Shown here: positions 1 through 64,000 of the stretch, piece by piece
How the letters are laid out: the number at the start of each line of letters is the position of its first letter
Numbering within the stretch: the stretch's first letter is position 1
NCBI GenBank assembly: GCA_029213025.1
Contig: JARGOZ010000002.1
Location: 8,338 to 72,337 of the forward strand
Length of the DNA stretch: 64,000 nucleotides
Reading direction: 5' to 3'
Origin: Verrucomicrobiales bacterium
GTDB taxonomy: Bacteria > Verrucomicrobiota > Verrucomicrobiia > Verrucomicrobiales > DEV007
Program-made: the position numbers and the translations under genes
The notes under the pieces: model-generated
Databases searched by the model: none
Told to the model about the DNA's origin: nothing
Seen by the model: only the letters and a program-made list of their open reading frames with translations

Positions 1-432
1 GATGCGGCCGAGAATATTTGGAATTGGAATACCGTGGGTTGCGAGGTGTGTTTGGGAGCGGTATTTGTCGAACATGATTTCAATGGCCGACGGGTGGTTA
101 ATAAAGCTTGCATTCGGCTCCGTTTTCTCTATTTCCCGGAGCGTTTTCTGTAGTCCGCAATACCAGTTTACCTGATGCCGAAGTCTGCCGTGATCTTCGG
201 TCAGATTGGCCGGGCCACCGCCTTTTTCGATAAGCCGCTTTTCGACTGCAAAAGACTCTCCAGGCGATTCGATACGAACTACATAACCGGGCGCTAGGTC
301 CGGATGGTCATCTTCCGATAGAAAATCGATCCACGCGATTTCCTTTGGTGCGGGGAGGGAGAGTTTGCGGCAGGCCTCTCTGAGGTAGTGCGCTCTGCGA
401 TTTTCGGGATTGCAGATGTGTACCAGATTCAA
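1..432 (-). CDS. hypothetical protein, N-terminal part only, possibly an ATP-grasp-type ligase; runs off the window edge
   Basis: My own translation of the minus strand is open from TTG 432..430 to position 1: 144 codons, no stop (LNLVHICNPENRRAHY...FINHPSAIEIMFDKYRSQTHLATHGIPIPN). It is absent from the ORF track because there is no stop in the window. It starts 10 bp downstream of the preceding minus-strand gene. The xINxPxxIxxxxDK...GIPxP pattern resembles ATP-grasp N-termini, but this is a weak match. Confidence 0.45.
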   Translation of the reverse strand, partial: MNLVHICNPENRRAHYLREACRKLSLPAPKEIAWIDFLSEDDHPDLAPGYVVRIESPGESFAVEKRLIEKGGGPANLTEDHGRLRHQVNWYCGLQKTLREIEKTEPNASFINHPSAIEIMFDKYRSQTHLATHGIPIPNILGRI

Positions 433-442
433 GGAAACACTA

Positions 443-1195
443 TCATTTGGATTGGAGCGCCTTTTGTGATGCGGCTGCCTCGATAAATTGTCGAAACAGT
501 TTTTCCTGATCGCTGTTGTCTTTGAGTTTTTCGGGATGCCACTGAACTCCGACAACGAAGCGGTCACTCATCAATTCAATCGCTTCGATGATACCGTCGG
601 GCGATTTCGCGGCAACTTTGAGCCCTTCACCGAGGTTTCTCACCGCCTGATGATGGCGCGAGTTCACGCTGAGAACTTCTTTGCCAAAAATGGAATATAT
701 TTTTGAGCCGGTCACTATTTCGACGTCGTGATCTACCCGGTGGTCCGCACCGAATTCCGACGGAATATCCTGAATCAGCGAACCGCCCTGGACGACATTC
801 AACATCTGGCAACCGAGACAAATTCCGAGATAGGGTTTGTCGGTTTCTTTGAGCCACAATTTGGCGAGGTCATATTCAAATTCGAGTCTTTCGTCGGAGA
901 CGGTTTTCACTGTGGGATGGATCTCCTCCTCGCCATAGAGTGTCGGCGGCACATCGGCTCCGCCGGGAAAAAGTATGCCATCGAGTTTTGTGAGGTGTTC
1001 GGGGATTTTCTCGTTGTCGTAGGGCAGAATCACCGGGATTCCACCGGCTTTGGTGACAGCTTCCGCGTAGTCCGCCTGGGTGGTGTGCGGGATGCCGATC
1101 ACCGGTTTTTCGACGATGAACTGCCGCGACACGAACAGCGCTATGGCCACAATGATGACTCCACAGGCACGGGTGATGACTTTTTTGTCGCTCAT
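443..1195 (-). CDS. class I glutamine amidotransferase-like, peptidase C26 / gamma-glutamyl-GABA hydrolase family
   Basis: 250-aa ORF carrying GICLGCQMLNV (nucleophile Cys), HHQAV and GVQWHPE, the classic C26/GATase-1 triad context. Confidence 0.85.
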   Translation of the reverse strand: MSDKKVITRACGVIIVAIALFVSRQFIVEKPVIGIPHTTQADYAEAVTKAGGIPVILPYDNEKIPEHLTKLDGILFPGGADVPPTLYGEEEIHPTVKTVSDERLEFEYDLAKLWLKETDKPYLGICLGCQMLNVVQGGSLIQDIPSEFGADHRVDHDVEIVTGSKIYSIFGKEVLSVNSRHHQAVRNLGEGLKVAAKSPDGIIEAIELMSDRFVVGVQWHPEKLKDNSDQEKLFRQFIEAAASQKALQSK

Positions 1196-1198
1196 AAA

Positions 1199-1678
1199 TT
1201 ACCGGTCCGGAGGACGGTTGTATGGTATCGCTGCCGCTCTCGCTTCCAGCTCCATTCCGGAGTTGTCGTAGCCTTCGGTGAAAAGCTCTTCGAAATACTG
1301 TTCGAGAAAAGGCCGGATGCCACCCATTCTTTCATACTGCGCGATGTGAGCCATCTCGTGGACGAGAATAGAGGGATCATTTCGCGATTGTTTCACGACG
1401 TAAATTCCATATTGAGCCGCCATGCCGCCGACATCGAGAGGTTTTCCGAGCATTCGTGCCACGAAATAGGTGATCGAAGAAACCGGCAGTGGAATCATCG
1501 GCAGATAGAGCAGCCTCACCTTATCCACATCCTGGACACCGACACTGGCGGCCCACATTTTCTCTTCGCTGGTGAGTTCGATTCCTTCCTTCAGAATACG
1601 ATGTTCCTGCCTGCCTACCCACCAGGAGGCATAGGGCAGTAGCATTTTAATGCACCAGGATCGAAGAGAAGAGGACAT
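1199..1678 (-). CDS. putative zinc-metallopeptidase-like protein (HExxH, DUF4157-like)
   Basis: 159-aa ORF with VHEMAHIAQYERMGG, an HExxH followed by Q/E as in DUF4157-type domains. It is packed 3-6 bp from its neighbours on the same strand. Confidence 0.5.
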   Translation of the reverse strand: MSSSLRSWCIKMLLPYASWWVGRQEHRILKEGIELTSEEKMWAASVGVQDVDKVRLLYLPMIPLPVSSITYFVARMLGKPLDVGGMAAQYGIYVVKQSRNDPSILVHEMAHIAQYERMGGIRPFLEQYFEELFTEGYDNSGMELEARAAAIPYNRPPDR

Positions 1679-1684
1679 GCCGGG

Positions 1685-2791
1685 TTACGGAATTATCAGA
1701 CTGCGAGCCACTTCACCTTTTTCGAGGGCTTCATAGGCTTCGTTAATCTCGGTCAGAGGATAAGTTTTGGTCAAAAGTGGTTCAAGTTCAAGTTTTCCGG
1801 AGCGACTCAATTCCATTAATTTAGGAAGATCAATCCGCGGACGGGTCGATCCGTAAATTGAGCCTTTCAAAGTTTTTTCAGCATAGACGAGCGCATTGAT
1901 ATTGATCTTAGAGCGGGCTTCCGGACCGGCAATGCCCACCACGACGCAGGTTCCGCCCTTTTTCACAGCGTCATAAGCCTGCTCGACAGTTTTGGCAATC
2001 CCGATTGCTTCGAAGGCGAAATCGACACCTTTTCCATCGGTCCGCTTCATGATTTCCTCCACGGCATCGGTCTCGGCGGCGTTAATGAAATCGGTCGCCC
2101 CGAGTTTTTCCGCGTAGGGCTGCTTCGACGCAAAAGTATCCACGGCGATGATTTGGGTCGCCCCGGCAAGACGGGCGCTTTGAATGATGTTCAAGCCGAT
2201 ACCGCCCGCGCCGAAGACGGCTACGCTGCTGGCTGGTGGAACTTTTGCCGATGCAAAAACCGCTCCAAAACCTGTGATCACTCCGCAGCTGATCAGTGCA
2301 GCCTGTTGCAGAGAAAAATCGGGATCAATTTTCACAACAGCTCCCTCGGGCATTGTGGAAAGTTGAGAAAATGTGGAAACTCCGGCGTAATGATGGATGG
2401 GATCGCCTTTTTCGGTGTAAAACCGGGTCTTGCCATCCGGCATCAGACCGGTGAATCGCATTTTCGTGCCGACATCGCAAAGTGCCGGACGACCGCTGAG
2501 GCAGTATTCGCATAAACCGCAGGACATCCGCCAGATGGGAACCACGTGGTCACCGGGCTGGACCGAGGTCACGCCTTCACCGACCGATTCGATCACTCCC
2601 GCGCCTTCGTGCCCGAGGATGATCGGCATTTTCATGGGCGAATCCCCTTTCATGACGTGCAGGTCGCTGTGGCACACTCCGGAGGCATGCATTCTCACCT
2701 GAACTTCTCCGGACTGTGGCGGCAGGATTTCGACTTCCTCGATTTTCAATCTTTCCCCTGGAGCGTAGAGTATAGCGGACAGCGTTTTCAT
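1685..2791 (-). CDS. zinc-dependent alcohol dehydrogenase (class III-like MDR family)
   Basis: 368 aa. Contains GVCHSDLH, GHEGAG and a structural-zinc Cys cluster (CGLCEYCLSG), plus a GxGxxG-like nucleotide-binding motif (VAVFGAGGIGLN). Confidence 0.9.
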   Translation of the reverse strand: MKTLSAILYAPGERLKIEEVEILPPQSGEVQVRMHASGVCHSDLHVMKGDSPMKMPIILGHEGAGVIESVGEGVTSVQPGDHVVPIWRMSCGLCEYCLSGRPALCDVGTKMRFTGLMPDGKTRFYTEKGDPIHHYAGVSTFSQLSTMPEGAVVKIDPDFSLQQAALISCGVITGFGAVFASAKVPPASSVAVFGAGGIGLNIIQSARLAGATQIIAVDTFASKQPYAEKLGATDFINAAETDAVEEIMKRTDGKGVDFAFEAIGIAKTVEQAYDAVKKGGTCVVVGIAGPEARSKININALVYAEKTLKGSIYGSTRPRIDLPKLMELSRSGKLELEPLLTKTYPLTEINEAYEALEKGEVARSLIIP

Positions 2792-2865
2792 CTTTGGATA
2801 TGGAACATACCAGATTTTCCCGAAGACTCCGCCCTTTTCAACCGGGATGTCGGGCTACTGACGAG

Positions 2866-2923
2866 TAAACAGGGTACAGTCCGGCATTCAACAGGGTACA
2901 ATTCAGCATCGTACCCTGTTAGA
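2866..2923. repeat. AACAGGGTACA-core intergenic repeat locus 1 (two direct copies plus one inverted copy)
   Basis: Cores lie at 2868-2878 and 2890-2900, exactly 22 bp apart. An inverted 10/11 copy lies at 2911-2920. The locus sits in the spacer between two minus-strand genes. Confidence 0.9.
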
Positions 2924-2939
2924 TGACGACAGGAAAAGC

Positions 2940-3659
2940 TTACAACTGGGTGACTGGCTGCACGGTTGGCCACATGGTCACCTCTTCGGTCATGATGTGA
3001 GCAGGCTGGGACGCAATTTGCACGACGAGCGTTCCCAGATCCTCCGGAGAAATGCACTTTTCAAGAACCTCCTGCCCTCTCGAGCCTAATCCACAGGAAT
3101 CGGTAAATTCGGTTTGGCCCCAGGATGGAATGACCGATGTGACCTTGACTCCGTGCGGTCTCAGTTCGGTATATAGACATTTCGAAAACTGAAGCAAACC
3201 CGCTTTCGCTGCTGAATAGACACTCCATTCGCCCCAGGCGTGTTTTGCGCAGACGCTGCCTATATTAAAAATGATCCCTGACTTTTCCGGAATCATAACT
3301 TCCGCAGCCCGGCGGCAACCGAGAATGGTACCGGTCAAATTCACCGAAATCGATTCCTGAATCTCCGTGTCGGACTGTTCGGTTAGTGGTGCAATGCGGA
3401 CTCCGGCTCCGGCGTTGTTTACAAGGATATCCAGTTGTCCAACTTCAGAAAAGAGGTTGTCCCAGGCCGTTGCATCAGTTACGTCCGCTGGAAACGGGAT
3501 GGCTCCGGACTGATCGGCTGACTTGCGGAGAGCCTCTTCATTTCGTCCGGTGATCCAGACTTTGGCACCCGCCTCGACCAGGCATTTGGCGATACCGGCA
3601 CCGTAGCCCCGGGAGGCGCCGGTTACGATTGCTGTTTGATTTTTCAGGGTCTGTTCCAT
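2940..3659 (-). CDS. SDR family oxidoreductase
   Basis: 239 aa with TGASRGYGAGIA (TGxxxGxG), NNAG and the YSAAK catalytic motif. The start ATG overlaps the upstream gene's stop (TAATG). Confidence 0.9.
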   Translation of the reverse strand: MEQTLKNQTAIVTGASRGYGAGIAKCLVEAGAKVWITGRNEEALRKSADQSGAIPFPADVTDATAWDNLFSEVGQLDILVNNAGAGVRIAPLTEQSDTEIQESISVNLTGTILGCRRAAEVMIPEKSGIIFNIGSVCAKHAWGEWSVYSAAKAGLLQFSKCLYTELRPHGVKVTSVIPSWGQTEFTDSCGLGSRGQEVLEKCISPEDLGTLVVQIASQPAHIMTEEVTMWPTVQPVTQL

Positions 3660-4969
3660 TATTGAGCTTTGAATGATAAAGGAATTTCTTTACCACCTCT
3701 TTGGACAGTAAGCTCGATTTTATCTCCCGGTTTTGTGGTTTGCAGAATGTGTGCGATCACGCTCCCCTCGGAGGCAGGTCCGGTAAGTCCGGCGATTTCT
3801 TTGATTTTATCGCCGGGTAAGACTCCGGCTTTCCGGGCCACGGCATGGTCTCCGTATTTTCCGGCAGCTTTTACTTCCAGGCCGGTAGCAGTTTTACCGG
3901 ATGACGTGTCCGGTACAAGACTAAGACCGCCAAGTGCCATGCGTCGAAGATCCCAGGTCGAAACCCGCCAGGTGTAGTCGGTGTTTTTCTTCCACCCATT
4001 TTCGAGCACGATGGTGATTTCGCCCTTTTTTCCGGATCGCAACACTTGCAGAGGAATCGAATCACCACCGGCCGGGGTGTGGCGTAGCACCCATTGGAAA
4101 TCGGCTACTGAAATGAGAGGTTGTCCGGCTGCAAAGAGAATTTCATCTCCCGGGCACAGGCCTGCTTTTTCTGCCGGTGAATCATCGTTTATCCGTAGAA
4201 TTGTCGCTCGTTTTTTGGGATCCATTTCGATTCCTGCGACATCGGGCATCGGGTATAGATAGAGAATATCATCGGGAATCGGTTGACCGGCTTCACGGAG
4301 CATTTGGCGCTCTGCGTTGTGGATCTGGTGGCAATGAATGCAGCTTTTGGCTACCTGGTTTTGGTAGTTGATCACAGGGGTATATTTTTGAAGCTGCGGA
4401 TATTTCTCGGCCGTCGGGTATTTCGGTTCCGGACCTGTTTTGGACGCCAGGGAAGCCTGGTTGGCAGGATAGCCCCGGTGCAGAGCGAGAGCCGATTTCA
4501 TGGCTTCCCGCAGTCCTTCCATAGAAATTTGGTCATCTGCATTTTCCGACCTTTCGTTGCGGGTGCCGTATCGACCGTAAACCGTTCCGTCGGCATTCAT
4601 GAAAATTACCCCGAATGACATATCGAAATCGAACTGAAACCGGGCGAGATCGACACCGTTCATCTGAATCATGCGCAGGCAGACGAACTGATCCATCAAG
4701 TCGGAGATCACTCTGTTGTGACGAACAACCTGCTCGTCAAAATCATTACAGGCGTGTCACGGGATACAGCGGAAAACGATCATCATCGGTTTTCCTTTTT
4801 CGCCCGCTTCCAGTTCGGCCAGTTTCAGATCGTTGTAGATCCAGTCCTGATTTTTTTCAAGGTCGTCCCGGTCTGCAATAACCTGTTGGTCGCGACTTTT
4901 CGGAGCGCCTGTTGCAGAAAGGCCGGAGAGCAGAAGTACAGATACTGTGGCAATGGCAAAGGCTTTCAT
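3659..4969 (-). CDS. secreted thioredoxin-like / CxxCH / 2x PDZ protein with an in-frame TGA (candidate selenocysteine in a UxxC motif)
   Basis: ORFs 4757..4969 and 3659..4711 are in the same frame and are separated only by TGA at 4759..4757. The read-through sequence is ...KPMMIVFRCIP-TGA-HACNDFDEQVVRHNRVISDLMDQF... The N-terminal piece has a signal peptide (MKAFAIATVSVLLLSGLSA). The C-terminal piece has no signal peptide and only a GTG start. Downstream are CIHCH and two PDZ-like GLxPGDxI segments. Confidence 0.65.
4720..4738 (-). promoter_or_regulatory. candidate bacterial SECIS-like hairpin downstream of the in-frame UGA
   Basis: The minus-strand RNA GACGAGC-AGGUU-GUUCGUC forms a 7-bp stem (one G-U pair) with a 5-nt loop containing GGU. 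It starts 18 nt after the UGA. Confidence 0.4.
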
Positions 4970-5074
4970 ATCAGCCCTTACCGAAACAGATTTCCCTGAA
5001 AAACCAAATAAAATCCCCGATCCGGATTTCGGTATCCGATTTATCTCGACCTGACTGCGGAACAGGAGAAAATA

Positions 5075-6490
5075 ATGGGTTTTATGAAAGCGCGCTTGCT
5101 TGTGTTTTGGATATGGTTAACCGGGTGCGGGGTCGCCCTGGCGGAGCAAAAACCTAACATTCTTTTTCTTTTGGTTGATGACCAAAGGCCCGATACGATT
5201 GGTGCCTACGGAAATGAGGTGATTTCCACGCCCAATCTCGATAAGCTTGCCGAAGGTGGGCTGCGTTTTACCAGGGCAACCTGTTCCTATCCCATTTGTC
5301 ATATCAGCCGGGCGGAAATGTTATCCGGTCGGCACGGGTGGGAAAATGGAATCAACGGGATGGGCGGCAAAGCCTTCCGGAAAGATCTGACATTTTGGGC
5401 GGATGCGTTGAAGGCGGCCGGATATCAAACCTGTTATGTCGGGAAGTGGCACACCCCGGGACGTCCGGCCAGGTATGGGTATGATACTGTAAACGGACTG
5501 TTCGGCAGCGGAGGTGGAAAATGGTGGGAACCGGGACAGACGGACTGGAAAGGTTTCCCGATTACCGGTTACAAAGGTTGGGTGTTTCAGAATGATACCG
5601 GCAAAGAAAAATATCCCGAAAAAGGAGTGGGTCTCACTCCGGACATCGATGCAAAATTCGGTGACGCTGCGATTGACGCGATACGCCGTTTCGAAGGGGA
5701 ACAGCCCTGGTTTGTGCATGTCAATTTCACAGGTCCACACGATCCTTTGTTTATCCCGCCCGGTTACGAAGGCAAGTATAGAAACGAAGATATGCCATTG
5801 CCGGAAAATTTTCTTGCCGAACATCCATTCGATCACGGGAATCTGCGAGGCAGGGACGAAGAGTTGCTGCCGTTTCCGCGAACGCCGGAGGCTGTGCGGG
5901 ATTTGTTGCGGGTATATTATTCAGTGATTGATCACATCGATTTACAGGTTGGTCGAATTGTAGAGGCTTTGAAGGAATCCGGACAGCTAAATAATACTTT
6001 GATTATCTATTCAAGCGATCACGGTATGAGTGTGGGCAGTCACGGATTGAGAGGCAAGCAAAACCAGTATGAACACACGATCAATGTGCCGTTAATTATG
6101 GCCGGCCCCACTGTAAAGAAAGGCATTTCGCCAGCTCAGGTATACTTGCGTGAACTGTATCCCACGACCTGCGAATTGGCGGGCATCCCGGTTCCGGAAT
6201 CGGTAACGGCAAAAAGTTTTGCCGATGTAGTAGCCGGAAAAGCGGATGCCCACCATGACGAGATTTTCGGGTATTTCACCGACTCTCAACGTATGATTCG
6301 GACCGACCAATGGAAATACATTGTCTATCCGCAGGCAGGGAAATCCCAGTTGTTTAATCTGGAAGTGGATCCGTTTGAAAAGGATAATCTTGTCGGCGAA
6401 CCGGCTTTAGCCGAAGTGGTTTCGAATCTGTCGAAGAGGCTGGGTGAATGGAGAAAAACTACCGGAGACCCGTTGCTGACTGAAAATTAG
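5075..6490 (+). CDS. sulfatase (arylsulfatase A family, S1)
   Basis: 471 aa with a signal peptide, LLVDDQRPD metal-binding N-terminus, CHISRAEMLSGR at the formylglycine position, GKWH and SDHG motifs. Confidence 0.9.
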   Translation: MGFMKARLLVFWIWLTGCGVALAEQKPNILFLLVDDQRPDTIGAYGNEVISTPNLDKLAEGGLRFTRATCSYPICHISRAEMLSGRHGWENGINGMGGKAFRKDLTFWADALKAAGYQTCYVGKWHTPGRPARYGYDTVNGLFGSGGGKWWEPGQTDWKGFPITGYKGWVFQNDTGKEKYPEKGVGLTPDIDAKFGDAAIDAIRRFEGEQPWFVHVNFTGPHDPLFIPPGYEGKYRNEDMPLPENFLAEHPFDHGNLRGRDEELLPFPRTPEAVRDLLRVYYSVIDHIDLQVGRIVEALKESGQLNNTLIIYSSDHGMSVGSHGLRGKQNQYEHTINVPLIMAGPTVKKGISPAQVYLRELYPTTCELAGIPVPESVTAKSFADVVAGKADAHHDEIFGYFTDSQRMIRTDQWKYIVYPQAGKSQLFNLEVDPFEKDNLVGEPALAEVVSNLSKRLGEWRKTTGDPLLTEN

Positions 6491-6549
6491 AAGCTGCTGA
6501 CCGGATTAGACACGGTTGCATTCCCTTGTAATCCCGATACGATAAAGTA

Positions 6550-7776
6550 ATGAGAAATTTGTGCCTCCCGTTTTTCCTCCTCCTGGTTACTGCTGCTGTT
6601 AGCACTGCTGAAACGAGAGTTTGGACCAGCTCCGGCGGTAAACAGATCGATGCGACGATACTGGCAGTGGATGGTGATACCGTCAGGTTGGAAACAAGTC
6701 GGGGAAAGTTCGAACTACCTCTTTCGAGACTGTCTGAAGCGGATCAAAACTACGCTAAAAAGTGGGCGAAGAAGAAAGCGGAGATGTCCGCTAAAAAGGA
6801 ACCGGCAAAAAATGTTGCTACTACGCTTGGGGATTTTGACGACCTCACTCTGGGTGAATGGCCCCAGTATGTGGTAGCTGAACTGGAGAATGATCAAATC
6901 GAGATCGTTGAAACAGATGAAGAGGGGACAAAGGGTGAATTTCTCTATCGGACTCCGCATTTCGAGTTTCAGTCCCCGGACCGGCTTTCCAACAGTGTTG
7001 TCCGGGAATTTGCGAGGATTTTTGAAGCTTCTTTTGCTTTTGTTGATCAAATGCCAATCGGTTTAGCTCCCCGCCCAAGTGCCAACGGCTACTTCCAAAC
7101 CAAACTTTATATGACCCGTGAATCCTACTATGAGAATGGTGGTGTCCCGGGGAGTGGGGGGATGTTTTCGTTCCGTTATCGGGGCGAGGAAATGAGTGGA
7201 AAAATCCATGTGCCGCTGCCCAACCTGGGGGTCGAGTATACCGGAACCCGGTATATTGTGGATCATAAGAAGCGCAGTACGACTCTCACTCATGAAATTG
7301 TTCACCAGGTTATGATGCGCTGGCTGGCCACGCCCATGCCGGTGTGGTTGTCGGAAGGTCTCGCGGAAGTTGTTTCTTCGCAGGAATACAACAACGGCAG
7401 GTTTAAACTTAACTCGATGGACCGGGCGATTGTTGATGAGGTCACCAGGGGCAGGAGTCGGGATTTTCATATGCTCAATCTTGAAAGGCTAATGAACATT
7501 ACCAATGCAGAATGGGCAGCCGATTTAACCCGGAACGGATCGAATAACTACAACAGCGCCAGTGTTCTGACCTATTATTTTCTCAAGCTGGAAGGGGCGG
7601 GAGATGGTGCTTTTCTCGTGCATTTTTTACAGGATATCGCCGCCAGCGGACGGGATAGTGAAATCGTAAAAAAAGCGCAGGCCAACCATTTGATCCGGGA
7701 GCGAAGCTACGAAAAACTACAGGAAGATGTAGCTGCTGCGTGGCGAAGTGAGGGGTTGAAGATCGAGTTTCATTAG
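6550..7776 (+). CDS. secreted SHD1-domain protein with a DUF1570-like HExxH domain
   Basis: Signal peptide, then RVWTSSGGKQIDATILAVDGDTVRLETSRGKFELPLSRLSEADQNY (SHD1 pattern). THEIVHQVM follows later in the protein. Confidence 0.75.
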   Translation: MRNLCLPFFLLLVTAAVSTAETRVWTSSGGKQIDATILAVDGDTVRLETSRGKFELPLSRLSEADQNYAKKWAKKKAEMSAKKEPAKNVATTLGDFDDLTLGEWPQYVVAELENDQIEIVETDEEGTKGEFLYRTPHFEFQSPDRLSNSVVREFARIFEASFAFVDQMPIGLAPRPSANGYFQTKLYMTRESYYENGGVPGSGGMFSFRYRGEEMSGKIHVPLPNLGVEYTGTRYIVDHKKRSTTLTHEIVHQVMMRWLATPMPVWLSEGLAEVVSSQEYNNGRFKLNSMDRAIVDEVTRGRSRDFHMLNLERLMNITNAEWAADLTRNGSNNYNSASVLTYYFLKLEGAGDGAFLVHFLQDIAASGRDSEIVKKAQANHLIRERSYEKLQEDVAAAWRSEGLKIEFH

Positions 7777-9167
7777 GCGATTATATCGTGAACTACGTTT
7801 CCGTAGACATCGGTCAGGCGGAAGTCACGCCCTCCGTAGCGATAGGTTAGCTGTTCGTGGTTGAGACCGAGAAGATGTAGTAACGTGGCGTGAAGATCAT
7901 GAAGGTGGACTTTTTCGGACACTGCGGTCTGACCTGTCGGGTCGGTTTGCCCGTAGCGCAGTCCGCATTTTACTCCACCGCCTGCCATCCACATGGTGAA
8001 TCCTGCCGCATTGTGGTCGCGGCCCTTATTTTTGTTGAGAATGGGAGGGCGGCCAAACTCGCCACCCCAAAGCACGAGTGTGTCTTCGAGCAGGCCGCGT
8101 TCTTTCAGATCGGTGAGCAGGGCTGATATCGGTTTATCACTGGCAAACGCCAGCTTTTCGTGGCCCGGGACGAGGTCTTTGTGTTGATCCCAAAACCCGA
8201 GGTTCAACTGAACAAAGCGGACTCCTTTCTCGACAAAGCGCCGAGCCATGAGACAGGCTCTGCCAAAGTTATCAGTGATTTCTGTATTGATACCGTAGCG
8301 ATCGATAATGTATCCCGGCTCCTTCTCTACATCGATTAACCCGGGCATCTCCGCCTGCATACGAAAGGCCGTTTCATAGCTTTGAATGACACCTTCGAGA
8401 GTCTCGTTGATTTGGTCCTGCTTTAGTTTTGCCCGGTTCAGAGTCTGGAGAAGATCGAGTTGGCTGCGCTGTTCCGATTTGCTGATCGTTTCATTGGTTG
8501 TGTAGGGAATCGTGTAGTCTTTTAGAGTTGGTGCTCCCTTTCCGTCTCCGCCGCCCCATTGGTTGATCGGGGTTCCGGCCGTTGACGAAGGCAGAAATGC
8601 ACAACCGTATTTTCGGGCACCGCCGGCGGAAAAATCCGGATTGATGGTAATAAAACCTGGAAGGCTCTGGTTTTCGGTTCCAAGCCCGTAGACAACCCAC
8701 GAACCTACCGAAGGTCTCACAAATTGAAAACTGCCGGTGTTCATTTGCAAAATCGCCTGAGGGTGGTTGGCGATGTCGGTGTGCATGGAATTGATCACAC
8801 ACAGATCGTCGGCATGTTTGGCGGTGTGGTGGAACAGTTCGGATACCGGCAGGCCGCATTCTCCGTAGCGTTTGAATTGCCACGGTGACTGGTAGTATTT
8901 ACGGCCACCTCCGAGATCTTCGTTGTGTCTTTTGGAAAGCTCCGGTTTGAAGTCAAAGGTATCCACTTGTGAAGGTCCTCCGCGCATGAACAGAAAGATG
9001 ACCCGCTTTGCCCTGGCGGAAAAGTGAGGTTGCCGGGGAATCAGAGGGTTTACGCTTTGTTGTTCGGCAAAAAGTCCGGAGAAAGCAAGTGAGCCAAATC
9101 CGCAGGCTGCAGTTTGGAGTGCGCTCCGGCGGGAAAAATTCGGGGTATTGCGGTCAATGTTTTTCAT
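7773..9167 (-). CDS. DUF1501 domain protein (sulfatase-fold, Tat signal)
   Basis: Tat-like RRSALQTAACGFGSLAF, plus FMRGGPSQVDTFDFKP and the C-terminal DLHATLLHLLGLNHEQLTYRYGGRDFRLTDVYG typical of DUF1501. I chose ATG 9167 because it overlaps the upstream stop (TAATG), rather than the longer ORF start at 9224. Confidence 0.9.
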   Translation of the reverse strand: MKNIDRNTPNFSRRSALQTAACGFGSLAFSGLFAEQQSVNPLIPRQPHFSARAKRVIFLFMRGGPSQVDTFDFKPELSKRHNEDLGGGRKYYQSPWQFKRYGECGLPVSELFHHTAKHADDLCVINSMHTDIANHPQAILQMNTGSFQFVRPSVGSWVVYGLGTENQSLPGFITINPDFSAGGARKYGCAFLPSSTAGTPINQWGGGDGKGAPTLKDYTIPYTTNETISKSEQRSQLDLLQTLNRAKLKQDQINETLEGVIQSYETAFRMQAEMPGLIDVEKEPGYIIDRYGINTEITDNFGRACLMARRFVEKGVRFVQLNLGFWDQHKDLVPGHEKLAFASDKPISALLTDLKERGLLEDTLVLWGGEFGRPPILNKNKGRDHNAAGFTMWMAGGGVKCGLRYGQTDPTGQTAVSEKVHLHDLHATLLHLLGLNHEQLTYRYGGRDFRLTDVYGNVVHDIIA

Positions 9168-11707
9168 TAGTATACCGTTCGAAATTCGGAGGTTGCCATA
9201 AGGGAATGAATGGCGCGGGCCCACGAATCTCTATTGTTTCCCGATCGAGATAAAAATTCTTTTATGGCTGAAACCTCTTCCGATGTCGGCTGACGGGTGA
9301 GCAGACGGTAATAGATTTCATCTATATATTTATCGGTATCGGCCTGATCCGTGATCCAATTTGCTATATTTTCAGCCTGTTCGATAACGAGTGGGCTGTT
9401 CATCAGGAATAGAGCTTGAGCAGGGACGGTTGTGTTTTTCCTGGCTCCGACGACAAGGTTCGGGTCGGGAGCATCGAAAAGTTTCATCGAATCAAATATG
9501 GCTCCGCGCGCCGATGGTAGGTAGACGCTTCGACAGGTTACATCCGTTTTCACATCTTTATTGTAGTAGTCCCTCCTGCCAATTTCCCGTTGTTGAATTT
9601 TCTCCATTTGGTTGGCGATTGCTTCGACCTGGGAAGTTTGCGGTCGGCTCCGGTCGAGGCTGCCGCCGACAAAAAGCAGGCAGTCGCGCAGCACTTCACC
9701 CTCAATGCGCTGCGGGGAAAATCGCCACAGTAAGCGGTTGGCCGGGTCGAATTCGTATTGCGAAGGATCCTGCGTGGAGGCGAGCATCCAGGTTCTGCTC
9801 AACACGAGATGTCGAATCAGTTTTTTTACCGACCAGCCTTCCTGCATAAATCTCACCGCTAAATCATCGAGTAGTTCAGGATGACTTGGTTTTGACCCGA
9901 GCAAACCGAAGTTATCCACCGTGTCTACAAGACCGCTGCCGAACAGGTGGTGCCAGATGCGGTTAACCATGACGCGGGCGGTGGCGGGATTCTTTTCATC
10001 GGCGAGCCAGTTGGCCAGCTGGAGGCGTCCACTCTGGTGTTCATCGATTACCGGGAACTTCAGAAATTTATCAAACAGTGACAGGGTTCCCCGCGGAACG
10101 ATTTTCCCGGGACTTTTGTGATCGCCCCGCACAAATACCGGGGAATCGTGAATGCGCGGGGTGGTTGGTTTCTTTTCCTTTTTGTTACTCTGGAAAAGTT
10201 CCGCCCACTGTTCCCGGCTCATTACTACCGCTTCGGCCATAGCCATAGCATAGACGGGTGGAGCCGGTATAGCTGCCTTTGCCGACTTCACCTTAGCCTG
10301 AAAAGCCTGAACTACAGATTCGGCTGCCTTCAATTCCGGGGTTGGATTTTTCTTCCAGTCGAGGCCCTGTTTTTCCAGTGGTTCCCGGATCAAGTTGCGT
10401 TTCTTTACCAGTTCAAGATACTCCTTTTGAACTTTTTCGGCATGGGTTATCGCTGCCTCACGACGTTTCAGGAGTTGCTCTTTTTCGTCTCCGAGCGGGA
10501 AGGCGTCCTGGTGCTCAAAACGAACATTGGTGGCAACTCCGGCCAGATTTCTCGAGCTGCGAAAAATGCCTGCGAGAGCGTAATAATCCTGAGCCGGTAT
10601 CGGATCATATTTGTGATCGTGACAGCGGGAACAGTTTGCAGTGAGCGCGAGAAAAGCCCGACACGTCGCATCGATTTGATCATCCGCTACATTCAGTTCG
10701 AAGAGGAGCGGATCGGCTTCATTCAGGGTTTTCGGACCGATGGTAAGAAAACCGGTCGCTATAGTTTGGTGATCTCTTTGCTTCGGAGAGTCAGCCGGGA
10801 GCAGGTCTCCGGCAATTTGCTGGCGCACAAAACGGTTATAGGGTAAATCAGCATTCAGGGCATCGATCACCCAGTCCCGGTACCTCCAGGCGTAGGGATA
10901 TAACATATTTCGAGAGTAACTGCTCGATTCCGCATAGCGCGCCACATCGAGCCAGTGTCTGCCCCAGCGTTCGCCAAAACCGGGGTCGGCGAGAAGTCGA
11001 TCGACTACTTTCGCAAAGGCGGTTCGGGTATCTGCGGGATCGTTGCAAAATTCGTCGGTTTCCTGCCTGGTTGGAAGCAGTCCGGTTAGTTCGATAGTCG
11101 CTCTTCGAATCAATGTGTAGCGGTCGGCGTCTTCTACCGGTTTCATAAGATTCTCTTCAAGTTTCGAAAGAACAAAATAGTCCAGCCGGTCCCGGGGCCA
11201 GGTTGTGTCTTTGACGTTAGGGAGATCCGGTTTTCTGACCTGTTGAAAGGCCCAGTGGGATTCGGCTTCGATTTCGCGCGGCAATTTCGAAATTCCGTTG
11301 CGGGGATCAGGCGCGCCGAGCGCGACCCATTTTTCGAAATCCGAGATGACAGAATCCGGCAGCTTTTTCTTCGGCATTTTCAGGTCGTCGCGAACGTGTC
11401 GAATCGCTTCGATCAGCTGGCTGCCGTTGATATCTCCCGGTATCAAGGCATCCCGCCCGGATTTGCCGCCTTTGCGAATACCGTCGCGGGTATCGAGGAG
11501 GTAATCCGCTTTGATTTCGCCCGAAGCGGAAGAGTGGCATTCGTAACAGTGAGTCACCAGAACCGGCCGAATTTTCGATTCAAAAAATTCGAGAGCAGCC
11601 TTGTCTTGCGTGACTGAAGCTGTGCCTATCCCTGCAATGAGGAGTATGGACAGTAAACGGCTCACGTGGTTAAGGTATCCGCAAGACAGCGTAGCAAAAA
11701 CCCGCAA
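9167..11707 (-). CDS. PSCyt1/PSCyt2/PSD1 protein (planctomycete cytochrome c + DUF1549 + DUF1553)
   Basis: 846 aa with CYECH near the N-terminus, GERWGRHWLDVARYAES and CSRCHDHKYDP. It has the canonical pairing with a downstream DUF1501 gene. Confidence 0.9.
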   Translation of the reverse strand: MRVFATLSCGYLNHVSRLLSILLIAGIGTASVTQDKAALEFFESKIRPVLVTHCYECHSSASGEIKADYLLDTRDGIRKGGKSGRDALIPGDINGSQLIEAIRHVRDDLKMPKKKLPDSVISDFEKWVALGAPDPRNGISKLPREIEAESHWAFQQVRKPDLPNVKDTTWPRDRLDYFVLSKLEENLMKPVEDADRYTLIRRATIELTGLLPTRQETDEFCNDPADTRTAFAKVVDRLLADPGFGERWGRHWLDVARYAESSSYSRNMLYPYAWRYRDWVIDALNADLPYNRFVRQQIAGDLLPADSPKQRDHQTIATGFLTIGPKTLNEADPLLFELNVADDQIDATCRAFLALTANCSRCHDHKYDPIPAQDYYALAGIFRSSRNLAGVATNVRFEHQDAFPLGDEKEQLLKRREAAITHAEKVQKEYLELVKKRNLIREPLEKQGLDWKKNPTPELKAAESVVQAFQAKVKSAKAAIPAPPVYAMAMAEAVVMSREQWAELFQSNKKEKKPTTPRIHDSPVFVRGDHKSPGKIVPRGTLSLFDKFLKFPVIDEHQSGRLQLANWLADEKNPATARVMVNRIWHHLFGSGLVDTVDNFGLLGSKPSHPELLDDLAVRFMQEGWSVKKLIRHLVLSRTWMLASTQDPSQYEFDPANRLLWRFSPQRIEGEVLRDCLLFVGGSLDRSRPQTSQVEAIANQMEKIQQREIGRRDYYNKDVKTDVTCRSVYLPSARGAIFDSMKLFDAPDPNLVVGARKNTTVPAQALFLMNSPLVIEQAENIANWITDQADTDKYIDEIYYRLLTRQPTSEEVSAIKEFLSRSGNNRDSWARAIHSLMATSEFRTVY

Positions 11708-11800
11708 TTACGCCCGATCGGAATCGGGAAATATGCCGATTTTGCCTTTAAGTCGCCGTGGTGTAGGAAGAACGCTGTTTCCTAACCGGTAAAGTTATTT

Positions 11801-13450
11801 ATGAAGACTGTAATCGCTATATTTTTCCTCTTCACTTCGGGTGTCTACGCCCAGAGTGAAAAGGTTATGGAGCTGGGAAAGCAAACCTTTGCTTCCTGTT
11901 CACTGTGTCATGGAGCCGATGGTAAAGGCGCTAAGGCCGGAGATATATTGATGGCTCCCAGTTTACATGATTCAGAATTCGTAAAATCGAAAATCGCAAA
12001 ACCTCTTGTTGCTGTCATTTTGAAAGGAATCGTTAAAGAGGACAGCAAATATCTTCAGCAGATGGTGCCGCTCGAAGCCGCATTGAGTGACGAGCAAATC
12101 GCAGCGGTGGCGGCCTATATCCGAAAGGAATTTGGTGGCCCGGAAACTACGATAAAGCCGGGGGATGTTAAAAGGTGGCGTTCCCAGTACAAATCCCGCT
12201 CTGTGTCGTGGAAGCGAAGCGAACTGGCCCAGGTCGTCGCCAGAGCGGAGACAGGTCCGCTGCTGCGAAATGTTTCCTATTCCGTGTATGAGGGAAAATG
12301 GAGCAAGCTACCGGATTTTTCGACGATGGAGCCTGTCCAGCGGGGAGAACTCAAGGATGGTAAATTGACTCTGGACGTGGTCAAAGACAGGAAAGACAAT
12401 TTTGGTATAGTTTTCGAAGGCGATCTCAAAGTCGCCTATACAGATACCTATGAATTTTCTCTACTTTCCGATGATGGATCGGCATTGATTATCGACGGGG
12501 AAAACGTAATCAATCACGACGGGATTCATCCGGCTACTATCAGAAAGGGATCGGAGAAACTGGAAGCCGGGGAGCACACTTTTAAAGTGCTCTATTTTGA
12601 AGGCGGAGGAAACGAGGCTCTGGGGCTTTCCGTGGAGGCGAAAAAGATCGGGGAGATGTCGCTATCTAAAAAGCCGGTCAAGAAGTCTCAGAAAAAACAG
12701 AAAGTCTATCCGCCGATTATTTTGAAACCGGAAAACGACGAAGCCATCGTTCACCGGGCTTTTCTCCCTGATGCAAAGCCGCGAGCGATAGGAGTCGGCT
12801 ACCCTGGAGGCATCAATCTTGTATGGGATGCGGACGTCCTCAATCTGGCTTACGTGTGGCGGGGTGGATTTATGGATACTGCAAAGCACTGGAACGGTCG
12901 CGGGTCGGGCAGTGAGCCAGTCGGTGGTCCGCGCACCAAAATTGCGCACGGACTTCCGCTTCAGCAATTGGAGAGTCTGGACGAACCGTGGGTTTCTTTT
13001 TCGGAGGCAAAAATCAAATACGAGAGAGATGTCCCAAATCCGGTGAAGGAACATACTTTCAACCGTAAGCACCCGGACTACCAGTTTCGTGGATACCGGC
13101 TTGATGGAAATCGTTTCCCTACTTTCCGGTACAACTACAAAGATATAGAAGTTACCGATACTTTTACCCCGGCCATTAGCGGTAGGGAGGATGCACTGAT
13201 TCGCTTGATCAAGTTCGCAGGTGAGGCTCCGGATCATTGCTATTTCAGAATTTCGGATATGTCTCCGGCAGTGAAAAAGAAAGACTCCGACTGGATATCG
13301 GTTGGAAATTTGGAGATATATATCGAAGGCGTGGAACCCACTTTCCGGCAGTCGGAAGGGAAGAAAGAAGTTCTCGCTTTGATTGACAAAGATGTTGAAA
13401 TAAAAGTGACCTACCGCTGGACTTCTCCGCGCAAAGAGGCTGTCAAGTAA
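11801..13450 (+). CDS. secreted c-type cytochrome / PA14-like domain protein
   Basis: 549 aa with a signal peptide and CSLCH heme motif, followed by YSVYEGKWSKLPDF...SDDGSALIIDG typical of PA14. Confidence 0.75.
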   Translation: MKTVIAIFFLFTSGVYAQSEKVMELGKQTFASCSLCHGADGKGAKAGDILMAPSLHDSEFVKSKIAKPLVAVILKGIVKEDSKYLQQMVPLEAALSDEQIAAVAAYIRKEFGGPETTIKPGDVKRWRSQYKSRSVSWKRSELAQVVARAETGPLLRNVSYSVYEGKWSKLPDFSTMEPVQRGELKDGKLTLDVVKDRKDNFGIVFEGDLKVAYTDTYEFSLLSDDGSALIIDGENVINHDGIHPATIRKGSEKLEAGEHTFKVLYFEGGGNEALGLSVEAKKIGEMSLSKKPVKKSQKKQKVYPPIILKPENDEAIVHRAFLPDAKPRAIGVGYPGGINLVWDADVLNLAYVWRGGFMDTAKHWNGRGSGSEPVGGPRTKIAHGLPLQQLESLDEPWVSFSEAKIKYERDVPNPVKEHTFNRKHPDYQFRGYRLDGNRFPTFRYNYKDIEVTDTFTPAISGREDALIRLIKFAGEAPDHCYFRISDMSPAVKKKDSDWISVGNLEIYIEGVEPTFRQSEGKKEVLALIDKDVEIKVTYRWTSPRKEAVK

Positions 13451-13453
13451 GCC

Positions 13454-13493
13454 GATTGTACCCTGTTAGATCTTCGATTGTACCCTGTTGAAT
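13454..13493 (-). repeat. AACAGGGTACA-core intergenic repeat locus 2 (two copies, reverse orientation)
   Basis: TGTACCCTGTT occurs at 13457-13467 and 13479-13489, exactly 22 bp apart. The locus fills the spacer between two plus-strand genes. Confidence 0.9.
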
Positions 13494-13498
13494 CACCT

Positions 13499-14968
13499 AT
13501 GAATGCTATACATTCGCTACTCGTTATTGTTTCATTTATCCTTGGCGGACTGTTGTTTGCCGATTCTCCCAAAGAATCTGATTATTACACAATCACATCC
13601 TTTAAAGCGCCCGGAGATAATCAGACGGAAGTGGGCGGTATTGCTCTGATGCCGGATGGAAAGGTAGCCATTTCGACAAGGCGGGGGCGGATTTGGACAA
13701 TCGACAATGCGTTTACTCATCCGGAAAAACCGGCGCAGTGGAAAGTGTTTGCGGAGTACCTCCATGAACCGCTGAGTCTTGCGTGGAAGGACGGTTGGCT
13801 TTATGCGGTGCAGCGCCCTGAAGTGACGCGGATGAAGGATGAAGACGGTGACGGAAGAGCGGACATTTTTGAAACGGTGAGTGATGATTGGGGGATCAAT
13901 GGCAACTACCATGAGTACAATTTTGGTTCACGATTTGATAAAGAGGGAAATCTTTGGTGCGCGTTGTGTTTGACGGGTTCATTTACTTCGGAATCACTCT
14001 ATCGGGGGTGGATTTTGCGGGTCAATGAAAACGGTAAAATGCTGCCTACCGCTTGCGGGGTGAGATCGCCTGGAGGTGTGGGGTTTAATGCGGTTGGTGA
14101 TGTATTCTATACTGACAACCAGGGAGCATGGAATGGCTCCAGTTCGTTGAAATGGGTTAAGCCCGGATCTTTTCAGGGCAATCCGAACGGCAATATCTGG
14201 TTTGAATATGCGGAGGGGGCGATCGGTGCTCAGCCACCTCATCCCAATTACGATATCGATGACCGTATAGAAGAGGCCCGAAAAAAAATTCCGACTTTTA
14301 TCCCTCCGGCAGTGGTTTTGCCCCACAAGCGGGTGGGAAATTCACCCACAGGAATCGAATCTGATCTGAGCAGGGGAAAATTCGGCCCTTTCGAAGGACA
14401 GACCTTTGTCGGTGAGCAGACTTTGTCGAGAGTCCACCGTGTCTACCTGGAAAAAGTAAACGGGATTTATCAGGGTGCGATGTTTCCCTTTCTGGAAGGG
14501 TTTCAAAGCGGAAATATCGGGCTTTTACTCACCAAAGACGGCGTCATGTTCACCGGTGGATCAAATCGCGGTTGGGGTGCGAAAGGAGGGCAGCCCTATG
14601 CTTTTGAGCGGGTAAACTGGACGGGAAAAGTTCCTTTTGAAATTCACGAAATGCGTGCCCGTAAAGATGGCTTTGAGCTGACTTTTACCAGTCCAGTCGA
14701 CAGGGGCTCGGTGAAAGACGGATCATTTTCGATGGAAGCTTTTACCTATGACTACGGTAAGAAATACGGCAGCGAAGAGGTCGATGCTGTAGTTCCAAAA
14801 GTGACAGTTTCTTCCATTAGCGATGATGGGAAAAGTGTCGTAATAAAAGTGGCTCCGCTGACCAAAGGGCATGTTCATGCATTGAAATCTGCCGGCTTGA
14901 AAGACGGTGAGGGCAATGGCCTGCTGCATGCGGAGGCGTACTATACTTTGAACGAAATTCCGAAGTAA
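13499..14968 (+). CDS. PVC-type membrane-bound dehydrogenase-like beta-propeller protein (sorbosone dehydrogenase-like)
   Basis: Signal anchor, then EVGGIALMPDGKVAIS, DEDGDGRAD and FYTDNQGAWNG. It resembles the N-terminal domain of the partial gene at 62161. I prefer ATG 13499 because the longer ORF start (13478, TTG) lies inside the repeat. Confidence 0.75.
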   Translation: MNAIHSLLVIVSFILGGLLFADSPKESDYYTITSFKAPGDNQTEVGGIALMPDGKVAISTRRGRIWTIDNAFTHPEKPAQWKVFAEYLHEPLSLAWKDGWLYAVQRPEVTRMKDEDGDGRADIFETVSDDWGINGNYHEYNFGSRFDKEGNLWCALCLTGSFTSESLYRGWILRVNENGKMLPTACGVRSPGGVGFNAVGDVFYTDNQGAWNGSSSLKWVKPGSFQGNPNGNIWFEYAEGAIGAQPPHPNYDIDDRIEEARKKIPTFIPPAVVLPHKRVGNSPTGIESDLSRGKFGPFEGQTFVGEQTLSRVHRVYLEKVNGIYQGAMFPFLEGFQSGNIGLLLTKDGVMFTGGSNRGWGAKGGQPYAFERVNWTGKVPFEIHEMRARKDGFELTFTSPVDRGSVKDGSFSMEAFTYDYGKKYGSEEVDAVVPKVTVSSISDDGKSVVIKVAPLTKGHVHALKSAGLKDGEGNGLLHAEAYYTLNEIPK

Positions 14969-14982
14969 AGAAATCGGAAGGC

Positions 14983-16152
14983 TTAGTTTTTGTCCTCAGT
15001 TTTTAAGTGTTTCTGCATCGGTTCTATCAGTGTAGTGAGGATACTTTCGTCCGCTTCTTCGATTGATTTCGCTACAGCTTCCACGGCGGAAAGAGAGATT
15101 CTGCCACGTTGCCGAAGATGAGCGGCGGCTTCCATGCAGTCGCTGAATATGAAGAAATTGTCTTCACCAACCAACTCATTCCAGCGACTTCTCAAGACGG
15201 CGATTTTACTTTTACTACACACGTTGCGGATCATCACATCTATGATTCGGTCCGGGAATTTGACTGCGACCTCGGCGTAGATATCGGTATCGTGCTCGCC
15301 GCTGTCACCGATCAGAATTACGGGAAGCGAAGGGTACCAGGACAGTGCTTTTTTGATCGCTTCGAATTTATGATCCCGGTGCCCATGCCGGAACCACTTG
15401 GTTTCGTCCATTCCCCAGGCTGCCATGAGGAAGGCACCGCCCGGTATTTCGTTGGTTTGAAAGATGAGGCTGACGAGGTTGTGGAGATTGAACGGCGAGC
15501 TGGTCACATAGCAAATCGGATTGATATGCGGGTGGTCTTCGACAGTGGTGCCCTGTTTTAATCCCTGATAGAGAGCGGCTGTTCCGGGGAAAATCTGGCG
15601 GGTGAGAGCGTTGCCGAGAAGAGTGGTGGCGATCATCCGCAGAGTCGTGGCGGCGTTTGTAATCAAAACGGTGTCGTCGATGTCACTGATGAGAAGGTAT
15701 TCCGCATCGGCAGGAGAGTAGGTAACGGGGTCAATTGATACAGGGGTAGCTCCACGGACAGGGATTTCGAAAATTACCGGCCCCTGTTGGTGGGGTGACT
15801 CAAATTCCGCTTCGAAATAACCGCCGCGGTCGGATTTTACGGAAAGCTGATGTTTGCCCCAGGAAATCAAAACTTCGGTATAGGGACGTTCGGGTGTGAC
15901 CCAGTTTTTAAACATTTCGAGAAAGTTTCGGATTCTCGAATCATCCGGATCCGGTTCGTGGATCTTTCGCACCCTCATGACCCGCCCCTTGATCGCCATT
16001 CCGTGCTCGTGTTCGATGGCGTAGTAGACATCACAAGTTATCGGCAGGCGCAAGTAGCCGGTTAGCCACGCGATGAGTCTGTGGAATTTTCGGTAGAGAA
16101 ACTCGATTTTCAGGGCGATAACCCTCAGAATGGAGGTGGACGGTTTTGCCAT
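14983..16152 (-). CDS. App1-like phosphatidate phosphatase family protein (DUF2183)
   Basis: LISDIDDTV and IGDSGEHD motifs (DxDxT phosphatase pattern of the App1/DUF2183 family). I prefer ATG 16152 because the longer ORF start (16278) would overlap the divergent gene. Confidence 0.7.
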   Translation of the reverse strand: MAKPSTSILRVIALKIEFLYRKFHRLIAWLTGYLRLPITCDVYYAIEHEHGMAIKGRVMRVRKIHEPDPDDSRIRNFLEMFKNWVTPERPYTEVLISWGKHQLSVKSDRGGYFEAEFESPHQQGPVIFEIPVRGATPVSIDPVTYSPADAEYLLISDIDDTVLITNAATTLRMIATTLLGNALTRQIFPGTAALYQGLKQGTTVEDHPHINPICYVTSSPFNLHNLVSLIFQTNEIPGGAFLMAAWGMDETKWFRHGHRDHKFEAIKKALSWYPSLPVILIGDSGEHDTDIYAEVAVKFPDRIIDVMIRNVCSKSKIAVLRSRWNELVGEDNFFIFSDCMEAAAHLRQRGRISLSAVEAVAKSIEEADESILTTLIEPMQKHLKTEDKN

Positions 16153-16315
16153 GGTTGAGAGATATACTGTGGCATAAAGTCGTTTCGCTTTCGCTGTGAA
16201 ATTCGTAAAACCGGTATCTCCCGGAATACATTGACAGTATTTACGGTGATCTGTAGGTTGGTTGGACTCTAATTTCAAGCGGTCGGAGGCGTTTAGAAAC
16301 GGGAAGCTTTTTTCA

Positions 16316-17227
16316 ATGACTTTTTTTTCTACAATTGAGTGTAAATGGCGAATGGCAGCGGTATTGCTTTTGCTGTGCGCTGCCCCGATCGTATCAAATG
16401 CTCAAATTTTGGTGGATTTGAAACTGGATCGCAGTGTCTATATTGCTCACGAGGCGATAGGAGGGAAGCTGACTATTGTGAACCGGGCAGGTCGGGATTT
16501 GATTCTCGGAAACGCCAACGGGCGTAGTTGGCTCGACTTTTCCGTGACCGATTCCAGAGGGAATTTAATCAGCCCGGTAACTCAGAACAGGGGCGCGAGG
16601 CCTTTGGTAATTGCATCCGGCCAGACTCACCAGATGAGAGTTGTGGTGAACGACGTGTATCCGATGGGTCAGATAGGAACCTACCGGGTCCGGGCAACGG
16701 TTTCATTTCCCCAGATCAACCGGGTTTTTCAAACTAAAACCCTGGCAGTTCAGGTTGCGGAAGGAAAGGCGTTCTGGAATCAGGTAGTAGGTGTCCCTGA
16801 AGGGTATCCCGGGGCGGGAACCTATCGAATATACGAATTGCTGACCTATTTCCACGGAGCCCGGCAAAAAGCTCTCTATTTCCGACTGAAAGATAATTCC
16901 ACCGGCCGGGTAATCCGGACATTTTCTCTGGGAGATTATCTGAGTGTGCGCCCGCCGCTTTACGCCATAGACCGTTCGAATCAACTTCACATCATTCATA
17001 TGACAGCTCCGCAGCAGTATTTTTACACACTGGTAGATCTGGATGGAGAAGTCGTAGCGAGAGAACGTTACTACGAGAAAAAGGGAAATCGCCCTACTTT
17101 GGTGACCTTATCGTCCGGCGACGTGGAAATCCGCGGCGGGGTTACGGAAGAAGTGGCTAAAACTCCGTATGAGAAGCGGGAGTTTCGCCGACTTTCCGAG
17201 CGTCCCCCGGGGATGCCGAGGTTGTAG
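16316..17227 (+). CDS. hypothetical secreted protein
   Basis: ORF with a signal-peptide-like N-terminus (MAAVLLLLCAAPIVSNAQ) and no motif I recognise. The start is uncertain: 16262, 16316 or 16352. Confidence 0.6.
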   Translation: MTFFSTIECKWRMAAVLLLLCAAPIVSNAQILVDLKLDRSVYIAHEAIGGKLTIVNRAGRDLILGNANGRSWLDFSVTDSRGNLISPVTQNRGARPLVIASGQTHQMRVVVNDVYPMGQIGTYRVRATVSFPQINRVFQTKTLAVQVAEGKAFWNQVVGVPEGYPGAGTYRIYELLTYFHGARQKALYFRLKDNSTGRVIRTFSLGDYLSVRPPLYAIDRSNQLHIIHMTAPQQYFYTLVDLDGEVVARERYYEKKGNRPTLVTLSSGDVEIRGGVTEEVAKTPYEKREFRRLSERPPGMPRL

Positions 17228-17232
17228 GAGAT

Positions 17233-18123
17233 TTAAAATACCTGAATGATTGTTTGCCAGTCTTTTTCCTTGATCAGTGCGTTCTCGATTATCTGTATCG
17301 CCGCCCGGGTGTCTGTCATCTCTCCCAGCGGACAGGGGAATTTTCGAATTCCTTTATTTACCAATACGTGAGGTTTGGAAAAACGTGAGATACCCAGCCT
17401 GTGAGCGTCCTTTAGATTACCATGGGAATTGGAACTACTGGTTTTGTTGGATTTGGGATCATCGACCTGGAGTAAACAGAGGCACACATTGTTGTCGGCC
17501 CATTTCTTAAATTCCTCATTGAAAAAAAGTTTCCGAATCGTATCACTCAGCTCATGGTCGTAGATTAAGACTAGAACGACTGTCGGAATGCCGAGCGTTT
17601 TCGATTCATCCTTGGCGGCCCCCAAAAAACTATGCCATCTGGCTGATCTACCGGAGAGTCGCTTCTGAATAGCTATCCTTTCCACCACATCATCGTATCT
17701 GCCACCGTCATCCAAATCGCTGTAAAACGCAATGTCTTCCGGGCTAAGCGAGGAAATCGGAACGACAAATTCTCTTGGTTCTCCGATTTTCTTAAACGCG
17801 ATGTGGCCTTTACCTTTCGCCGTGATCTGAGCGTTGATGGTCTGATTTCTCGAATTTGTAATTGTGCGATCAAAAGGGAAAAAATACTTCTTATACGGCG
17901 TTGTTGCAGGATTCGGTTTATTTGGCTCGGTACTCGCTGCTGGAATGGCAAACCCCTGTTCAACTGAGGGTTCTATGACCTTAGCTGATGGAGGAGTTTC
18001 CAGGGGGGGCGTTTCTGATTCTACAACTTTCAGTTTTTCTTCAGTCGGATCGACTTCGGCGATGTCTTTACAGCTACATAAAAGGAGTAATAAGACAAAG
18101 GGGAAAAGAGCAATAAATTTCAT
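17233..18123 (-). CDS. SHD1-domain lipoprotein with a thioredoxin-like C-terminal region lacking CxxC
   Basis: Lipobox LLLLLCSCKD. SHD1-like RTITNSRNQTINAQITAKGKGHIAFKKIGEPREFVVPISSLSPEDIAFY. Paralogous to the neighbouring gene 18215..19051. Confidence 0.7.
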   Translation of the reverse strand: MKFIALFPFVLLLLLCSCKDIAEVDPTEEKLKVVESETPPLETPPSAKVIEPSVEQGFAIPAASTEPNKPNPATTPYKKYFFPFDRTITNSRNQTINAQITAKGKGHIAFKKIGEPREFVVPISSLSPEDIAFYSDLDDGGRYDDVVERIAIQKRLSGRSARWHSFLGAAKDESKTLGIPTVVLVLIYDHELSDTIRKLFFNEEFKKWADNNVCLCLLQVDDPKSNKTSSSNSHGNLKDAHRLGISRFSKPHVLVNKGIRKFPCPLGEMTDTRAAIQIIENALIKEKDWQTIIQVF

Positions 18124-18214
18124 TCTATCTAACGCAGGTTCGCTAATGTTAAACAATTTCGGGAAGGAAAATGATTCTTGCTTGAGAAGACCTTCTCAAG
18201 AATGAGTTCTATCT

Positions 18215-19051
18215 TCAAGAGCTTCCGGATGACTGTGGCCTCATTTTCAAAGGTGCTTCCTGAGGCTCTATGGCATTCCACCCTGCTCTTTGATCCAATG
18301 CGGAAGCCAGGTTTGTAATTGCGCTTTCGGGATCTGAAAAAGCAGCGCAGGGAAGTACTCTTCCTGATCTTGTGTCCGGCTTTACTAATAAAACAGAGGG
18401 TCGCGAATATATAATGACTCCATACCTCGCCGCAGTGTTGCGATGCTCAACCGCAGAGTGGCTTGAGGTTCGATTCCCCATCGGGTCATCGACTTTTAAC
18501 ATGCATAGAACTAGATTTGTGCTAGCCCAGTCGCGAAACGCTCTCGAAAAACCAAGTTTCTGTTCGAGATTCTCGCTCTCCTCATTGCCGTTGATCATTA
18601 TTGCCATAAGCATGGGCAGATCCAGTTTGGCTGCTTCTCTTTCGGCTGCAACAGCATCCATATGCCACCTGGCTACACGACCTGCGAGTCGAGCCTCTTT
18701 GTCCAACTGGGCTTTTACTTCGCCGAATCTGCCGCCTTCCGCCAAATTGTAGAAAAAATCCTGATCCGGTTTGCTTAGGCGCTCCAGCGGAACGATATAC
18801 TTTTTCGTTCCGGAGATTTTTGAAATCGCAATTTGCAGTCCCTGCTTTCCAAGTATTTGTGCTTCAATGGTTCGCCCCTCTACATCGGTGATTGTGCGGG
18901 TAAGCGGGTAAACCTTTCGGGGGGCCTGTCGCAATACTTCTCCGGTTACCGGTTCACCGCCGGGTGATTCCGGGGTAATGTCGCTTATATCTTTGCAACT
19001 GGTAAAGAAGATCAGCGTGATTCCGATAGAAAATAATGGGAATACTCTCAT
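18215..19051 (-). CDS. SHD1-domain lipoprotein, tandem paralog of 17233..18123
   Basis: Lipobox IFFTSCKD. SHD1-like RTITDVEGRTIEAQILGKQGLQIAISKISGTKKYIVPLERLSKPDQDFFY. It shares ARWH and LCxLxVDDPxxNxTSS blocks with its neighbour. Confidence 0.7.
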   Translation of the reverse strand: MRVFPLFSIGITLIFFTSCKDISDITPESPGGEPVTGEVLRQAPRKVYPLTRTITDVEGRTIEAQILGKQGLQIAISKISGTKKYIVPLERLSKPDQDFFYNLAEGGRFGEVKAQLDKEARLAGRVARWHMDAVAAEREAAKLDLPMLMAIMINGNEESENLEQKLGFSRAFRDWASTNLVLCMLKVDDPMGNRTSSHSAVEHRNTAARYGVIIYSRPSVLLVKPDTRSGRVLPCAAFSDPESAITNLASALDQRAGWNAIEPQEAPLKMRPQSSGSS

Positions 19052-19204
19052 TGCATTGGTGGTGAATATCTTCTATCTAATAATCATTTAATTAGCCGGG
19101 TTTCAAGATTTTTCTGAATTATCGAGGCGGGATCTCACTGCGTTATTGGCTGGAAGTAAGGCGTAGAGCGCATAGGATAGCGATGTGAACCATCCAATTC
19201 TCAA

Positions 19205-22200
19205 ATGACTTTCGGAATCCGGGAAAAAGTTTCTCTGCTTGTGGTGTGCGCAGCGGCTGCGTCGGCAATCCTTGTGGCGCGTGGCGTGGCGCAAAAATCG
19301 CTGGCTGTGTTACGGGAACACGAAATCGTGGATCTCGGTGACGAGGCTTCGCTGCAAGGCTGGACTCTCTCCGATAAAGTGGACGGGCTCGCGGAGGATC
19401 TCATGAATCTTGCGTTTAGCCCGGAGTTTCACGATGCTGTCAATGCCGGAATTGACAGGGAGGGGCTCGCTGAAACAGCACGAAAATACTGCCGGCGATA
19501 CTGGAATGACTATCTCCATATCGATATCGTCCGGTTGGACGGGGATGAGTTTTCTTTTTCTGAAATCCATACCCCGGTCAAGTTGGATCACCCCAATGCC
19601 TGGCTGCCGGATATCGATTCCATTGCCGGCGCGCAACTTCACCTTTCCCCGATTCAAAGAATCGAAGTGGTTTTTCCGCAGGAAGGTGAGCGGGAGGAGA
19701 TGAGACGGGGAGTTCCCGTGATTTGGGGATTGGCGCCTTTGAATCGTTTCCCTATGGCATTTGCCGGACCCCAGAATTATATCCGGATCGTGACCAACCT
19801 CGATACCCAACCCAGGTCCAGGCAGTTCTATGTCCTGGAAAACGAGGCGGGAGAGCAGCTACAGCGGGCTGATGAACTGGTTCCGCCCGGAGAGGGCAAT
19901 GATGAAGTTTTCCGCCGCTTGAGTCAGGATCCGGTGCTGAGGTTGAACCTCGCAAAAGAAATGGATTCTTCTTCCGATCAGAATCAACCCCGGGTGGAAC
20001 GGCTCGTAAAAAAGGAGTGGGTAAAACTCGATAAACCGTATTATTTTTTGGAGGGGATCCCCGGGAAAGACCTGGCACTGGCGCTGAGCTTTGATTCCAG
20101 CGGTGAATACTTTGACGATTTGAACTTGTCGACAGGACACATCGGCCGGGTTGGTGGCCTGAGTGGCGGCGTTAAGGAGTTGCGACTTCTGGCAGATTCT
20201 CCCGATAAACTGGAAATTTTGAAAGAGAAATCTATCGAAGTCCTGCGGCGTAATTTCCCCCAGGAATACGATAAAATTACCTGGCGGGAAGTAGTCCACT
20301 GCGATGAAATCCACGCCTGGGCTGTGCAGTTGTTGATTGGGGCCGGGGAAAATCTGGACCGCTATTTGATTCATTACGCGGTGATGGAGGATGAGTTGGC
20401 TTCGTCCATCCAGCATGAAATGAGAGCGCTGCGCCGGAATGCGTTCGTGATTGCCGGCGGTGCCGGAATACTAGCTTTCCTGATCGCCATGCTCTTCATC
20501 AGGCCTTTAAAAGCGATGACGAAAACCGCTCAGAAAATTACGACAAGCGGTGATGATAATCTACACAATCAACTGAAGCTCCTTGCTAACAATCTGGCGA
20601 TTAAAAGACGGGACGAGGTAGGAGATATCGCGAGAGCTTCGAAGCGACTCTTTGAAGAGGTCATCGAATCCCAGGAAAAACTGGAACAGAGAGTTTCCGA
20701 CCGCACTTCGGATCTCCGCAAAGTGAACTACGATCTGGAGCAGGCCAATGTAAAACTCCGCAGCTTGAGCCATGAGAAAGATGCCTTTGTCGCGAAAGTG
20801 AGTCATGATTTGCGGCAGCCGTTAAATGCCATTTTCCTGCAGGTCGAAGCGCTTAAACTCACTGAACTCGATGGTTTGCAGAAGCAGGATGTCGAGAAAA
20901 TTCACCAACATGCCACAAGGGAATTGAATCTGGTGAACGACATTCTTGAGTATCAGAAAATCATCATGGGCGCGGAAACTCTGATTAGGAATGATATCGA
21001 TATCGAATCTTTCGCTAAGGATCTCCACGTGAATTTTCTCGCCGATGCCACGGAAAAAGGCCTCGATCTCGAGCTGACCTGCCCGGAGGCTATCGGACGT
21101 ATTACCGCAGACGAGCGCCGCCTCCGCCAGATCCTGGGAAATCTCGTTGGCAATGCCTGCAAATTTACCAAAGAGGGTAAGGTCGAGATCAAAGTCGAGT
21201 CCCGGACGGTTCGCGGCGAGGACTGGGTGGAGTTTTCCGTCATTGATACCGGTCGCGGTATGTCTCCCGACGAGCAGGCCAAAGCTTTTGTCCCGTTTGT
21301 TTCGAATAAAAAAGACAACGCAGGGGGGACCGGTCTTGGTTTATCCATTTGCAAAGAGCTTACCGAACGAATGGGCGGGAAAATCGGATTTGTCAGTGAA
21401 TTCGGGTCCGGTACGAGTTTTTCGGTATTGATCCCGCGGATACCTACTTCCGAGCATTACGAAGTTACTGCCGCAGACGGGGATTTTTCCTCTCCGGCGG
21501 CACAGGTATCCACTCCGCAGGAAGCTGCCGAGAAAATCGCAATCCATGCAGAAAATTCCCGGGGTGGAGCCGGAGCCAGAGTTCTGGTAATTGACGATGA
21601 CCCCTCGGTTCGGTTGCTGTTGACGCGCATTCTTGAAGGAGACGGCTATCAGGTCATTACCGCCGGCAACGGCGACGAAGGACTGGAAATAGCACGTCGG
21701 GAAAAACCCGAAGCGATCACCCTGGATGTTGTGATGCCGGGAGAAAAAGACGGCTGGGCTGTGTTGAAGGAGTTAAAAGCCTCCCCGGAGACTGACTGGA
21801 TTCCGGTGATTATGGTCTCGATTATGGCCGAGGCGGACAACGGTTTTGCGCTGGATGTGGAGGATTATCTGGTTAAACCGGTCGATGTAGACCGCCTTAG
21901 CCGTGTTGTTTCACGGGTCACGAAGTCTGCCCTGCAACGTAATCTTCTCATCGTCGATGATGACGTTGATTCCACCGAGGCCCTCGCCCGCTTGTTGAAA
22001 GATTCCGGTTGGTCAAGTTCTCTGGCATCCAATGGACTGGAGGCTCTCCAGGTACTTAAAAAGACCCGCCCCGCAGCGATTGTGCTCGATTTAATGATGC
22101 CGGAAATGGACGGCTTCGAATTTCTGAAAGTAATTCAGGAAGACGAAAATCTCGCCAGCATTCCGATTATCGTGATGACCGGAAAGGAACCAACCGACGC

Positions 22201-22333
22201 TGAAAGAGGATTTTTGGAAAATCGGGTCGGAATGATTCTCAAGAAAGGTGACGATTCCGGCAGTCAACAGGTTCTGAAAACGATTACTCAGCGAATTCGG
22301 CCCCGCAGTGAGATCGATTCGCTTCGCAACTAA
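19205..22333 (+). CDS. hybrid sensor histidine kinase: 2 TM, large periplasmic domain, HAMP, HisKA, HATPase and two receiver domains
   Basis: 1042 aa with SHDLRQPLNAI (H-box), GTGLGLSICKE (G2 box) and two REC modules (VLVIDDDPS...DVVMPGEKDG...KP; LLIVDDDVD...LDLMMPEMDGFE). Confidence 0.92.
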   Translation: MTFGIREKVSLLVVCAAAASAILVARGVAQKSLAVLREHEIVDLGDEASLQGWTLSDKVDGLAEDLMNLAFSPEFHDAVNAGIDREGLAETARKYCRRYWNDYLHIDIVRLDGDEFSFSEIHTPVKLDHPNAWLPDIDSIAGAQLHLSPIQRIEVVFPQEGEREEMRRGVPVIWGLAPLNRFPMAFAGPQNYIRIVTNLDTQPRSRQFYVLENEAGEQLQRADELVPPGEGNDEVFRRLSQDPVLRLNLAKEMDSSSDQNQPRVERLVKKEWVKLDKPYYFLEGIPGKDLALALSFDSSGEYFDDLNLSTGHIGRVGGLSGGVKELRLLADSPDKLEILKEKSIEVLRRNFPQEYDKITWREVVHCDEIHAWAVQLLIGAGENLDRYLIHYAVMEDELASSIQHEMRALRRNAFVIAGGAGILAFLIAMLFIRPLKAMTKTAQKITTSGDDNLHNQLKLLANNLAIKRRDEVGDIARASKRLFEEVIESQEKLEQRVSDRTSDLRKVNYDLEQANVKLRSLSHEKDAFVAKVSHDLRQPLNAIFLQVEALKLTELDGLQKQDVEKIHQHATRELNLVNDILEYQKIIMGAETLIRNDIDIESFAKDLHVNFLADATEKGLDLELTCPEAIGRITADERRLRQILGNLVGNACKFTKEGKVEIKVESRTVRGEDWVEFSVIDTGRGMSPDEQAKAFVPFVSNKKDNAGGTGLGLSICKELTERMGGKIGFVSEFGSGTSFSVLIPRIPTSEHYEVTAADGDFSSPAAQVSTPQEAAEKIAIHAENSRGGAGARVLVIDDDPSVRLLLTRILEGDGYQVITAGNGDEGLEIARREKPEAITLDVVMPGEKDGWAVLKELKASPETDWIPVIMVSIMAEADNGFALDVEDYLVKPVDVDRLSRVVSRVTKSALQRNLLIVDDDVDSTEALARLLKDSGWSSSLASNGLEALQVLKKTRPAAIVLDLMMPEMDGFEFLKVIQEDENLASIPIIVMTGKEPTDAERGFLENRVGMILKKGDDSGSQQVLKTITQRIRPRSEIDSLRN

Positions 22334-22389
22334 ACAGGGTACAGTCCCGAATTGTACCCTGTTAGATCCTTGATTCAACAGGGTACAAT
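22331..22389. repeat. AACAGGGTACA-core intergenic repeat locus 3 (direct, inverted, direct)
   Basis: Cores lie at 22333-22343 (+), 22353-22363 (inverted) and 22377-22387 (+). The two direct copies are 44 bp apart. The first two copies can form a perfect 11-bp stem with a 9-nt loop. Confidence 0.9.
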
Positions 22390-22447
22390 GCGAAAAGATT
22401 TGGCGTGGTTTTTGTTAAGAATCGTTTACAATGGGCCCACTTCTATC

Positions 22448-23731
22448 ATGTCTGACCCGAATCATTTTCCCGTTAAAAATCCGTGGCGATCTCTGGCCGG
22501 CGTTCTTTTCGTCCAGGCGCAAAATGCTTTTAACGATAATTTCCTCAAAATCATTCTGATTTCCCTCGCCGGGGCTGTGGCCAGCGGTCAGTTTATAGGC
22601 GACAACGCTCAGCGGGTTTTCTCGGCCTTTATTCCTCTGGCGTTCATTATCTTTTCGCCGCTGGCAGGATACTTCGCGGATAAATTTTCGAAACGAAACG
22701 TCATTTTCTGGTGCGTGATTGGCCAGCTCGTCATCCTTGTTCTGACATTGATCGGGATTAAAATGGAGAATCTCTGGGTGGCGGTGTTCGGTCTGTTTTT
22801 TCTTTCACTTCAGTCGACATTCTTCAGCCCGGCCAAACAGGGGATTCTCAAGGAGCTGGTCGGTTCGCGAAAGCTCACTTTTGCGAACGGATTCGCCCAG
22901 ATGCTCACGATGCTGGCGATTCTCGGCGGAATCACCCTAGGGGGAGAGTGGTTCGGTAAGCTCAGCAACGCGGGGCAAGACAACTGGAGTGCCGCCTATC
23001 TACCGATTTTCGCCGTATCGCTATTCTCGTTTATTCCTCTCCTGTTACACTTTTCGATAAACAAAACTCCGGTGCAGACGGCGAAGAAATTTGAAATCCC
23101 TATTCTGTGGCGACACTTCGGCTACCTGAAGGAGCTGTTTCACGGCGATGCTATGCGAAGGACAGCTCTGGGAATCAGTTACTATTGGCTGGTGGCAACC
23201 TTCTTCGGCGTGATCCTCTTTGATTTTGGAAAAATGCTCCACCCCGAGGCACCCGGAGATGCTTCTATCGAATCGTCGCGGTTGTTTCGGTATATAGGTA
23301 TAGGATTAATGGTGGGCAGTGTGCTCGTTTCGAACATCAGTCGGAATGGAGTAAAACTCGGTCTGATTCCCATAGGCGGGATTGGTTTAACTCTTGGGAT
23401 GATCCTGACCGGATTTCTCCCCGGCGGAAGTTTCGGGTTCTATGCCGGATTCATTACGGTTGGATTTTTTGGCGGTTTTTTCCTCGTTCCGCTAAGTTCT
23501 AATCTTCAGGACATCGCGCCGAACGAGACGCGGGGCAGAATTATCGGGGCATCAGCGGTGTTCACTTCAATAACCAGTCTGCTCGCTATCGTCATATCAC
23601 TGATTTTTACTAAATTCGGATTGGCTCTCGGATATCAAATGTTGTTTTTTGTCATCCCAACTCTCCTGTTTACCTGGTATGTTTCCGGCTTGATGAAAAT
23701 TCAGGATGGAAAATCCGTCCCCGAAAATTGA
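22448..23731 (+). CDS. lplT: MFS transporter, lysophospholipid transporter LplT-like
   Basis: Multi-TM MFS profile with N-terminus ...FVQAQNAFNDNFLKIILISLAG. It is translationally coupled (ATGA at 23728) to an acyltransferase/Aas-like gene, as in the E. coli lplT-aas arrangement. I prefer ATG 22448 because the longer ORF start lies in the repeat. Confidence 0.75.
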   Translation: MSDPNHFPVKNPWRSLAGVLFVQAQNAFNDNFLKIILISLAGAVASGQFIGDNAQRVFSAFIPLAFIIFSPLAGYFADKFSKRNVIFWCVIGQLVILVLTLIGIKMENLWVAVFGLFFLSLQSTFFSPAKQGILKELVGSRKLTFANGFAQMLTMLAILGGITLGGEWFGKLSNAGQDNWSAAYLPIFAVSLFSFIPLLLHFSINKTPVQTAKKFEIPILWRHFGYLKELFHGDAMRRTALGISYYWLVATFFGVILFDFGKMLHPEAPGDASIESSRLFRYIGIGLMVGSVLVSNISRNGVKLGLIPIGGIGLTLGMILTGFLPGGSFGFYAGFITVGFFGGFFLVPLSSNLQDIAPNETRGRIIGASAVFTSITSLLAIVISLIFTKFGLALGYQMLFFVIPTLLFTWYVSGLMKIQDGKSVPEN

Positions 23732-25560
23732 TGAGTTATCTCGCCAGACTGTTTTTTAAGATCCTGTTTCTACCCTTGTTCCGGTTGTTATACCGGGTCC
23801 GGCGTGTCGGATTGAGCAATGTCCCTTCGTATGGCGGAGTATTGATATTGCCGAATCATGTTACCTATATTGATTCCTTTGTCTATTATCTGACCTGTCC
23901 GAGGCCGGTTCGTTTTGTTGTTGTGGATAAGTATGTAAAACACCCCGGGTTCGGGTGGTTTTTGAAACTGTTCCGGGCGATACCTATTAACCAGTCGAGC
24001 CCGCGCGATGCGATCAACAAATCGATAGAGGCGCTCAAAGCCGGGGATGTCGTTTGTCTGTTTCCCGAAGGTGGTCTGACGAGGAACGGAATGATAAACG
24101 ACCTGAAAAAAGGTAGTGAATTGATTGCGCGCCGGGCGGAATGTCCTGTAGTTCCGGTATATGCAGACGGGTTGTGGGGATCGATTTTTTCCTTTGAAAG
24201 AGGCAAGTATTTCAAAAAGTGGCCGAAAAAAATGTTCTGCCCGATTCAGGTAGCCTTCGGGGAACCGATTCCCGCCGGGGAGGTGACTACTAAAAAGATA
24301 TTCGAAGGGATGCTGTCCGCCTCAGTGGAGGCTTTTAATGCACGCCGGTGTTTTGAAGAGAATCTTGAGACAACAGTGATTCACGCTTTGAAAAAGGGGC
24401 GGCGGGAGAATTTCAGCTATGAATATGCGAAGAATCCGAGACGCTGGACCCGTGGGCAGTTTCTGGCTACCGCGATTTCAATTGCCCGGCGTTGGATCAA
24501 CAACCCTCCTGACAGTTATCAGAGGATAGGTATTCTCCTCCCTCCGGGGCCTTACCCGGCAGTAATCAATATGGGGCTGTTTCTGGCTGGTAAAACACCG
24601 GTAAGTCTGCCGTTCAACCTGCGGCCTGACGAAGTGGAAAAGCTGGCGCTCGAAATGGACCGGCACAAGATCCGGACTGTGATTACCGCAAAAGCTTTTA
24701 TGCCTCATCTCATAGATTTTTGGCGGGGTGAGGAAGGTCGGTTTATCGATATTCATTCGGAACTGACTTCGCCGGGGCGAATGGTACTGAGCCAGGAAAA
24801 GTTCTTCAGTAAATTTGAGCCTGCCTGGTTTACCAAATGGCGTCTTGAAATCAATAAGCGCGACAAAAATCGGGAAGCAATCGGATTAATAGAATCGCCC
24901 GAGCAGGAGCCGGTATTTTTGTCGTCTTCTGATATCCATCGAAATGCGATTCAAATACTCTCGGCTGACTATATTCGCGAACGGGACACGATTTTGAGTG
25001 AATTTCCGATGAATTCTATAGTCGGGCAGATGATGCAGATCTGGATTCCGGTCATCAACCGGGGGCGGATTATTAGCCGTTCCTATTCGAAGCGCGACGA
25101 CGGCCAAATCCTCCGGGCGGTGGCTGAGGGGCAGAATGCGGATTTGGTGGTCGGGGATATGAGTTTCTACAACGGGATTGACCGGATTTTCGATTTGCCC
25201 AATCTTCGATGGGCCCTCGTTTTTGATGAAGCGGCAGATGCCCGGCAGATCACTGATCGCGAGGCGGAAATCAAAATACCGCTTTCCAAATGCTGGTCGC
25301 ACCGCGGCAGGATCGTAACGATGGCGCGTCCTGAAGTCTATCCGGCCCCGGACAAAATCCCGATGAAGGAGCGTAAAGCCGGCACAGCGGGGCGCTTTCT
25401 GCCCGGCGTCGCGGCGAAGCTGGAGGACGGCGAATTGTTTCTCCGTTTCCAAACCACCGCATCCGGCAAATCCGCGAATTCGCAACCGGCTGAGTGGATT
25501 CCCGCCGGTCGGGAAAAACTTATCGACGATGACGGTTTTCTGGTGATAGATCCGCAGTAA
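23728..25560 (+). CDS. Aas-like fusion: PlsC-type acyltransferase domain plus a degenerate acyl-ACP/CoA synthetase-like domain
   Basis: N-terminus has PNHVTYIDS (HX4D) and LFPEGGLTRNG (acyltransferase blocks). The remaining ~400 aa has an AMP-binding-like layout (GILLPPGPYPAVINMGLFLAGKTPVSLPFN) but no recognisable P-loop. The protein ends at ...DDDGFLVIDPQ. Confidence 0.75.
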   Translation: MMSYLARLFFKILFLPLFRLLYRVRRVGLSNVPSYGGVLILPNHVTYIDSFVYYLTCPRPVRFVVVDKYVKHPGFGWFLKLFRAIPINQSSPRDAINKSIEALKAGDVVCLFPEGGLTRNGMINDLKKGSELIARRAECPVVPVYADGLWGSIFSFERGKYFKKWPKKMFCPIQVAFGEPIPAGEVTTKKIFEGMLSASVEAFNARRCFEENLETTVIHALKKGRRENFSYEYAKNPRRWTRGQFLATAISIARRWINNPPDSYQRIGILLPPGPYPAVINMGLFLAGKTPVSLPFNLRPDEVEKLALEMDRHKIRTVITAKAFMPHLIDFWRGEEGRFIDIHSELTSPGRMVLSQEKFFSKFEPAWFTKWRLEINKRDKNREAIGLIESPEQEPVFLSSSDIHRNAIQILSADYIRERDTILSEFPMNSIVGQMMQIWIPVINRGRIISRSYSKRDDGQILRAVAEGQNADLVVGDMSFYNGIDRIFDLPNLRWALVFDEAADARQITDREAEIKIPLSKCWSHRGRIVTMARPEVYPAPDKIPMKERKAGTAGRFLPGVAAKLEDGELFLRFQTTASGKSANSQPAEWIPAGREKLIDDDGFLVIDPQ

Positions 25561-25668
25561 TCCGCTATTTCACCAAGGTATCACATACCGGTAACAAAAC
25601 GGTAACAGAGGTTCCGTAGTGTCGATTTCAGATCATTGATCTACTGAAATCATAACTATATACACACT

Positions 25669-26358
25669 ATGAAAACCGAAAAACATACCACGAAACACAA
25701 AAGAATGCGGAGCCCGGCCTTTTCCCTCGTCGAGCTGATGACCGTTGTATCAATCATGGCGATACTTACAGCGGTAGCCTCTCCGGGATTAAAAATTGCG
25801 ATGATCAACGCCCAGCAAAATGCAGCAATGGGCAATGCCCGCAGTATCGCAATGGGGTTGAGAACCTACGCTCAGGATTACGAAGGCGCGTTCCCGGGAT
25901 TTGAAACCGACGAAGGCGAAACGATTTCCACGTCAAACGATGCGTTTCGTCTGCTGCTGCCGGACTACATCGATTCGGAGCGGGTTTTTGCCGTAAAACG
26001 ATCCGCATGGGGCAAAAAAGCAGACGGCAGGATCGATGAGCCGGAGGATCGTCTTCGCGCCGGCGAAAATCATTTCGCGTATATCGCCGGACTGCTCGAC
26101 ACCTCGCGAACCGACTGGCCACTTGTCGTGGACGGAACGGACGGGAGCGGCAAATACACCAGCACCAACGGAGTAAAAGGCGGCTGCTGGGAAGGTCGTA
26201 AAGGCATCGTTGTTACAGTGGGCGGCAGCGGTCATGTCTACAGAATGAGCGGGGACGGGGATTCCCGGTTCATTCCCCGCTATGGCTATCCTGACGAAAA
26301 TGCTCTCGATGTCGGCTCCTATATGGGCGAAATTGCGCAACTTCTTGACCCCGAGTAG
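25669..26358 (+). CDS. prepilin-type N-terminal cleavage/methylation domain protein
   Basis: AFSLVELMTVVSIMAILTAVASPG is the class III signal / pilin-like hydrophobic helix. The start could instead be the internal Met at 25705. Confidence 0.8.
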   Translation: MKTEKHTTKHKRMRSPAFSLVELMTVVSIMAILTAVASPGLKIAMINAQQNAAMGNARSIAMGLRTYAQDYEGAFPGFETDEGETISTSNDAFRLLLPDYIDSERVFAVKRSAWGKKADGRIDEPEDRLRAGENHFAYIAGLLDTSRTDWPLVVDGTDGSGKYTSTNGVKGGCWEGRKGIVVTVGGSGHVYRMSGDGDSRFIPRYGYPDENALDVGSYMGEIAQLLDPE

Positions 26359-26423
26359 AGATTTGCGGTAAGCTTCGTTGGAGGGTGGTGCTTCGTTCCT
26401 CCGGGCACTGCCCGCCATTTTCT

Positions 26424-27650
26424 ATGAAAAATGCTATTTGGATCGGTCGCAGGCAGGTCAAAGGGCTTATTGTGCTCCTCGCGCTTCTGCCTTTGATTCC
26501 AACGTCGTTTTTGATCCATACGATGTGGTTGAAGATGGCCAACGAACACGTCCGGGTTGTCGACGAGATGAACACTGCGTTCCGCACCCAGTTGAGACTC
26601 GCAGTGGAAAGATATTCAACGGAACCTCGTGAACAGTCCCGAAGTGGCAAACAGCTGGTTCAGTTTTTGACCCATGTTTTCGGGTCGGATCTGCCGATGA
26701 CTGTAATCTCCAAACAAGGGCTGGTGATATACCAAAGCAAAACGCCGATGTCGGGAAGTGAGTTTGACTATCGCATCGTAAACGGGGAATTCGCCGGATG
26801 GAATATATTGATCGATTCCGTTACCGAGATTCCCCAGCACATTATGGAGGAGGAGAAAGCCACTTTAAAGCAGGCTGTGATTGCTCTCGTTAGTACGATT
26901 TTGATTGCCGGCGGAGTCTGGTTGATTGTGAACCGGGGCTTGAAGACCGATGAGATCCGCAAAGATCTGATTACTACCATTTCCCATGAAATTAAAACGC
27001 CGGTGGCAGCCATTAAAATCCTGACTGAATCACTGGAGTCCGGAACTCTTGAGCCGACTGTGCAGAGTGAATATCTCCGGCTAATTGCGAGGGAGAATGA
27101 AAGAATCGAACATCTTGCCGATCGCTTCCTGACTTACGGACGACTCGAAAAAGGGCAGCTTCCGATTGAGCGGAAAGAGACTGCACTGACAAGAGTGATC
27201 GAGGATATCGCAGGAATGCTGGCCCCGCGCTTCAATTCGGTGCAGGGGGAAATTTCGATCACCGGGGAAAAAGGAGTCACAGTCCAGGGGGACCACAACG
27301 GTCTTTCTATACTTTTCACCAATCTACTGGAAAACGCATTGAAATACGGAGGCACACCTCCCCGGGTGCGGATTGATGTAGCCAAAGCAGGCGGCAATGC
27401 ATTGATCACGGTAATGGATAACGGGCGGGGAATACCGGAAGCCGAACACAAAGCCGTGTTCCGGCGTTTTTACCGCAGCGAAGGGCGGCTTGATGACGGG
27501 CAGACCGGGGTCGGGTTGGGACTCGCCATTTGCCGGAGGATTACCCGTCTTATGAAAGGATCTCTATCGCTTGCCGCATCCGGTGACCGGGAATATCCGG
27601 GTGCGGAATTTCAGATCCGGTTACCACTCAGTTCCGGCGCAAAAGTATAG
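26424..27650 (+). CDS. sensor histidine kinase
   Basis: Two TM segments, SHEIKTPVAAI (H-box), NLLENALKYG (N-box) and GVGLGLAICRR (G2). It is followed 1 nt later by a response regulator gene. Confidence 0.88.
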   Translation: MKNAIWIGRRQVKGLIVLLALLPLIPTSFLIHTMWLKMANEHVRVVDEMNTAFRTQLRLAVERYSTEPREQSRSGKQLVQFLTHVFGSDLPMTVISKQGLVIYQSKTPMSGSEFDYRIVNGEFAGWNILIDSVTEIPQHIMEEEKATLKQAVIALVSTILIAGGVWLIVNRGLKTDEIRKDLITTISHEIKTPVAAIKILTESLESGTLEPTVQSEYLRLIARENERIEHLADRFLTYGRLEKGQLPIERKETALTRVIEDIAGMLAPRFNSVQGEISITGEKGVTVQGDHNGLSILFTNLLENALKYGGTPPRVRIDVAKAGGNALITVMDNGRGIPEAEHKAVFRRFYRSEGRLDDGQTGVGLGLAICRRITRLMKGSLSLAASGDREYPGAEFQIRLPLSSGAKV

Positions 27651-27651
27651 T

Positions 27652-28338
27652 ATGAATGCCAATCTACTACTGGTCGAGGATGACCCTACTTTGCTGCGGG
27701 TTTTGTCGGATACTTTTCACGCAAAGAATTACCGGGTTACTACGGCATCTGACGGGGAGAAAGCTCTCGAAGCAGGTTTGAATCAAAAATTCGACATCAT
27801 CATTCTCGATGTGATGTTGCCATTCGTAAACGGATATGAAATTTGTAGATATCTGAGAGCGGAAAATGTAGAAACACCGATCATTTTTCTGACTGCCAAA
27901 AGTGAGGAATCCGACATACTACTCGGTCTCGGTCTGGGCGGGGATGACTACCTGGCGAAGCCTTTCAGTATCAAAGAACTTCTGGCCCGGATTGAGGCCG
28001 TGCTGCGCCGCACCGGCCCGGCTGAGAAAGAGCAGAATAATATGACTGTATGTTTCGGGGATTTCGAGTTGGATCAATTTTCTCATAAGCTGCGAAACAA
28101 AGACGGCACTCCTGTGAAATTGTCTCCGAAAGAATATGACCTACTCGCTTTCCTGATTCAGCACAGTGGTGAAGCTTTGAGTCGGCAGAAGATTATGGAC
28201 AGCGTTTGGGGCTATGACTCCCGGGTTACCTTCCGGAGTATCGACCGGTTTATTACCACTTTGCGGAAGAAGATCGAACTCGAAACAGGTCGGCACATAG
28301 AGACGATCAGAGAATTCGGTTATCGGTTTAAGGTCTAG
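27652..28338 (+). CDS. OmpR-family response regulator
   Basis: LLLVEDDP...DIIILDVMLPFVNGYE...LTAK...KPF receiver domain plus a winged-helix C-terminus (LSPKEYDLLAFL...GYRF). ATG 27652 follows immediately after the kinase stop. Confidence 0.92.
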   Translation: MNANLLLVEDDPTLLRVLSDTFHAKNYRVTTASDGEKALEAGLNQKFDIIILDVMLPFVNGYEICRYLRAENVETPIIFLTAKSEESDILLGLGLGGDDYLAKPFSIKELLARIEAVLRRTGPAEKEQNNMTVCFGDFELDQFSHKLRNKDGTPVKLSPKEYDLLAFLIQHSGEALSRQKIMDSVWGYDSRVTFRSIDRFITTLRKKIELETGRHIETIREFGYRFKV

Positions 28339-28346
28339 AAAATCCG

Positions 28347-28385
28347 ATTCAACAGGGTACAGTCCGTCATTCAACAGGGTACAAT
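28347..28385 (+). repeat. AACAGGGTACA-core intergenic repeat locus 4 (two direct copies)
   Basis: Cores lie at 28351-28361 and 28373-28383, exactly 22 bp apart. The locus occupies the whole spacer between the response regulator stop and the next start codon. Confidence 0.9.
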
Positions 28386-29074
28386 TGAAACTGGAACAAT
28401 TGAAACTGGAACAATTTATCGCAAAGAAGATGACCGTCAGCATTCGTTCGGCGAGGCTGGAAATTATTGCGGGGAGAGTGTCGGTTGCCGGTTCGGTATC
28501 AAAGAATTTTTCATCGGAGATTGATCCGTTCAACGAAATTGCGATAGGGGGTCGAATTCTGCAGAAAGGCAGACGAAGAATCCGTATCATGCTGAATAAG
28601 CCGGTAGGTTTCGTGAGCGCCACAACGGATTTGCATCACCCGACGGTGCTGGATTTAATAGATCATCCAGCCCGGGAGTCCCTCCATCTGGCAGGTCGGT
28701 TGGATCGATCTTCTACCGGTCTTGTGCTTGTAACAAATGACAGTTTGTGGTCGGAAAACCTGAGCCGTCCGGAGGAAAAGGTGGAGAAAGTATATATCGT
28801 GGAAACTGCTGAACCGATTCCCCAGGAGGCTATCGATAGATTTCAGCAGGGGTTCTATTTTGCCTGTGAAGATATCGTAACCCGGCCCGCTCTTTTGGAG
28901 CTGCTCGGTCCGTGCCGCGCCCGGGTCACTTTGACGGAGGGTAAATACCACCAGATAAAGAGGATGTTTCACCGGATCAACAAAATCCGACTGGTATCTC
29001 TCCACCGGGTAAGGATTGGGGAGTTCGTCCTGCCGGAAGATTTGTCGCCAGGAGAGTGGCGCGAGATTTATTGA
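28385..29074 (+). CDS. rRNA pseudouridine synthase, RsuA/RluB/RluF family (S4 domain + catalytic domain)
   Basis: LEQFIAKK... S4-like N-terminus, the catalytic-Asp motif GRLDRSSTGLVLVTND, and KYHQIKRMF. The start is either TTG 28385 or TTG 28400, because a 15-bp tandem duplication copies the start region. Confidence 0.85.
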   Translation: MKLEQLKLEQFIAKKMTVSIRSARLEIIAGRVSVAGSVSKNFSSEIDPFNEIAIGGRILQKGRRRIRIMLNKPVGFVSATTDLHHPTVLDLIDHPARESLHLAGRLDRSSTGLVLVTNDSLWSENLSRPEEKVEKVYIVETAEPIPQEAIDRFQQGFYFACEDIVTRPALLELLGPCRARVTLTEGKYHQIKRMFHRINKIRLVSLHRVRIGEFVLPEDLSPGEWREIY

Positions 29075-29469
29075 AGAGCTTCTGCAATGGAATTGACCTT
29101 ATCCGGTGTGATTCCTTTGGTCAGATCGCAGAAGTATAGCGGGCGCAGACCTGCTGGTAAATCGCAGGGTTGCAGGAGCAGCGGGATCAGTTTTCTATCG
29201 CCGTTGTTGGGATCGCGAAATGCAGCGGAGTGCCTTTCCATTGAACACCATTCGGAGCTGAGGTAGCTGGGTGAAATCAACACAATGAGATGCCTGGCGT
29301 TGTCGACTCCCCGTTCGATTTTGATAGAGATATGTTCGCCGAGACCAATTCGGTTCGGTGCAAACCATATCGATTTCTTCCGAATTTCGAGACCGTAGAC
29401 CAACTCGTGAGCGGCGTCTTCGTCATCGGTTGAGTAGCTGAGAAAAGCGTGATCCAGAAATGTAGCCAT
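29068..29469 (-). CDS. stand-alone TIR domain protein
   Basis: 133 aa with AFLSYSTDDED (TIR beta-A motif), IWFAP and HLIVLISPSYLSSEWCSMERH (SxxWCxxE with candidate catalytic Glu78). The 3' end overlaps the convergent pseudouridine synthase gene by 7 bp. Confidence 0.8.
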   Translation of the reverse strand: MATFLDHAFLSYSTDDEDAAHELVYGLEIRKKSIWFAPNRIGLGEHISIKIERGVDNARHLIVLISPSYLSSEWCSMERHSAAFRDPNNGDRKLIPLLLQPCDLPAGLRPLYFCDLTKGITPDKVNSIAEALQ

Positions 29470-29478
29470 GGCGGCGGG

Positions 29479-30255
29479 TTAACTAATCAGAGGTTCACCG
29501 TCGAGGTCGGGGCAAAGCGCAAGAAGGGACTCGACGGATTTCTTTCCTTCAGCGGCCATGGTATAGGTTTTTCTGGGAACTGTAGCCACGCAGTCGATCA
29601 AGCCTTTGTTGACCATCGCTCCCAGAGTAGCATCAACATTTTTTAACTGAATACTCCGGCGTTCCAGCTCAGCCCGGAAATGCCCGGCCTGATATCCGAC
29701 TTCGGACGTTTCCAGTTCAAACCAGCGGAACAGTAAAAGAACCGTTTGGGGATCGGTTAGCGGCCCGGAGTTATTCAAAAAGTGATCGACGACATCGCGT
29801 TCGGAGACTGTCGCAACCGGCAGGCTGACGGTGTCCCGGGTCTCTGCAATCTCAGCAACAGCGGGATTTGATACTTCCGGAGTGGCGACATCCTGGAAAT
29901 CGTCAGCTGCCTTTTCGATTTCGACAGCGAAACCGGTATCGACCCACCAGCAGGAAGCCTCATGAAAGTCATCGATCGAGGCGTGCTCTCTCAACACCGA
30001 CCAGATTTGGTACACCGGGCTGTTGGAAGGCGGCATATAGCCAGGAGGCGCCGGAGCCGCCGGTCTAAGATTTCTTACCTTAAGGTGCGCCCAGACTTTT
30101 GTCATCAACCAGGCCCGGTCCTCCTGCCCCAGATCGGAGAAAGGGCGATCAAAATCGTTGCTGTAGTTAAAAGCGCTCAAACTAAGAAAAATTAGTTTAA
30201 TTGCCAGAATTTCCAAGCAAAAACCGTATTTTATGAAAGCTATTATCAAAAACAA
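29479..30255 (-). CDS. hypothetical protein, partner of the TIR gene; C-terminal winged-helix-like region
   Basis: Its stop lies 9 bp upstream of the TIR start. I recognise no enzymatic motif. The C-terminal ~90 aa (TDPQTVLLLFRWF...NVDATLGAMVNKGLIDCVATVPRKTYTMAAEGKKSVESLL) looks like a wHTH. The start is uncertain: ATG 30255 gives a hydrophobic N-terminus encoded in AT-rich DNA; alternatives are TTG 30180 and ATG 30105. Confidence 0.55.
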   Translation of the reverse strand: MFLIIAFIKYGFCLEILAIKLIFLSLSAFNYSNDFDRPFSDLGQEDRAWLMTKVWAHLKVRNLRPAAPAPPGYMPPSNSPVYQIWSVLREHASIDDFHEASCWWVDTGFAVEIEKAADDFQDVATPEVSNPAVAEIAETRDTVSLPVATVSERDVVDHFLNNSGPLTDPQTVLLLFRWFELETSEVGYQAGHFRAELERRSIQLKNVDATLGAMVNKGLIDCVATVPRKTYTMAAEGKKSVESLLALCPDLDGEPLIS

Positions 30256-30481
30256 TATTAAATATTAAGAAAAATTTACTTTTATTAATATGGCGGGTTG
30301 AGTAAGTGTGGAAATGCTAATTATTATTAGATGCCAAGCGGTGATGGTCTATTTTTTCTTAGCTTTGTGTGTTGCCGGTTGTTTCCCGCCTGGTCAAATT
30401 TCGTGAAACAGTCTGAAAAAAACGTTGCTCAGACGGGATCTTACGACTTTTTAGGACTTCAAATTTCAACTACTCAAGATC

Positions 30482-31714
30482 ATGCCGCGAATCAACGACA
30501 ACTTTCTCAAACTCAAGGCCGGTTATCTCTTCCCGGAGATCGCCCGTCGCGTCAACGCTTTTACGGAAGCCAATCCTGAGGCCGCCGGGAAATTGATTCG
30601 ATGCGGAATCGGTGATGTTACCGAACCGCTGCCGGAATCGGTCCGAAAAGCGATGCATGAGGCTGTCGATGAGCAGGGCAACCGCGAAACGTTCCGGGGC
30701 TATGGTCCCGAACAGGGATACGGATTTCTGAGAGAGGCGATCGCCGAAAACCAGTTTCAATCCGTCGGAATCTCCGCCGACGAGATCTTTATTTCGGATG
30801 GCTCGAAGTGTGACACAGGAAATATTCTCGAAATCTTCGGACCCGGGAACAAGATTGCGATCACTGATCCAGTTTATCCGGTTTATGTCGATACCAACGT
30901 AATGGCCGGCAACACCGGCGAAGCAGATGAGAACGGTGCCTTTGCCGGCCTGGTTTATCTGCCTTGCACGGCGGAAAACAATTTCGTTCCTGCTATCCCG
31001 GATGAAAAAGTGGATCTGATCTACCTTTGTTACCCGAACAATCCGACCGGTGCCACGGCGACTCGTGAACAGCTCGTAGCGTGGGTGGCATACGCCAGAG
31101 AGAACAACGCGGTCATCTTTTATGATGCCGCCTACGAGGCTTTCATTCAGGAGGACGATGTGCCGAGATCGATTTTCGAGATCGAAGGAGCCAAAGAGTG
31201 TGCCATCGAATTTCGTTCATTTTCCAAAAACGGGGGATTCACCGGAGTTCGCTGTGCCTACACAGTGATTCCGAAAGCTCTGAAAGGAACGGCGGAGGAC
31301 GGAACGGAAGTTTCTCTGCATCAGCTTTGGTCGCGTCGTCACAGTACCAAATTCAACGGCGCCAGCTATCCGGTCCAGCGCGGCGCGGCAGCGGTCTTTT
31401 CCGATCAGGGCAAAAAAGAAGTCGCGGCTTTGATCGAGCACTACATGGGCAATGCGAAATTACTCCGCGAAGTTTGTCAGAAAATCGGTCTTTCGGTTTT
31501 CGGCGGCGTAAATGCTCCCTACGTTTGGGTGAACTGCCCGGAGGGTGTTGATTCCTGGGGAATGTTCGACCGGATGTTGGAAGAGGCCAATGTTGTGATT
31601 ACACCCGGAGCCGGATTTGGTGCGGCTGGTGAAGGATATTTCCGTATCTCCGCTTTCAACAGCCGGGCAAATGTCGAAGAAGTTTGTCGCCGGATTGAAG
31701 AAAATCTCGGGTAG
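30482..31714 (+). CDS. dapL: LL-diaminopimelate aminotransferase
   Basis: 410 aa. N-terminus [27 protein letters not shown] is highly characteristic of DapL. The fold-type I aminotransferase Lys region is [13 protein letters not shown]. Confidence 0.92.
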
Positions 31715-31725
31715 AGTCTTTTTTA

Positions 31726-32265
31726 ATGAAGAAGTCTGATTCGGCGAAAGATGATCGTCGGGAATTTTTAGAAAAAGCCGGTTCGATTTGTGCCGGTTGT
31801 GCAATGCTCGGTGTTCCGGCCGCGGCAGGTATTGCAGTGGTTCTCGATCCGTTGCGTCTGCCTCCCAAGGATGCGGAATTCATCGATGTGACAACTCTCG
31901 ATTCTCTGCCGCCCGACGGGACTCCGCAGAAATATGTGATCAAAGCAGACAAACAGGATGCCTGGTCGCGTTTTCCGGATCGCGTGATCGGTGCGGTTTA
32001 TCTTCGCCGGCTCAAAAACGATACCATTCAGGCCTTTAACGTGGTGTGCCCCCACCTGGGATGCGCCATTGAATACCGGGATGTCGAAAAAGACTATTTT
32101 TGTCCCTGTCACAACAGCGATTTTGCGCTGGAAGACGGGGCTCAGGGCAGGGGCAGTCCCAGTGCCCGACCGCTGGACAGTTTGGAGACCAAAGTGGAGG
32201 AAGGCCAGGTCTGGGTGAAGTTTCAAAACTTCCAAACAGGAATCGCAGAGAAAAAGCCGGCGTAA
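31726..32265 (+). CDS. Rieske 2Fe-2S subunit of a cytochrome bc-type complex (Tat signal)
   Basis: RREFLEKAGSICAGCAMLG Tat-like leader, plus CPHLGC and CPCHNS cluster-binding boxes. Confidence 0.9.
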   Translation: MKKSDSAKDDRREFLEKAGSICAGCAMLGVPAAAGIAVVLDPLRLPPKDAEFIDVTTLDSLPPDGTPQKYVIKADKQDAWSRFPDRVIGAVYLRRLKNDTIQAFNVVCPHLGCAIEYRDVEKDYFCPCHNSDFALEDGAQGRGSPSARPLDSLETKVEEGQVWVKFQNFQTGIAEKKPA

Positions 32266-34139
32266 TGTTTACTGTAAAAAGCCTGCTCAAAGACTGGGTT
32301 TCCAGTCGGTCGATGAAGAGTACCTTCGACTGGTTGGATGACCGGACCGGATACCGGGGATTGCTGAAGGAAGTGTTATTTGAATCCGTTCCCGGCGGTG
32401 CCCGTTGGCGGTATGTGTGGGGCTCGACTTTGACCTTCGGGTTGATGGTGCAGATCATCACCGGACTTGTGCTGTGGGCGGCGTATTCTCCCAGTTCGCA
32501 AACCGCCTGGGAAAGCGTCTTTTATATCCAGCATGAAATGACGGGAGGATGGCTCCTGCGGGGGATTCATCACTACACCGCTCAGGTCATGACCATTCTG
32601 CTGGTATTGCACATGGGGCAGGTCCTGATCGATGGCGCCTACAAAGCCCCGCGGGAGGTGAACTTCTGGACCGGTCTGATCCTGCTGCTTTTAATCCTTT
32701 CGATTTCGTTAACCGGTTATCTTCTCCCCTGGGACCAGAAAGGTTACTGGGCTACCAAAGTGGCGACAAATCTGGCCGGAGTAGTGCCGGTATTCGGTGA
32801 GCATATTCAGCGGGTGATTGTAGGTGGTCCGGATTACGGTCACCATACTCTGACCCGGTTCTTTGCCCTTCATGCCGGTGTGCTTCCGGTCCTGGTTATG
32901 ATGGTGATTGTCGGGCATATCTACCTGTTTCGGAAACACGGAATTACCCCGGCTCATCCGGGAAAAAAGAAACGCCGGGACGGCTGGTTCTGGCCCGATC
33001 AGATTTTCCGGGATGCTGTCGCCTGCCTTGCGGTGATGATGGTCGTGTTGATTCTCACACTCCGGCATCATGGGGCTGAGTTGACGGCTCCTTCAAATCC
33101 GGCTGAGCGTTTCCCTGCCAGGCCGGACTGGTATTTCATGTTTCTGTTTGAGTTTCTGAAATATTTCCCCGGAAAGAGTTTGATCATCGGAGGGTTAATT
33201 CTCCCGGCTCTCGCTGTGGTCGGATTTTTTGCGATGCCGATTGTGGCTTCAAAGTGGCCGTGGGGGCACAAAGCGAATTTGATTTATTCAGGCGGCTTTC
33301 TTTTCATCTTCGCCACACTCACGGCGATGGCATTCAATCATGATGCGAAAGATAAGGAGTATCAGTTCGCGAAGAAAATTGCGCAACGGGATGCCGCCCG
33401 GGTGATGGAACTCGCTCAGTCTCCGGAGGGGATTCCGCCGATTGGAGCCGTGGAGCTGCTGCAGAATGATCCCTACACTCAGGGGCCCCGGATTTTCGCT
33501 TCGAAATGCGCCAGTTGTCATACGTACATGGGGCACGACGGAATGGGGAAACCTCAGAATGAACCCTCCGCTCCGGATCTGTACCGGTTTGGTTCCCGGC
33601 AATGGCTGGCGGGATTTGTGGATCCCGATCAGATTGAAACGATTAAATACTTTCACGGAACGGCCTTTGTCGAGCCCGATGAAAACGGCAAAAAGTCGCG
33701 AATGGTGAGATTTGTGAAAGATCTGGAGAATTTGTCGGAAGAAGGGAAGGCGCAGCTTTCGAAGATTGTCGCTGCTGTTTCGGCTCAGGCTGATTTGAGT
33801 TACCAGGAGGAAATGGACGCGAAGGATGCGGCATTGATTCAGGAGGGTACCGATCTGTTCTTTGAAGGAATCGAAGGGGTGGATGCGACATGTGCGGACT
33901 GCCACGGATTCGATGGCGAGGAAAGTGAAGCCTCATTTACGCCAGATTTGAACGGTTGGGCCTCCCGCCAATGGACGATTGATTTCACGAAGAACCCTTC
34001 CCACCCGAAATTTTACGGAAAAAACAATGACCGGATGCCGGTATTCGAAGAGGAAAAGATTTTCACTGATAAACAAATCGAGATGGTAGTCGATTGGCTG
34101 CGTGAAGATTGGGTGAGGTTTGCGTCGGGCGACAATTGA
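32265..34139 (+). CDS. cytochrome b (b6 + subunit IV-like) fused to a C-terminal diheme c-type cytochrome
   Basis: His pairs in GIHHYTAQVMTILLVLH and FFALHAGVLPVLVMMVIVGH, a PDWYFMFLFEFLK (PEWY-like) motif, then CASCH and CADCH. ATG 32265 overlaps the Rieske stop (TAATG); the ORF-track start at 32100 is an overlap artefact. Confidence 0.88.
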   Translation: MFTVKSLLKDWVSSRSMKSTFDWLDDRTGYRGLLKEVLFESVPGGARWRYVWGSTLTFGLMVQIITGLVLWAAYSPSSQTAWESVFYIQHEMTGGWLLRGIHHYTAQVMTILLVLHMGQVLIDGAYKAPREVNFWTGLILLLLILSISLTGYLLPWDQKGYWATKVATNLAGVVPVFGEHIQRVIVGGPDYGHHTLTRFFALHAGVLPVLVMMVIVGHIYLFRKHGITPAHPGKKKRRDGWFWPDQIFRDAVACLAVMMVVLILTLRHHGAELTAPSNPAERFPARPDWYFMFLFEFLKYFPGKSLIIGGLILPALAVVGFFAMPIVASKWPWGHKANLIYSGGFLFIFATLTAMAFNHDAKDKEYQFAKKIAQRDAARVMELAQSPEGIPPIGAVELLQNDPYTQGPRIFASKCASCHTYMGHDGMGKPQNEPSAPDLYRFGSRQWLAGFVDPDQIETIKYFHGTAFVEPDENGKKSRMVRFVKDLENLSEEGKAQLSKIVAAVSAQADLSYQEEMDAKDAALIQEGTDLFFEGIEGVDATCADCHGFDGEESEASFTPDLNGWASRQWTIDFTKNPSHPKFYGKNNDRMPVFEEEKIFTDKQIEMVVDWLREDWVRFASGDN

Positions 34140-34239
34140 TCAAATAAACTAACTGACTGGTTCTTAGAAGAAAATTTGCACTAACCATGTAATAAAATGG
34201 TTCACATTTCGCATTTTTATATGCATAATGTGAGTTGAG

Positions 34240-35166
34240 ATGAGTCAAACCGTCCGCGTTAACACATCCAGATATTTTATGTTCAAGTTCTTTTTGAATG
34301 GCCCCATTGCTGCACTCGCATTGGTATTTTTGGTCGACAATGTTCAGGCCGATCAACGCTATGAAGTGAAACGGGGGGACAATCTATATCGGATCGGCCT
34401 TAAATTCGGGATTTCCTGGGAGGAAATCATGTCGGCAAACCGGATGAAAAATTCGGTAATTTATCCCAATCAGGTTCTGGTGATTCCCAATCGTAAGGTG
34501 GCACAAAGGAGTCGGGTGCAGGCTCCACAAGCGCCGGTGGCAAGGACCTATGCCGGTTCAGCGCCCCGACACACTTCGGGGAGCTATCGGGACTCAACTG
34601 TTCCGCGGGATCCGGTGAAACCTTTTGTCAGCGCGAAACCTCTGCCGTCAGCATCTCCTCTTCCCAATGAAGAGGATCCACTGGGGCTTGGTTACAATCC
34701 TAACTCCCGATCAAGACCTGCTCCGGTCCGGGCCATTCCGGTCGAGGAGCCAACAGCTATAGCGAGGCGGGTGCCTTCAACTTCCCCGTATCGCGGTACC
34801 GCAACGCCGGTCACTCCGCAAGAGCCTCAAATTGCGAGGGCACCGGTTCTCAGATCATTTCCCCGATCGAGGGAAGTTCCGGCGGCGGCTCACTATCCGG
34901 GGCGTTCCAGTGGTCCGGCATTGGATCCCATCCATTTCCCGACTCCATCATTTGAAAACCCCTGCAAACCTTCGAAGAGATCAACTTCTTCAGGTTCGTC
35001 TATGAAATCCTATACCGTTCAGTCCGGGGATTCGGTTTGGTCGATCAGTCGTAAGTTTGGAGTGGCGCCACTTAAACTGAGGACCACAAACAATATCCTC
35101 TTCTCTCGAATTCGACCGGGGATGAGTCTCAAGATTCCGCAAAGCAGCGGGATCTGGCCGCTTTAA
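34240..35166 (+). CDS. LysM-domain protein (two LysM domains joined by a Pro-rich linker)
   Basis: YEVKRGDNLYRIGLKFGISWEEIMSANRM...NQVLVIP and YTVQSGDSVWSISRKFGVAPLKLRTTNNI...GMSLKIP. Confidence 0.8.
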   Translation: MSQTVRVNTSRYFMFKFFLNGPIAALALVFLVDNVQADQRYEVKRGDNLYRIGLKFGISWEEIMSANRMKNSVIYPNQVLVIPNRKVAQRSRVQAPQAPVARTYAGSAPRHTSGSYRDSTVPRDPVKPFVSAKPLPSASPLPNEEDPLGLGYNPNSRSRPAPVRAIPVEEPTAIARRVPSTSPYRGTATPVTPQEPQIARAPVLRSFPRSREVPAAAHYPGRSSGPALDPIHFPTPSFENPCKPSKRSTSSGSSMKSYTVQSGDSVWSISRKFGVAPLKLRTTNNILFSRIRPGMSLKIPQSSGIWPL

Positions 35167-35227
35167 CACGTTCTAAAAAAACGGGTCTTGAATTCGTCCT
35201 TCTCCCGGAGGACAATTACTTCAGTAT

Positions 35228-36544
35228 ATGATCAGATTACTATCAAGACCCTGGATCGGTGTATTTGCCCTTCTGGTTTTTACTCATCAATCATCTCACG
35301 CTCAGCTCGCCGATGCCGGCGAAGACGGATATGAAGAAATGAAACTGTTTACCCGGGTTCTCGAAACCATCAGGGAACAGTATGTCGATCCGGAGAAAGC
35401 GTCCTACGAAAAGCTGATCAACAGTGCGCTGCAGGGAATGTTGGCTGATCTTGATCCGCATTGCCAGTTCATGCAGCCAACCGTTTTTGATCAACTGAAA
35501 CAGAATACCGACAGCACCTATCAGGGGATCGGGATCACGGTTTCATCGAAAAATGAAAGACTGACTGTCATCACTGTCAGGGAAGACGGACCGGCTGCCC
35601 GGGCGGGTTTGCTGCCGGGAGATCATATTTTGAAGGTGAATGATACTCTCACCGAAGACGTAGGACTCAGCGAAGCGATCAATATGTTGCGCGGCAAACC
35701 CGGTGAACAACTGAAACTGACCGTTCGCAGACCGGCCACAGGAGAGTTGATTGAAATGGAAATGGTCCGCGAAGTCATCATCCAGTCTTCGGTGAAAGAC
35801 ATTATGATGCTCGACGAAGGCTATACCGGGCCGCATAAGATCGGATACGCCCGGATTCTGCAATTTTCCGCTCCCACCGCGAAGGAACTTGCCGACGGCC
35901 TGGATAAACTGGAGCAGGAAGGCATGGAGGCCTTTATTCTCGACCTGCGAAACAACCCTGGAGGCTTACTGCGAAGCGCGATTGATGTCTGCGGGGAGTT
36001 TGTGCCGGCAGGGACCGTAGTGTTAACCACCGAAGGTAAGCCGGGCTCCCCGTCACCTCCGAAAATTTACCGAACCAGTGCGAGGAACAAGCGTCGCGAT
36101 CGGGATTATCCCGTGGTGGCTCTGTTGAATCACTCTTCGGCCAGTGCTTCCGAAGTGGTGGCCGGCGCTCTTCAGGATCTCAAACGATGTATTGTTGTGG
36201 GAACTACTTCTTTCGGAAAAGGTTCGGTGCAGACGATCCTGCCTATCGAAGGTTCGGACGGCAAAGCGATTCGATTGACCACAGCAAAATACTATACGCC
36301 GAACCATATCACCATTCACGAAAACGGCGTGGAACCCAATATTCGGGTAACATTGAATCCGGCGGAGGAAAAAGCTCTGATGACCTGGTTTCGCCGGGAT
36401 GAATTGAGTCCCGATACGAGAAAGCGGGCGGAAAAATTTATCGATCCCCAGGTGGAGCGTGCGTCCGATGCTCTTAAAGGAGTGCTGGTCTATTCTTCGA
36501 GAAATAAACCGGCGGTGGCAGAAACAACCGCTGACGAAGAGTAG
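35228..36544 (+). CDS. carboxy-terminal processing protease (peptidase S41A)
   Basis: Signal peptide, PDZ (GLLPGDHILKVND), LDLRNNPGGLL and SASASEVVAGALQD (catalytic Ser region), and FGKGSVQT. Confidence 0.92.
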   Translation: MIRLLSRPWIGVFALLVFTHQSSHAQLADAGEDGYEEMKLFTRVLETIREQYVDPEKASYEKLINSALQGMLADLDPHCQFMQPTVFDQLKQNTDSTYQGIGITVSSKNERLTVITVREDGPAARAGLLPGDHILKVNDTLTEDVGLSEAINMLRGKPGEQLKLTVRRPATGELIEMEMVREVIIQSSVKDIMMLDEGYTGPHKIGYARILQFSAPTAKELADGLDKLEQEGMEAFILDLRNNPGGLLRSAIDVCGEFVPAGTVVLTTEGKPGSPSPPKIYRTSARNKRRDRDYPVVALLNHSSASASEVVAGALQDLKRCIVVGTTSFGKGSVQTILPIEGSDGKAIRLTTAKYYTPNHITIHENGVEPNIRVTLNPAEEKALMTWFRRDELSPDTRKRAEKFIDPQVERASDALKGVLVYSSRNKPAVAETTADEE

Positions 36545-36550
36545 TTTGTT

Positions 36551-39382
36551 TTACTCCCCGTCCGGCATTCGGATTAATTCCAGTCCACTCAAGCTGGTGT
36601 TGCCCGATTTCGGGGTCATTTGGAGCAGAAAAGCCCCGTCGTTGATTTGGGTACGGGGTGAAGTTAGTACGACTCCTCTGAACGTATCACCCGCTTCTTT
36701 TCGGGGAGAGAAGTCACTGCGAAACGGTTTTTCCTGAATCCTGATATCGAAACTCCGTTCATCGTCCATCAATTCGCCGAAATACAGACGAACATCGTAG
36801 GTTCCATTTTTCAAACCCGTAAGTCGGATTTTATCAGCTCCGATTACTGAAGACGAAACAACCCACGGCCAGGCGCTTTCGGATTTATCGTTTATCCAAA
36901 TCGAATGCCGATAGTGGTATTTGATCGATTCGACTGGTGATACTTCCAGGCTGATTTGCGGAGAAGGACCGCCTACGTTGGGATAATCGAGCCACAGAGT
37001 TCCTTCATCAGTCATCCGGTCGCCGGGCGCGCCGAAGTTTATTCCAATTCTCTCAATTTTCCCTTCGATAGACTCGGCCGGCACTTCGCCCCATGCCGCC
37101 CATTGCTCGTGCGTCTTAGGCATGCTGACCAGACTGAAAGCGGTGGGAAGAGGGTAACTACAGGTACAGCCTTCGAAAAAGTAGGGCACATTCAATACAC
37201 CATTCGCCGGTGTGATGCTGTTGGTACAACCCGATCTCGGTCCACTTAGATTGATAGTTCCGCTTTCGAGCCGTTTGTCATATACAGCGGCAGTTCCTGA
37301 TCTCATGGTATATAGATTTCCGTAGTCAAAACCTCCGTCGCAACCGTAGCTTTTCGGGAAGACTCTCGGTTCATCCTCACCTGTCAGCGGGTTTCGTCGT
37401 GTTCCGGCGAGAGGTGGTTCCGGTTTGTAGTCGCTCTTTTGACGGGGTGGACGGTATTGGGAGGGTTGAACGGTTTCGAAATCGCGGTTGGAAAATGATT
37501 GCCTTAAAACGGTCGCTTCAGTCTCGTCAAGAATCCTGCCGGTATAGACATCGGTAAAAACGGAATGCTTGAGACGATAGTCCACTTTGCCTTTCCGGGT
37601 CGAAGCATCGGTCCACGTTTTATCTACCGAGATCATTACACCGTCGATAAATTTGGGTTGCGGGGATCGTTTGAAATGGCCGAGAGTATCATCAAACCAC
37701 AATACCCCGAATGGTGCGCGGACCAGTTCGTCGGAGCTTTCATTCCAGTCGCCGGAATAATTGGTGCTTCCAGGCAGCGAGGCACGGGTGAGAATGGTGT
37801 AGTTGCCGTGTTTCGAAACGGTAAAGCCGGGGAGCTTCAGTTTGTCGGCTTCGGGTGTTGCGGGGATCACCATTTTGCCTCCGAACGGTCGGACCGATTC
37901 GGCCAGTTTCTCTATTTCTGTCGGGCTCTCGTCTGATTGAAGAACCATTACGTCGGCGAGATACCGCGGTAGATCCATATCAAGTGGTTGGCCGTGAATC
38001 AGGGCCACGCGATGGCCGTATAGATCTGCGGATTGAAGAACGGTGCGATGGTTGTCGACCTTCTCTTTGTCCGGTTCAATGGCCACGACCTTGAGTTTCG
38101 AACGCGTGCCAAGTGTAGTGAGAAAAGCGGTGTCAGATTGACCGCACACAATTGCGAAGCCTCTATCAATTTCTGTGGCATCGAGGATCTGTTGCGCTTT
38201 TGAATCGGTGGAATCCGGGAGGGTTGTTTCGCGTTTGTGATGCACGACAGGCTGATTGTTATTGTCCGTAGTATAGCAAAGGATTTCCCCTTCCGTGGTT
38301 ACCACGAAGAGTTTTTCATCTGCGGAAAGCAGGGTATGAACCGGATGGGAAATACCGGGAAATTTGTCGGTAAAACTGTAGTTTTGGGGCCCTGCGGAAA
38401 TTATATTTCTGACATCCTGTGAGCCGACTTCCCAAAGTTTATCTTCGTGTTTCTTTTGGTTTACGCTTCGATCGAACAGCAGCTCTCTTTTGCGAGTGAC
38501 CTCTTCCGTATCGAGAAGCCCCAGTTTCGATTTTCCCGATTTGGTCCGGGTCGAGACAAACCAGCCTCCCGGTTTGCGACCGGCAGCGGGAAGTTGGAAA
38601 TCCAAAAGCTTCCCGGTATGCAAATCAAACCGGGCCGGATAAGCAGAACTTCCGGGCACAATCAACTCGTCTCCGTTAACCAGTAAATAGCCCTGGGGAG
38701 CGAGGCCTCCATAAGCTTCGGCATTGTGCGGATGAATTCCGTAGATATACCCACAGGAATCATTCAACCAGTTCACTTTTCCGGTAGTCGCATCAAGCGA
38801 GTAGATAAATACCCCTTCGAAAGGCCAAACTCCGGCAGCGAAATAGATATTTCCGTTTTGAATCACCGGGCCACCCCGAACCGGCCAGGTGGAAATAAGC
38901 CGCCGGTTCCCGAGCAGCTTTCTTTCCGAAGGAACGGCCCGGAATTTCCAGTGTAGTTTTCCATTTGCGGCGTCGAGACAATGAAGGTGCCCGTCATCGG
39001 AACCGAAGTATACGTTGTCATTCCAGGCGACCGGGGCAAAACGAATCGGGCCTTCCGAAAAATATCTCCATTTGACGGCCCCGGTGTCGACATCGAGCGC
39101 CAATAAACTGTCGTCGCGGGAGGAGCCGATGAACATCGTCTTGCCCAGAACCACAGGTTCATAACCGCTGTCGAACTGGAGGCGGGGGTCCCGAAAGGCC
39201 GGTTGCAGTCTGGGTAGGTCGCGCTGCCAGACAAGTTTCAATTCACCTTCGGGAAGGGTGGCGGGAGAATTACCGGTCCGGCCTTCGTCATATCTCCATT
39301 GCGGCCAGTCGGCAGAGAAGCCATTGATGTTGAATACAGTGAGAAAAACAATGATCCAGGTCCGACGGTTTCTTTTCTGCAT
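36551..39382 (-). CDS. large secreted PQQ-like beta-propeller repeat protein with a central methyltransferase-like segment and a C-terminal malectin-like domain
   Basis: 943 aa. N-terminus ADWPQWRYDEGRTGNS and repeated ...G.V.W... blades. Central segment KVVAIEPDKEKV...ADVMVLQ. C-terminus YDVRLYFGELMDDERSFDIRIQ resembles malectin-type sugar-binding domains. Confidence 0.75.
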   Translation of the reverse strand: MQKRNRRTWIIVFLTVFNINGFSADWPQWRYDEGRTGNSPATLPEGELKLVWQRDLPRLQPAFRDPRLQFDSGYEPVVLGKTMFIGSSRDDSLLALDVDTGAVKWRYFSEGPIRFAPVAWNDNVYFGSDDGHLHCLDAANGKLHWKFRAVPSERKLLGNRRLISTWPVRGGPVIQNGNIYFAAGVWPFEGVFIYSLDATTGKVNWLNDSCGYIYGIHPHNAEAYGGLAPQGYLLVNGDELIVPGSSAYPARFDLHTGKLLDFQLPAAGRKPGGWFVSTRTKSGKSKLGLLDTEEVTRKRELLFDRSVNQKKHEDKLWEVGSQDVRNIISAGPQNYSFTDKFPGISHPVHTLLSADEKLFVVTTEGEILCYTTDNNNQPVVHHKRETTLPDSTDSKAQQILDATEIDRGFAIVCGQSDTAFLTTLGTRSKLKVVAIEPDKEKVDNHRTVLQSADLYGHRVALIHGQPLDMDLPRYLADVMVLQSDESPTEIEKLAESVRPFGGKMVIPATPEADKLKLPGFTVSKHGNYTILTRASLPGSTNYSGDWNESSDELVRAPFGVLWFDDTLGHFKRSPQPKFIDGVMISVDKTWTDASTRKGKVDYRLKHSVFTDVYTGRILDETEATVLRQSFSNRDFETVQPSQYRPPRQKSDYKPEPPLAGTRRNPLTGEDEPRVFPKSYGCDGGFDYGNLYTMRSGTAAVYDKRLESGTINLSGPRSGCTNSITPANGVLNVPYFFEGCTCSYPLPTAFSLVSMPKTHEQWAAWGEVPAESIEGKIERIGINFGAPGDRMTDEGTLWLDYPNVGGPSPQISLEVSPVESIKYHYRHSIWINDKSESAWPWVVSSSVIGADKIRLTGLKNGTYDVRLYFGELMDDERSFDIRIQEKPFRSDFSPRKEAGDTFRGVVLTSPRTQINDGAFLLQMTPKSGNTSLSGLELIRMPDGE

Positions 39383-39489
39383 GGTAAAACGGTAGGGGTG
39401 CCGGTCCGGGTGTCAATGCGCCCAATAGTGCTCGTTGGCGAAACGGTTTCCGGGTTGCAAAGCGGGTGGGAACGTGGCAATGGCTTCCT

Positions 39490-39909
39490 ATGTCGAAGGA
39501 AATTGAAGAGGGACTCGAAGTGAAACTCGATTTCACGAAACTCAAGAAGGTGGCGGATACCGGCTCCAACGTTGTCCCCGCTGTGGCTCAGGACGTTGAT
39601 ACCGGTGAGGTTCTGATCATCGGTTATGCCAATGAGTTGGCTCTGAAAACGGCTCTCGAAGAGAAGATGGCAACTTTCTGGAGCACAAGTCGCAATGAGT
39701 TGTGGATCAAAGGAAAAACCTCCGGCGATTTTCTCGAGCTGGTGGAAGCCCGGGTGAACTGCGAGCAGAATTCTCTCCTTTACCGGGTGCGCCTGGCGGG
39801 GGCCGGTTCCTGCCACACCAAAGGGAAAGACGGAAAAGCACGCCTCGGCTGTTACTACCGCCGCATCAACGAAGACGGCAGTCTCTCGTTTGTCGAAAAC
39901 ATGGAATAA
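39490..39909 (+). CDS. hisI: phosphoribosyl-AMP cyclohydrolase
   Basis: VPAVAQDVDTGEVLIIGYANELALKTALEEKMATFWSTSRNELWIKGKTSGDFLELVEARVNCEQNSLLYRV...CHT matches the HisI core. Confidence 0.9.
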   Translation: MSKEIEEGLEVKLDFTKLKKVADTGSNVVPAVAQDVDTGEVLIIGYANELALKTALEEKMATFWSTSRNELWIKGKTSGDFLELVEARVNCEQNSLLYRVRLAGAGSCHTKGKDGKARLGCYYRRINEDGSLSFVENME

Positions 39910-39911
39910 TC

Positions 39912-40124
39912 ATGGATCGGGATAAAGCTATCGAAGAAATCGAGGGTTCGTGCAGAATCATTGCCCTCGAAATGATGAAACTCACTCCAAAAGCAAAGTT
40001 TCTGGAGAATGAAGAAATCGCAGGGGAAGTGATGAAAGCATCCTACGAGTTGACCATTCAGCTGGAGATCATCAAGAAAAAGCTGATCCAGCTGAAGGGC
40101 CGGGATGATTCCGGGGAACTGTAA
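39912..40124 (+). CDS. small hypothetical helical protein (70 aa)
   Basis: ATG lies 2 nt after the hisI stop. The frame is open to 40124 and I recognise no motif. It is embedded in the longer ORF-track entry 39702..40124. Confidence 0.35.
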   Translation: MDRDKAIEEIEGSCRIIALEMMKLTPKAKFLENEEIAGEVMKASYELTIQLEIIKKKLIQLKGRDDSGEL

Positions 40125-40133
40125 AAGCCGGGG

Positions 40134-42764
40134 CTACTTCGGCTTTGAACCGTTTTTCTGCTTCGCGGAAAGCTGTTCCACTTCCCGCTGCAATCGCGTT
40201 ACGAGTTCTCTGAGATCGCGAACCTCATCCGCCTGCTTTCCGGTGGCACTGATCTTTTTGATCGCATCCCCGGCGGCTTTTACCACGGGATCATCGGCAT
40301 CGCCAGCGGTGGAGTAGGGTTGCAGGATGGGCAGAGCCCGGCGGTCTTCCAACGAGCCCATCGCCCGTATCACCGCTGGGCGAAATTCCGGATTGGGGTG
40401 GTTCAGCTGCGAAGCGAGATATTCGCGGACATCGTCCCGCACCGGATCATCCGCATCCCGCGACAGGTAGGCGAGAGTTTCGAAGGCGGATCCAAGACTT
40501 CGTCGGGAAAAACGGGATTGGTTTTCCGCGAGATGTTTTCTCAACGGCGCGACGTAGACCGGGTCTCCCTGATCCCGCATCGCTGTAATGGCGCTGTTGG
40601 CGATACGATGCCGGTAGGAATCCCTCTCCAACGCGGCGATTAGCATGTCTTTAACTTCACCGGTGGGATATTTTCCAATCGCCCCGAGCGCAGCCGCAAC
40701 GATTTCGGGATTTTTTTCGTTAGCTGAGATGCCCTGCAAAATTTCCAGAGATTCCGGCGAATAGAACTTCCCGATCGCACGTACCACTTCGATTCGGACC
40801 CGCGCATCCTTCTGATTCAGTGATGATTTCAAAATGACTAGAGCTCCAGAAGTTCTGTGTTCTGCGAGAGTTCGGGCCGCTTCGATTCTCACCCCGTGGA
40901 AAGGATCGTTGTTGAGGTGCTTTTTCAGAAGATCCCCGGACTTTTTGTTCTTCTGTTTCCGGAGAGAGCGCACACCCAGGAGCCGTCCGATCATGTCCTG
41001 TTCGTTTTCGAGCTGATTGAAGAGTAGTTCACTCGGCGGATCAAATTTGGTGGCGGCGAGGACTGTCAGCTCGGGATCAATTCGAACGATGGCCGGTTTG
41101 GCGGGCAGGGCAAAGGAGAAATCCTCCGTTTGACGCTGAATAGAAAGAACCCGGTCGTAGACTTTTCCTTTTGCATCGATAAACCGGACCGGAAGCGGGA
41201 AATCGAAAAGCAGCACTTTTTCCGTGACCTTTTGGGTTTGTTTGACGGTGAGCTTTGCCTTCTTTGTTTTAGCGTCCCAATCATACTTCACATCCAGCTG
41301 TGGAGTGCCGCCGTGGAATACCCATTGATCGAAAAACTCATCAAAGGAACGTCCGCTGAGTTCTTCGAATACATCTTTGAGATCATCGGTCTCCACGTTT
41401 GAAAAGCGGTGGCGTTCCACGTAGGTTTTTACACATTCGCGATACAGATCCGCTCCGAGTTGGCTGCGCAGCATGTGGAGTACCCATGATCCTTTCGGGT
41501 AGGCGCGGAAATCAAACTGTTCCCATGGATCGGTAAAGCCGCGCCAAACGATCGGTTTGTCATCTTTCCTGCGCGTGACACTCTCGCCGTCTTTGAACAG
41601 ACCGTAGAGCATTTCATCCCGACCGGTTTTGTGGCCGTCATAGAGATGGGTGTAGTAGGTGGCAAATCCTTCGTTGAGCCAGAGATTTGACCAGTCTTTG
41701 CAAGTCAGCAGATCGCCGAACCACTGGTGGGTGGCTTCGTGGGCATCGAGCCGGTGAGTGGTGCGCAGGTTTTCACTCGTGTCGGAAAAAAGGGTGCCGT
41801 TTGTCAGGGTCGAGATACTGGTGTTTTCCATTCCCCCGGCGATGAAGTCGGCTACGCAGACGTTGTAGTATTTCGCCCACGGGTAGGGGACACCGATCTC
41901 TTTTCCGAGGAATGTCAGGATTTTCGCCGTGTCGCGGAATGAATTTTCCGCAACGGCAAACTCCGATGGCGTCGTGTAGAAAGCGAGTGGCACTTCGCCG
42001 TGTGTTGCTTCGAGTTTTTGGAAGTGGCCGGCGATGACGGAGATCAAATAATTCACGTGCGGCTTCTTCTGGTGCCAATGAGTGGTCCGGATGCCATCGG
42101 TAACTTCGTCGCTGATCAGAGTGCCGTTGGAGAGTACGATCATCGACTCCGGGACGTGGCAGATCACTTCGGAAGTGAAGCGTTCGTTGGGGAAATCGTA
42201 GCCGGGGAACCAGTGTCGGTGTTTTTCCGGTTCACCCTGGGTCCACAGGTGGTCATCCCCGGCGGGATATCCCATCGCTTCGGTTCGGAAAAAGAGACCG
42301 TCCTCCGGTTCGGCGGAATATTGCACGGTTACGCTCGCTTGCTCGCCGGCGGGGATCGCTTTTTCAAAAAGGATCGAGATCCGCTTGTCGTCGTAGTCCC
42401 AGGATTCGATTTTGTGGGTGGATTCCACCGATTCGATCGTGAGGTCAAACGCATCTAGATCGAGCTTTTCGAGCGGTTTCGCGATTGGCGCAAAGCTCGT
42501 CGTCGCGGTCCCCCGCAGGCTTCGATTTTCGAAATGCGGCGTAAAATCGATTTTTTGATGCAGTACATCCACAATCCGGTCACGGGCATACTGACGTCCG
42601 TTACCGGGTGGTTTCCCGACTTTCGCGGCCTGCAACCGTGCCCGCAGGCTGTAGAGATTCTTTTTGCAGGCGCAGTTTTCCCAGCCGCAGTCTTCGAAAC
42701 TGTTACCACTGAATAGAAGGGCGGGGATTCCGATGAGCAGAATCAGGAATAGCTTGAATTTCAT
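40134..42764 (-). CDS. M1-family aminopeptidase (aminopeptidase N-like) with C-terminal HEAT-like repeats
   Basis: Signal peptide, GGMENTS exopeptidase motif, and HEATHQWFGDL...WLNEGFATY zinc site. The C-terminus has repeated ...D..VR..A..AL... HEAT-like units. Confidence 0.92.
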   Translation of the reverse strand: MKFKLFLILLIGIPALLFSGNSFEDCGWENCACKKNLYSLRARLQAAKVGKPPGNGRQYARDRIVDVLHQKIDFTPHFENRSLRGTATTSFAPIAKPLEKLDLDAFDLTIESVESTHKIESWDYDDKRISILFEKAIPAGEQASVTVQYSAEPEDGLFFRTEAMGYPAGDDHLWTQGEPEKHRHWFPGYDFPNERFTSEVICHVPESMIVLSNGTLISDEVTDGIRTTHWHQKKPHVNYLISVIAGHFQKLEATHGEVPLAFYTTPSEFAVAENSFRDTAKILTFLGKEIGVPYPWAKYYNVCVADFIAGGMENTSISTLTNGTLFSDTSENLRTTHRLDAHEATHQWFGDLLTCKDWSNLWLNEGFATYYTHLYDGHKTGRDEMLYGLFKDGESVTRRKDDKPIVWRGFTDPWEQFDFRAYPKGSWVLHMLRSQLGADLYRECVKTYVERHRFSNVETDDLKDVFEELSGRSFDEFFDQWVFHGGTPQLDVKYDWDAKTKKAKLTVKQTQKVTEKVLLFDFPLPVRFIDAKGKVYDRVLSIQRQTEDFSFALPAKPAIVRIDPELTVLAATKFDPPSELLFNQLENEQDMIGRLLGVRSLRKQKNKKSGDLLKKHLNNDPFHGVRIEAARTLAEHRTSGALVILKSSLNQKDARVRIEVVRAIGKFYSPESLEILQGISANEKNPEIVAAALGAIGKYPTGEVKDMLIAALERDSYRHRIANSAITAMRDQGDPVYVAPLRKHLAENQSRFSRRSLGSAFETLAYLSRDADDPVRDDVREYLASQLNHPNPEFRPAVIRAMGSLEDRRALPILQPYSTAGDADDPVVKAAGDAIKKISATGKQADEVRDLRELVTRLQREVEQLSAKQKNGSKPK

Positions 42765-42780
42765 GACGAAGAATCCCGAC

Positions 42781-42839
42781 CTAACAGGGTACAGTCGAGG
42801 ACCTAACAGGGTACAATGCGGGACTTAACAGGGTACAAT
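42781..42839 (+). repeat. AACAGGGTACA-core intergenic repeat locus 5 (three direct copies)
   Basis: Cores lie at 42783-42793, 42805-42815 and 42827-42837, spaced 22 and 22 bp. The locus sits between two minus-strand genes. Confidence 0.92.
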
Positions 42840-42846
42840 GCCCCGG

Positions 42847-43878
42847 TCAGGCCTTTTTTTCTGCCACCGGCTCTTTCACATGGACCCAGGTGTGAACGTG
42901 AGGATCGCCGCGGAAATACCAGACCAGCTGGGGGCCTTCGATTTGCCAGGTGTCCCAGACTTTGTCATCCCCGACATCTTCGTTTTTATAAAAAGCGATA
43001 TGCGTATCGGAAATCTGGTTGTTGATCATCGAGGCGGCTTCGATCCGGTCCTCCTCGCGAAACGGAGCGAGCAAATCGGTGACGACGTCGAGCATCAGTT
43101 TTCTCTGGTCCGCGGTCATTTCCCAGGCGGGAATTCCGTCGAGACCTTCCTTTTTGCCGGTCAACTCAATCGTCTTTGTGCCCTGCTCGCCTCGACTGTC
43201 ATTTTTCAGGGCTTTTTCGCGTTGTTTTCCGTCCAGCATTTCGAAAAGTTCATTGGCTCTTTTGGCCTGAAACCAATAGGCATTGCCGGGGTGATCGGGC
43301 TTTTCGTAGAAGCCTTTCGAAGCGTGGCCGTAGAAAATCGGTCCGCCGAAAGCGACGCCTTCCGTGGCATTGCCGTCGCACCTTCTTGTGGTGTGGCGGC
43401 CGGTGAGGACGAATTCGAATTTGTCGGTTTCCGGTTCTTCAAAAATTGCTACCGAAGCGGTGCCGAAAATTTCATCCGGGGTTTTGGCATTTTTGGAGCG
43501 GTTGTCTTCGAGAAACTGCCGCCAGACCTCGTCGCGAAGTTGTTCGCTGTGCAATTCCCGGAAAATATCACGGACCAGCAACTGCTGGGCGGAATCGAAG
43601 TGAGTTCCCACTCTTTCACGAAGAATGTGCCAGTTGTTTTCGATTTTGTGGCGCAGCGGGTTGTCGAAGGGAATCACAAATTTTTCGCGCTGCTCTTCGC
43701 TGAGGCTGCTGAGTAACTCTCTGATCAGTGATTCGGCTTTTGGTTCCGCGCTTGCTTTTTTCGCAACCTCCTCACCATGAATTGATTCCGGAATAATTGC
43801 GGCACCGCCCGCACCTAAAATTGATTTACCGAGAAACGACCGCCTGGTTTCCGTGGATTGGTTCAGAGGATACTTCAT
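42847..43878 (-). CDS. Tat-secreted hypothetical protein, DUF3500-like
   Basis: 343 aa with Tat-like RRSFLGKSILGAGGAAI. GPIFYGHA... and WQIEGPQLVWYFRGDPHVHTWV resemble DUF3500, assigned from memory. Confidence 0.6.
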   Translation of the reverse strand: MKYPLNQSTETRRSFLGKSILGAGGAAIIPESIHGEEVAKKASAEPKAESLIRELLSSLSEEQREKFVIPFDNPLRHKIENNWHILRERVGTHFDSAQQLLVRDIFRELHSEQLRDEVWRQFLEDNRSKNAKTPDEIFGTASVAIFEEPETDKFEFVLTGRHTTRRCDGNATEGVAFGGPIFYGHASKGFYEKPDHPGNAYWFQAKRANELFEMLDGKQREKALKNDSRGEQGTKTIELTGKKEGLDGIPAWEMTADQRKLMLDVVTDLLAPFREEDRIEAASMINNQISDTHIAFYKNEDVGDDKVWDTWQIEGPQLVWYFRGDPHVHTWVHVKEPVAEKKA

Positions 43879-44231
43879 TGGCCTATACTATCACGCTGAA
43901 ACCGCCATTCCAGAAAATTCAGTATTTCGGTTCCGCCAAAAAAAAACCTTGCGGAAAGCCCTACCAAGCTTCACTGTTTATTCGTTCTTTACCTGAACAC
44001 TTTTGATTCCATTCAACATTCGTTGAGACCAAGCTTCGGTTCTGACCGTCGGAGATCAACCCGCACTCTAAGGCCGATTTTATCCCCTGGAATCCTCCAA
44101 TTTTGGAGAATCATCAATTTTAATCACACGTAGTTAAAGCAAAAAATTCGCGGACCAGGCATATCGCCTCATCTCAGCTTCCCTGATACCAGTGAGTCTG
44201 GTGACCGCCAGTCTGTTTAAACAGAATCTAC

Positions 44232-45809
44232 ATGAACGAGAAAACCGAAATCACTCAGGATTCCGAAACAACCACAGCCGTTGAAGCGCCTGCCCGTAAG
44301 AAGGCCACCAAAAGAGCGGCAAATAAACCGGCTGCAGAGAAAACTGAAGTGACTCAACCGGAACTTTTTGATGACAAAGAAGTAAAGGCTGGTGGAGAAA
44401 AAGAGAACGCGCCCGCCCGGAAAAACACGTCCCGGAAAAGAGCTTCGCAAAACGGTGAAAATTCAGGAAACAACAAACAGAGACGTCGTCCCAGGTCCGA
44501 TAAGAACAATAAACCTGCCGATGGACAGTCAGCTCCTGATTCAGAAGACAAATCGCAGCAGGACCAGGGCAAGTCACAGGATCAGGGGGATGGAAAAAAT
44601 GCTCCACCGAAAAAGTCCCGCAAAGAACTTTACCGCGAGCGCAAAGAAAAGCAGCGCGCCAAGGAAGCGGCGATTTTAGAAGCGGCCACTCCGGTCGAGT
44701 CAGAGGGGATCGTCGAAATTTCCCCGAAAGGATTTGGTTTCCTGCGGGAAAAAGAAAGAAATTTTAATCAGTCTCCCAAAGATGTTTTCATCACTCCGGA
44801 GATCGTAAGAACCCGGGGACTGCGCGACGGTTTGTGGGTAAAATGTGTTTCGAAAGAGGGAGTGAGAGGGCCTCAGTTGATTGAGATTCTGGAGATCAAC
44901 GGCAAGAATCCCGATCAATATGTGAACCTTCCCTACTTTGAAGAGTTAACGGCTATCAACCCCAACAAACGCCTCGTTCTGGAAACCGAAACGACCAGAA
45001 TGACGACACGGGTGATCGACCTGGTAACTCCAATCGGTAGAGGTCAGCGTGGTTTGATCGTAGCTCCGCCCCGAACCGGAAAAACAACGTTGTTACAACA
45101 CATCGCCGAAGCGGTGGAGAAAAACTATGAAGATATGCATCTCATGGTTCTGCTGATTGATGAACGTCCCGAGGAGGTAACAGACTTCCAGCGTTCATTT
45201 CCCAAAGCTGAAGTGTTGTCGAGTTCTAACGACAGTGAAAATAAAGATCATACCAGAATCGCACTGCTCGCGATTGAGAGAGCCAAGCGACTCGTCGAAG
45301 CGGGCGAGCATGTGTTTATTTTGATGGATTCAATCACCCGGCTGGCTCGTGCTTTCAACAACTCCGCCAGGGGTGGTCGCGGGCGTGGCACCGGAACCGG
45401 CGGTATCACTGTAGGTGCACTGGAAATGCCCCGGAGGATTTTTGCCGCTGCCCGGAATACCAGGGAAGCCGGATCTTTGACCATTATCGCCACAGCTCTG
45501 GTGCAGACCAACAGCCGGGCGGATGAAGCGATCTTCCAGGAGTTCAAAGGAACCGGTAATATGGAATTGGTTCTCGATCGCCAGATGGCGCAAAACTACA
45601 TATATCCTGCTGTCGATATCAACAAATCCGGTACGAGGCGGGAGGAGCTTTTGTTACCTCCTCACATGCTGGAAAAAATTTATGTCATTCGGCGGGGCTT
45701 GAGCACCTATAAATCTGTCGATGCGATAGAATGGCTGCTGCGATGTATGGAACGATATCCATCCAATGCGCAGATGTTGATGGATATTAAAACTACAGCT
45801 TTGAGCTGA
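44232..45809 (+). CDS. rho: transcription termination factor Rho with a ~155-aa low-complexity N-terminal extension
   Basis: GFGFLR (RNA-binding domain), RVIDLVTPIGRGQRGLIVAPPRTGKTTLL (Walker A), LLIDERPEEV and ALVQTNSRADE. The N-terminal 1-155 is rich in K/R/Q/E/N. Confidence 0.95.
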   Translation: MNEKTEITQDSETTTAVEAPARKKATKRAANKPAAEKTEVTQPELFDDKEVKAGGEKENAPARKNTSRKRASQNGENSGNNKQRRRPRSDKNNKPADGQSAPDSEDKSQQDQGKSQDQGDGKNAPPKKSRKELYRERKEKQRAKEAAILEAATPVESEGIVEISPKGFGFLREKERNFNQSPKDVFITPEIVRTRGLRDGLWVKCVSKEGVRGPQLIEILEINGKNPDQYVNLPYFEELTAINPNKRLVLETETTRMTTRVIDLVTPIGRGQRGLIVAPPRTGKTTLLQHIAEAVEKNYEDMHLMVLLIDERPEEVTDFQRSFPKAEVLSSSNDSENKDHTRIALLAIERAKRLVEAGEHVFILMDSITRLARAFNNSARGGRGRGTGTGGITVGALEMPRRIFAAARNTREAGSLTIIATALVQTNSRADEAIFQEFKGTGNMELVLDRQMAQNYIYPAVDINKSGTRREELLLPPHMLEKIYVIRRGLSTYKSVDAIEWLLRCMERYPSNAQMLMDIKTTALS

Positions 45810-45849
45810 GGTTGCGATACGGGGTCTCTATTTCGGGGTTTGGAACGGA

Positions 45850-47547
45850 ATGGAAACCTTTATCAAAGAGGAGCAAACGTCCCGGGGCAAACGTTGGGTG
45901 TTACCCCGGCGGAAGTTCCCCAATTCACTGCGCTATATACCGATAGTATGCTGGGTCGTTGTCGCGATCCTTATTGCAGGAGTCGGATTCAGAATTGTCA
46001 GGCACTTGCTGGATGACGGTTCACTATTCGATTTGCTGCAATTCCTGCCGCCTGTTCTGTTCGCCATGTTCCCGCTCTGTTTTGTGGGCTACTGGACTTC
46101 GTTGGCGATATTCGGTGAGACTGTTGTAGAAGCCGACGGTTCCGGTTTTCTGGTTGGCGAAAAGGTAGGGCCGTTTCTCAAAATGCGGCGAATCTCTTTT
46201 TCGCGGGTTTCTGAGATAAGTGTAATCGAGCCGCCGGGAGGGGTGACTACGATTTTCCTGGACCGGGGCGCGATCAGACTGGGCGACCCTGACAATGGCA
46301 AAACTTTCGCTATCGGACATTCGATGCGTCTACTGAATACACTTTCGGAAGGGATCAAATCAGAACTCGATCCGAAAATACCGATACTTCGGGAGGTCGG
46401 TGAGCTAAAACGGGCGGCCGTAAAGCGGCAGCCCGTGCCCATATCAGATCAGGCTATTCTGGATATGCCGTTTCCTGATGGTTTCCTGATCGAGGATTTT
46501 GTGCCGGAGCAAAGCCTTCGTTTAGTCATTCAACCCAAAGGCTTTCTGAAAGGCAGTGGCGGGCTTGGAGTGTTTGCCGTGATTTGGACTTCTTTCATTA
46601 GTGTTTTCGCGGTGGCTATTGGCTATTCCTCTCTGGTGTCGAATGAAATACCCGGATATGTGTTTCTGTTTCTGACTCCTTTTATCGCCGTGGGAATTTA
46701 TCTGCTGCGCACAGCCTTCCGAATGGGCACGAACAAAATCACCGTCATCGCCGGGCCGGATCTGGAAATCCGCGAAAAATGGATCGGTGGCAGTGAGAGC
46801 ACCCGTTACCCAAAGGCGGCGTTGCGGGCGATTCGGAGTGGCGACTCCGATATGTCGGTCAATGACCGGCGGCTGAAAGAATTGAAAATCACCGTTGAGG
46901 GGAGTGCTGAAAAGGGCGTTCTGCGCGGCTTACCGGAAGCACAGTTGCGCTGGTTGGGTGCTGCGTTGCGGCATTGTTTGCGGGTGCCTGCTTCGCTCTT
47001 CGATAGCGATGAGCATCTGCCCGGTTACCAACCCAAAGTTTGTCTCATCGAGAAGCGGCGCACCGGTGTTTTGGTTCAAGTTCCGAAGGTGGGATTTTTT
47101 CGGACGTCGGGCGGATTGGGAACCTTTTCTTTAGTCTGGCTGGCGATCGTATCGGTATTCGGATTCGTAATAATTCACTTCAGCCGAACGGATCAACTGC
47201 CGTGGTTTTTTCTACCAATACTGGTTGTCGGAATTTTCGGGATAATCGGCCTGCTCATGCTCTTTTTTGCCATCGAGAGAGGCCACGAGACCGTTTCCAT
47301 TGAAGTGAGCCGATCAACCCTGAAAATCGACCGACGAACTCCGTTTCGAACTCAGTCGCAGGAGGTCAGACTGGATGATATTGCCGAAATATCATCAGTT
47401 CCATCCGGGGAAACAGTAAACAGTAGAGAGATCTATCAACTACAGGTTACGCTCCATTCCGGCCCTGACATTCATCTGTTAAAGCAGTTACCTGAAGAAG
47501 AGTTACACTGGCTCGCGGCCGAGCTGAACTCGCATATTGAGAATTAA
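45850..47547 (+). CDS. hypothetical membrane protein with three-fold internal repeat (2 TM + soluble module, bacterial PH-like?)
   Basis: 565 aa. Modules 2 and 3 align by eye: PKGFLKGSGGLGVFAVIWTSFISVFAV... with PKVGFFRTSGGLGTFSLVWLAIVSVFGF..., and LPEAQLRWLGAALRHCL with LPEEELHWLAAELNSHI. Confidence 0.7.
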   Translation: METFIKEEQTSRGKRWVLPRRKFPNSLRYIPIVCWVVVAILIAGVGFRIVRHLLDDGSLFDLLQFLPPVLFAMFPLCFVGYWTSLAIFGETVVEADGSGFLVGEKVGPFLKMRRISFSRVSEISVIEPPGGVTTIFLDRGAIRLGDPDNGKTFAIGHSMRLLNTLSEGIKSELDPKIPILREVGELKRAAVKRQPVPISDQAILDMPFPDGFLIEDFVPEQSLRLVIQPKGFLKGSGGLGVFAVIWTSFISVFAVAIGYSSLVSNEIPGYVFLFLTPFIAVGIYLLRTAFRMGTNKITVIAGPDLEIREKWIGGSESTRYPKAALRAIRSGDSDMSVNDRRLKELKITVEGSAEKGVLRGLPEAQLRWLGAALRHCLRVPASLFDSDEHLPGYQPKVCLIEKRRTGVLVQVPKVGFFRTSGGLGTFSLVWLAIVSVFGFVIIHFSRTDQLPWFFLPILVVGIFGIIGLLMLFFAIERGHETVSIEVSRSTLKIDRRTPFRTQSQEVRLDDIAEISSVPSGETVNSREIYQLQVTLHSGPDIHLLKQLPEEELHWLAAELNSHIEN

Positions 47548-47936
47548 GGTTTCTTTCGGGCTGGGTATAAAACTTTAGAGAGCGGCGCGAATTAGCGGCA
47601 GCGGCGGGAATTGGTCCCGGATTATGTACAGATTTGGTGCCGGTGGTAACTCTAAAACGCAGAGCGGGAAAAGGTGCTCACCGGTGCCGGTAATTAAACA
47701 CAGAGACTACGCCTGCGACCTGATCGGAAAAGCTTCTAGGGGTGATCATTTCTCCTGCCTGGGAGGCTGGTTCCGACTCCGCAGCCATCAGAAACCGGAG
47801 CAGGTCGTTCAGAGGCTGCAGCTGTTATTTTCGAGTGGGTCCACCTGCTGAACGCTGATAGATTATTTCACTGTCAGCGCCATTGCTTTTGGTTGCATCA
47901 CACGAGAGTTCTGCTTCTATTCCAAAAAATTATAGA

Positions 47937-48656
47937 ATGAGCAACTTTTTTCCAGATACGCGCTGGAGCCTGGTGAAAATGGCCCGGGACCCCCGGACAG
48001 AAGTTGCCGAAAGAGCGCTCGAAGAGTTGTGGTCTATCTACGAAATCCCGATCCGGAAAACCCTCCAGAGGACCTGCCCCCGCGGCCTGGATCCGGATGA
48101 TCTCGTGCAGGATTTTTTTCTTCACTCAAGGCGAAGCAAAGTATTCGAACGAGCTGACAACAACATAGGTTCCCTGAGATCCTACCTTGGAAAGATCCTC
48201 GAAAATTTTCTACGAACAAAAATTAAGTTCGAGAAAAGAGAATGCCGCGACCGATCCCGTTTGGTGCATATTGAGGACATCAGAACAGATGGTGAATTCC
48301 CCCCGGAAGAGTGGGATGGGGAGCAGTTCTATCGCGTTTATGACCGGGAATGGGCGACTGATTTAGTTCGCTCGGTAAGAGGGAAACTTCAGGATCGCTA
48401 CCGCGCCCGTGGGAAAGAAGAATTGTTTCTCCGATTGTTCCCTTTTATCGGGACCGCAACCGGTGAGATCACGGATGAACTTGAGGCAATCGAAACGGAT
48501 CTTTCAGTATCGAAAGAACATCTAAGCGTTCTTCGTTCCCGCATGAGGAAACGCTTTCAGATCGCCTTTGCCGAAGCGGTCAGGGAGACGTTACCTGCCG
48601 GAGAGGATTGGGAAGACGAAAGCAAGTATTTGAGAAGAGTTCTCGCTGAATCGTAG
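47937..48656 (+). CDS. ECF-like sigma-70 family factor (Ser/Thr-kinase-associated type)
   Basis: N-terminus FPDTRWSLV, DPDDLVQDFFLH (region 2.1/2.2-like), SLRSYLGKILENFL, and C-terminal LSVSKEHLSVLRSRMRKRF (region 4.2 HTH-like). There is a long linker between the two regions. ATG 47937 is preferred over TTG 47883. Confidence 0.7.
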   Translation: MSNFFPDTRWSLVKMARDPRTEVAERALEELWSIYEIPIRKTLQRTCPRGLDPDDLVQDFFLHSRRSKVFERADNNIGSLRSYLGKILENFLRTKIKFEKRECRDRSRLVHIEDIRTDGEFPPEEWDGEQFYRVYDREWATDLVRSVRGKLQDRYRARGKEELFLRLFPFIGTATGEITDELEAIETDLSVSKEHLSVLRSRMRKRFQIAFAEAVRETLPAGEDWEDESKYLRRVLAES

Positions 48657-48659
48657 ATT

Positions 48660-50663
48660 TTGAATTACATGGATAACCCCGATTCAAACCCGGAAAATCC
48701 CCCGCCTTCGAGCGGACTTTGGTCATCCGGGTCGACGCAGAATTGGAAGCCCCCTTCCATAGAAGAATTATCCCGGCTTCTGTCCGGTTTCGAGGTTGCC
48801 GGGATTATCGGCAAAGGAGGAATGGGAGTGGTTTACCGGGGCATCCAGAAGAGTCTTGGTCGTCAGGTCGCAATCAAACTGCTGCCACCGGAACTGGGCA
48901 AAGACCCGGAATTCAAAGAACGGTTTCGCAGGGAGGCGAAAGCGATGGCTCTGCTAAACCATGCAAATATCGTAGGTATTCACGATTTTGGAGAAACGGA
49001 GAGCGGTCATGTCTATTTCGTGATGGAATACATAGATGGTTGCGATCTCCATCATTACCTCCGGAGCGGCCACCTGGATACCAACGGGGCTATGAATATT
49101 ATGGTTCAAGTGTGCGATGCTCTCGGCTATGCCCATGGAAAAGGAATTGTTCACCGGGACATCAAACCGGGGAATGTTTTTTTAACTTCCGATGGAATTG
49201 TCAAGGTCGGTGATTTTGGATTGGCAAAACTCCTCCGCCCCGAAATGGCCGACGCGGACTATTCTGAATTGCTGAATCTAACCCTGACAGGGGTGGCGAT
49301 GGGCACGCCAAGCTATATGGCTCCGGAGCAACTTGAGCAGGGAGAAACGATTGATCATCGGGCCGACCTTTTCAGTCTCGGTGTTATGTTCTATGAAATA
49401 TTGACCGGAAACCTTCCTCAGGGAGCGGTTCGTTCTCCCTCTGAAATCAGCCGGTTGAAACCTGATGAACGCCTCGACCGGATTGTCTTTCGTTCCATGG
49501 AAAGTGAACGCGAGCACCGCTACCAAAATGCGACCGAATTTCGAGAAGCAATTTGCGAAGTACAGAGCCAACCGGTTCGCCAGGAATCTATACCTGAAGA
49601 GAAGCCGAATCCGTCTCTAAAAGTTCCCCTGCTCATTGGCGGAACAATGTTCTGCCTGATCACGGCAGGACTGCTCCTTCTGTATTTCAAATCGCTGCCC
49701 ATTGCAATCGCTGAGGTCGCGGTAATTCCTGCAGCGAATCCTGAAAAAGGTGAACTGGTGATTAGTGGAACGAACCGGGGCGCTCCTGCAGTAATTCCCG
49801 AGGAGTGGAAAGGAAAGAAATTTGATTGGATTCGCCCTAATCATCGAGGTGGTATCTTTGCCGGGAGCGGAGATCTGGGTATTCAGTTTTTTTCTAAAAA
49901 GGAACTTCGCGGCGTACAGAAGAGTTACTGTTTAAAGAGATCTAATATTTTGGCTTGGAACGGAACGATGCTAACTACCGATAACGAGTTGCGGTGGAAG
50001 TACCAGGGTCAGGCCAATGGTACAATTTCTGATGTAGTTGACTTCAGCGGCGGTGGTGGAGCCGCTGACGACACCGTTAGTACTTTGGTCGCACTAACGA
50101 AGACCGGCAAGCTCGAACTGCTGGTACCAGACAGTGAGATGAAATGGGATTTCGAAACCTGGTCGAAGAATAGAAAGTTTCGTGAGGTGGAAATGTCGAT
50201 TTACTATGGATTGGCGATGGCGATCTTCGCCGTAACCGATTCAGGCGAACTGATTGCATTTAACCGGAACGGAATCGTTGAGCTTCCCTCTGCGATTACA
50301 TCCGGTGTAGTTGATATAGAAACGGGAGAAACTACCCGGGGCCGAATTGCTGTAGTAAAAGAGAATGGAGACGTTATCGAATTTACTTCAGGAATGGTCA
50401 AAGAACTTGGAGCTGATCGATATCAAAAACACTGGGAAAGAACCCCGCCGGAATTTTTCGGCACAAAAAAACCGGTGCGATTTTTTTATGGTGGACACGG
50501 AAGGACAATTCAGTTCGAGGATGGTTCGTGGGCGGCCTGGACGGGATACTTGATGTTCGAAAAGCAGGTGTTTCAGGAAGTCACCGATAAAGGTTCCTTT
50601 TCGTCTCTCAGAATTCTGAGCAATCCGAAGTTCGATTGCCTGTTCATTATCGGGATTCGCTAA
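48660..50663 (+). CDS. Ser/Thr protein kinase with one TM and an extracytoplasmic beta-propeller-like domain
   Basis: GKGGMGVVYRG, AIK, HRDIKPGNVF, DFGLAK and GTPSYMAPE. TM segment VPLLIGGTMFCLITAGLLLLYF. The C-terminal ~290 aa is paralogous to the C-termini of the next two genes. The start is TTG 48660 or ATG 48669. Confidence 0.9.
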   Translation: MNYMDNPDSNPENPPPSSGLWSSGSTQNWKPPSIEELSRLLSGFEVAGIIGKGGMGVVYRGIQKSLGRQVAIKLLPPELGKDPEFKERFRREAKAMALLNHANIVGIHDFGETESGHVYFVMEYIDGCDLHHYLRSGHLDTNGAMNIMVQVCDALGYAHGKGIVHRDIKPGNVFLTSDGIVKVGDFGLAKLLRPEMADADYSELLNLTLTGVAMGTPSYMAPEQLEQGETIDHRADLFSLGVMFYEILTGNLPQGAVRSPSEISRLKPDERLDRIVFRSMESEREHRYQNATEFREAICEVQSQPVRQESIPEEKPNPSLKVPLLIGGTMFCLITAGLLLLYFKSLPIAIAEVAVIPAANPEKGELVISGTNRGAPAVIPEEWKGKKFDWIRPNHRGGIFAGSGDLGIQFFSKKELRGVQKSYCLKRSNILAWNGTMLTTDNELRWKYQGQANGTISDVVDFSGGGGAADDTVSTLVALTKTGKLELLVPDSEMKWDFETWSKNRKFREVEMSIYYGLAMAIFAVTDSGELIAFNRNGIVELPSAITSGVVDIETGETTRGRIAVVKENGDVIEFTSGMVKELGADRYQKHWERTPPEFFGTKKPVRFFYGGHGRTIQFEDGSWAAWTGYLMFEKQVFQEVTDKGSFSSLRILSNPKFDCLFIIGIR

Positions 50664-50764
50664 TTGAAAGAAAAAAGTTTCAACTCAACTGAAATTTTTC
50701 GGAATTCGAGGCATAGAAGACAGGTAAGCGCGGGGCTTTAGAAAACGGCCCCTCCCACCTGACT

Positions 50765-52381
50765 ATGACAATTCAAAGAAAAATTCCATCCATTTCCCGG
50801 ACCGAACAGGGTACTATCAGCGACTGTACAGGGTACAGCCTCGTTTCGGTTGGTTGTTGGATTATATACGCGTACTTCGGTTTCCTCCTCTCCTTGCAAT
50901 CCGTTTGCGCCGAAAAGTCGGATCTTGCGGACACCACTAAGCGTTTATCAGAGCTTGAGATGCGCTTTCACGAGAATCTGAAGGCCAAAGCTACTGAACC
51001 ATTTACCGATGAAATTGAAAAATTGAAAACCCAGTTTCTAGCAGCTCTGGAACGGGAGAAAGAAGCAGCCACCACTGTGGGTAGTCTGAACGATGTCATC
51101 GCCTGGCAGGCAGAAATCGACCGCCTCGGAGCCGGTCGGGAACTCCCCTCTGTTGACCCCCCGAATATTCTTCCGGCCATTGCCCGATTGAGAAACAAGT
51201 GGCGGGCGGCGGAAGCTGCGCTCCAACAAAAACAGAATATAGAAAGTGCCTCTCTGTACCAAACCTGGGACGATGCATTGGAGGTTATACAAAAAGAGCT
51301 GACCAAAGACATGAATCTGAAAGCGGCCACGATGGTCATGGAAAGGCGCAAAACGATTCGGGAAAACACACCACCTTCGATTAAGGAAATTTTACAGACT
51401 TCTCCACAGGAAGAGAAAGCTTTGGAACCGGATCTTTCGGATCAACTCGCCCCATTGAAAACCGGCAGGCTTATTTTTGAAGGTGTTTTCGCCGGCAAAC
51501 CGGTATCCATCCCTGCAAATATGAGAGATCTGGAATTTGACTGGGTAATGGTCAGCAGTCACGGTCCAATTGTTCACAGCATAAAGAAAGGTGTCTATCG
51601 TTATGATAATAAAGAATGGAAATCACTGGGGGTCCGGAACGTCAAAATGTTCGCATACCCTTTGTCAGTTTGGGGTGGTACTACAGTAACTACAGAAAAT
51701 GATCTGAAATGGCATCACAAAAGCGGAAAATCGGGTCGAATTAGAAATGTAGCGAAAGCTGACTTTGGAGGTGGTGTATATCGCGGCGGCAATCAGAATC
51801 ATGGCAGACTGCTTGCCTTGACTGGAAATGGAATGATCGAGCTGATCGTTTTTGGTATCAATATGGAATGGGACTTCGAAGAATGGGCTCGAAAATTCCA
51901 GTTTGCGGACCTTGCGATGTCATCTCATCTTGGAATCGAGGCCTGTGCTCTGGTTGTGACAGCGGACGGAAGTTTAATGGCGTTCAACAGCAAAAGTCCA
52001 ATCAATCTTCCCCCTGAAATTTCCAGTAATGTTAAATCGGTTCATTCAGGGAGTGACGGCGTCAACTTTGCGATCATTAAAAAGAATGGCGAAGTGTTCC
52101 GTCTCTCGTTCTCCGGTGAGGTATTTCAACCCCGTAACCTGCTCGACTCGTGGAAGAAGGTTCCCAACACGTTTTTCGTGGGGAAAAAGCCTGTAGACTT
52201 CAGATGTGGTAATTCAGGAGATGCGATTCAATTCGAAGACGGCACATGGCTCGTTTTTCAAGGAAGAGCGAACTTTGACAAAACGATATTCCCTGAAATC
52301 ACTTCTCAAGGGGCATATAAAGTGTTGGAATTTATTGATAACCCCAATCGAAATCACCGCTACATAATCGGCGTTCGATAG
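50765..52381 (+). CDS. kinase-less membrane-anchored paralog: N-terminal anchor, helical region, and the same beta-propeller-like domain
   Basis: 538 aa. Hydrophobic SLVSVGCWIIYAYFGFLLSL, then a helical K/E/A-rich region. The C-terminal ~310 aa aligns closely with the C-terminus of 52417..54378 (LLALTGNGMIELIVFG / LLALTENGDIELIVFG; NHRYIIGVR / NHRYVIGVR). Confidence 0.75.
   Translation: MTIQRKIPSISRTEQGTISDCTGYSLVSVGCWIIYAYFGFLLSLQSVCAEKSDLADTTKRLSELEMRFHENLKAKATEPFTDEIEKLKTQFLAALEREKEAATTVGSLNDVIAWQAEIDRLGAGRELPSVDPPNILPAIARLRNKWRAAEAALQQKQNIESASLYQTWDDALEVIQKELTKDMNLKAATMVMERRKTIRENTPPSIKEILQTSPQEEKALEPDLSDQLAPLKTGRLIFEGVFAGKPVSIPANMRDLEFDWVMVSSHGPIVHSIKKGVYRYDNKEWKSLGVRNVKMFAYPLSVWGGTTVTTENDLKWHHKSGKSGRIRNVAKADFGGGVYRGGNQNHGRLLALTGNGMIELIVFGINMEWDFEEWARKFQFADLAMSSHLGIEACALVVTADGSLMAFNSKSPINLPPEISSNVKSVHSGSDGVNFAIIKKNGEVFRLSFSGEVFQPRNLLDSWKKVPNTFFVGKKPVDFRCGNSGDAIQFEDGTWLVFQGRANFDKTIFPEITSQGAYKVLEFIDNPNRNHRYIIGVR
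50803..50839 (+). repeat. degenerate AACAGGGTACA-type repeat pair inside the annotated 5' end of ORF 50765
   Basis: AACAGGGTACt at 50805-50815 and tACAGGGTACA at 50827-50837. Each is a 10/11 match and they are exactly 22 bp apart. Confidence 0.7.
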
Positions 52382-52416
52382 ATTTGCAGTATCCTGGAGT
52401 TCGACTACAGATTTTT

Positions 52417-54378
52417 ATGCCCACTTCCCAACCGGAATCGTCATTCCCAGAATGGAACCAGCCGACACCCGAAGAACTGACCCAGCTTTTAGAGGGGTTT
52501 GAGATCCATGAGTTGATCGGTCTCGGCGGAATGGGCGCTGTTTATCGGGGACTGCAGAAAAGCCTCAACCGGACCGTGGCGATTAAACTGCTTCCGCCGG
52601 AGATCGGTAACCACGAAGACTTTCGAAAAAGGTTTCGCCGCGAAGCCAGGGCGATGGCGATGCTGCAACATCCCAATATCGTAGTCATTCACGACTTTGG
52701 TGTTACGCCGGCAGGTCACTCCTATTTCGTAATGGAATACATCGACGGATGTGATCTGCGGGAATACGCCAAAAACGGACACCTCGACGGGAACGGTGCG
52801 CTGAATGCCATCTGCCAGATTTGTGATGCCCTTTCCTATGCGCATTCCAAAGGTGTGGTTCATCGGGATATCAAACCAGCCAATGTGTTTCTCAATTCCG
52901 ATGGTGTAGTAAAAGTCGGCGACTTCGGCCTCGCTAAACTTGTAGTGGAGAAGCCGGGCACCCAGGCAGGCCAAACCCAAACGGGAATCCTGATGGGGAC
53001 ACCGAACTATGTGGCACCCGAACAAATAACCGGCGAACTACCTGTGGATCACCGTGCCGACTTATACAGCTTAGGAGTGATGTTTTATGAAATGCTGACC
53101 GGCAAGCTTCCACGCGGCTCGGTACGGCCTCCTTCCCAGATCGGTTCTTTCGAGGAACCACTGGATCCAAGGGTTGATCATATTGTTTTCCGGGCAATGG
53201 AGATTCAACGTGATCACCGCTATCAAGACGCCGGCGAACTGCGAAGAGATATCGATTCGATGAGGAGTCAGCCAATCCGAAACCTATCGGATACCACCGA
53301 AAAGAAGAAACCCTCAAGCGCCCTGATTATCTGGATCATTGGAATCGTCGCAATTGCGGTTCCCGCCTTCGTTTTTATCATCTGGAAAACATCATCGGGC
53401 CCGAAACAACATTTTACCGTGCGAAATCCGATTGGAAACCTTTTACCACTGCCCACCGGTCATCTTGTTTTCAAAGGGGAATTCGCCGGCAAAGCAGTGT
53501 CGATCCCTGAATACATGAAAAACGTTAAGTTTGACTGGGTTTTGGAAAATGGCCCGGTTGGTCCCATTGCGCACAGTCCCCAATTGGGTGTTTTGCGCTA
53601 CGAAAAAGATGGATGGCATTCCCTCGTCGAGGAAAAGGTCAAAATGTTAGCCTATCCGGGTTCCGTTTGGGAAGGAACATCACTCAACGGTTCAAACGAA
53701 TTGAAATGGTATCATAAGAACGGGAAACACGGGAAATTTTCACAGGTCACAAAAGTCGGCTATGGAGGCGGGACTTACCGGGGTGGCGGCAGGGATGATG
53801 GAAGCCTGCTGGCCTTAACCGAAAATGGAGATATAGAATTGATCGTCTTCGGGACAACTATGGATTGGGAGTATAAAGAATGGATTCAAAGCATGAGGTG
53901 GAAAGATATGGCAATCGCATCACACCTTGGTATAGAGAACGGCGCACTGCTGCTTTCCCAAAGCGGTGAAGTTCGAGGTTTTAACCATAAAGGACTGATT
54001 GAATTACCCGAAGCAATAACCCGCCATGTTGCATCCATCCATTCCGGGAACGATGGCATCAATTTTGCCGTAATTAAAGAGAATGGCGAAATTTTTCGAT
54101 TCTCGGAGGGCCAGGGAAATTTTCGCCCGGGAAGTCTGGCCCGGAGCTGGAGCAAAATCCCGGATGAATATTTTGATGATCGAACGCCTGTGTTCATCGA
54201 ATGTTGCGCCTCGGGTGATGCCATTCAATTGGAAGATGGCTTCTGGATCATTCTACCCGGGAAAGGCCGACCCAGCTCTCCGGTGTTTCAAGATCTTATC
54301 TCGGAGTCACCCTTCAAAACACTCAGGTATCTCGAGAACGCCAGCCGAAATCACCGCTATGTAATTGGCGTCCGGTAA
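52417..54378 (+). CDS. Ser/Thr protein kinase with one TM and an extracytoplasmic beta-propeller-like domain (second copy)
   Basis: GLGGMGAVYRG, AIK, HRDIKPANVF, DFGLAK and GTPNYVAPE. TM segment ALIIWIIGIVAIAVPAFVFIIW. C-terminal domain as in the two preceding genes. ATG 52417 is preferred over TTG 52384 by N-terminal alignment with the first kinase. Confidence 0.9.
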   Translation: MPTSQPESSFPEWNQPTPEELTQLLEGFEIHELIGLGGMGAVYRGLQKSLNRTVAIKLLPPEIGNHEDFRKRFRREARAMAMLQHPNIVVIHDFGVTPAGHSYFVMEYIDGCDLREYAKNGHLDGNGALNAICQICDALSYAHSKGVVHRDIKPANVFLNSDGVVKVGDFGLAKLVVEKPGTQAGQTQTGILMGTPNYVAPEQITGELPVDHRADLYSLGVMFYEMLTGKLPRGSVRPPSQIGSFEEPLDPRVDHIVFRAMEIQRDHRYQDAGELRRDIDSMRSQPIRNLSDTTEKKKPSSALIIWIIGIVAIAVPAFVFIIWKTSSGPKQHFTVRNPIGNLLPLPTGHLVFKGEFAGKAVSIPEYMKNVKFDWVLENGPVGPIAHSPQLGVLRYEKDGWHSLVEEKVKMLAYPGSVWEGTSLNGSNELKWYHKNGKHGKFSQVTKVGYGGGTYRGGGRDDGSLLALTENGDIELIVFGTTMDWEYKEWIQSMRWKDMAIASHLGIENGALLLSQSGEVRGFNHKGLIELPEAITRHVASIHSGNDGINFAVIKENGEIFRFSEGQGNFRPGSLARSWSKIPDEYFDDRTPVFIECCASGDAIQLEDGFWIILPGKGRPSSPVFQDLISESPFKTLRYLENASRNHRYVIGVR

Positions 54379-54431
54379 TTGCCGGATTTACAGAACTAAT
54401 GAAAAGCAGGCTTAATGTGGCGAGAAGTTTG

Positions 54432-55877
54432 TCAATTTTTCCGCAGCTCCTCTACTATGGGCAACTCACCGGCTTCTTCCAGATCTTTGATTTTTCTCTG
54501 CATAGTTCGCCGCGAGATGCCGAGAAGTTTTGCCGCCTCAGTGCGGTTGCCTTTGGTGCGATCGAGAGCGATCAGAATGTAGCGCTGCTCCATGCGGGCG
54601 AGGTCGAGGTCGGTAAAATCATCACTTCCACCGGTCGATTCGATTTCAAAATTGCCCCGTTGGCCTGAGGGCAGCAGCAGTTGTTCGTGGGCTCCGGAAT
54701 CGTCGCGGAGAAAGGGCGGCAGATGGCGGATCCCGATTTTCCCGGCGTTGCACATGACCACGCCGTGTTCGATAGCGGTGCGCAGCTCCCTCACGTTGCC
54801 GGGCCAGTTGTAGGCGAGTAACCGCTGCATTGCTTCGGTGGTAAGCTCCAGCCTCTTCTTTTTGTTCTCGTCGCAAAATTCCCGGAGGAATGCATCGACA
54901 AGCAGGACGATATCCTCCTTTCGATCTCTCAATGGGGGCATGGTGATGCTGACCACATTGAGACGAAAGTACAGGTCATCGCGGAACGTGCCTTCTTTCA
55001 CCATTTGCACTAGGTTCCGGTTTGTTGCGCAAACAACGCGGACGTCGACTTTGATGGTTTTGTTGCTGCCGAGACGTTCGATCGTCCTTTCCCCGATGGC
55101 GCGGAGCAGTTTTACCTGGGTGCTGAGATCGATTTCCCCGATTTCGTCGAGGAAAAGTGTGCCGCCGTTGGCTTCTTCAAAACGCCCGATTCTGCGTTCC
55201 GTAGCGCCTGTGAAAGAGCCTCTTTCGTGGCCGAAAAGTTCGCTTTCGAGAAGTTGTTCACTCAGCGCCGCGCAATGAACGGTGACCATTTTTGCCCGGG
55301 GGCGCCCGGAGAGATTGTGGATCGCTTTACTGATGAGCTCTTTCCCGGTCCCGCTTTCCCCTTCGATGAGAACGGTGGCCCGGGTCGGAGCCACCTGCCG
55401 AACGGTTTCGAATACTGGCTGCATCGCCAGGGAGTTGCCGATGATGCTTTCCAAACCGAAACGCTTATCGACCTGCGCTTTCAGAGCTTCCACTTCGCTC
55501 TCGGTGGATCTCGTCTTGATGGCCCTTTTGATGACGATTTCCAGTTCGTCGATATTGAGCGGTTTGCTGACGTAGTCGTAGGCGCCGCGCTTCATGGCTT
55601 CCACGGCGATGTCTTCCGAGCCGAATGCAGTCATCAGCAGACAAACCGGAGGGTGGGGAATCGAGAGCGCCTGCTCAATGAGGTCCATTCCGCTTTCGCC
55701 GCCGAGTCGCAAATCGGTGACCATGACATCGACTGATTCACTTTTCAGGATTTCGGCTGCTTCCCGGATATTGGCGGCGACATAGATATCAAATTCATCT
55801 TCCAGCGACATCCTGAGACCGTCCCGGGTGTGCTTTTCGTCATCGACGATGAGAACGATTTTGTCGAAAAAATCCAT
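54432..55877 (-). CDS. sigma-54-dependent response regulator (NtrC family)
   Basis: REC domain (IVDDEKHTRD...DLRLGGESGMD), AAA+ domain (GESGTGKE, GSFTGA, DEIGE) and C-terminal Fis-type HTH (GNRTEAAKLLGISRRTMQRKIK). Confidence 0.93.
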   Translation of the reverse strand: MDFFDKIVLIVDDEKHTRDGLRMSLEDEFDIYVAANIREAAEILKSESVDVMVTDLRLGGESGMDLIEQALSIPHPPVCLLMTAFGSEDIAVEAMKRGAYDYVSKPLNIDELEIVIKRAIKTRSTESEVEALKAQVDKRFGLESIIGNSLAMQPVFETVRQVAPTRATVLIEGESGTGKELISKAIHNLSGRPRAKMVTVHCAALSEQLLESELFGHERGSFTGATERRIGRFEEANGGTLFLDEIGEIDLSTQVKLLRAIGERTIERLGSNKTIKVDVRVVCATNRNLVQMVKEGTFRDDLYFRLNVVSITMPPLRDRKEDIVLLVDAFLREFCDENKKKRLELTTEAMQRLLAYNWPGNVRELRTAIEHGVVMCNAGKIGIRHLPPFLRDDSGAHEQLLLPSGQRGNFEIESTGGSDDFTDLDLARMEQRYILIALDRTKGNRTEAAKLLGISRRTMQRKIKDLEEAGELPIVEELRKN

Positions 55878-55878
55878 T

Positions 55879-55917
55879 ATTGTACCCTGTTAGGTTTCAA
55901 ACTGTACCCTGTTGAAT
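55879..55917 (-). repeat. AACAGGGTACA-core intergenic repeat locus 6 (two copies, reverse orientation)
   Basis: TGTACCCTGTT at 55881-55891 and 55903-55913, exactly 22 bp apart. It lies between the kinase stop (55928) and the regulator start (55877), ending 3 nt from the ATG. Confidence 0.9.
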
Positions 55918-55927
55918 GAGCGAAAAA

Positions 55928-57133
55928 TCATGATTCAGCCACCGTATCGACATCGATGATATCGTTGGAGCTGCCTTCTTCGGGGAGGAAGCGGATTTGT
56001 TTTTCCGCGCGGGGCAGGGAGACATTCACGGTGGTTCCTTCATACTCCCGGCTTTCGAATTCGATTTGTCCGCCGTGTTCTCTCACGATGCGATGAACGA
56101 TGAGCAGTCCGAGACCGGAACCGGATTTTTTCGTGGTGAAATAAGGTTCGAAAACTTTGCCCACTTTATCGGACGAAATCCCGTGGCCGTCGTCGGCAAA
56201 ACTGATCGTTACGTTGTGATCATCATACTTCGAACTGACGATAATCGATCCGTCTGAACCAATGGCCTGAGCCCCGTTGCGGATCAGATTGTAAAAGACC
56301 TGTTTGATCTGATCGGGATCCGCCATCAGTACAGGAATTTGCTCATTGAGCTGCAGCGTGATGGTGATATTCCGGTCTTTTACCTCGGGAGCCAGAAACG
56401 TGACCGCCTCGGCGATAAGTTGGTTGATATCGACGCTTTTAAAATTTGGTTTGGTAGGGCGGACTGCGCCGAGGAATTTTTCGACGATGAAGTTGAGTCG
56501 CTTGATCTCGCTGCGGGTGATTTCCAGAGATTCCAGAAGTTCTCCCGCCAGTTCGGGATCGGCCTTTTTCTTCACTTTCCGTTCGAGAAGCTGAAGGTGG
56601 ATATTCAGAGAGTTCAGCGGGTTGCCCAGCTCATGGGCGACTCCGGCGGCGAGCATGGTCAGGGCGGCGATGCGTTCGGATTCGACTTCTTCCTGTTGCA
56701 CCTGGCGGCTGCGGGTGTCGTCGCGCAGAATGAGAACGTAGCCACCGGTCTCTTTTTTTGAGCCTTCTTCCGTCTGCTCCAGCGGAGAGATGTAGAAATT
56801 GAGAAACCGGTGTTCGGGGTAGAAAACTTCGAGATCGCGGTTCACCGAGCGGTTGCCGCGAATGATGTCCTCCCACACAATGCCGGGAAACTGGTCATCG
56901 AGCCGCTGCCCGAGAAGTTCTTTTCTGGTAAATCCAAAGAAATCGAGCGCAGCGTTGTTTACGTAATGGATGGTGCCGCCGACGCCTACCACAACGATGC
57001 CCTCCTGCAGAGTATCGAATACTTTTTCGAGAAAGCCTTTTTCCTGAACGGCTCGAAGCACAATCCGCTGCACTTCACCGGGATCGACCCGGTCCATTTT
57101 TTCGATCAACTTATCAAGAAAACCACTTTTCAT
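55928..57133 (-). CDS. PAS-domain sensor histidine kinase (NtrB/AtoS-like), partner of the sigma-54 regulator
   Basis: PAS-like region, HELGNPL H-box, NLIRNGAQA N-box and GSGLGLLIVHR G2 box. I prefer ATG 57133 because the longer ORF start at 57196 would overlap divergent cutA. Confidence 0.88.
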   Translation of the reverse strand: MKSGFLDKLIEKMDRVDPGEVQRIVLRAVQEKGFLEKVFDTLQEGIVVVGVGGTIHYVNNAALDFFGFTRKELLGQRLDDQFPGIVWEDIIRGNRSVNRDLEVFYPEHRFLNFYISPLEQTEEGSKKETGGYVLILRDDTRSRQVQQEEVESERIAALTMLAAGVAHELGNPLNSLNIHLQLLERKVKKKADPELAGELLESLEITRSEIKRLNFIVEKFLGAVRPTKPNFKSVDINQLIAEAVTFLAPEVKDRNITITLQLNEQIPVLMADPDQIKQVFYNLIRNGAQAIGSDGSIIVSSKYDDHNVTISFADDGHGISSDKVGKVFEPYFTTKKSGSGLGLLIVHRIVREHGGQIEFESREYEGTTVNVSLPRAEKQIRFLPEEGSSNDIIDVDTVAES

Positions 57134-57161
57134 TTTCGATATAACAGAGCAGAAAAAGAGT

Positions 57162-57521
57162 ATGAACACCGAAAACAGCCAAAATCCTGAAGCCAATCAA
57201 GAAGTTCGAATCGTGTTGGTGACGTTCCCTAATCTTGAAACTGCGCGTCAAATTGGCACACTTTTAGTGGAGTCGCAACTGGTTGCGTGTGTGAATTTGC
57301 TCCCCGGCGTAGAGTCGATCTACCGGTGGGAAGGCGCCGTAACTACAGATACCGAGGTGGCCGGTTTCCTGAAAACATCGACCCGGCGACTGGCGCAGTT
57401 GGAAGAAACTTTTCTCCGGGAACACCCTTACGACGTACCGGAATTCCTTGTGTTAAAGCCGGAATCAGGTTTCGGCGGATATCTCGACTGGGTGAAACAA
57501 TCGTGCGAAAAAACTAATTAA
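57162..57521 (+). CDS. cutA: divalent-cation tolerance protein CutA
   Basis: VLVTFPNLETARQIGTLLVESQLVACVNLLPGVESIYRWEG...HPYDVPEFLVL is the typical CutA1 signature. Confidence 0.9.
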   Translation: MNTENSQNPEANQEVRIVLVTFPNLETARQIGTLLVESQLVACVNLLPGVESIYRWEGAVTTDTEVAGFLKTSTRRLAQLEETFLREHPYDVPEFLVLKPESGFGGYLDWVKQSCEKTN

Positions 57522-57715
57522 GAAATATTTATTGTTATAATTTCCAAATATTTTATATTTGTGAAACGTATAAGGATAGGACATAAGTATATCCGACGAA
57601 AAAACACCGTAATTTTAGATCATTAGAAATTTCGGAAATATTAATTAGACAAACGCCACAATATCATTACAGGTTTCTTTACTACGTTAATCCTTTGATT
57701 TTGTAGTGCACGAAA

Positions 57716-58219
57716 ATGACAACAAAAACTCACCATTTTTTACCCAGCCAGTTTTATCCCAAAACCAACCAATACGTTGTTCTGGTGGTGGATGACATGC
57801 AGGTGAACCGGGTTCTTCTTTCCAAAGTCTTCACTGCCTCCGGTTACGGAGTCGCCGAAGCTGATTCAGCGGAGTCCGCTGTGGAAATGATCGCCGGCGG
57901 ACTGATCAAGCCGGACGTGATTATCACCGACGTTGAGATGCCGGGGATGAATGGGATCTCGTTGACATCGCAAATTCGCTCCCTTCCCGGGCAGGCCGGT
58001 GAGATACCGATCATCGTCGCTTCGGGCAATCCGGATGCCGACATGGAAATGGATGCTTACGATGCGGGTGCGGATGTGTTTTTGACCAAACCTTTTAATC
58101 TCGCCCAGCTTCGGGATGAGGTTCGCGATGCCATCAAAGGTGACAACAATATCCGGGTTTCTGTTCGGAGACTCCATGGAAAGAGCGATGTAAATCGCCT
58201 CAGAACCAGGCTTCCGTAA
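57716..58219 (+). CDS. single-domain (CheY-like) response regulator
   Basis: VVLVVDDMQVNR...DVIITDVEMPGMNG...ASGN...TKPF, with no output domain. It is preceded by a ~190-bp AT-rich spacer. Confidence 0.88.
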   Translation: MTTKTHHFLPSQFYPKTNQYVVLVVDDMQVNRVLLSKVFTASGYGVAEADSAESAVEMIAGGLIKPDVIITDVEMPGMNGISLTSQIRSLPGQAGEIPIIVASGNPDADMEMDAYDAGADVFLTKPFNLAQLRDEVRDAIKGDNNIRVSVRRLHGKSDVNRLRTRLP

Positions 58220-58282
58220 AGATCCTCCGCTCGCGGAGAAAGTATGTTTTCGCAAAATCGGGATTTTGTGAAACACTGAAGA

Positions 58283-58999
58283 ATGAAAACGGGATTTCCG
58301 CTGATCGTCGCTACGGCATTTTTTATACTGCCGGCGTCAGGTCAGCTTATCATCGAAGGCGGTTCCGGCGGTGTGCAGAGATCGAACCGGGATGGCCGAA
58401 TTGAAATATCCCGTCCCGCCGGATTTTCCCACACAGTGGTAACGGGGCAACCGGTTAACAGTCCGCTGGACAGCGGTATCCGGACAAACAGCCCGGCGAG
58501 AACCGGTATTGTCAGTAATTCCGCCCAGGTGCGGTCGGTGCCAGTTCCGTCGGCAGGGATTTACACTCCGGCAGTTCGTCATGTGGTTGATGTAAATCGA
58601 ATCCAGGCGATTCAGAAACTGGAACGGGAATTGGGTGTCATAAAAACGACCAAATCCGCCTGGATGGAGTTTGATGCAGACCGGCTTTTCAAGGGGCGGC
58701 AGAATGGAATCAATAGCTCGGCGAGGGCTCTGCTCAATAAGATCATCACTTATCACGCTTTAACGGGCGGCAGCGGAATCACCGTGGATTATGAGTACGT
58801 CGCCGAAAGCGATTCCTGCGACTGTGGGACGGAGCGATCAGAGGCTGTGGTGGAATATTTCGCCGGGAAAACAGGTTTGAGCCCCGGTTGGTTCACGGTT
58901 CCAGTCCCGGAACCGTTGAAGAGATCTGAGCCGCAGGGTTATTCCAATGCACCCCGCCGGGCCTACAAGTCGATCGTGAATATCCGGATTCAACGTTAG
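58283..58999 (+). CDS. hypothetical secreted protein (weak OmpA-C-like C-terminus)
   Basis: Signal peptide (MKTGFPLIVATAFFILPASG). The C-terminal ...ERSEAVVEYFAGKTGLSPGWF faintly resembles the OmpA-like RAxAVxxYL region. This is a low-certainty assignment. Confidence 0.5.
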   Translation: MKTGFPLIVATAFFILPASGQLIIEGGSGGVQRSNRDGRIEISRPAGFSHTVVTGQPVNSPLDSGIRTNSPARTGIVSNSAQVRSVPVPSAGIYTPAVRHVVDVNRIQAIQKLERELGVIKTTKSAWMEFDADRLFKGRQNGINSSARALLNKIITYHALTGGSGITVDYEYVAESDSCDCGTERSEAVVEYFAGKTGLSPGWFTVPVPEPLKRSEPQGYSNAPRRAYKSIVNIRIQR

Positions 59000-59098
59000 A
59001 TTTCTGTACGCTGGATACCCCGGGCGATTTGGTCGGCAGTTGCCGTGCATCGAGGTGAAGTATTTCCCGATCACGGAGATAAGAGCTAATCCCGTCGG

Positions 59099-60595
59099 TT
59101 AGTTGGCCGGGACTTCATTCGCTGCTGCGCCACGGAGATTCTTCGTCCGTATGATACCGGTCGAGCCGTCGCTGAGTTGAACGGTTGCCCATTCGGCTCC
59201 GGGTTTTGTCATCATGACCAGAGTTCCCGGCCGCACGGCGGTGATCGAAGTTTCGGTCGGGGAATCGCCGTATTTCATGAACTGAGCCTGCGAATTGACC
59301 ACGTAAAAGCTGTTGCCATACCGGTTTACCACAGAGGTTGGGGAAACGTCGCCGCCACCTCCCATTGCTTTCGGGGCGGAAATTTTTGGTCGTGGTAGTG
59401 AGAACCGCTTTTTCTTCGGTTCGGGCTGCGAAGAGGGTAGAGAGACGATGGTTCGATTGCCTGATGGTGCTGGCGCAGAAGCGGCGCTTTCAGGGGCGGT
59501 ACCGGCAGGGAATAAACCGCTGCTGACCACAGCCGCCGACTCAGGTTGTTTCTTTCTGAAGCTAAATTTCCTCGAGTCTGAGGCGGGAGGGCTGTCGTTT
59601 TTATTGCGGGAGAACAAGCCGCCGACACTTTTCAAAGGATTCCCGTTTCCGCCGGCATTTTGCGCGTCGGCATTGACCATTTCCGAGGCCGATCTCGACT
59701 GCTGAATTTTCACCGGTTTAGGTGATGCTTCATTCCCGGAGGCCGGCGCCGCTGAAGTGGCGGAGGCACTGGCTGTCTCGCGTGGTTCAGGGGGCATTTG
59801 CGGCTGTTGCTGCGGGGGCGCGGTAGCATATTGCTGCTGCGGTGGAGCAGCCGCTGGGGGAGTCTCGGAATTTTTGCTGAAAATTTTGGGAGGCCTAATC
59901 TTGGGGAAATTGAGTTTGGGCGGGCTCAAATTGAATCGACCGGTTTTCTCGCGCGGAGCGGCCACGGGCTCTTGCGGGAGCGGTTTCGGTCCGGACAGTC
60001 CGCTTTCCACCGGTTCATCTCCGCCGACGGCCTGAGTTACCTTATTGCTGATATTTTTGATCGGGGAAAAATCCTTCTTCTTTGGTTCCGAGGCGGCGCG
60101 GGCTGCTTGCTCTTTCTGGACGGACTCTACGAAATCTGCCGGCAGTCCCCGACCGACCCGGACATTGCCTTCCGGGTCTTTCCATGTCGAGATTTCGCTG
60201 GAACTCACCCTGTTGTAGGCGTTGTATGCAGTTACACGCTGCCACTTCAGCCGTTCCGAGGCGTCGATTTTCGCCTGTCGGGTTGCGCGGGCTTTTTCGA
60301 GTGCAGTTTTGAGAGACTGTTCTTCGATGGCGCTTTCCGCCGTTCTCGCCATAGCGGCGGCGGCGGCGGCTCTTTCCGCTTCCTGAGCGGCGGCTCTAAC
60401 CTGCATCATGTTCATAGTACCGGAGGTGGAGCCATTTTCGAGCCCGGTTGTCATTCCTGAAGCTCCGGCGGTCGGGCTTACATAGGGGTAGGTGGCAGAG
60501 CCCTGGCCGTAAACAGCCCCGCATGCAAAAGGGAAAAGAACGACGAAAACTCCGAAAAAGGGGAATCGCTTCGATAAGTCGTTGAAAAGTTTCAT
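59099..60595 (-). CDS. secreted Pro/Ala-rich protein with a C-terminal bacterial SH3-like domain
   Basis: Signal peptide after Met at 60595 (MKLFNDLSKRFPFFGVFVVLFPFACGAVYG), a long low-complexity P/A/S/Q region, and C-terminal YVVNSQAQFMKYGDSP...GTLVMMTKPGAEWATVQLSDGSTGIIRTKNL (SH3b-like). Confidence 0.7.
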   Translation of the reverse strand: MKLFNDLSKRFPFFGVFVVLFPFACGAVYGQGSATYPYVSPTAGASGMTTGLENGSTSGTMNMMQVRAAAQEAERAAAAAAMARTAESAIEEQSLKTALEKARATRQAKIDASERLKWQRVTAYNAYNRVSSSEISTWKDPEGNVRVGRGLPADFVESVQKEQAARAASEPKKKDFSPIKNISNKVTQAVGGDEPVESGLSGPKPLPQEPVAAPREKTGRFNLSPPKLNFPKIRPPKIFSKNSETPPAAAPPQQQYATAPPQQQPQMPPEPRETASASATSAAPASGNEASPKPVKIQQSRSASEMVNADAQNAGGNGNPLKSVGGLFSRNKNDSPPASDSRKFSFRKKQPESAAVVSSGLFPAGTAPESAASAPAPSGNRTIVSLPSSQPEPKKKRFSLPRPKISAPKAMGGGGDVSPTSVVNRYGNSFYVVNSQAQFMKYGDSPTETSITAVRPGTLVMMTKPGAEWATVQLSDGSTGIIRTKNLRGAAANEVPAN

Positions 60596-60860
60596 CTGTG
60601 AGGCTTCGCGAATCGGATTTGAGAAAGTATAACACGCTCTGGACCGACGTCCAGAACACGTCATTTCGGCATTCTGAAATGTTAAAATGACTGAAAAAGC
60701 TCCCTGCTCCGGGTTTTGGAACGCATTAAGGTTTACACCCATTAGGCGATTTGATACAATTTCGTCTAATAACTCCGGGGACAAAGCGGTCCAAATAGTA
60801 AAGGGAGTAATTCTTTTCCGGCAAAGAAATCCCCGATTCCTTCAGTTAATTACAGCGCTT

Positions 60861-61457
60861 ATGAAAAATACATACCACTTCACAATTATTCTGGTCACCG
60901 CGCTGGCTCTTTTCGCCAGTGGTGTGACTCATGCTCAACAATCTCTCGCCACTGTTCACCGTGAGGGTGTTTCTCTGTTCAACGCCGGTGACTACCAGGG
61001 TGCTTTGGTGAAATTTCAACAGGTCCTGCGGGCTAAGCCGTCCTACATTCATGCCAGGGTTTATGCTGCCAAATGTAAGCAGGCGATCGCTGAAAACCTG
61101 GGACCAAAGAAAACCATGGGCGATTCTCTCGCTAAAGTCATGGTTCCTTCAGTCGATTTTCAGGAGGTTCCGCTGGGGGATGCGCTGACCTACATCAGTC
61201 AGCGAACTCAGGAACTGACCGCCGGGAAACTGACCCCTAACATTATTTTTACCGGAACTCAGGAGCAGCGAACCAATTCAAAAGTGACGTTTAAGATGAA
61301 TCAGGTCCCGATGACTACGATTTTGAAATACATCGGTGCTCAAACCCGCTGTAAGATCCAATACGAGGAGCATGCGATTACCGTAACTCCAATTGATAAT
61401 ACGCCGAAAACGGTATCGACTCCGCAAACCCCGGCGAATGTTTTCGGTTTCGAGTAA
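60861..61457 (+). CDS. hypothetical secreted protein (one TPR-like motif plus a secretin-N0/STN-like segment)
   Basis: Signal peptide MKNTYHFTIILVTALALFASGVTHA, then GDYQGALVKFQQVLRAKPSY, then VDFQEVPLGDALTYISQRT...KVTFKMNQVPMTTILKYIG. Domain calls are tentative. Confidence 0.55.
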   Translation: MKNTYHFTIILVTALALFASGVTHAQQSLATVHREGVSLFNAGDYQGALVKFQQVLRAKPSYIHARVYAAKCKQAIAENLGPKKTMGDSLAKVMVPSVDFQEVPLGDALTYISQRTQELTAGKLTPNIIFTGTQEQRTNSKVTFKMNQVPMTTILKYIGAQTRCKIQYEEHAITVTPIDNTPKTVSTPQTPANVFGFE

Positions 61458-61472
61458 GTCTGACTTCAGCGA

Positions 61473-62120
61473 TTGGACAATCCCAAAGCCATAGTTACCG
61501 GAGGCCGGGGTGACCTTGCCTCCGCTATTGTGCCCGAGTTGCAGCGCGCGGGTTACGATGTCCTCGCACCGGGTCGCGATGAGTTGGATGTCTCCGATGC
61601 GGCCTCAGTGAAAAGCTGGTTCGCCAGGGTCGGACCGATCAGTCTACTCATCAATAATGCCGGCCTGACCCGGGATGTTGTGCATTCGCGGATCACGGAA
61701 GAGGAGTGGGATCTCGTTGTCGATACCAATTTAAAGGGCAGCTTTCTATGTGCTCAGGCTGCGCTTCGATTATTTCCCAAACAGATTGGCGGGCATATCA
61801 TAAACATCGGTTCTTTTTCCGGTAAAAGTCCGCCGGTAGGCCAAACCAATTATGCGGCCGCGAAGGCCGGAGTGATTGGCCTGACTCAATCTCTGGCTAA
61901 AGAGTATGGCAAAAGAAATATCCGGGTGAATGCTGTTCTGCCGGGTTTCCTGGAAACGAAAATGACAGCCGGTCTGTCGGAAAACGCTCTTGACCGGGTG
62001 AGGCAACGCCACGCTTTGGGACGTTTTAACACGGTCGAAGACGCGGCCCGGTTTATCGCTTTTCTCGATACAATGAAACAGGTATCGGGGCAGGTTTTTC
62101 AGCTCGACTCACGGGTTTGA
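61473..62120 (+). CDS. SDR family oxidoreductase (FabG-like)
   Basis: 215 aa with AIVTGGRGDLASAI, NNAGL and YAAAKAG, and a TTG start. It is short for an SDR, with a compressed N-terminal half. Confidence 0.8.
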   Translation: MDNPKAIVTGGRGDLASAIVPELQRAGYDVLAPGRDELDVSDAASVKSWFARVGPISLLINNAGLTRDVVHSRITEEEWDLVVDTNLKGSFLCAQAALRLFPKQIGGHIINIGSFSGKSPPVGQTNYAAAKAGVIGLTQSLAKEYGKRNIRVNAVLPGFLETKMTAGLSENALDRVRQRHALGRFNTVEDAARFIAFLDTMKQVSGQVFQLDSRV

Positions 62121-62160
62121 GACCTTGACCTCATCGGCAAGCACTCCCACATTTCCGTCT

Positions 62161-64000
62161 ATGTTTGCCAGATTTCTCACAACCGTCTTCTCTTGTGTCG
62201 CGATCTTTCCTGTCTTCGCCCAACAGTCCAAAAGCGGCGATGGGGACCGGAAAAAGTACGACTCCGAAGCGGCCGTCCGGATCAGTAATTTCACCATGCC
62301 GAAAGATGTGAAAGCGGAGTTGTTTGTAGACGAATCGCAGACACAAAATCCCGGTGCAATTTGTTTTGATCAAAAAGGCCGCATGTATATCGCCGAGTTA
62401 CACCGCTGGCGGGCCGGTGTAGAGGATATTCGAAACGAGCAGCGACTTCTGTTTGATGATATAGCCAGTGTGACGAATCAAGACCGTCTTGCGATGCATG
62501 AGAAAGATCAGGTCGCGAGGCCGCTCTCTCACTACACGGAGTTTTCGGATCGCATTGTATTGATCGAGGACAAAAACAAAGACGGTCGTGCGGATTCCTC
62601 CAAAGTATGGGCAGACGGGTTTAACGATATTCTCGATGGACCCGGTATAGGGCTTTTGGCGACAGCTGACGGCTCCATTTACTACACAAATATTCCTCAT
62701 CTCTGGAAATTGAAAGATACCGACGGGGACGATGTCGCGGATGAAAGAATATCGATTCAGGATGGGTTCGGAGTAAGGATTAGTTTCTCCGGACACGACA
62801 TGCACGGGCTCATTCAGGGGCCGGATGGAAAAATCTACTGGTCGATAGGAGACCGGGGATACACATTTACTACCAAAGAAGGACGTCACTACAGTCGTCC
62901 GATGGAAGGGGCCGTATTTCGCTGCGATCCTGACGGCTCAAACCTGGAGGAATACTACCGCGGGCTGCGCAATCCACAGGAACTGGCTTTCGATCAGTAT
63001 GGGAATCTCTTTACCTGCGATAACGATGCTGACTACTGGGATACCGGGCGCCTTGTCTATTTGATTGAAGGGGGGAATACCGGCTGGAACCACGGTCATC
63101 AGGCCTTGATGAATTTCAAAGAGCAATACGGTTTGCGCACTCCTGCCTACGAACATCCCGATCACCAGAAAATTCCGATGAGTCCGTGGATGACCGAGGG
63201 CATTTGGGATCCCTATCAGGAAAACCGGCCGGAATTTGGTCTTCCGGCCATTGATAAGGTGTCGTGGGGGCCCAGTGGTCTGGTCTACAACTATGGCGTA
63301 ACCGCCATGCCGGATCGATATGACAACCACTTCTGGGTATGCAATTTCGGTGGGGCCAAAGGCGATTTGGAAGCTTTCTCGGTAAAGCCGAAGGGGGCGG
63401 GCTTTGCGCTGGATCATCACGAAAAGTTTATGGAAGGGCTTGGAAATACCGATGTGGAATTCGGCCCCGACGGGAAAATGTATCTATGCTGTTTTAATAA
63501 CAATGGCTGGTACAAGCAGGACATTGGCAATGTCTACTCGCTGTATGACGAAGAAAAACTGAAGAGCGAAGCGCTCGAAGTTACCCGGGCGCTGTTGGTA
63601 AGCAATTTCGCAGATAAAAGCAGTGCAGATCTTGACCTCCTGCTTTCCCACGATGACATGCGGGTTCGCCAAAGGGCACAGTTCGAACTGGTGAAGCGGA
63701 CAGATGTGGATATTCTGAAATCAGCCGTGGCCCAAAAGGAAAACCGTCTTAAGCGTCTCAACGGTTTGTGGGGACTGGGGCAACTGGCGGTGAAGGACAA
63801 TTCTCTATATGAAAATCATGTCGCCCTGCTCAGTGATGACGACGAGGAGATTCGTGCTCAGGCAGCGAAAGTTCTCTCTGATTCCCGACTGGAATCATCG
63901 GGTAACGCTCTGGTAGAGGCCCTGCGTGATTCATCCGCTAAGGTGCAGTCTTTCGCTGCGATCGGGGTAGGGAAATGCCGGATTCCCCAGGCTATACCGC
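62161..64000 (+). CDS. PVC-type membrane-bound dehydrogenase-like beta-propeller + HEAT-repeat protein, 5' part; runs off the window
   Basis: My own translation from ATG 62161 is open to the window end (613 codons, no stop): MFARFLTTVFSCVAIFPVFAQ..., DTDGDDVADE, GLRNPQELAFDQYGNLFTCDNDAD and HDDMRVRQRAQFEL (HEAT). It is absent from the ORF track because there is no stop in the window. Confidence 0.8.
   Translation, partial: MFARFLTTVFSCVAIFPVFAQQSKSGDGDRKKYDSEAAVRISNFTMPKDVKAELFVDESQTQNPGAICFDQKGRMYIAELHRWRAGVEDIRNEQRLLFDDIASVTNQDRLAMHEKDQVARPLSHYTEFSDRIVLIEDKNKDGRADSSKVWADGFNDILDGPGIGLLATADGSIYYTNIPHLWKLKDTDGDDVADERISIQDGFGVRISFSGHDMHGLIQGPDGKIYWSIGDRGYTFTTKEGRHYSRPMEGAVFRCDPDGSNLEEYYRGLRNPQELAFDQYGNLFTCDNDADYWDTGRLVYLIEGGNTGWNHGHQALMNFKEQYGLRTPAYEHPDHQKIPMSPWMTEGIWDPYQENRPEFGLPAIDKVSWGPSGLVYNYGVTAMPDRYDNHFWVCNFGGAKGDLEAFSVKPKGAGFALDHHEKFMEGLGNTDVEFGPDGKMYLCCFNNNGWYKQDIGNVYSLYDEEKLKSEALEVTRALLVSNFADKSSADLDLLLSHDDMRVRQRAQFELVKRTDVDILKSAVAQKENRLKRLNGLWGLGQLAVKDNSLYENHVALLSDDDEEIRAQAAKVLSDSRLESSGNALVEALRDSSAKVQSFAAIGVGKCRIPQAIP

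Follow-up and report, generated by a model that had tools for sequence, protein, structure and literature searches.

A gene divided by an in-frame TGA in a Verrucomicrobiales contig is predicted to encode a secreted Trx7/PDZ selenoprotein

Recoding of UGA as selenocysteine (Sec) by SelB and a SECIS element is an established mechanism. Zhang and Gladyshev (2008; PMC2398784) described, from GOS reads, a selenoprotein family named "putative secreted serine protease MucD"; it had a CxxU motif and a predicted bSECIS, and counted two Sec forms and 12 homologues with Cys. A "PDZ domain-containing protein" (pfam13899, CxxU) is given as a selenoprotein in review tables (PMC9312934), and the Trx7/PDZ family is among the selenoproteins listed in PMC13188914. 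From table position and order, we infer that the 2008 MucD family and the later PDZ/pfam13899 family are the same. In the 2008 paper (PMC2398784) and in the reviews the Trx7/PDZ selenoprotein family is a computational prediction. No published account of selenium incorporation, or of enzyme activity, came up for any of its members in a search of the literature, and Verrucomicrobia and Planctomycetes are absent from the main text of a paper on selenium utilisation (ISME J, 2016).

The family is represented by the NCBIfam model NF041199 ("Trx7/PDZ domain-containing (seleno)protein"). Its members share a signal peptide, a Thioredoxin_7 domain, a linker with a CxHCH motif and two PDZ domains, and carry either Sec or Cys at one active-site column (RCIP-[U/C]-xxC), with the SECIS directly downstream; the gene studied here has all of these and is a member. 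Its N-terminal half resembles the Thioredoxin_7-type folds of AGR2 (active site CPHS), ERp18/TXNDC12 and the C-terminal domain of DsbD, which likewise have a Trx-like domain recognised by PF13899 and an active site placed after strand beta-1, where the first helix begins. The similarity is remote, and the present protein differs in having Sec for the first Cys, an extra Cys three residues upstream, and a fusion to the CxHCH linker and two PDZ domains. Its C-terminal half has a fold like that of the PDZ1-PDZ2 pair in the HtrA proteases (DegP, DegQ, MucD) and in RseP, but it has no trypsin-like protease domain. The hairpin downstream of its TGA is comparable to the E. coli fdhF-type SECIS in lying within coding sequence just 3' of the UGA, in presenting G-G/U in a small apical loop, and in having a spacing inside the consensus range of 16-37 nt. 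Its sequence is unrelated to that of fdhF, and binding of SelB to it is predicted only.

Two open reading frames make up the locus, on the minus strand of the window (the whole stretch of DNA that was analysed, 64,000 nucleotides). The upstream frame (4757..4969) starts with ATG and encodes 70 aa; the downstream frame (3659..4711) starts with GTG and encodes 350 aa. Both are in one frame (4969-4711 = 258 = 3x86) and the sole stop between them is the TGA at 4759..4757. Read-through from 4969 to 3659 gives 436 codons followed by TAA. At the junction the product reads KPMMIVFRCIP, then the TGA, then HACNDFDEQVVRHNRV; in longer form, GKPMMIVFRCIP precedes the TGA and HACNDFDEQVVRHNRVISDL follows it. 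An earlier note on this DNA had claimed that the two frames share a minus-strand frame and are separated by the TGA only, that read-through yields U-x-x-C after a beta-strand, and that a signal peptide lies in the upstream piece and CIHCH and two PDZ domains in the downstream piece with its GTG start. Coordinates and frame arithmetic agree with the first of these claims; the translation agrees with the second, the Thioredoxin_7 domain spanning the TGA; and the sequence statements in the third check out. Features of the gene are collected in Table 1.

Table 1. Features of the predicted selenoprotein gene, in window coordinates; residues are numbered on the read-through product.
Feature	Position	Strand	Details
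Complete gene, predicted selenoprotein	3659..4969	-	436 aa; begins with ATG at 4969 and ends with TAA (3661..3659), the predicted Sec-UGA being codon 70
Signal peptide, about residues 1-22 (MKAFAIATVSVLLLSGLSATGA)	4904..4969	-	Read from the sequence; cleavage site approximate; similar hydrophobic N-termini in orthologues
Thioredoxin_7 domain, residues 43-125, spanning the TGA	4595..4843	-	Pfam PF13899, 36.1 bits against a cutoff of 27
Redox motif C67-I-P-U70-H-A-C73 (CxxUxxC)	4751..4771	-	U70/C73 in the thioredoxin CxxC register
In-frame TGA, predicted Sec codon (U70)	4757..4759	-	TGA in 27 and TGC/TGT in 50 of 77 compared genes
Bacterial SECIS-type hairpin GACGAGC-AGGUU-GUUCGUC	4720..4738	-	Within coding sequence (D-E-Q-V-V-R); extendable to 4719..4739
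GTG, likely gene-caller start of the downstream piece	4709..4711	-	Internal Val codon here; orthologues align continuously across it
C210-I-H-C-H-Q215 motif, linker between Trx and PDZ1	4325..4342	-	CXXCH signature; invariant in 24- and 74-sequence alignments
PDZ domain 1, residues 250-320	4010..4222	-	Pfam PDZ_2, E = 2.8e-17; tandem-PDZ fold matches to DegQ, DegP, RseP
PDZ domain 2, about residues 345-434, boundaries approximate	3668..3937	-	Second PDZ_2 stretch; GspC-PDZ match 349-433; secondary structure of orthologue model

Domain and family profile searches were run on the read-through protein with U written as C. The product matched NF041199, an equivalog model, scoring 378.8 bits (E = 2.7e-113) where the cutoff is 300, residues 43-434 aligning to profile positions 2-389 of 390; a score above this cutoff agrees with the reading, made in the earlier note, of the locus as one 436-aa selenoprotein. 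The Trx7/PDZ selenoprotein family is already known, having been described in 2008 and curated, and the window gene is a routine member that the NCBI pipeline model would annotate automatically. Since the Thioredoxin_7 domain crosses the TGA at codon 70, neither open reading frame contains a whole Trx domain.

The best sequence relatives of the Trx domain among solved structures were AGR2 (E = 0.0085) and ERp18/TXNDC12 (phmmer). In the AGR2 alignment the CPHS motif has its Cys opposite U70 and its Ser opposite C73. U70 thus sits on the N-terminal active-site Cys, which is where the earlier note had placed Sec (the first redox-Cys position). Reviews give the motif of the family as CxxU (C-I-P-U), and the AGR2 register gives U-H-A-C. 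C67, U70 and C73 are all conserved positions among full-length homologues in the protein alignment. This evidence points to U in the nucleophilic, first position of CxxC, within a full motif that would be CxxUxxC. An AlphaFold model of a Cys-form orthologue 47% identical to the window protein (P0025; pLDDT 93, pTM 0.89) has a strand at 59-64, then C65-I-P-C68-E-A-C71, then a helix at 72-79. The equivalent of U70, C68, lies four residues past the strand, which is the usual geometry of a Trx active site.

Foldseek with the same orthologue model matched the tandem PDZ half to DegQ, DegP and RseP (E = 3e-11 to 1e-7). With the whole model, the top 50 matches listed were all HtrA-family proteases or other PDZ proteins, and among these 50 there was no information on the linker domain. 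Because the PDZ tandem folds like that of DegQ, DegP and RseP, several databases name homologues "serine protease Do". An identity as an HtrA/DegP "serine protease Do" was considered and rejected: no trypsin-like protease domain was found in the read-through protein with Pfam, and TIGR02037 scored 52 bits against a cutoff of 416, with the match confined to the PDZ region. The "serine protease Do" names on homologues are misannotations.

Orthologues were collected with one genome per species, and 80 loci were returned. In 76 orthologues a codon was aligned to the TGA of the window; it was TGA in 26 loci and TGC or TGT in 50. Adding the window gene gives the 77 compared genes (27 TGA, 50 TGC/TGT). 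TGA forms came mostly from Verrucomicrobiota MAGs (Verrucomicrobiales, Limisphaerales, one Kiritimatiellia), the remainder being one labelled Omnitrophota and two Planctomycetota. Cys forms came mostly from Planctomycetota. At the protein level, full-length homologues read VVFRCIP-C-xAC where the window reads FRCIP-TGA-HAC.

The best relative in the one-genome-per-species collection was 62% identical, so that collection does not include the source species, which is likely a marine member of the Verrucomicrobiales. A closer relative, L081 (68% identical), shares the TGA and has the hairpin unchanged; gene calling there gave two pieces, of 77 and 346 aa. With L081, the window gene and the 26 genome loci, there are 28 TGA-bearing genes. 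These share 40-72% protein identity, with sequence conserved on both sides of the TGA, and every one has exactly one in-frame stop and no frameshift. The stop falls 66-76 codons past a signal-peptide-like start and is followed by 362-374 intact codons; in 8 of the 28 the first ATG of the open frame is further upstream, by up to 185 codons. In a search of about 5.8 billion proteins, relatives at 53-72% identity were all 312-356 aa long and covered only the last 72-82% of the query, cut short just as the window gene would be. Relatives at 42-48% identity in that search were full-length (419-457 aa) with Thioredoxin_7, several of them named Trx7/PDZ (seleno)protein. The closest database relatives are N-terminally truncated products of 334-346 aa, labelled "PDZ" or "serine protease Do". 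The earlier note had proposed to look for Cys at the TGA codon in homologues and had expected a gene caller to split the gene; both were found, the former as 50 TGC/TGT against 27 TGA of 77 and the latter in the 334-346-aa relatives and in the two pieces called for L081.

The hairpin begins 18 nt past the UGA and forms 7 bp around the loop AGGUU, exactly where a 7-bp stem (4738..4720) had been reported. In the minimum free energy (MFE) fold it has 9 bp around GGU (MFE -8.7 to -11.0 kcal/mol). The UGA-to-loop spacing is 25-26 nt with a stem of 8-9 bp. A published model of bacterial SECIS elements requires an apical loop of 3-9 nt that has a G among its first two positions (N-G-[G/U]-N-N being typical), an upper stem of 4-16 bp, a UGA-to-loop distance of 16-37 nt and an MFE of -7.5 kcal/mol or lower (PMC13188914), and the window hairpin agrees with this model in every respect. 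The hairpin alone is weak evidence for Sec, because a 76-nt fold gave a z-score of -0.42, no better than shuffled sequence, and because a hairpin within the same SECIS limits followed 44 of the 2250 TGA trinucleotides in the window (about 2%). The comparative data carry the case. Rfam gave no SECIS or other credible family, either for the whole window at the gathering threshold or for 4600..4850 in a permissive scan, which returned only chance snoRNA/miRNA matches. The lack of a match is unsurprising, since bacterial SECIS elements are very diverse.

The 27 TGA forms were aligned without gaps over 60 nt from the UGA, and columns 22-28 were compared with columns 34-40. The hairpin was present in all TGA forms, with 96.7% of pair cells paired; sliding the 3' arm by 1-3 columns reduced this to 20-61%. 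Compensatory changes, which the earlier note had proposed to look for in orthologues that keep the TGA, were found at two pairs among these 27 forms (A-U became G-C in 6 distinct sequences, and G-C became C-G in 1). One-sided changes (G-U to A-U or G-C) were seen among them as well. In the same columns the 50 Cys forms had a mean of 2.4 of 7 pairs and a maximum of 5, against a mean of 6.8 of 7 in the Sec forms. Over the hairpin the Sec forms read D-E/G-Q-V/L-V-R, and the Cys forms are variable, D-D-D-V-A-R and D-D-D-L-V-x being common. The constraint on the RNA shows in the protein, in the residues of Sec forms over the hairpin as against the variable Cys forms. The case for Sec is made by the alternation of TGA and Cys codons at one column in 77 orthologues, counting the window gene, together with a hairpin whose conservation is confined to the TGA forms. 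On these comparisons the in-frame TGA very probably does encode selenocysteine.

The use of TGA and the presence of Sec genes were surveyed across the window. Of 29 Pfam-supported genes, 8 end in TGA as an ordinary stop, so it is no general sense codon in this organism. ARAGORN found no tRNA, tRNA-Sec included, in the 64-kb window and none near the 26 TGA-form loci. A Pfam scan of the 40 largest open reading frames of the window found no SelA, SelB or SelD domains. Two independent marine metagenome runs, at word depths of about 6 and about 22, gave contigs that also read TGA; one is from a variant strain that keeps the TGA and carries three substitutions elsewhere in the gene (D146N, A32E and one synonymous). 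A scan of the window for read-through open reading frames gave 31 further candidates, none with a Sec-type redox motif. Two that were examined were set aside, as they overlap a Pfam-supported gene on the opposite strand or merely extend past a natural stop. An intergenic motif scan of the window yielded nothing credible as another selenoprotein gene.

Four other explanations of the TGA were weighed. Inactivation of a former Cys-containing Trx7/PDZ gene by a nonsense mutation would account for a gene split by a single in-frame TGA when more distant homologues are intact. The same codon is, however, TGA in 28 genes at 40-72% identity with no other stop or frameshift, the hairpin co-occurs only with TGA, and the variant strain has kept it. 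With one stop and intact flanks in all 28 genes, decay to a pseudogene is effectively refuted, and we regard it as extremely unlikely; the scatter of disruptive mutations that the earlier note had named as a sign of a pseudogene is absent, each of the 28 having one in-frame stop. We give equally little credence to a pair of genes, one for a secreted peptide of 70 aa and another, with its start at GTG 4711, for a cytoplasmic PDZ protein of 350 aa. This is exactly what gene callers output, here as in the relatives of 334-346 aa and in L081 (77 + 346 aa), but Thioredoxin_7 (43-125) and NF041199 (43-434) cross the TGA uninterrupted, and 50 orthologues encode one uninterrupted protein with Cys at the TGA codon. 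The starts of the truncated calls moreover differ between relatives and fall inside the Trx fold.

An error of sequencing or assembly, with TGC or TGT as the true codon, is the least probable of the four. TGA is one base from a Cys codon and nothing specific speaks for an error; against it, two independent marine metagenome runs read TGA, one along with three other substitutions, and 27 further independent orthologue assemblies have TGA. Somewhat less remote, though still very improbable, is read-through of the UGA without selenium (by near-cognate Trp or Cys insertion, by Cys-tRNA(Sec), or after loss of selD), giving a Cys or Trp product or a mixture. Sec genes are known to be absent only from the 64-kb window, which leaves room for this explanation, but the SelB-type hairpin is conserved with covariation, TGA is an ordinary stop elsewhere in the window, and the family is curated as a selenoprotein. 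We conclude with high confidence that 3659..4969 (minus strand) forms a single gene, encoding a secreted, periplasmic Trx7/PDZ (NF041199) selenoprotein in which UGA is decoded as Sec. The single periplasmic selenoprotein proposed in the earlier note stands, given membership in NF041199, the pairing of Sec with Cys and a hairpin found only in TGA forms.

On the SelB/SECIS mechanism, the UGA at codon 70 would be read as selenocysteine during translation, the hairpin beginning 18 nt further on serving to recruit SelB-GTP with its Sec-tRNA(Sec). The product would be exported through its predicted signal peptide. In the Thioredoxin_7 active site C-I-P-U-H-A-C, Sec would replace the N-terminal nucleophilic Cys of CxxC. 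The Trx fold would be followed by a short linker domain with the invariant CxHCH and then by a DegP/RseP-like PDZ tandem with no protease domain. By the established behaviour of related families, from which the redox function is deduced, the protein is most likely a periplasmic selenol/thiol-disulfide oxidoreductase whose PDZ domains would hold peptide or protein clients.

The linker motif S-C-x-H-C-H-Q is invariant in 74 homologues and matches the CXXCH signature of haem-c attachment, for which reason a c-type cytochrome was considered. When the linker was scanned by itself, the only Pfam domain match was Paired_CXXCH_1 at 15.1 bits, below the cutoff of 20.6, in one of four sequences. No mention of the motif was found in published descriptions of the Trx7/PDZ family. 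It is possible, though rather doubtful, that CXXCH is a haem-c attachment site and the protein a periplasmic haem-plus-selenocysteine redox protein, in which case electrons would pass between a c-type haem and a selenenylsulfide centre. To our knowledge, a combination of haem-c with selenocysteine has not been described so far. Another possibility is that the motif acts together with the unusual CxxUxxC triad, as a second redox CxxC or as a site for Zn. Either way it offers an inexpensive experimental lead.

Beyond correct annotation the importance of the locus is slight: reading UGA as Sec restores a secreted Trx-fold enzyme from a split gene. The small additions to the literature found are a SECIS consensus specific to the family, with covariation; the distribution of Sec forms, mostly in Verrucomicrobiota, versus Cys forms, mostly in Planctomycetota; and evidence for U at the nucleophilic position of CxxUxxC. 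Among genes within 5 kb, no family was common to more than 10 of the 78 loci, so function gains no hint from an operon partner. Sulfatases were often seen near loci of the family, and the genomes concerned appear to be rich in sulfatases.

The active site of the predicted selenoprotein has the sequence C-I-P-U-H-A-C, in which U is preceded at a distance of three residues by a further, third conserved Cys. Reviews give the family motif as CxxU; alignment with the CPHS motif of AGR2 and the model geometry instead set the predicted selenocysteine in register with the leading Cys of a canonical CxxC, giving UxxC.

A second Cys-containing motif, S-C-x-H-C-H-Q, was invariant in all 74 aligned homologues, Sec (TGA) and Cys (TGC/TGT) forms alike. 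The site falls in a linker of ~70 aa with the Trx domain on one side and PDZ1 on the other. It matches the CXXCH haem-c attachment signature, and the sole Pfam match was Paired_CXXCH_1, below threshold. The motif may bind haem or Zn, or it may serve as a second redox pair.

Three orthologous loci with TGA at the U70 column (L029, L055 and L059, carrying the labels Omnitrophota, Verrucomicrobiota and Kiritimatiellia) read GUUCGCGG where the window has GUUCGUC, ~36-41 nt 3' of the UGA. The two bottom pairs of the SECIS-type hairpin are broken in these loci and five pairs remain. A different lower stem suggested by RNAalifold, in which columns 20-22 pair with columns 42-44 (counted from the UGA across TGA forms), would compensate for the broken pairs. 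Of the two independent marine metagenome runs containing the gene with TGA, X1 yielded Logan contigs that break at 4714..4723, just 3' of and partly inside the 3' arm of the hairpin, and X2 yielded a single unbroken contig over the same positions. The break in X1 is probably an assembly-graph break from strain variation or low depth.

The gene content of the neighbourhood at 5075..11707 is what is typically seen in the Verrucomicrobiota/Planctomycetota group. Several orthologous loci also have DUF1501, PSCyt and sulfatase genes within 10 kb, though inconsistently.

Features of the predicted selenoprotein gene, its neighbourhood and the rest of the window
Feature	Position	Strand	Remarks
Active site C-I-P-U-H-A-C	4751..4771	-	full motif CxxUxxC
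S-C-x-H-C-H-Q motif	4325..4342	-	residues C210-Q215; invariant alignment columns
Sulfatase gene	5075..6490		divergent from selenoprotein gene
DUF1501 gene	7773..9224		paired with PSCyt1/DUF1549/DUF1553 gene
PSCyt1/DUF1549/DUF1553 gene	9167..11707		paired with DUF1501 gene
Rieske protein ORF, then cytochrome b ORF fused to C-terminal cytochrome c domain	31726..34139	+	
Ser/Thr protein kinase gene	48660..50663	+	~665 aa; paralogue of 52384..54378 gene
Ser/Thr protein kinase gene	52384..54378	+	~665 aa; paralogue of 48660..50663 gene

Elsewhere in the window, 39383..40133 (750 nt) and 57197..57715 (519 nt) contained no ORF of at least 150 aa and no Rfam match at the gathering threshold, and the 538-aa ORF between the two kinase paralogues had no Pfam match. 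The TTG start listed for the cytochrome b/c ORF (32100) gives an overlap of ~165 nt with the Rieske ORF, which makes it likely that translation really begins 3' of this codon.

Follow-up and report, generated by a model that had tools for sequence, protein, structure and literature searches.

A two-gene cassette of a TIR protein and a winged-helix partner with a conserved operator-like control region in a Verrucomicrobiales bacterium

The window analysed here is a stretch of 64 kb of genomic DNA from a Verrucomicrobiales bacterium. Its minus strand carries a two-gene system with a total size of 1.4 kb. The first gene (29479..30180, minus strand) encodes a partner protein of 233 amino acids, which NCBI lists as the hypothetical protein MDF1810730.1. 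The second gene (29068..29469, minus strand) encodes a minimal TIR domain of 133 amino acids, with no extra domain. Between them lies a spacer of 9 nt, CCCGCCGCC (29470..29478, minus strand), without a Shine-Dalgarno sequence. The partner and TIR genes are likely to be translationally coupled. In relatives, the spacer measures 21 nt or is replaced by a 4-nt overlap (TTGA). The TIR gene overlaps by 7 nt a convergent pseudouridine synthase gene (ORF 28385..29074). The neighbours of the cassette encode a PseudoU_synth_2 protein and an aminotransferase, named LL-diaminopimelate aminotransferase by NCBI. An earlier account of this DNA, made from the letters alone (the sequence-only reading), had described the 9-bp gap, the 7-nt overlap and housekeeping neighbours of the rsuA-like and dapL kinds. 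The coordinates bear out the first two, and the Pfam and NCBI names the third.

The same reading placed the 5' flank of the pair among the most AT-rich stretches. Indeed, no 166-nt windows in the 64 kb are richer in AT than 30167-30332 and 57509-57674, each of which has a GC content of 0.247. Because the partner starts at the TTG at 30180, the AT-rich flank is wholly non-coding promoter or operator DNA. The idea of a small insertion fared less well. Other contigs do show the cassette in other neighbourhoods, but its GC and GC3 are those of its neighbours, with no compositional anomaly, and neither flanking direct repeats nor a tRNA were found at the cassette. No mobile-element gene was found around it. 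Its composition gives no sign of a recent insertion, and a small insertion has only the indirect support of these other neighbourhoods. A search for known RNA elements in Rfam gave no match at E <= 1.

The ORF 29068..29469(-) is, by its sequence, a genuine TIR with a glutamate at the WxxxE position. It contains the motifs AFLSYSTDDED and LIVLISPSYLSSEWCSMERH, and Pfam TIR_2 matches it with an E-value of 7.4e-22 and 78.6 bits (cut-off 28). This alignment joins residues 9-124 to profile positions 2-115 of 122 and places the protein in the family, above the curated threshold. So, the TIR assignment of the sequence-only reading stands. The second Pfam match is TIR (E 2.6e-07). Residues S11, W74 and E78 are invariant across the family (alignments A3 and A5). 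Glu78 belongs to the motif W74-x3-E78, and Ala37 lies inside the invariant motif IWFAP. Profile matches in the PDB include TLR6, AbTir, TcpB, PdTIR, Cat1 and TIR-STING. The AlphaFold2 model of this protein, built from an alignment of 6 sequences, has a pLDDT of 41, too low to judge the fold from it.

The start of the partner gene, TTG 30180, was placed by alignment with homologs. L001 and L002, two of the related loci, present an in-frame stop just upstream of the equivalent TTG, and the NCBI annotation is also of 233 amino acids. The homolog starts and these stops rule out the longer ORF 29479..30255, which the sequence-only reading had assigned to the partner and which is 75 nt too long.

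The partner consists of three parts. The N-terminal orphan domain (residues 1-90; 29911..30180, minus strand; alignment A2) presents the motifs DFDxPFSxL, WLMTKVWAHLK and SxVYQxWxxLRExA. The prediction for this domain is a mostly helical structure, with low confidence (pLDDT about 45-60). An acidic linker follows (residues about 91-126; 29803..29910, minus strand). It varies in length, forms indel-rich columns in alignments A1 and A2, and is predicted to be disordered (pLDDT 24-29). Finally, the C-terminal part (residues 127-221; 29518..29802, minus strand) is modelled as a winged helix-turn-helix with a pLDDT of 85-91. Foldseek matched it to MarR, TcaR, F93, AspA, PadR-type and TubR-type winged helices at a probability of 0.97-1.0, with E-values of just 0.07-0.4. 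Weak matches to PadR, HTH_45 and TrmB occur among members of the partner family. Against the PDB and BFVD, Foldseek matched the winged helix alone, and the N-terminal domain had no match. Sequence searches of Pfam, PADLOC and the PDB gave no match for any partner homolog. NCBIfam and PHROGs gave none for the partner in the window, and in relatives only matches of E >= 0.018 to the winged-helix part. The model and the Foldseek matches agree with the winged-helix-like C-terminus suggested before, and the database searches with the earlier remark that the partner has no other recognised motif.

The AT-rich flank holds three or four palindromic boxes of the form CTAA-N6-TTAG, new in this analysis, which are operator-like. 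Box C, CTAATTTTTCTTAG (30182..30195, minus strand), is a palindrome whose end lies 1 nt short of the TTG start. Its sequence is identical at 14/14 positions in the window, L001, L002 and L005 (four of five loci) and at 13/14 in L004. Box C is non-coding, since in-frame stops precede it in L001 and L002; these stops, together with the homolog starts, rule it out as coding sequence. A conserved non-coding block, CTTGGAAA (30210..30217, minus strand), appears as a phylogenetic footprint in alignment A6. In each of the five loci it stands 14-15 nt upstream of Box C. TTGGAA could be a -35 element, and TAATTT (30189-30194), inside Box C and 16-17 nt downstream, the corresponding candidate -10.

Box B, CTAATTATTATTAG (30317..30330), has its centre 143.5 nt upstream of the start, with an equivalent at -145.5 in L001 and L002. 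Box A, CTAAGAAAAAATAG (30349..30362, minus strand), is centred at -175.5 and is an inverted repeat of Box C. Its equivalents lie at about -177.5 to -180.5 in L004, L001 and L002. The conserved box positions are then -8.5, about -144 and about -176 to -180. This spacing is kept between loci whose proteins are only about 50% identical. A degenerate extra box, TTAAGAAAAATTTA (30265..30278), is weak, with 3 mismatches to Box C, and is absent from the conservation with L001 and L002. The box-like sequence GTAAGAAATCTTAG (30065..30078, minus strand) lies within the partner coding region, over the codons for KVRNLR. It is present in L005 and absent from L001 and L002, and may be a coincidence.

The boxes are concentrated at this place. 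Exact CTAA-N6-TTAG occurs only twice in the 64 kb, both times upstream of the partner gene, and of the five matches with at most one mismatch, four lie inside 30065-30362. In L001 (11 kb) and L002 (8.9 kb), every match falls within the upstream 240 nt. Compared with dinucleotide shuffles of each AT-rich flank, the enrichment has P <= 0.003; these values are optimistic because the motif was derived from those same loci. The other AT-rich region, 57509-57674, is ordinary intergenic DNA upstream of a response-regulator gene and contains no boxes. Conserved boxes over the candidate promoter and the start codon would fit a DNA-binding autoregulator encoded upstream of the TIR.

The repeats could also be read as an invertible promoter. 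More precisely, Box A and Box C would be the inverted repeats of a segment of roughly 150 nt that switches the operon on and off by phase variation. Two arms of a 17-nt inverted repeat (30179-30195 and 30349-30365), 88% complementary, do flank an AT-rich stretch of 153 nt immediately before the gene. L001 and L002 share this arrangement, and in the L001 clade every contig is broken off 116-241 nt upstream of the gene. Nevertheless, the breaks fall at differing positions and not at the repeats, and the orientation is identical in 5/5 assemblies, with the CTTGGAAA block beside Box C. In the window, Pfam scans of 13.5-47.5 kb revealed no recombinase gene, and the genes called at the other loci include none. 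Box B and the palindromic core suit an operator array better than a recombination site. We regard phase variation as highly improbable here.

We compared the cassette with its relatives, which are few. The family forms five clusters among 5.8 billion proteins, and a HMMER scan of 1.84 billion representatives retrieved only P0002, P0009 and P0010. With the partner and the TIR as queries, the GTDB species genomes gave no relative. None was found either in JGI metagenomes or in IMG/VR, nor, with the partner as query, among plasmids and phages. The cassette is very rare and confined to uncultured Verrucomicrobiota-like bacteria.

The order of partner then TIR holds in 8/8 other core-family contigs and in at least three distinct neighbourhoods; it is documented in the window, L005, L001-L003, L012-L013 and L006. 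The two genes are adjacent in 9/9 core loci and in L008 wherever both sides are visible, although the co-occurrence statistics are thin because only about ten contigs exist. L008 is a distant pair with the same gene order and a partner about 23% identical. Adjacency in other genomes was a check proposed by the sequence-only reading, and every relative with both sides visible agrees with it. The neighbourhoods of the cassette are unrelated: rsuA/dapL, GFO_IDH_MocA/esterase/PSCyt2, and DUF1552. L012 and L013 show a variant of the second type, with PSCyt2 directly downstream. The cassette and its own control region recur together in several genomic contexts.

Both genes were subject to purifying selection, with dN/dS values of 0.06-0.12 and dS of up to 0.88. 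The values are 0.06-0.10 for the TIR gene and 0.08-0.12 for the partner gene.

The catalytic residues of the TIR were considered by profile alignment to PDB 7uxr, which we take, from its sequence, to be the TIR domain of AbTir. S140, W204 and E208 of AbTir are the counterparts of S11, W74 and E78, and Glu78 aligns with the second glutamate of NWTEYE, which is E208. The NADase activity of AbTir needs S140, W204 and E208, including the glutamate of WxxxE (PMC11374754). Hence Glu78 does occupy the position of the NADase catalytic glutamate, as the sequence-only reading held. AbTir D167 and R151 are both required for NADase activity in AbTir and TcpC (PMC11374754), and the family alignments show neither equivalent in the core clade. 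D167 is replaced by the invariant Ala37 (IWFAP), and R151 by His21 or serine. The equivalent of AbTir R215 is likewise not conserved in the family. The distant L008 TIR retains the aspartate (WFDE) and the WxxxE motif. The sequence-closest solved TIRs include the domains of TLR1, TLR2, TLR6 and TLR10, which also have SEWC..E. These TLR domains are non-enzymatic. The missing equivalents of D167 and R151, together with the TLR-type best matches, point against a catalytic reading of the putative NADase TIR.

The TIR might then be an interaction or scaffolding module, as in TLR-type TIRs. The partner would be the autoregulated transcription factor of the operon, and the pair would serve a lineage-specific regulatory circuit outside defence. 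The loss of both residues and the non-catalytic TLR TIRs among the best PDB sequence matches suit this alternative. Housekeeping neighbours and a host-like composition do so too, and the strong purifying selection agrees with a stable chromosomal function. On the other hand, S11, W74 and E78 remain invariant, the cassette changes its genomic context yet keeps its own control region, and it is conflict systems that more typically show a distribution so patchy and rare. On balance, we consider this non-enzymatic role unlikely, while giving it real weight.

TIR domains have a central role in the immunity of bacteria, plants and animals. Bacterial TIRs are known in two roles: they generate signals (Thoeris), or they deplete NAD+ as effectors joined to sensors (CBASS, Pycsar, SPARTA, Avs, SpbK, Cat1). 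The absence of a canonical TIR partner nearby, stated in the sequence-only reading, agrees with Pfam scans of the large ORFs at 13.5-47.5 kb, which detected no domain of the SIR2, SLOG, Macro, cyclase, STING or STAND kinds. Membership in CBASS, Pycsar, SPARTA or Avs is not indicated: no cyclase, short pAgo or STAND NTPase occurs in the ORFs of 13.5-47.5 kb or in the flanking genes of the other loci. Defence islands, which that reading had proposed to look for, were found neither around the cassette in the window (Pfam, ORFs of 13.5-47.5 kb) nor in the other contigs.

The best PADLOC match of the TIR is PDC-S66 (E 1.7e-13), a single-gene candidate without a described mechanism. It is not a full-length match. 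It covers only profile positions 152-239 of 282, the TIR part, and the remainder of the profile has no counterpart in the partner. In the literature, PDC-S66 receives only passing mention, in two genome papers. Compared with AbTir, TcpB/BtpA, PdTIR and TcpC (TIR_2), the cassette TIR shows profile homology over the whole domain and shares the serine of beta-A and the tryptophan and glutamate of WxxxE. It differs in being only 133 amino acids long, with no coiled-coil or other N-terminal region, in having Ala37 for D167 and histidine or serine at position 21 for R151, and in its operon with a winged-helix protein. Its host is an environmental Verrucomicrobiales bacterium and not a pathogen.

SpbK, from the ICEBs1 element of B. 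subtilis, is a TIR NADase triggered by YonE of phage SPbeta (PMC12847820, PMC11984713). Like SpbK, the cassette TIR would be an NAD+-depleting effector outside Thoeris, CBASS and pAgo systems, and the L001 and L008 TIRs weakly match the PADLOC spbK models. However, SpbK is a single, larger protein that itself senses a phage protein, whereas the cassette TIR is bare and always paired with the winged-helix protein.

In Thoeris, a ThsB TIR is paired with an effector, and types I-XI and 29 predicted types are described (bioRxiv 10.64898/2025.12.03.692087). Both Thoeris and the cassette are compact operons of a small TIR and one partner of variable or unknown family. A Thoeris-like signalling pair is a reading to weigh. 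New Thoeris types have been defined by just such a pattern, in which a TIR gene shares a two-gene operon with a gene whose product is uncharacterised. The TIR would sense infection and make an NAD+-derived nucleotide, and the partner would be a receptor with transcriptional output. Its N-terminal domain would bind the signal, and the winged helix would alter its own operon and perhaps other genes, in a manner likened to the CARF-wHTH factor Csa3 of CRISPR signalling. The layout of the partner (N-terminal domain, linker, C-terminal wHTH) suits this role, as do the WFDE aspartate and WxxxE of the L008 TIR and weak PADLOC ThsB matches of 1e-8.

Those ThsB matches, at 1e-8 or weaker, rank behind PDC-S66, and Pfam ThsB_TIR gives 13.6 bits, below the cut-off of 21.2. 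The TIR is thus not recognised as ThsB, and it lacks its own sensor domain. For the partner, Pfam and PADLOC gave no match, and no known effector is adjacent. The partner is a winged-helix protein, unlike the SIR2-SLOG, Macro, transmembrane, nuclease or protease effectors of Thoeris. The 29 Thoeris types and their supplements contain no HTH effector, and no HTH partner appears in that survey (bioRxiv 10.64898/2025.12.03.692087) or in the E. coli TIR survey. Moreover, an N-terminal domain of about 90 amino acids, predicted helical at low confidence, does not resemble a Rossmann-type nucleotide sensor, and the cassette has neither a defence island nor a cell-killing effector. We hold a Thoeris-like pair to be quite unlikely. 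The gene order and the operator-like array suggest a regulator or antitoxin as partner rather than an effector.

The explanation that we favour, with somewhat less than an even chance of being correct, is a self-contained, autoregulated bicistronic operon. It would be a type II toxin-antitoxin-like or abortive-infection module with a putative TIR effector. The winged helix of the partner, probably as a dimer, would bind the CTAA-N6-TTAG palindromes. Box C overlaps the likely -10 and the start codon, and Boxes A and B lie 135-170 nt upstream, so a bound partner could keep transcription of both genes low by autorepression. The second gene, presumably coupled in translation to the first, would supply a bare TIR without its own sensor domain, which we take as the effector. 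Other bacterial TIRs suggest, by analogy, that it may consume NAD+ or form an ADP-ribose-derived product once self-associated. The conserved N-terminal domain and the protease-prone acidic linker of the partner could restrain the TIR or act in sensing. If the partner were lost or titrated away, the operon would be derepressed and the TIR set free. For this model we infer contact between partner and TIR, enzymatic activity of the TIR, toxicity and a link to phage.

The gene arrangement is that of type II systems: the genes are adjacent, co-directional, tightly spaced or overlapping, and always linked. A putative DNA-binding antitoxin acting on promoter palindromes would correspond to the modelled wHTH and the enriched, conserved candidate operator boxes. 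Against a toxin-antitoxin role, the partner (233 amino acids) exceeds the putative toxin in size, and a C-terminal DNA-binding domain is unusual for a type II antitoxin.

The layout resembles RES-Xre (NatR-NatT, PMC11535050) and MbcT-MbcA pairs, where the gene for a DNA-binding protein likewise lies upstream, close and co-directional, followed by a small NAD+ consumer (putative in the cassette). Palindromic operator-like promoter sites occur in both. However, the putative toxin would have a TIR fold and not a RES, TNT or SPN fold. The partner is larger than the toxin, and its winged helix is PadR/MarR-like and C-terminal, in place of the N-terminal HTH of Xre. Among the NAD+-degrading toxins that PMC8494770 lists for toxin-antitoxin or toxin-immunity pairs, none is a TIR, and our literature search found no paper with the phrase 'TIR toxin' or its variants.

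The cassette also recalls AbiE, whose AbiEi is a wHTH antitoxin and autorepressor and whose AbiEii is a nucleotidyltransferase toxin. In both, a bifunctional two-domain winged-helix protein would bind inverted repeats in its own promoter, and its gene precedes that of the effector in a two-gene operon of the abortive-infection or toxin-antitoxin kind. They share no sequence homology. The wHTH of the cassette is C-terminal, with the domain order reversed, and its effector would be a TIR and not a nucleotidyltransferase.

If the toxin-antitoxin reading is true, this would be the first type II system with a TIR toxin and a winged-helix antitoxin. A bare TIR in obligate linkage with a DNA-binding protein, and accompanied by an operator array of its own, would represent a different control logic. 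It could be a transcriptional or antitoxin-type restraint of the TIR, or a transcription factor that reads a TIR signal. In the second case, which we judge improbable, the TIR pathway would have a gene-regulatory output. An NAD+-derived messenger made by the bare TIR would be read by the orphan N-terminal domain, which would cause the winged helix to bind or leave the CTAA-N6-TTAG operators. It would then be a Thoeris-like system with a transcription factor as 'effector', and its N-terminal domain would represent a new fold for nucleotide sensing. The general importance is uncertain, because many uncharacterised TIR operons exist and this cassette is so rare and confined in its hosts. The cassette would also offer a first entry point to the function of an orphan protein family. 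This family extends to P0009, a full-length distant relative of the partner (hhalign probability 97%), which adjoins the PADLOC candidate defence pair PDC-M04A/B.

The cassette exists, is conserved and occurs very rarely; both the family of the partner and the control region are new. Both ORFs of the sequence-only reading are present as described. The downstream one (29068..29469, minus strand, 133 aa) corresponds to MDF1810729.1 at NCBI, a TIR domain-containing protein. Its TIR identity holds: Pfam TIR_2 matches residues 9-124 over profile positions 2-115 of 122, scoring 78.6 bits where the cut-off is 28 (E-value 7.4e-22). The second Pfam match is TIR (2.6e-07). For the upstream partner gene, the coordinates proposed earlier, 29479..30255, were those of the longest ORF and overshoot. 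Homologs about 50% identical start with MGAFSYIHDFD, aligned with LSAFNYSNDFD in the window, and in L001 and L002, two other contigs with loci of the core family, the reading frame is closed by a TAG or TAA 6-7 codons before the equivalent TTG. Thus, the real gene is 29479..30180 on the minus strand, with a TTG start and 233 aa. The NCBI annotation agrees on this length (MDF1810730.1, hypothetical protein). The AT-rich stretch upstream of the partner gene is wholly non-coding.

The partner protein of the window has no sequence match in Pfam, PADLOC, NCBIfam, PHROGs or PDB. The N-terminal domain, residues 1-90, is strongly conserved and carries the motifs DFDxPFSxL, WLMTKVWAHLK and SxVYQxWxxLRExA; its AlphaFold2 model is poor, and no relatives of it are detectable. 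Residues ~91-126 make up an acidic, indel-rich linker that is predicted to be disordered. The C-terminus had been described as winged-helix-like, and the structural model is consistent with this. In AlphaFold2, with a six-sequence alignment, residues 127-221 reach a pLDDT of 85-91 and the pattern H-H-H-H-beta-beta-H. Foldseek relates this predicted domain to winged-helix proteins (MarR, TcaR, MepR, SSV/STIV F93, AspA, TubR and PadR-type) with probabilities of 0.97-1.0 and weak E-values (0.07-0.4), the latter being expected because the domain has only ~95 residues. Weak PadR, HTH_45, TrmB and LexA_DNA_bind matches also occur among members of the partner family. Such a pair could be read as Thoeris-like signalling, with a transcription factor as the receptor. 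This is distinctly unlikely; a survey of 29 Thoeris types includes no HTH effector.

In a word-indexed search of 5.8 billion proteins, the partner fell into five clusters, with identities of 97, 70 and ~50%, and the TIR into three. When 1.84 billion representatives were scanned in full by HMMER with the partner profile, only three proteins came up at E <= 0.001. No relatives were found in GTDB species genomes, JGI metagenomes or IMG/VR. Likewise, none were found on plasmids or phages with the partner as query; the plasmid relatives of the TIR are at most 35% identical to it. Adjacency, which the earlier reading had proposed to examine in other genomes, is kept: the partner precedes the TIR gene on the same strand in every contig with both sides visible. 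The spacing is 9 nt in the window, as previously reported, and 9 nt, 21 nt or a 4-nt overlap (TTGA) across loci. A Shine-Dalgarno sequence is missing from all these junctions, pointing to translational coupling. Purifying selection acts on both genes (dN/dS of 0.06-0.12, with dS up to 0.88, in four pairwise comparisons).

The TIR gene overlaps the convergent PseudoU_synth_2 gene by 7 nt, and the neighbour on the other side encodes LL-diaminopimelate aminotransferase, both as first described. Pfam scans of 13.5-47.5 kb found two-component systems, an MFS transporter, an acyltransferase, Rieske, cytochrome b, LysM, S41 and M1 peptidases, and Rho. In this stretch there is neither a defence island nor a canonical TIR partner; the absence of such partners had already been noticed. 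The idea of a small insertion is not confirmed. The neighbourhoods do differ among relatives: rsuA-like and dapL genes in the window and contig L005; GFO_IDH_MocA, esterase, PSCyt2/PSD1 and DUF1501 in L001-L003; PSCyt2/PSD1 directly downstream in L012 and L013; and DUF1552 in L006. However, the window itself has no supporting feature. In GC and GC3 the cassette does not differ from its neighbours, and there is no tRNA, Rfam match or flanking direct repeat at it. Thus, it is the neighbourhoods of the relatives, and only these, that suggest mobility. Elsewhere in the window, ORF 25669-26358 encodes a prepilin-type N-terminal segment, FSLVELMTVVSIMAILTAV, has no Pfam match at E <= 1e-5 and lies upstream of a two-component system (26385-28338). 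This is typical of the prepilin-like proteins that are abundant in Verrucomicrobiota and Planctomycetota.

The flank of the cassette was said to be among the most AT-rich stretches; indeed, the minimum GC of any 166-nt segment, 0.247, is shared by 30167-30332 and 57509-57674. The second is an unremarkable intergenic region that precedes a stand-alone response-regulator gene (57716..58219), with a PAS histidine kinase and a sigma-54 activator close by, and contains no CTAA-N6-TTAG box. Upstream of the partner gene there are 14-bp palindromes of this form whose spacer is A/T-rich. One base separates Box C (30182-30195, CTAATTTTTCTTAG on the gene strand) from the TTG start. Its sequence is the same at 14/14 positions in L005, L001 and L002 and at 13/14 in L004, even though L001-clade proteins are only ~50% identical to those of the window. 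Box B (30317-30330) and Box A (30349-30362) are centred at -143.5 and -175.5, and their equivalents in L001, L002 and L004 at ~-145.5 and ~-177.5 to -180.5. Boxes B and C are the only two exact CTAA-N6-TTAG sites in the 64-kb window, where 0.32 are expected and two were reached in 4 of 100 shuffles. If up to one mismatch is allowed, the window has five matches, of which four fall within 30065-30362, and every match of L001 (11 kb) and L002 (8.9 kb) is in the first 240 nt. Relative to shuffles of each AT-rich flank that preserve dinucleotides, the enrichment has P = 0.0002 (window), <0.0002 (L001), 0.0008 (L002) and 0.0026 (L004), values that are optimistic because the same data served to define the motif. 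These counts show that the boxes are no chance occurrence, and their replication across clades is a stronger argument than the P-values. One box-like sequence, GTAAGAAATCTTAG, lies at 30065-30078 within the coding sequence of the partner, where the codons specify KVRNLR. It is similar to Box A of L001; L005 has it, and L001 and L002 lack it.

Phylogenetic footprinting marks three conserved islands in otherwise diverged DNA: Box A, Box C and, 14-15 nt upstream of the latter, the block CTTGGAAA. TTGGAA could be a candidate -35 element, and TAATTT inside Box C, 16-17 nt downstream, a candidate -10. If this promoter is real, the mRNA would be nearly leaderless and the putative operator would lie over the promoter. 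A generic promoter scan chose a different, weak site over Boxes A and B. The operon could also have an invertible promoter upstream. This is highly improbable: one orientation is common to 5/5 assemblies, and no recombinase was found in the scanned window stretch (13.5-47.5 kb) or in the gene calls of the other loci.

In the L001 clade, each of the five contigs breaks off only 116-241 nt upstream of the partner gene, within the AT-rich control region or just past it (L001:1-241, L002:1-236, L003:1-236, L012:1-145 and L013:1-116). Low coverage of AT-rich DNA, strain variation or structural polymorphism could explain these ends. L002 starts with four tandem copies of GGATTAG (L002:1-28), ~20 nt upstream of Box A; these copies could be a genuine repeat or an artefact of the assembly.

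In the best-supported model, to which we give slightly less than an even chance, the two genes would form an autoregulated bicistronic module, either toxin-antitoxin or abortive-infection in type. The winged helix of the partner would bind the CTAA-N6-TTAG boxes and so repress the operon. The bare TIR would be the effector, and the N-terminal domain of the partner, with its labile-looking linker, would restrain the TIR or sense a trigger. By analogy, RES-Xre and AbiE would be the closest functional counterparts. The NAD+-degrading toxins of toxin-antitoxin or toxin-immunity pairs in PMC8494770 are SPN, TNT, MbcT, Tne2 and RES, with TIR not among them, and our literature search found no paper on a TIR toxin-antitoxin pair. 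The cassette belongs to no named system; in kind it would be a TIR-based two-gene conflict or toxin-antitoxin-like module.

The profile of the small TIR family matches 39 solved TIR domains, including TLR6, TLR1, TLR10, TLR2, AbTir, TcpB/BtpA, PdTIR, Cat1, TIR-STING and MyD88. The AlphaFold2 model of the TIR has a pLDDT of 41, too low to judge the fold from. In the profile alignment to the PDB 7uxr chain, which we take from its sequence to be the AbTir TIR domain, S11, W74 and E78 pair with S140, W204 and E208. AbTir loses its activity in S140A, W204A and E208 mutants (PMC11374754), so the earlier placement of Glu78 at the catalytic position is correct at the level of sequence alignment. Other positions argue against an enzymatic TIR. 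According to PMC11374754, NADase activity in AbTir and TcpC alike depends critically on AbTir D167 and R151. D167 adjoins E208 in the ligand-bound structure. In the core TIR family, an invariant Ala occupies the D167 position, inside the invariant motif IWFAP(N/H)RI. R151 is replaced by His or Ser, and R215 is not conserved. Moreover, non-enzymatic TLR TIRs with the same SEWC..E motif are among the top PDB matches. The catalytic competence of the cassette TIR is uncertain. A non-enzymatic regulatory pair would agree with these substitutions; weighed against the pairing of the S, W and E residues, we consider it rather unlikely and prefer the toxin-antitoxin or abortive-infection type of module.

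A comparable arrangement is found on contig L008, where a much more distant partner-like gene (P0010) is followed after 21 nt by a TIR_2 gene. P0010 aligns with the partner at an hhalign probability of 94.8%, over the winged-helix half only. The L008 TIR is 31% identical to that of the window and carries WFDE, with the Asp kept, and EWVRTE. P0009 (L007:1977-2645), with homology to the full length of the partner (probability 97%), is the only distant relative of this extent and has no TIR downstream. It is convergent to a PADLOC candidate defence pair at L007:2813-3867 on the minus strand (PDC-M04B, E 1e-52; PDC-M04A/DUF3800, E 5e-53). Distant TIR genes on plasmids likewise follow a small upstream gene. 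These loci are on the Streptomyces plasmid NZ_CP108049.1 (L010, 2220-3588) and on Nitrosococcus oceani plasmid A (L009, 2734-3951). One of the upstream genes encodes an XRE-family regulator; the other encodes a DUF2188 protein, with an AbiEii-family toxin gene ~1.5 kb away. A small regulator or partner followed by a TIR may therefore be a recurrent layout with non-homologous partners.
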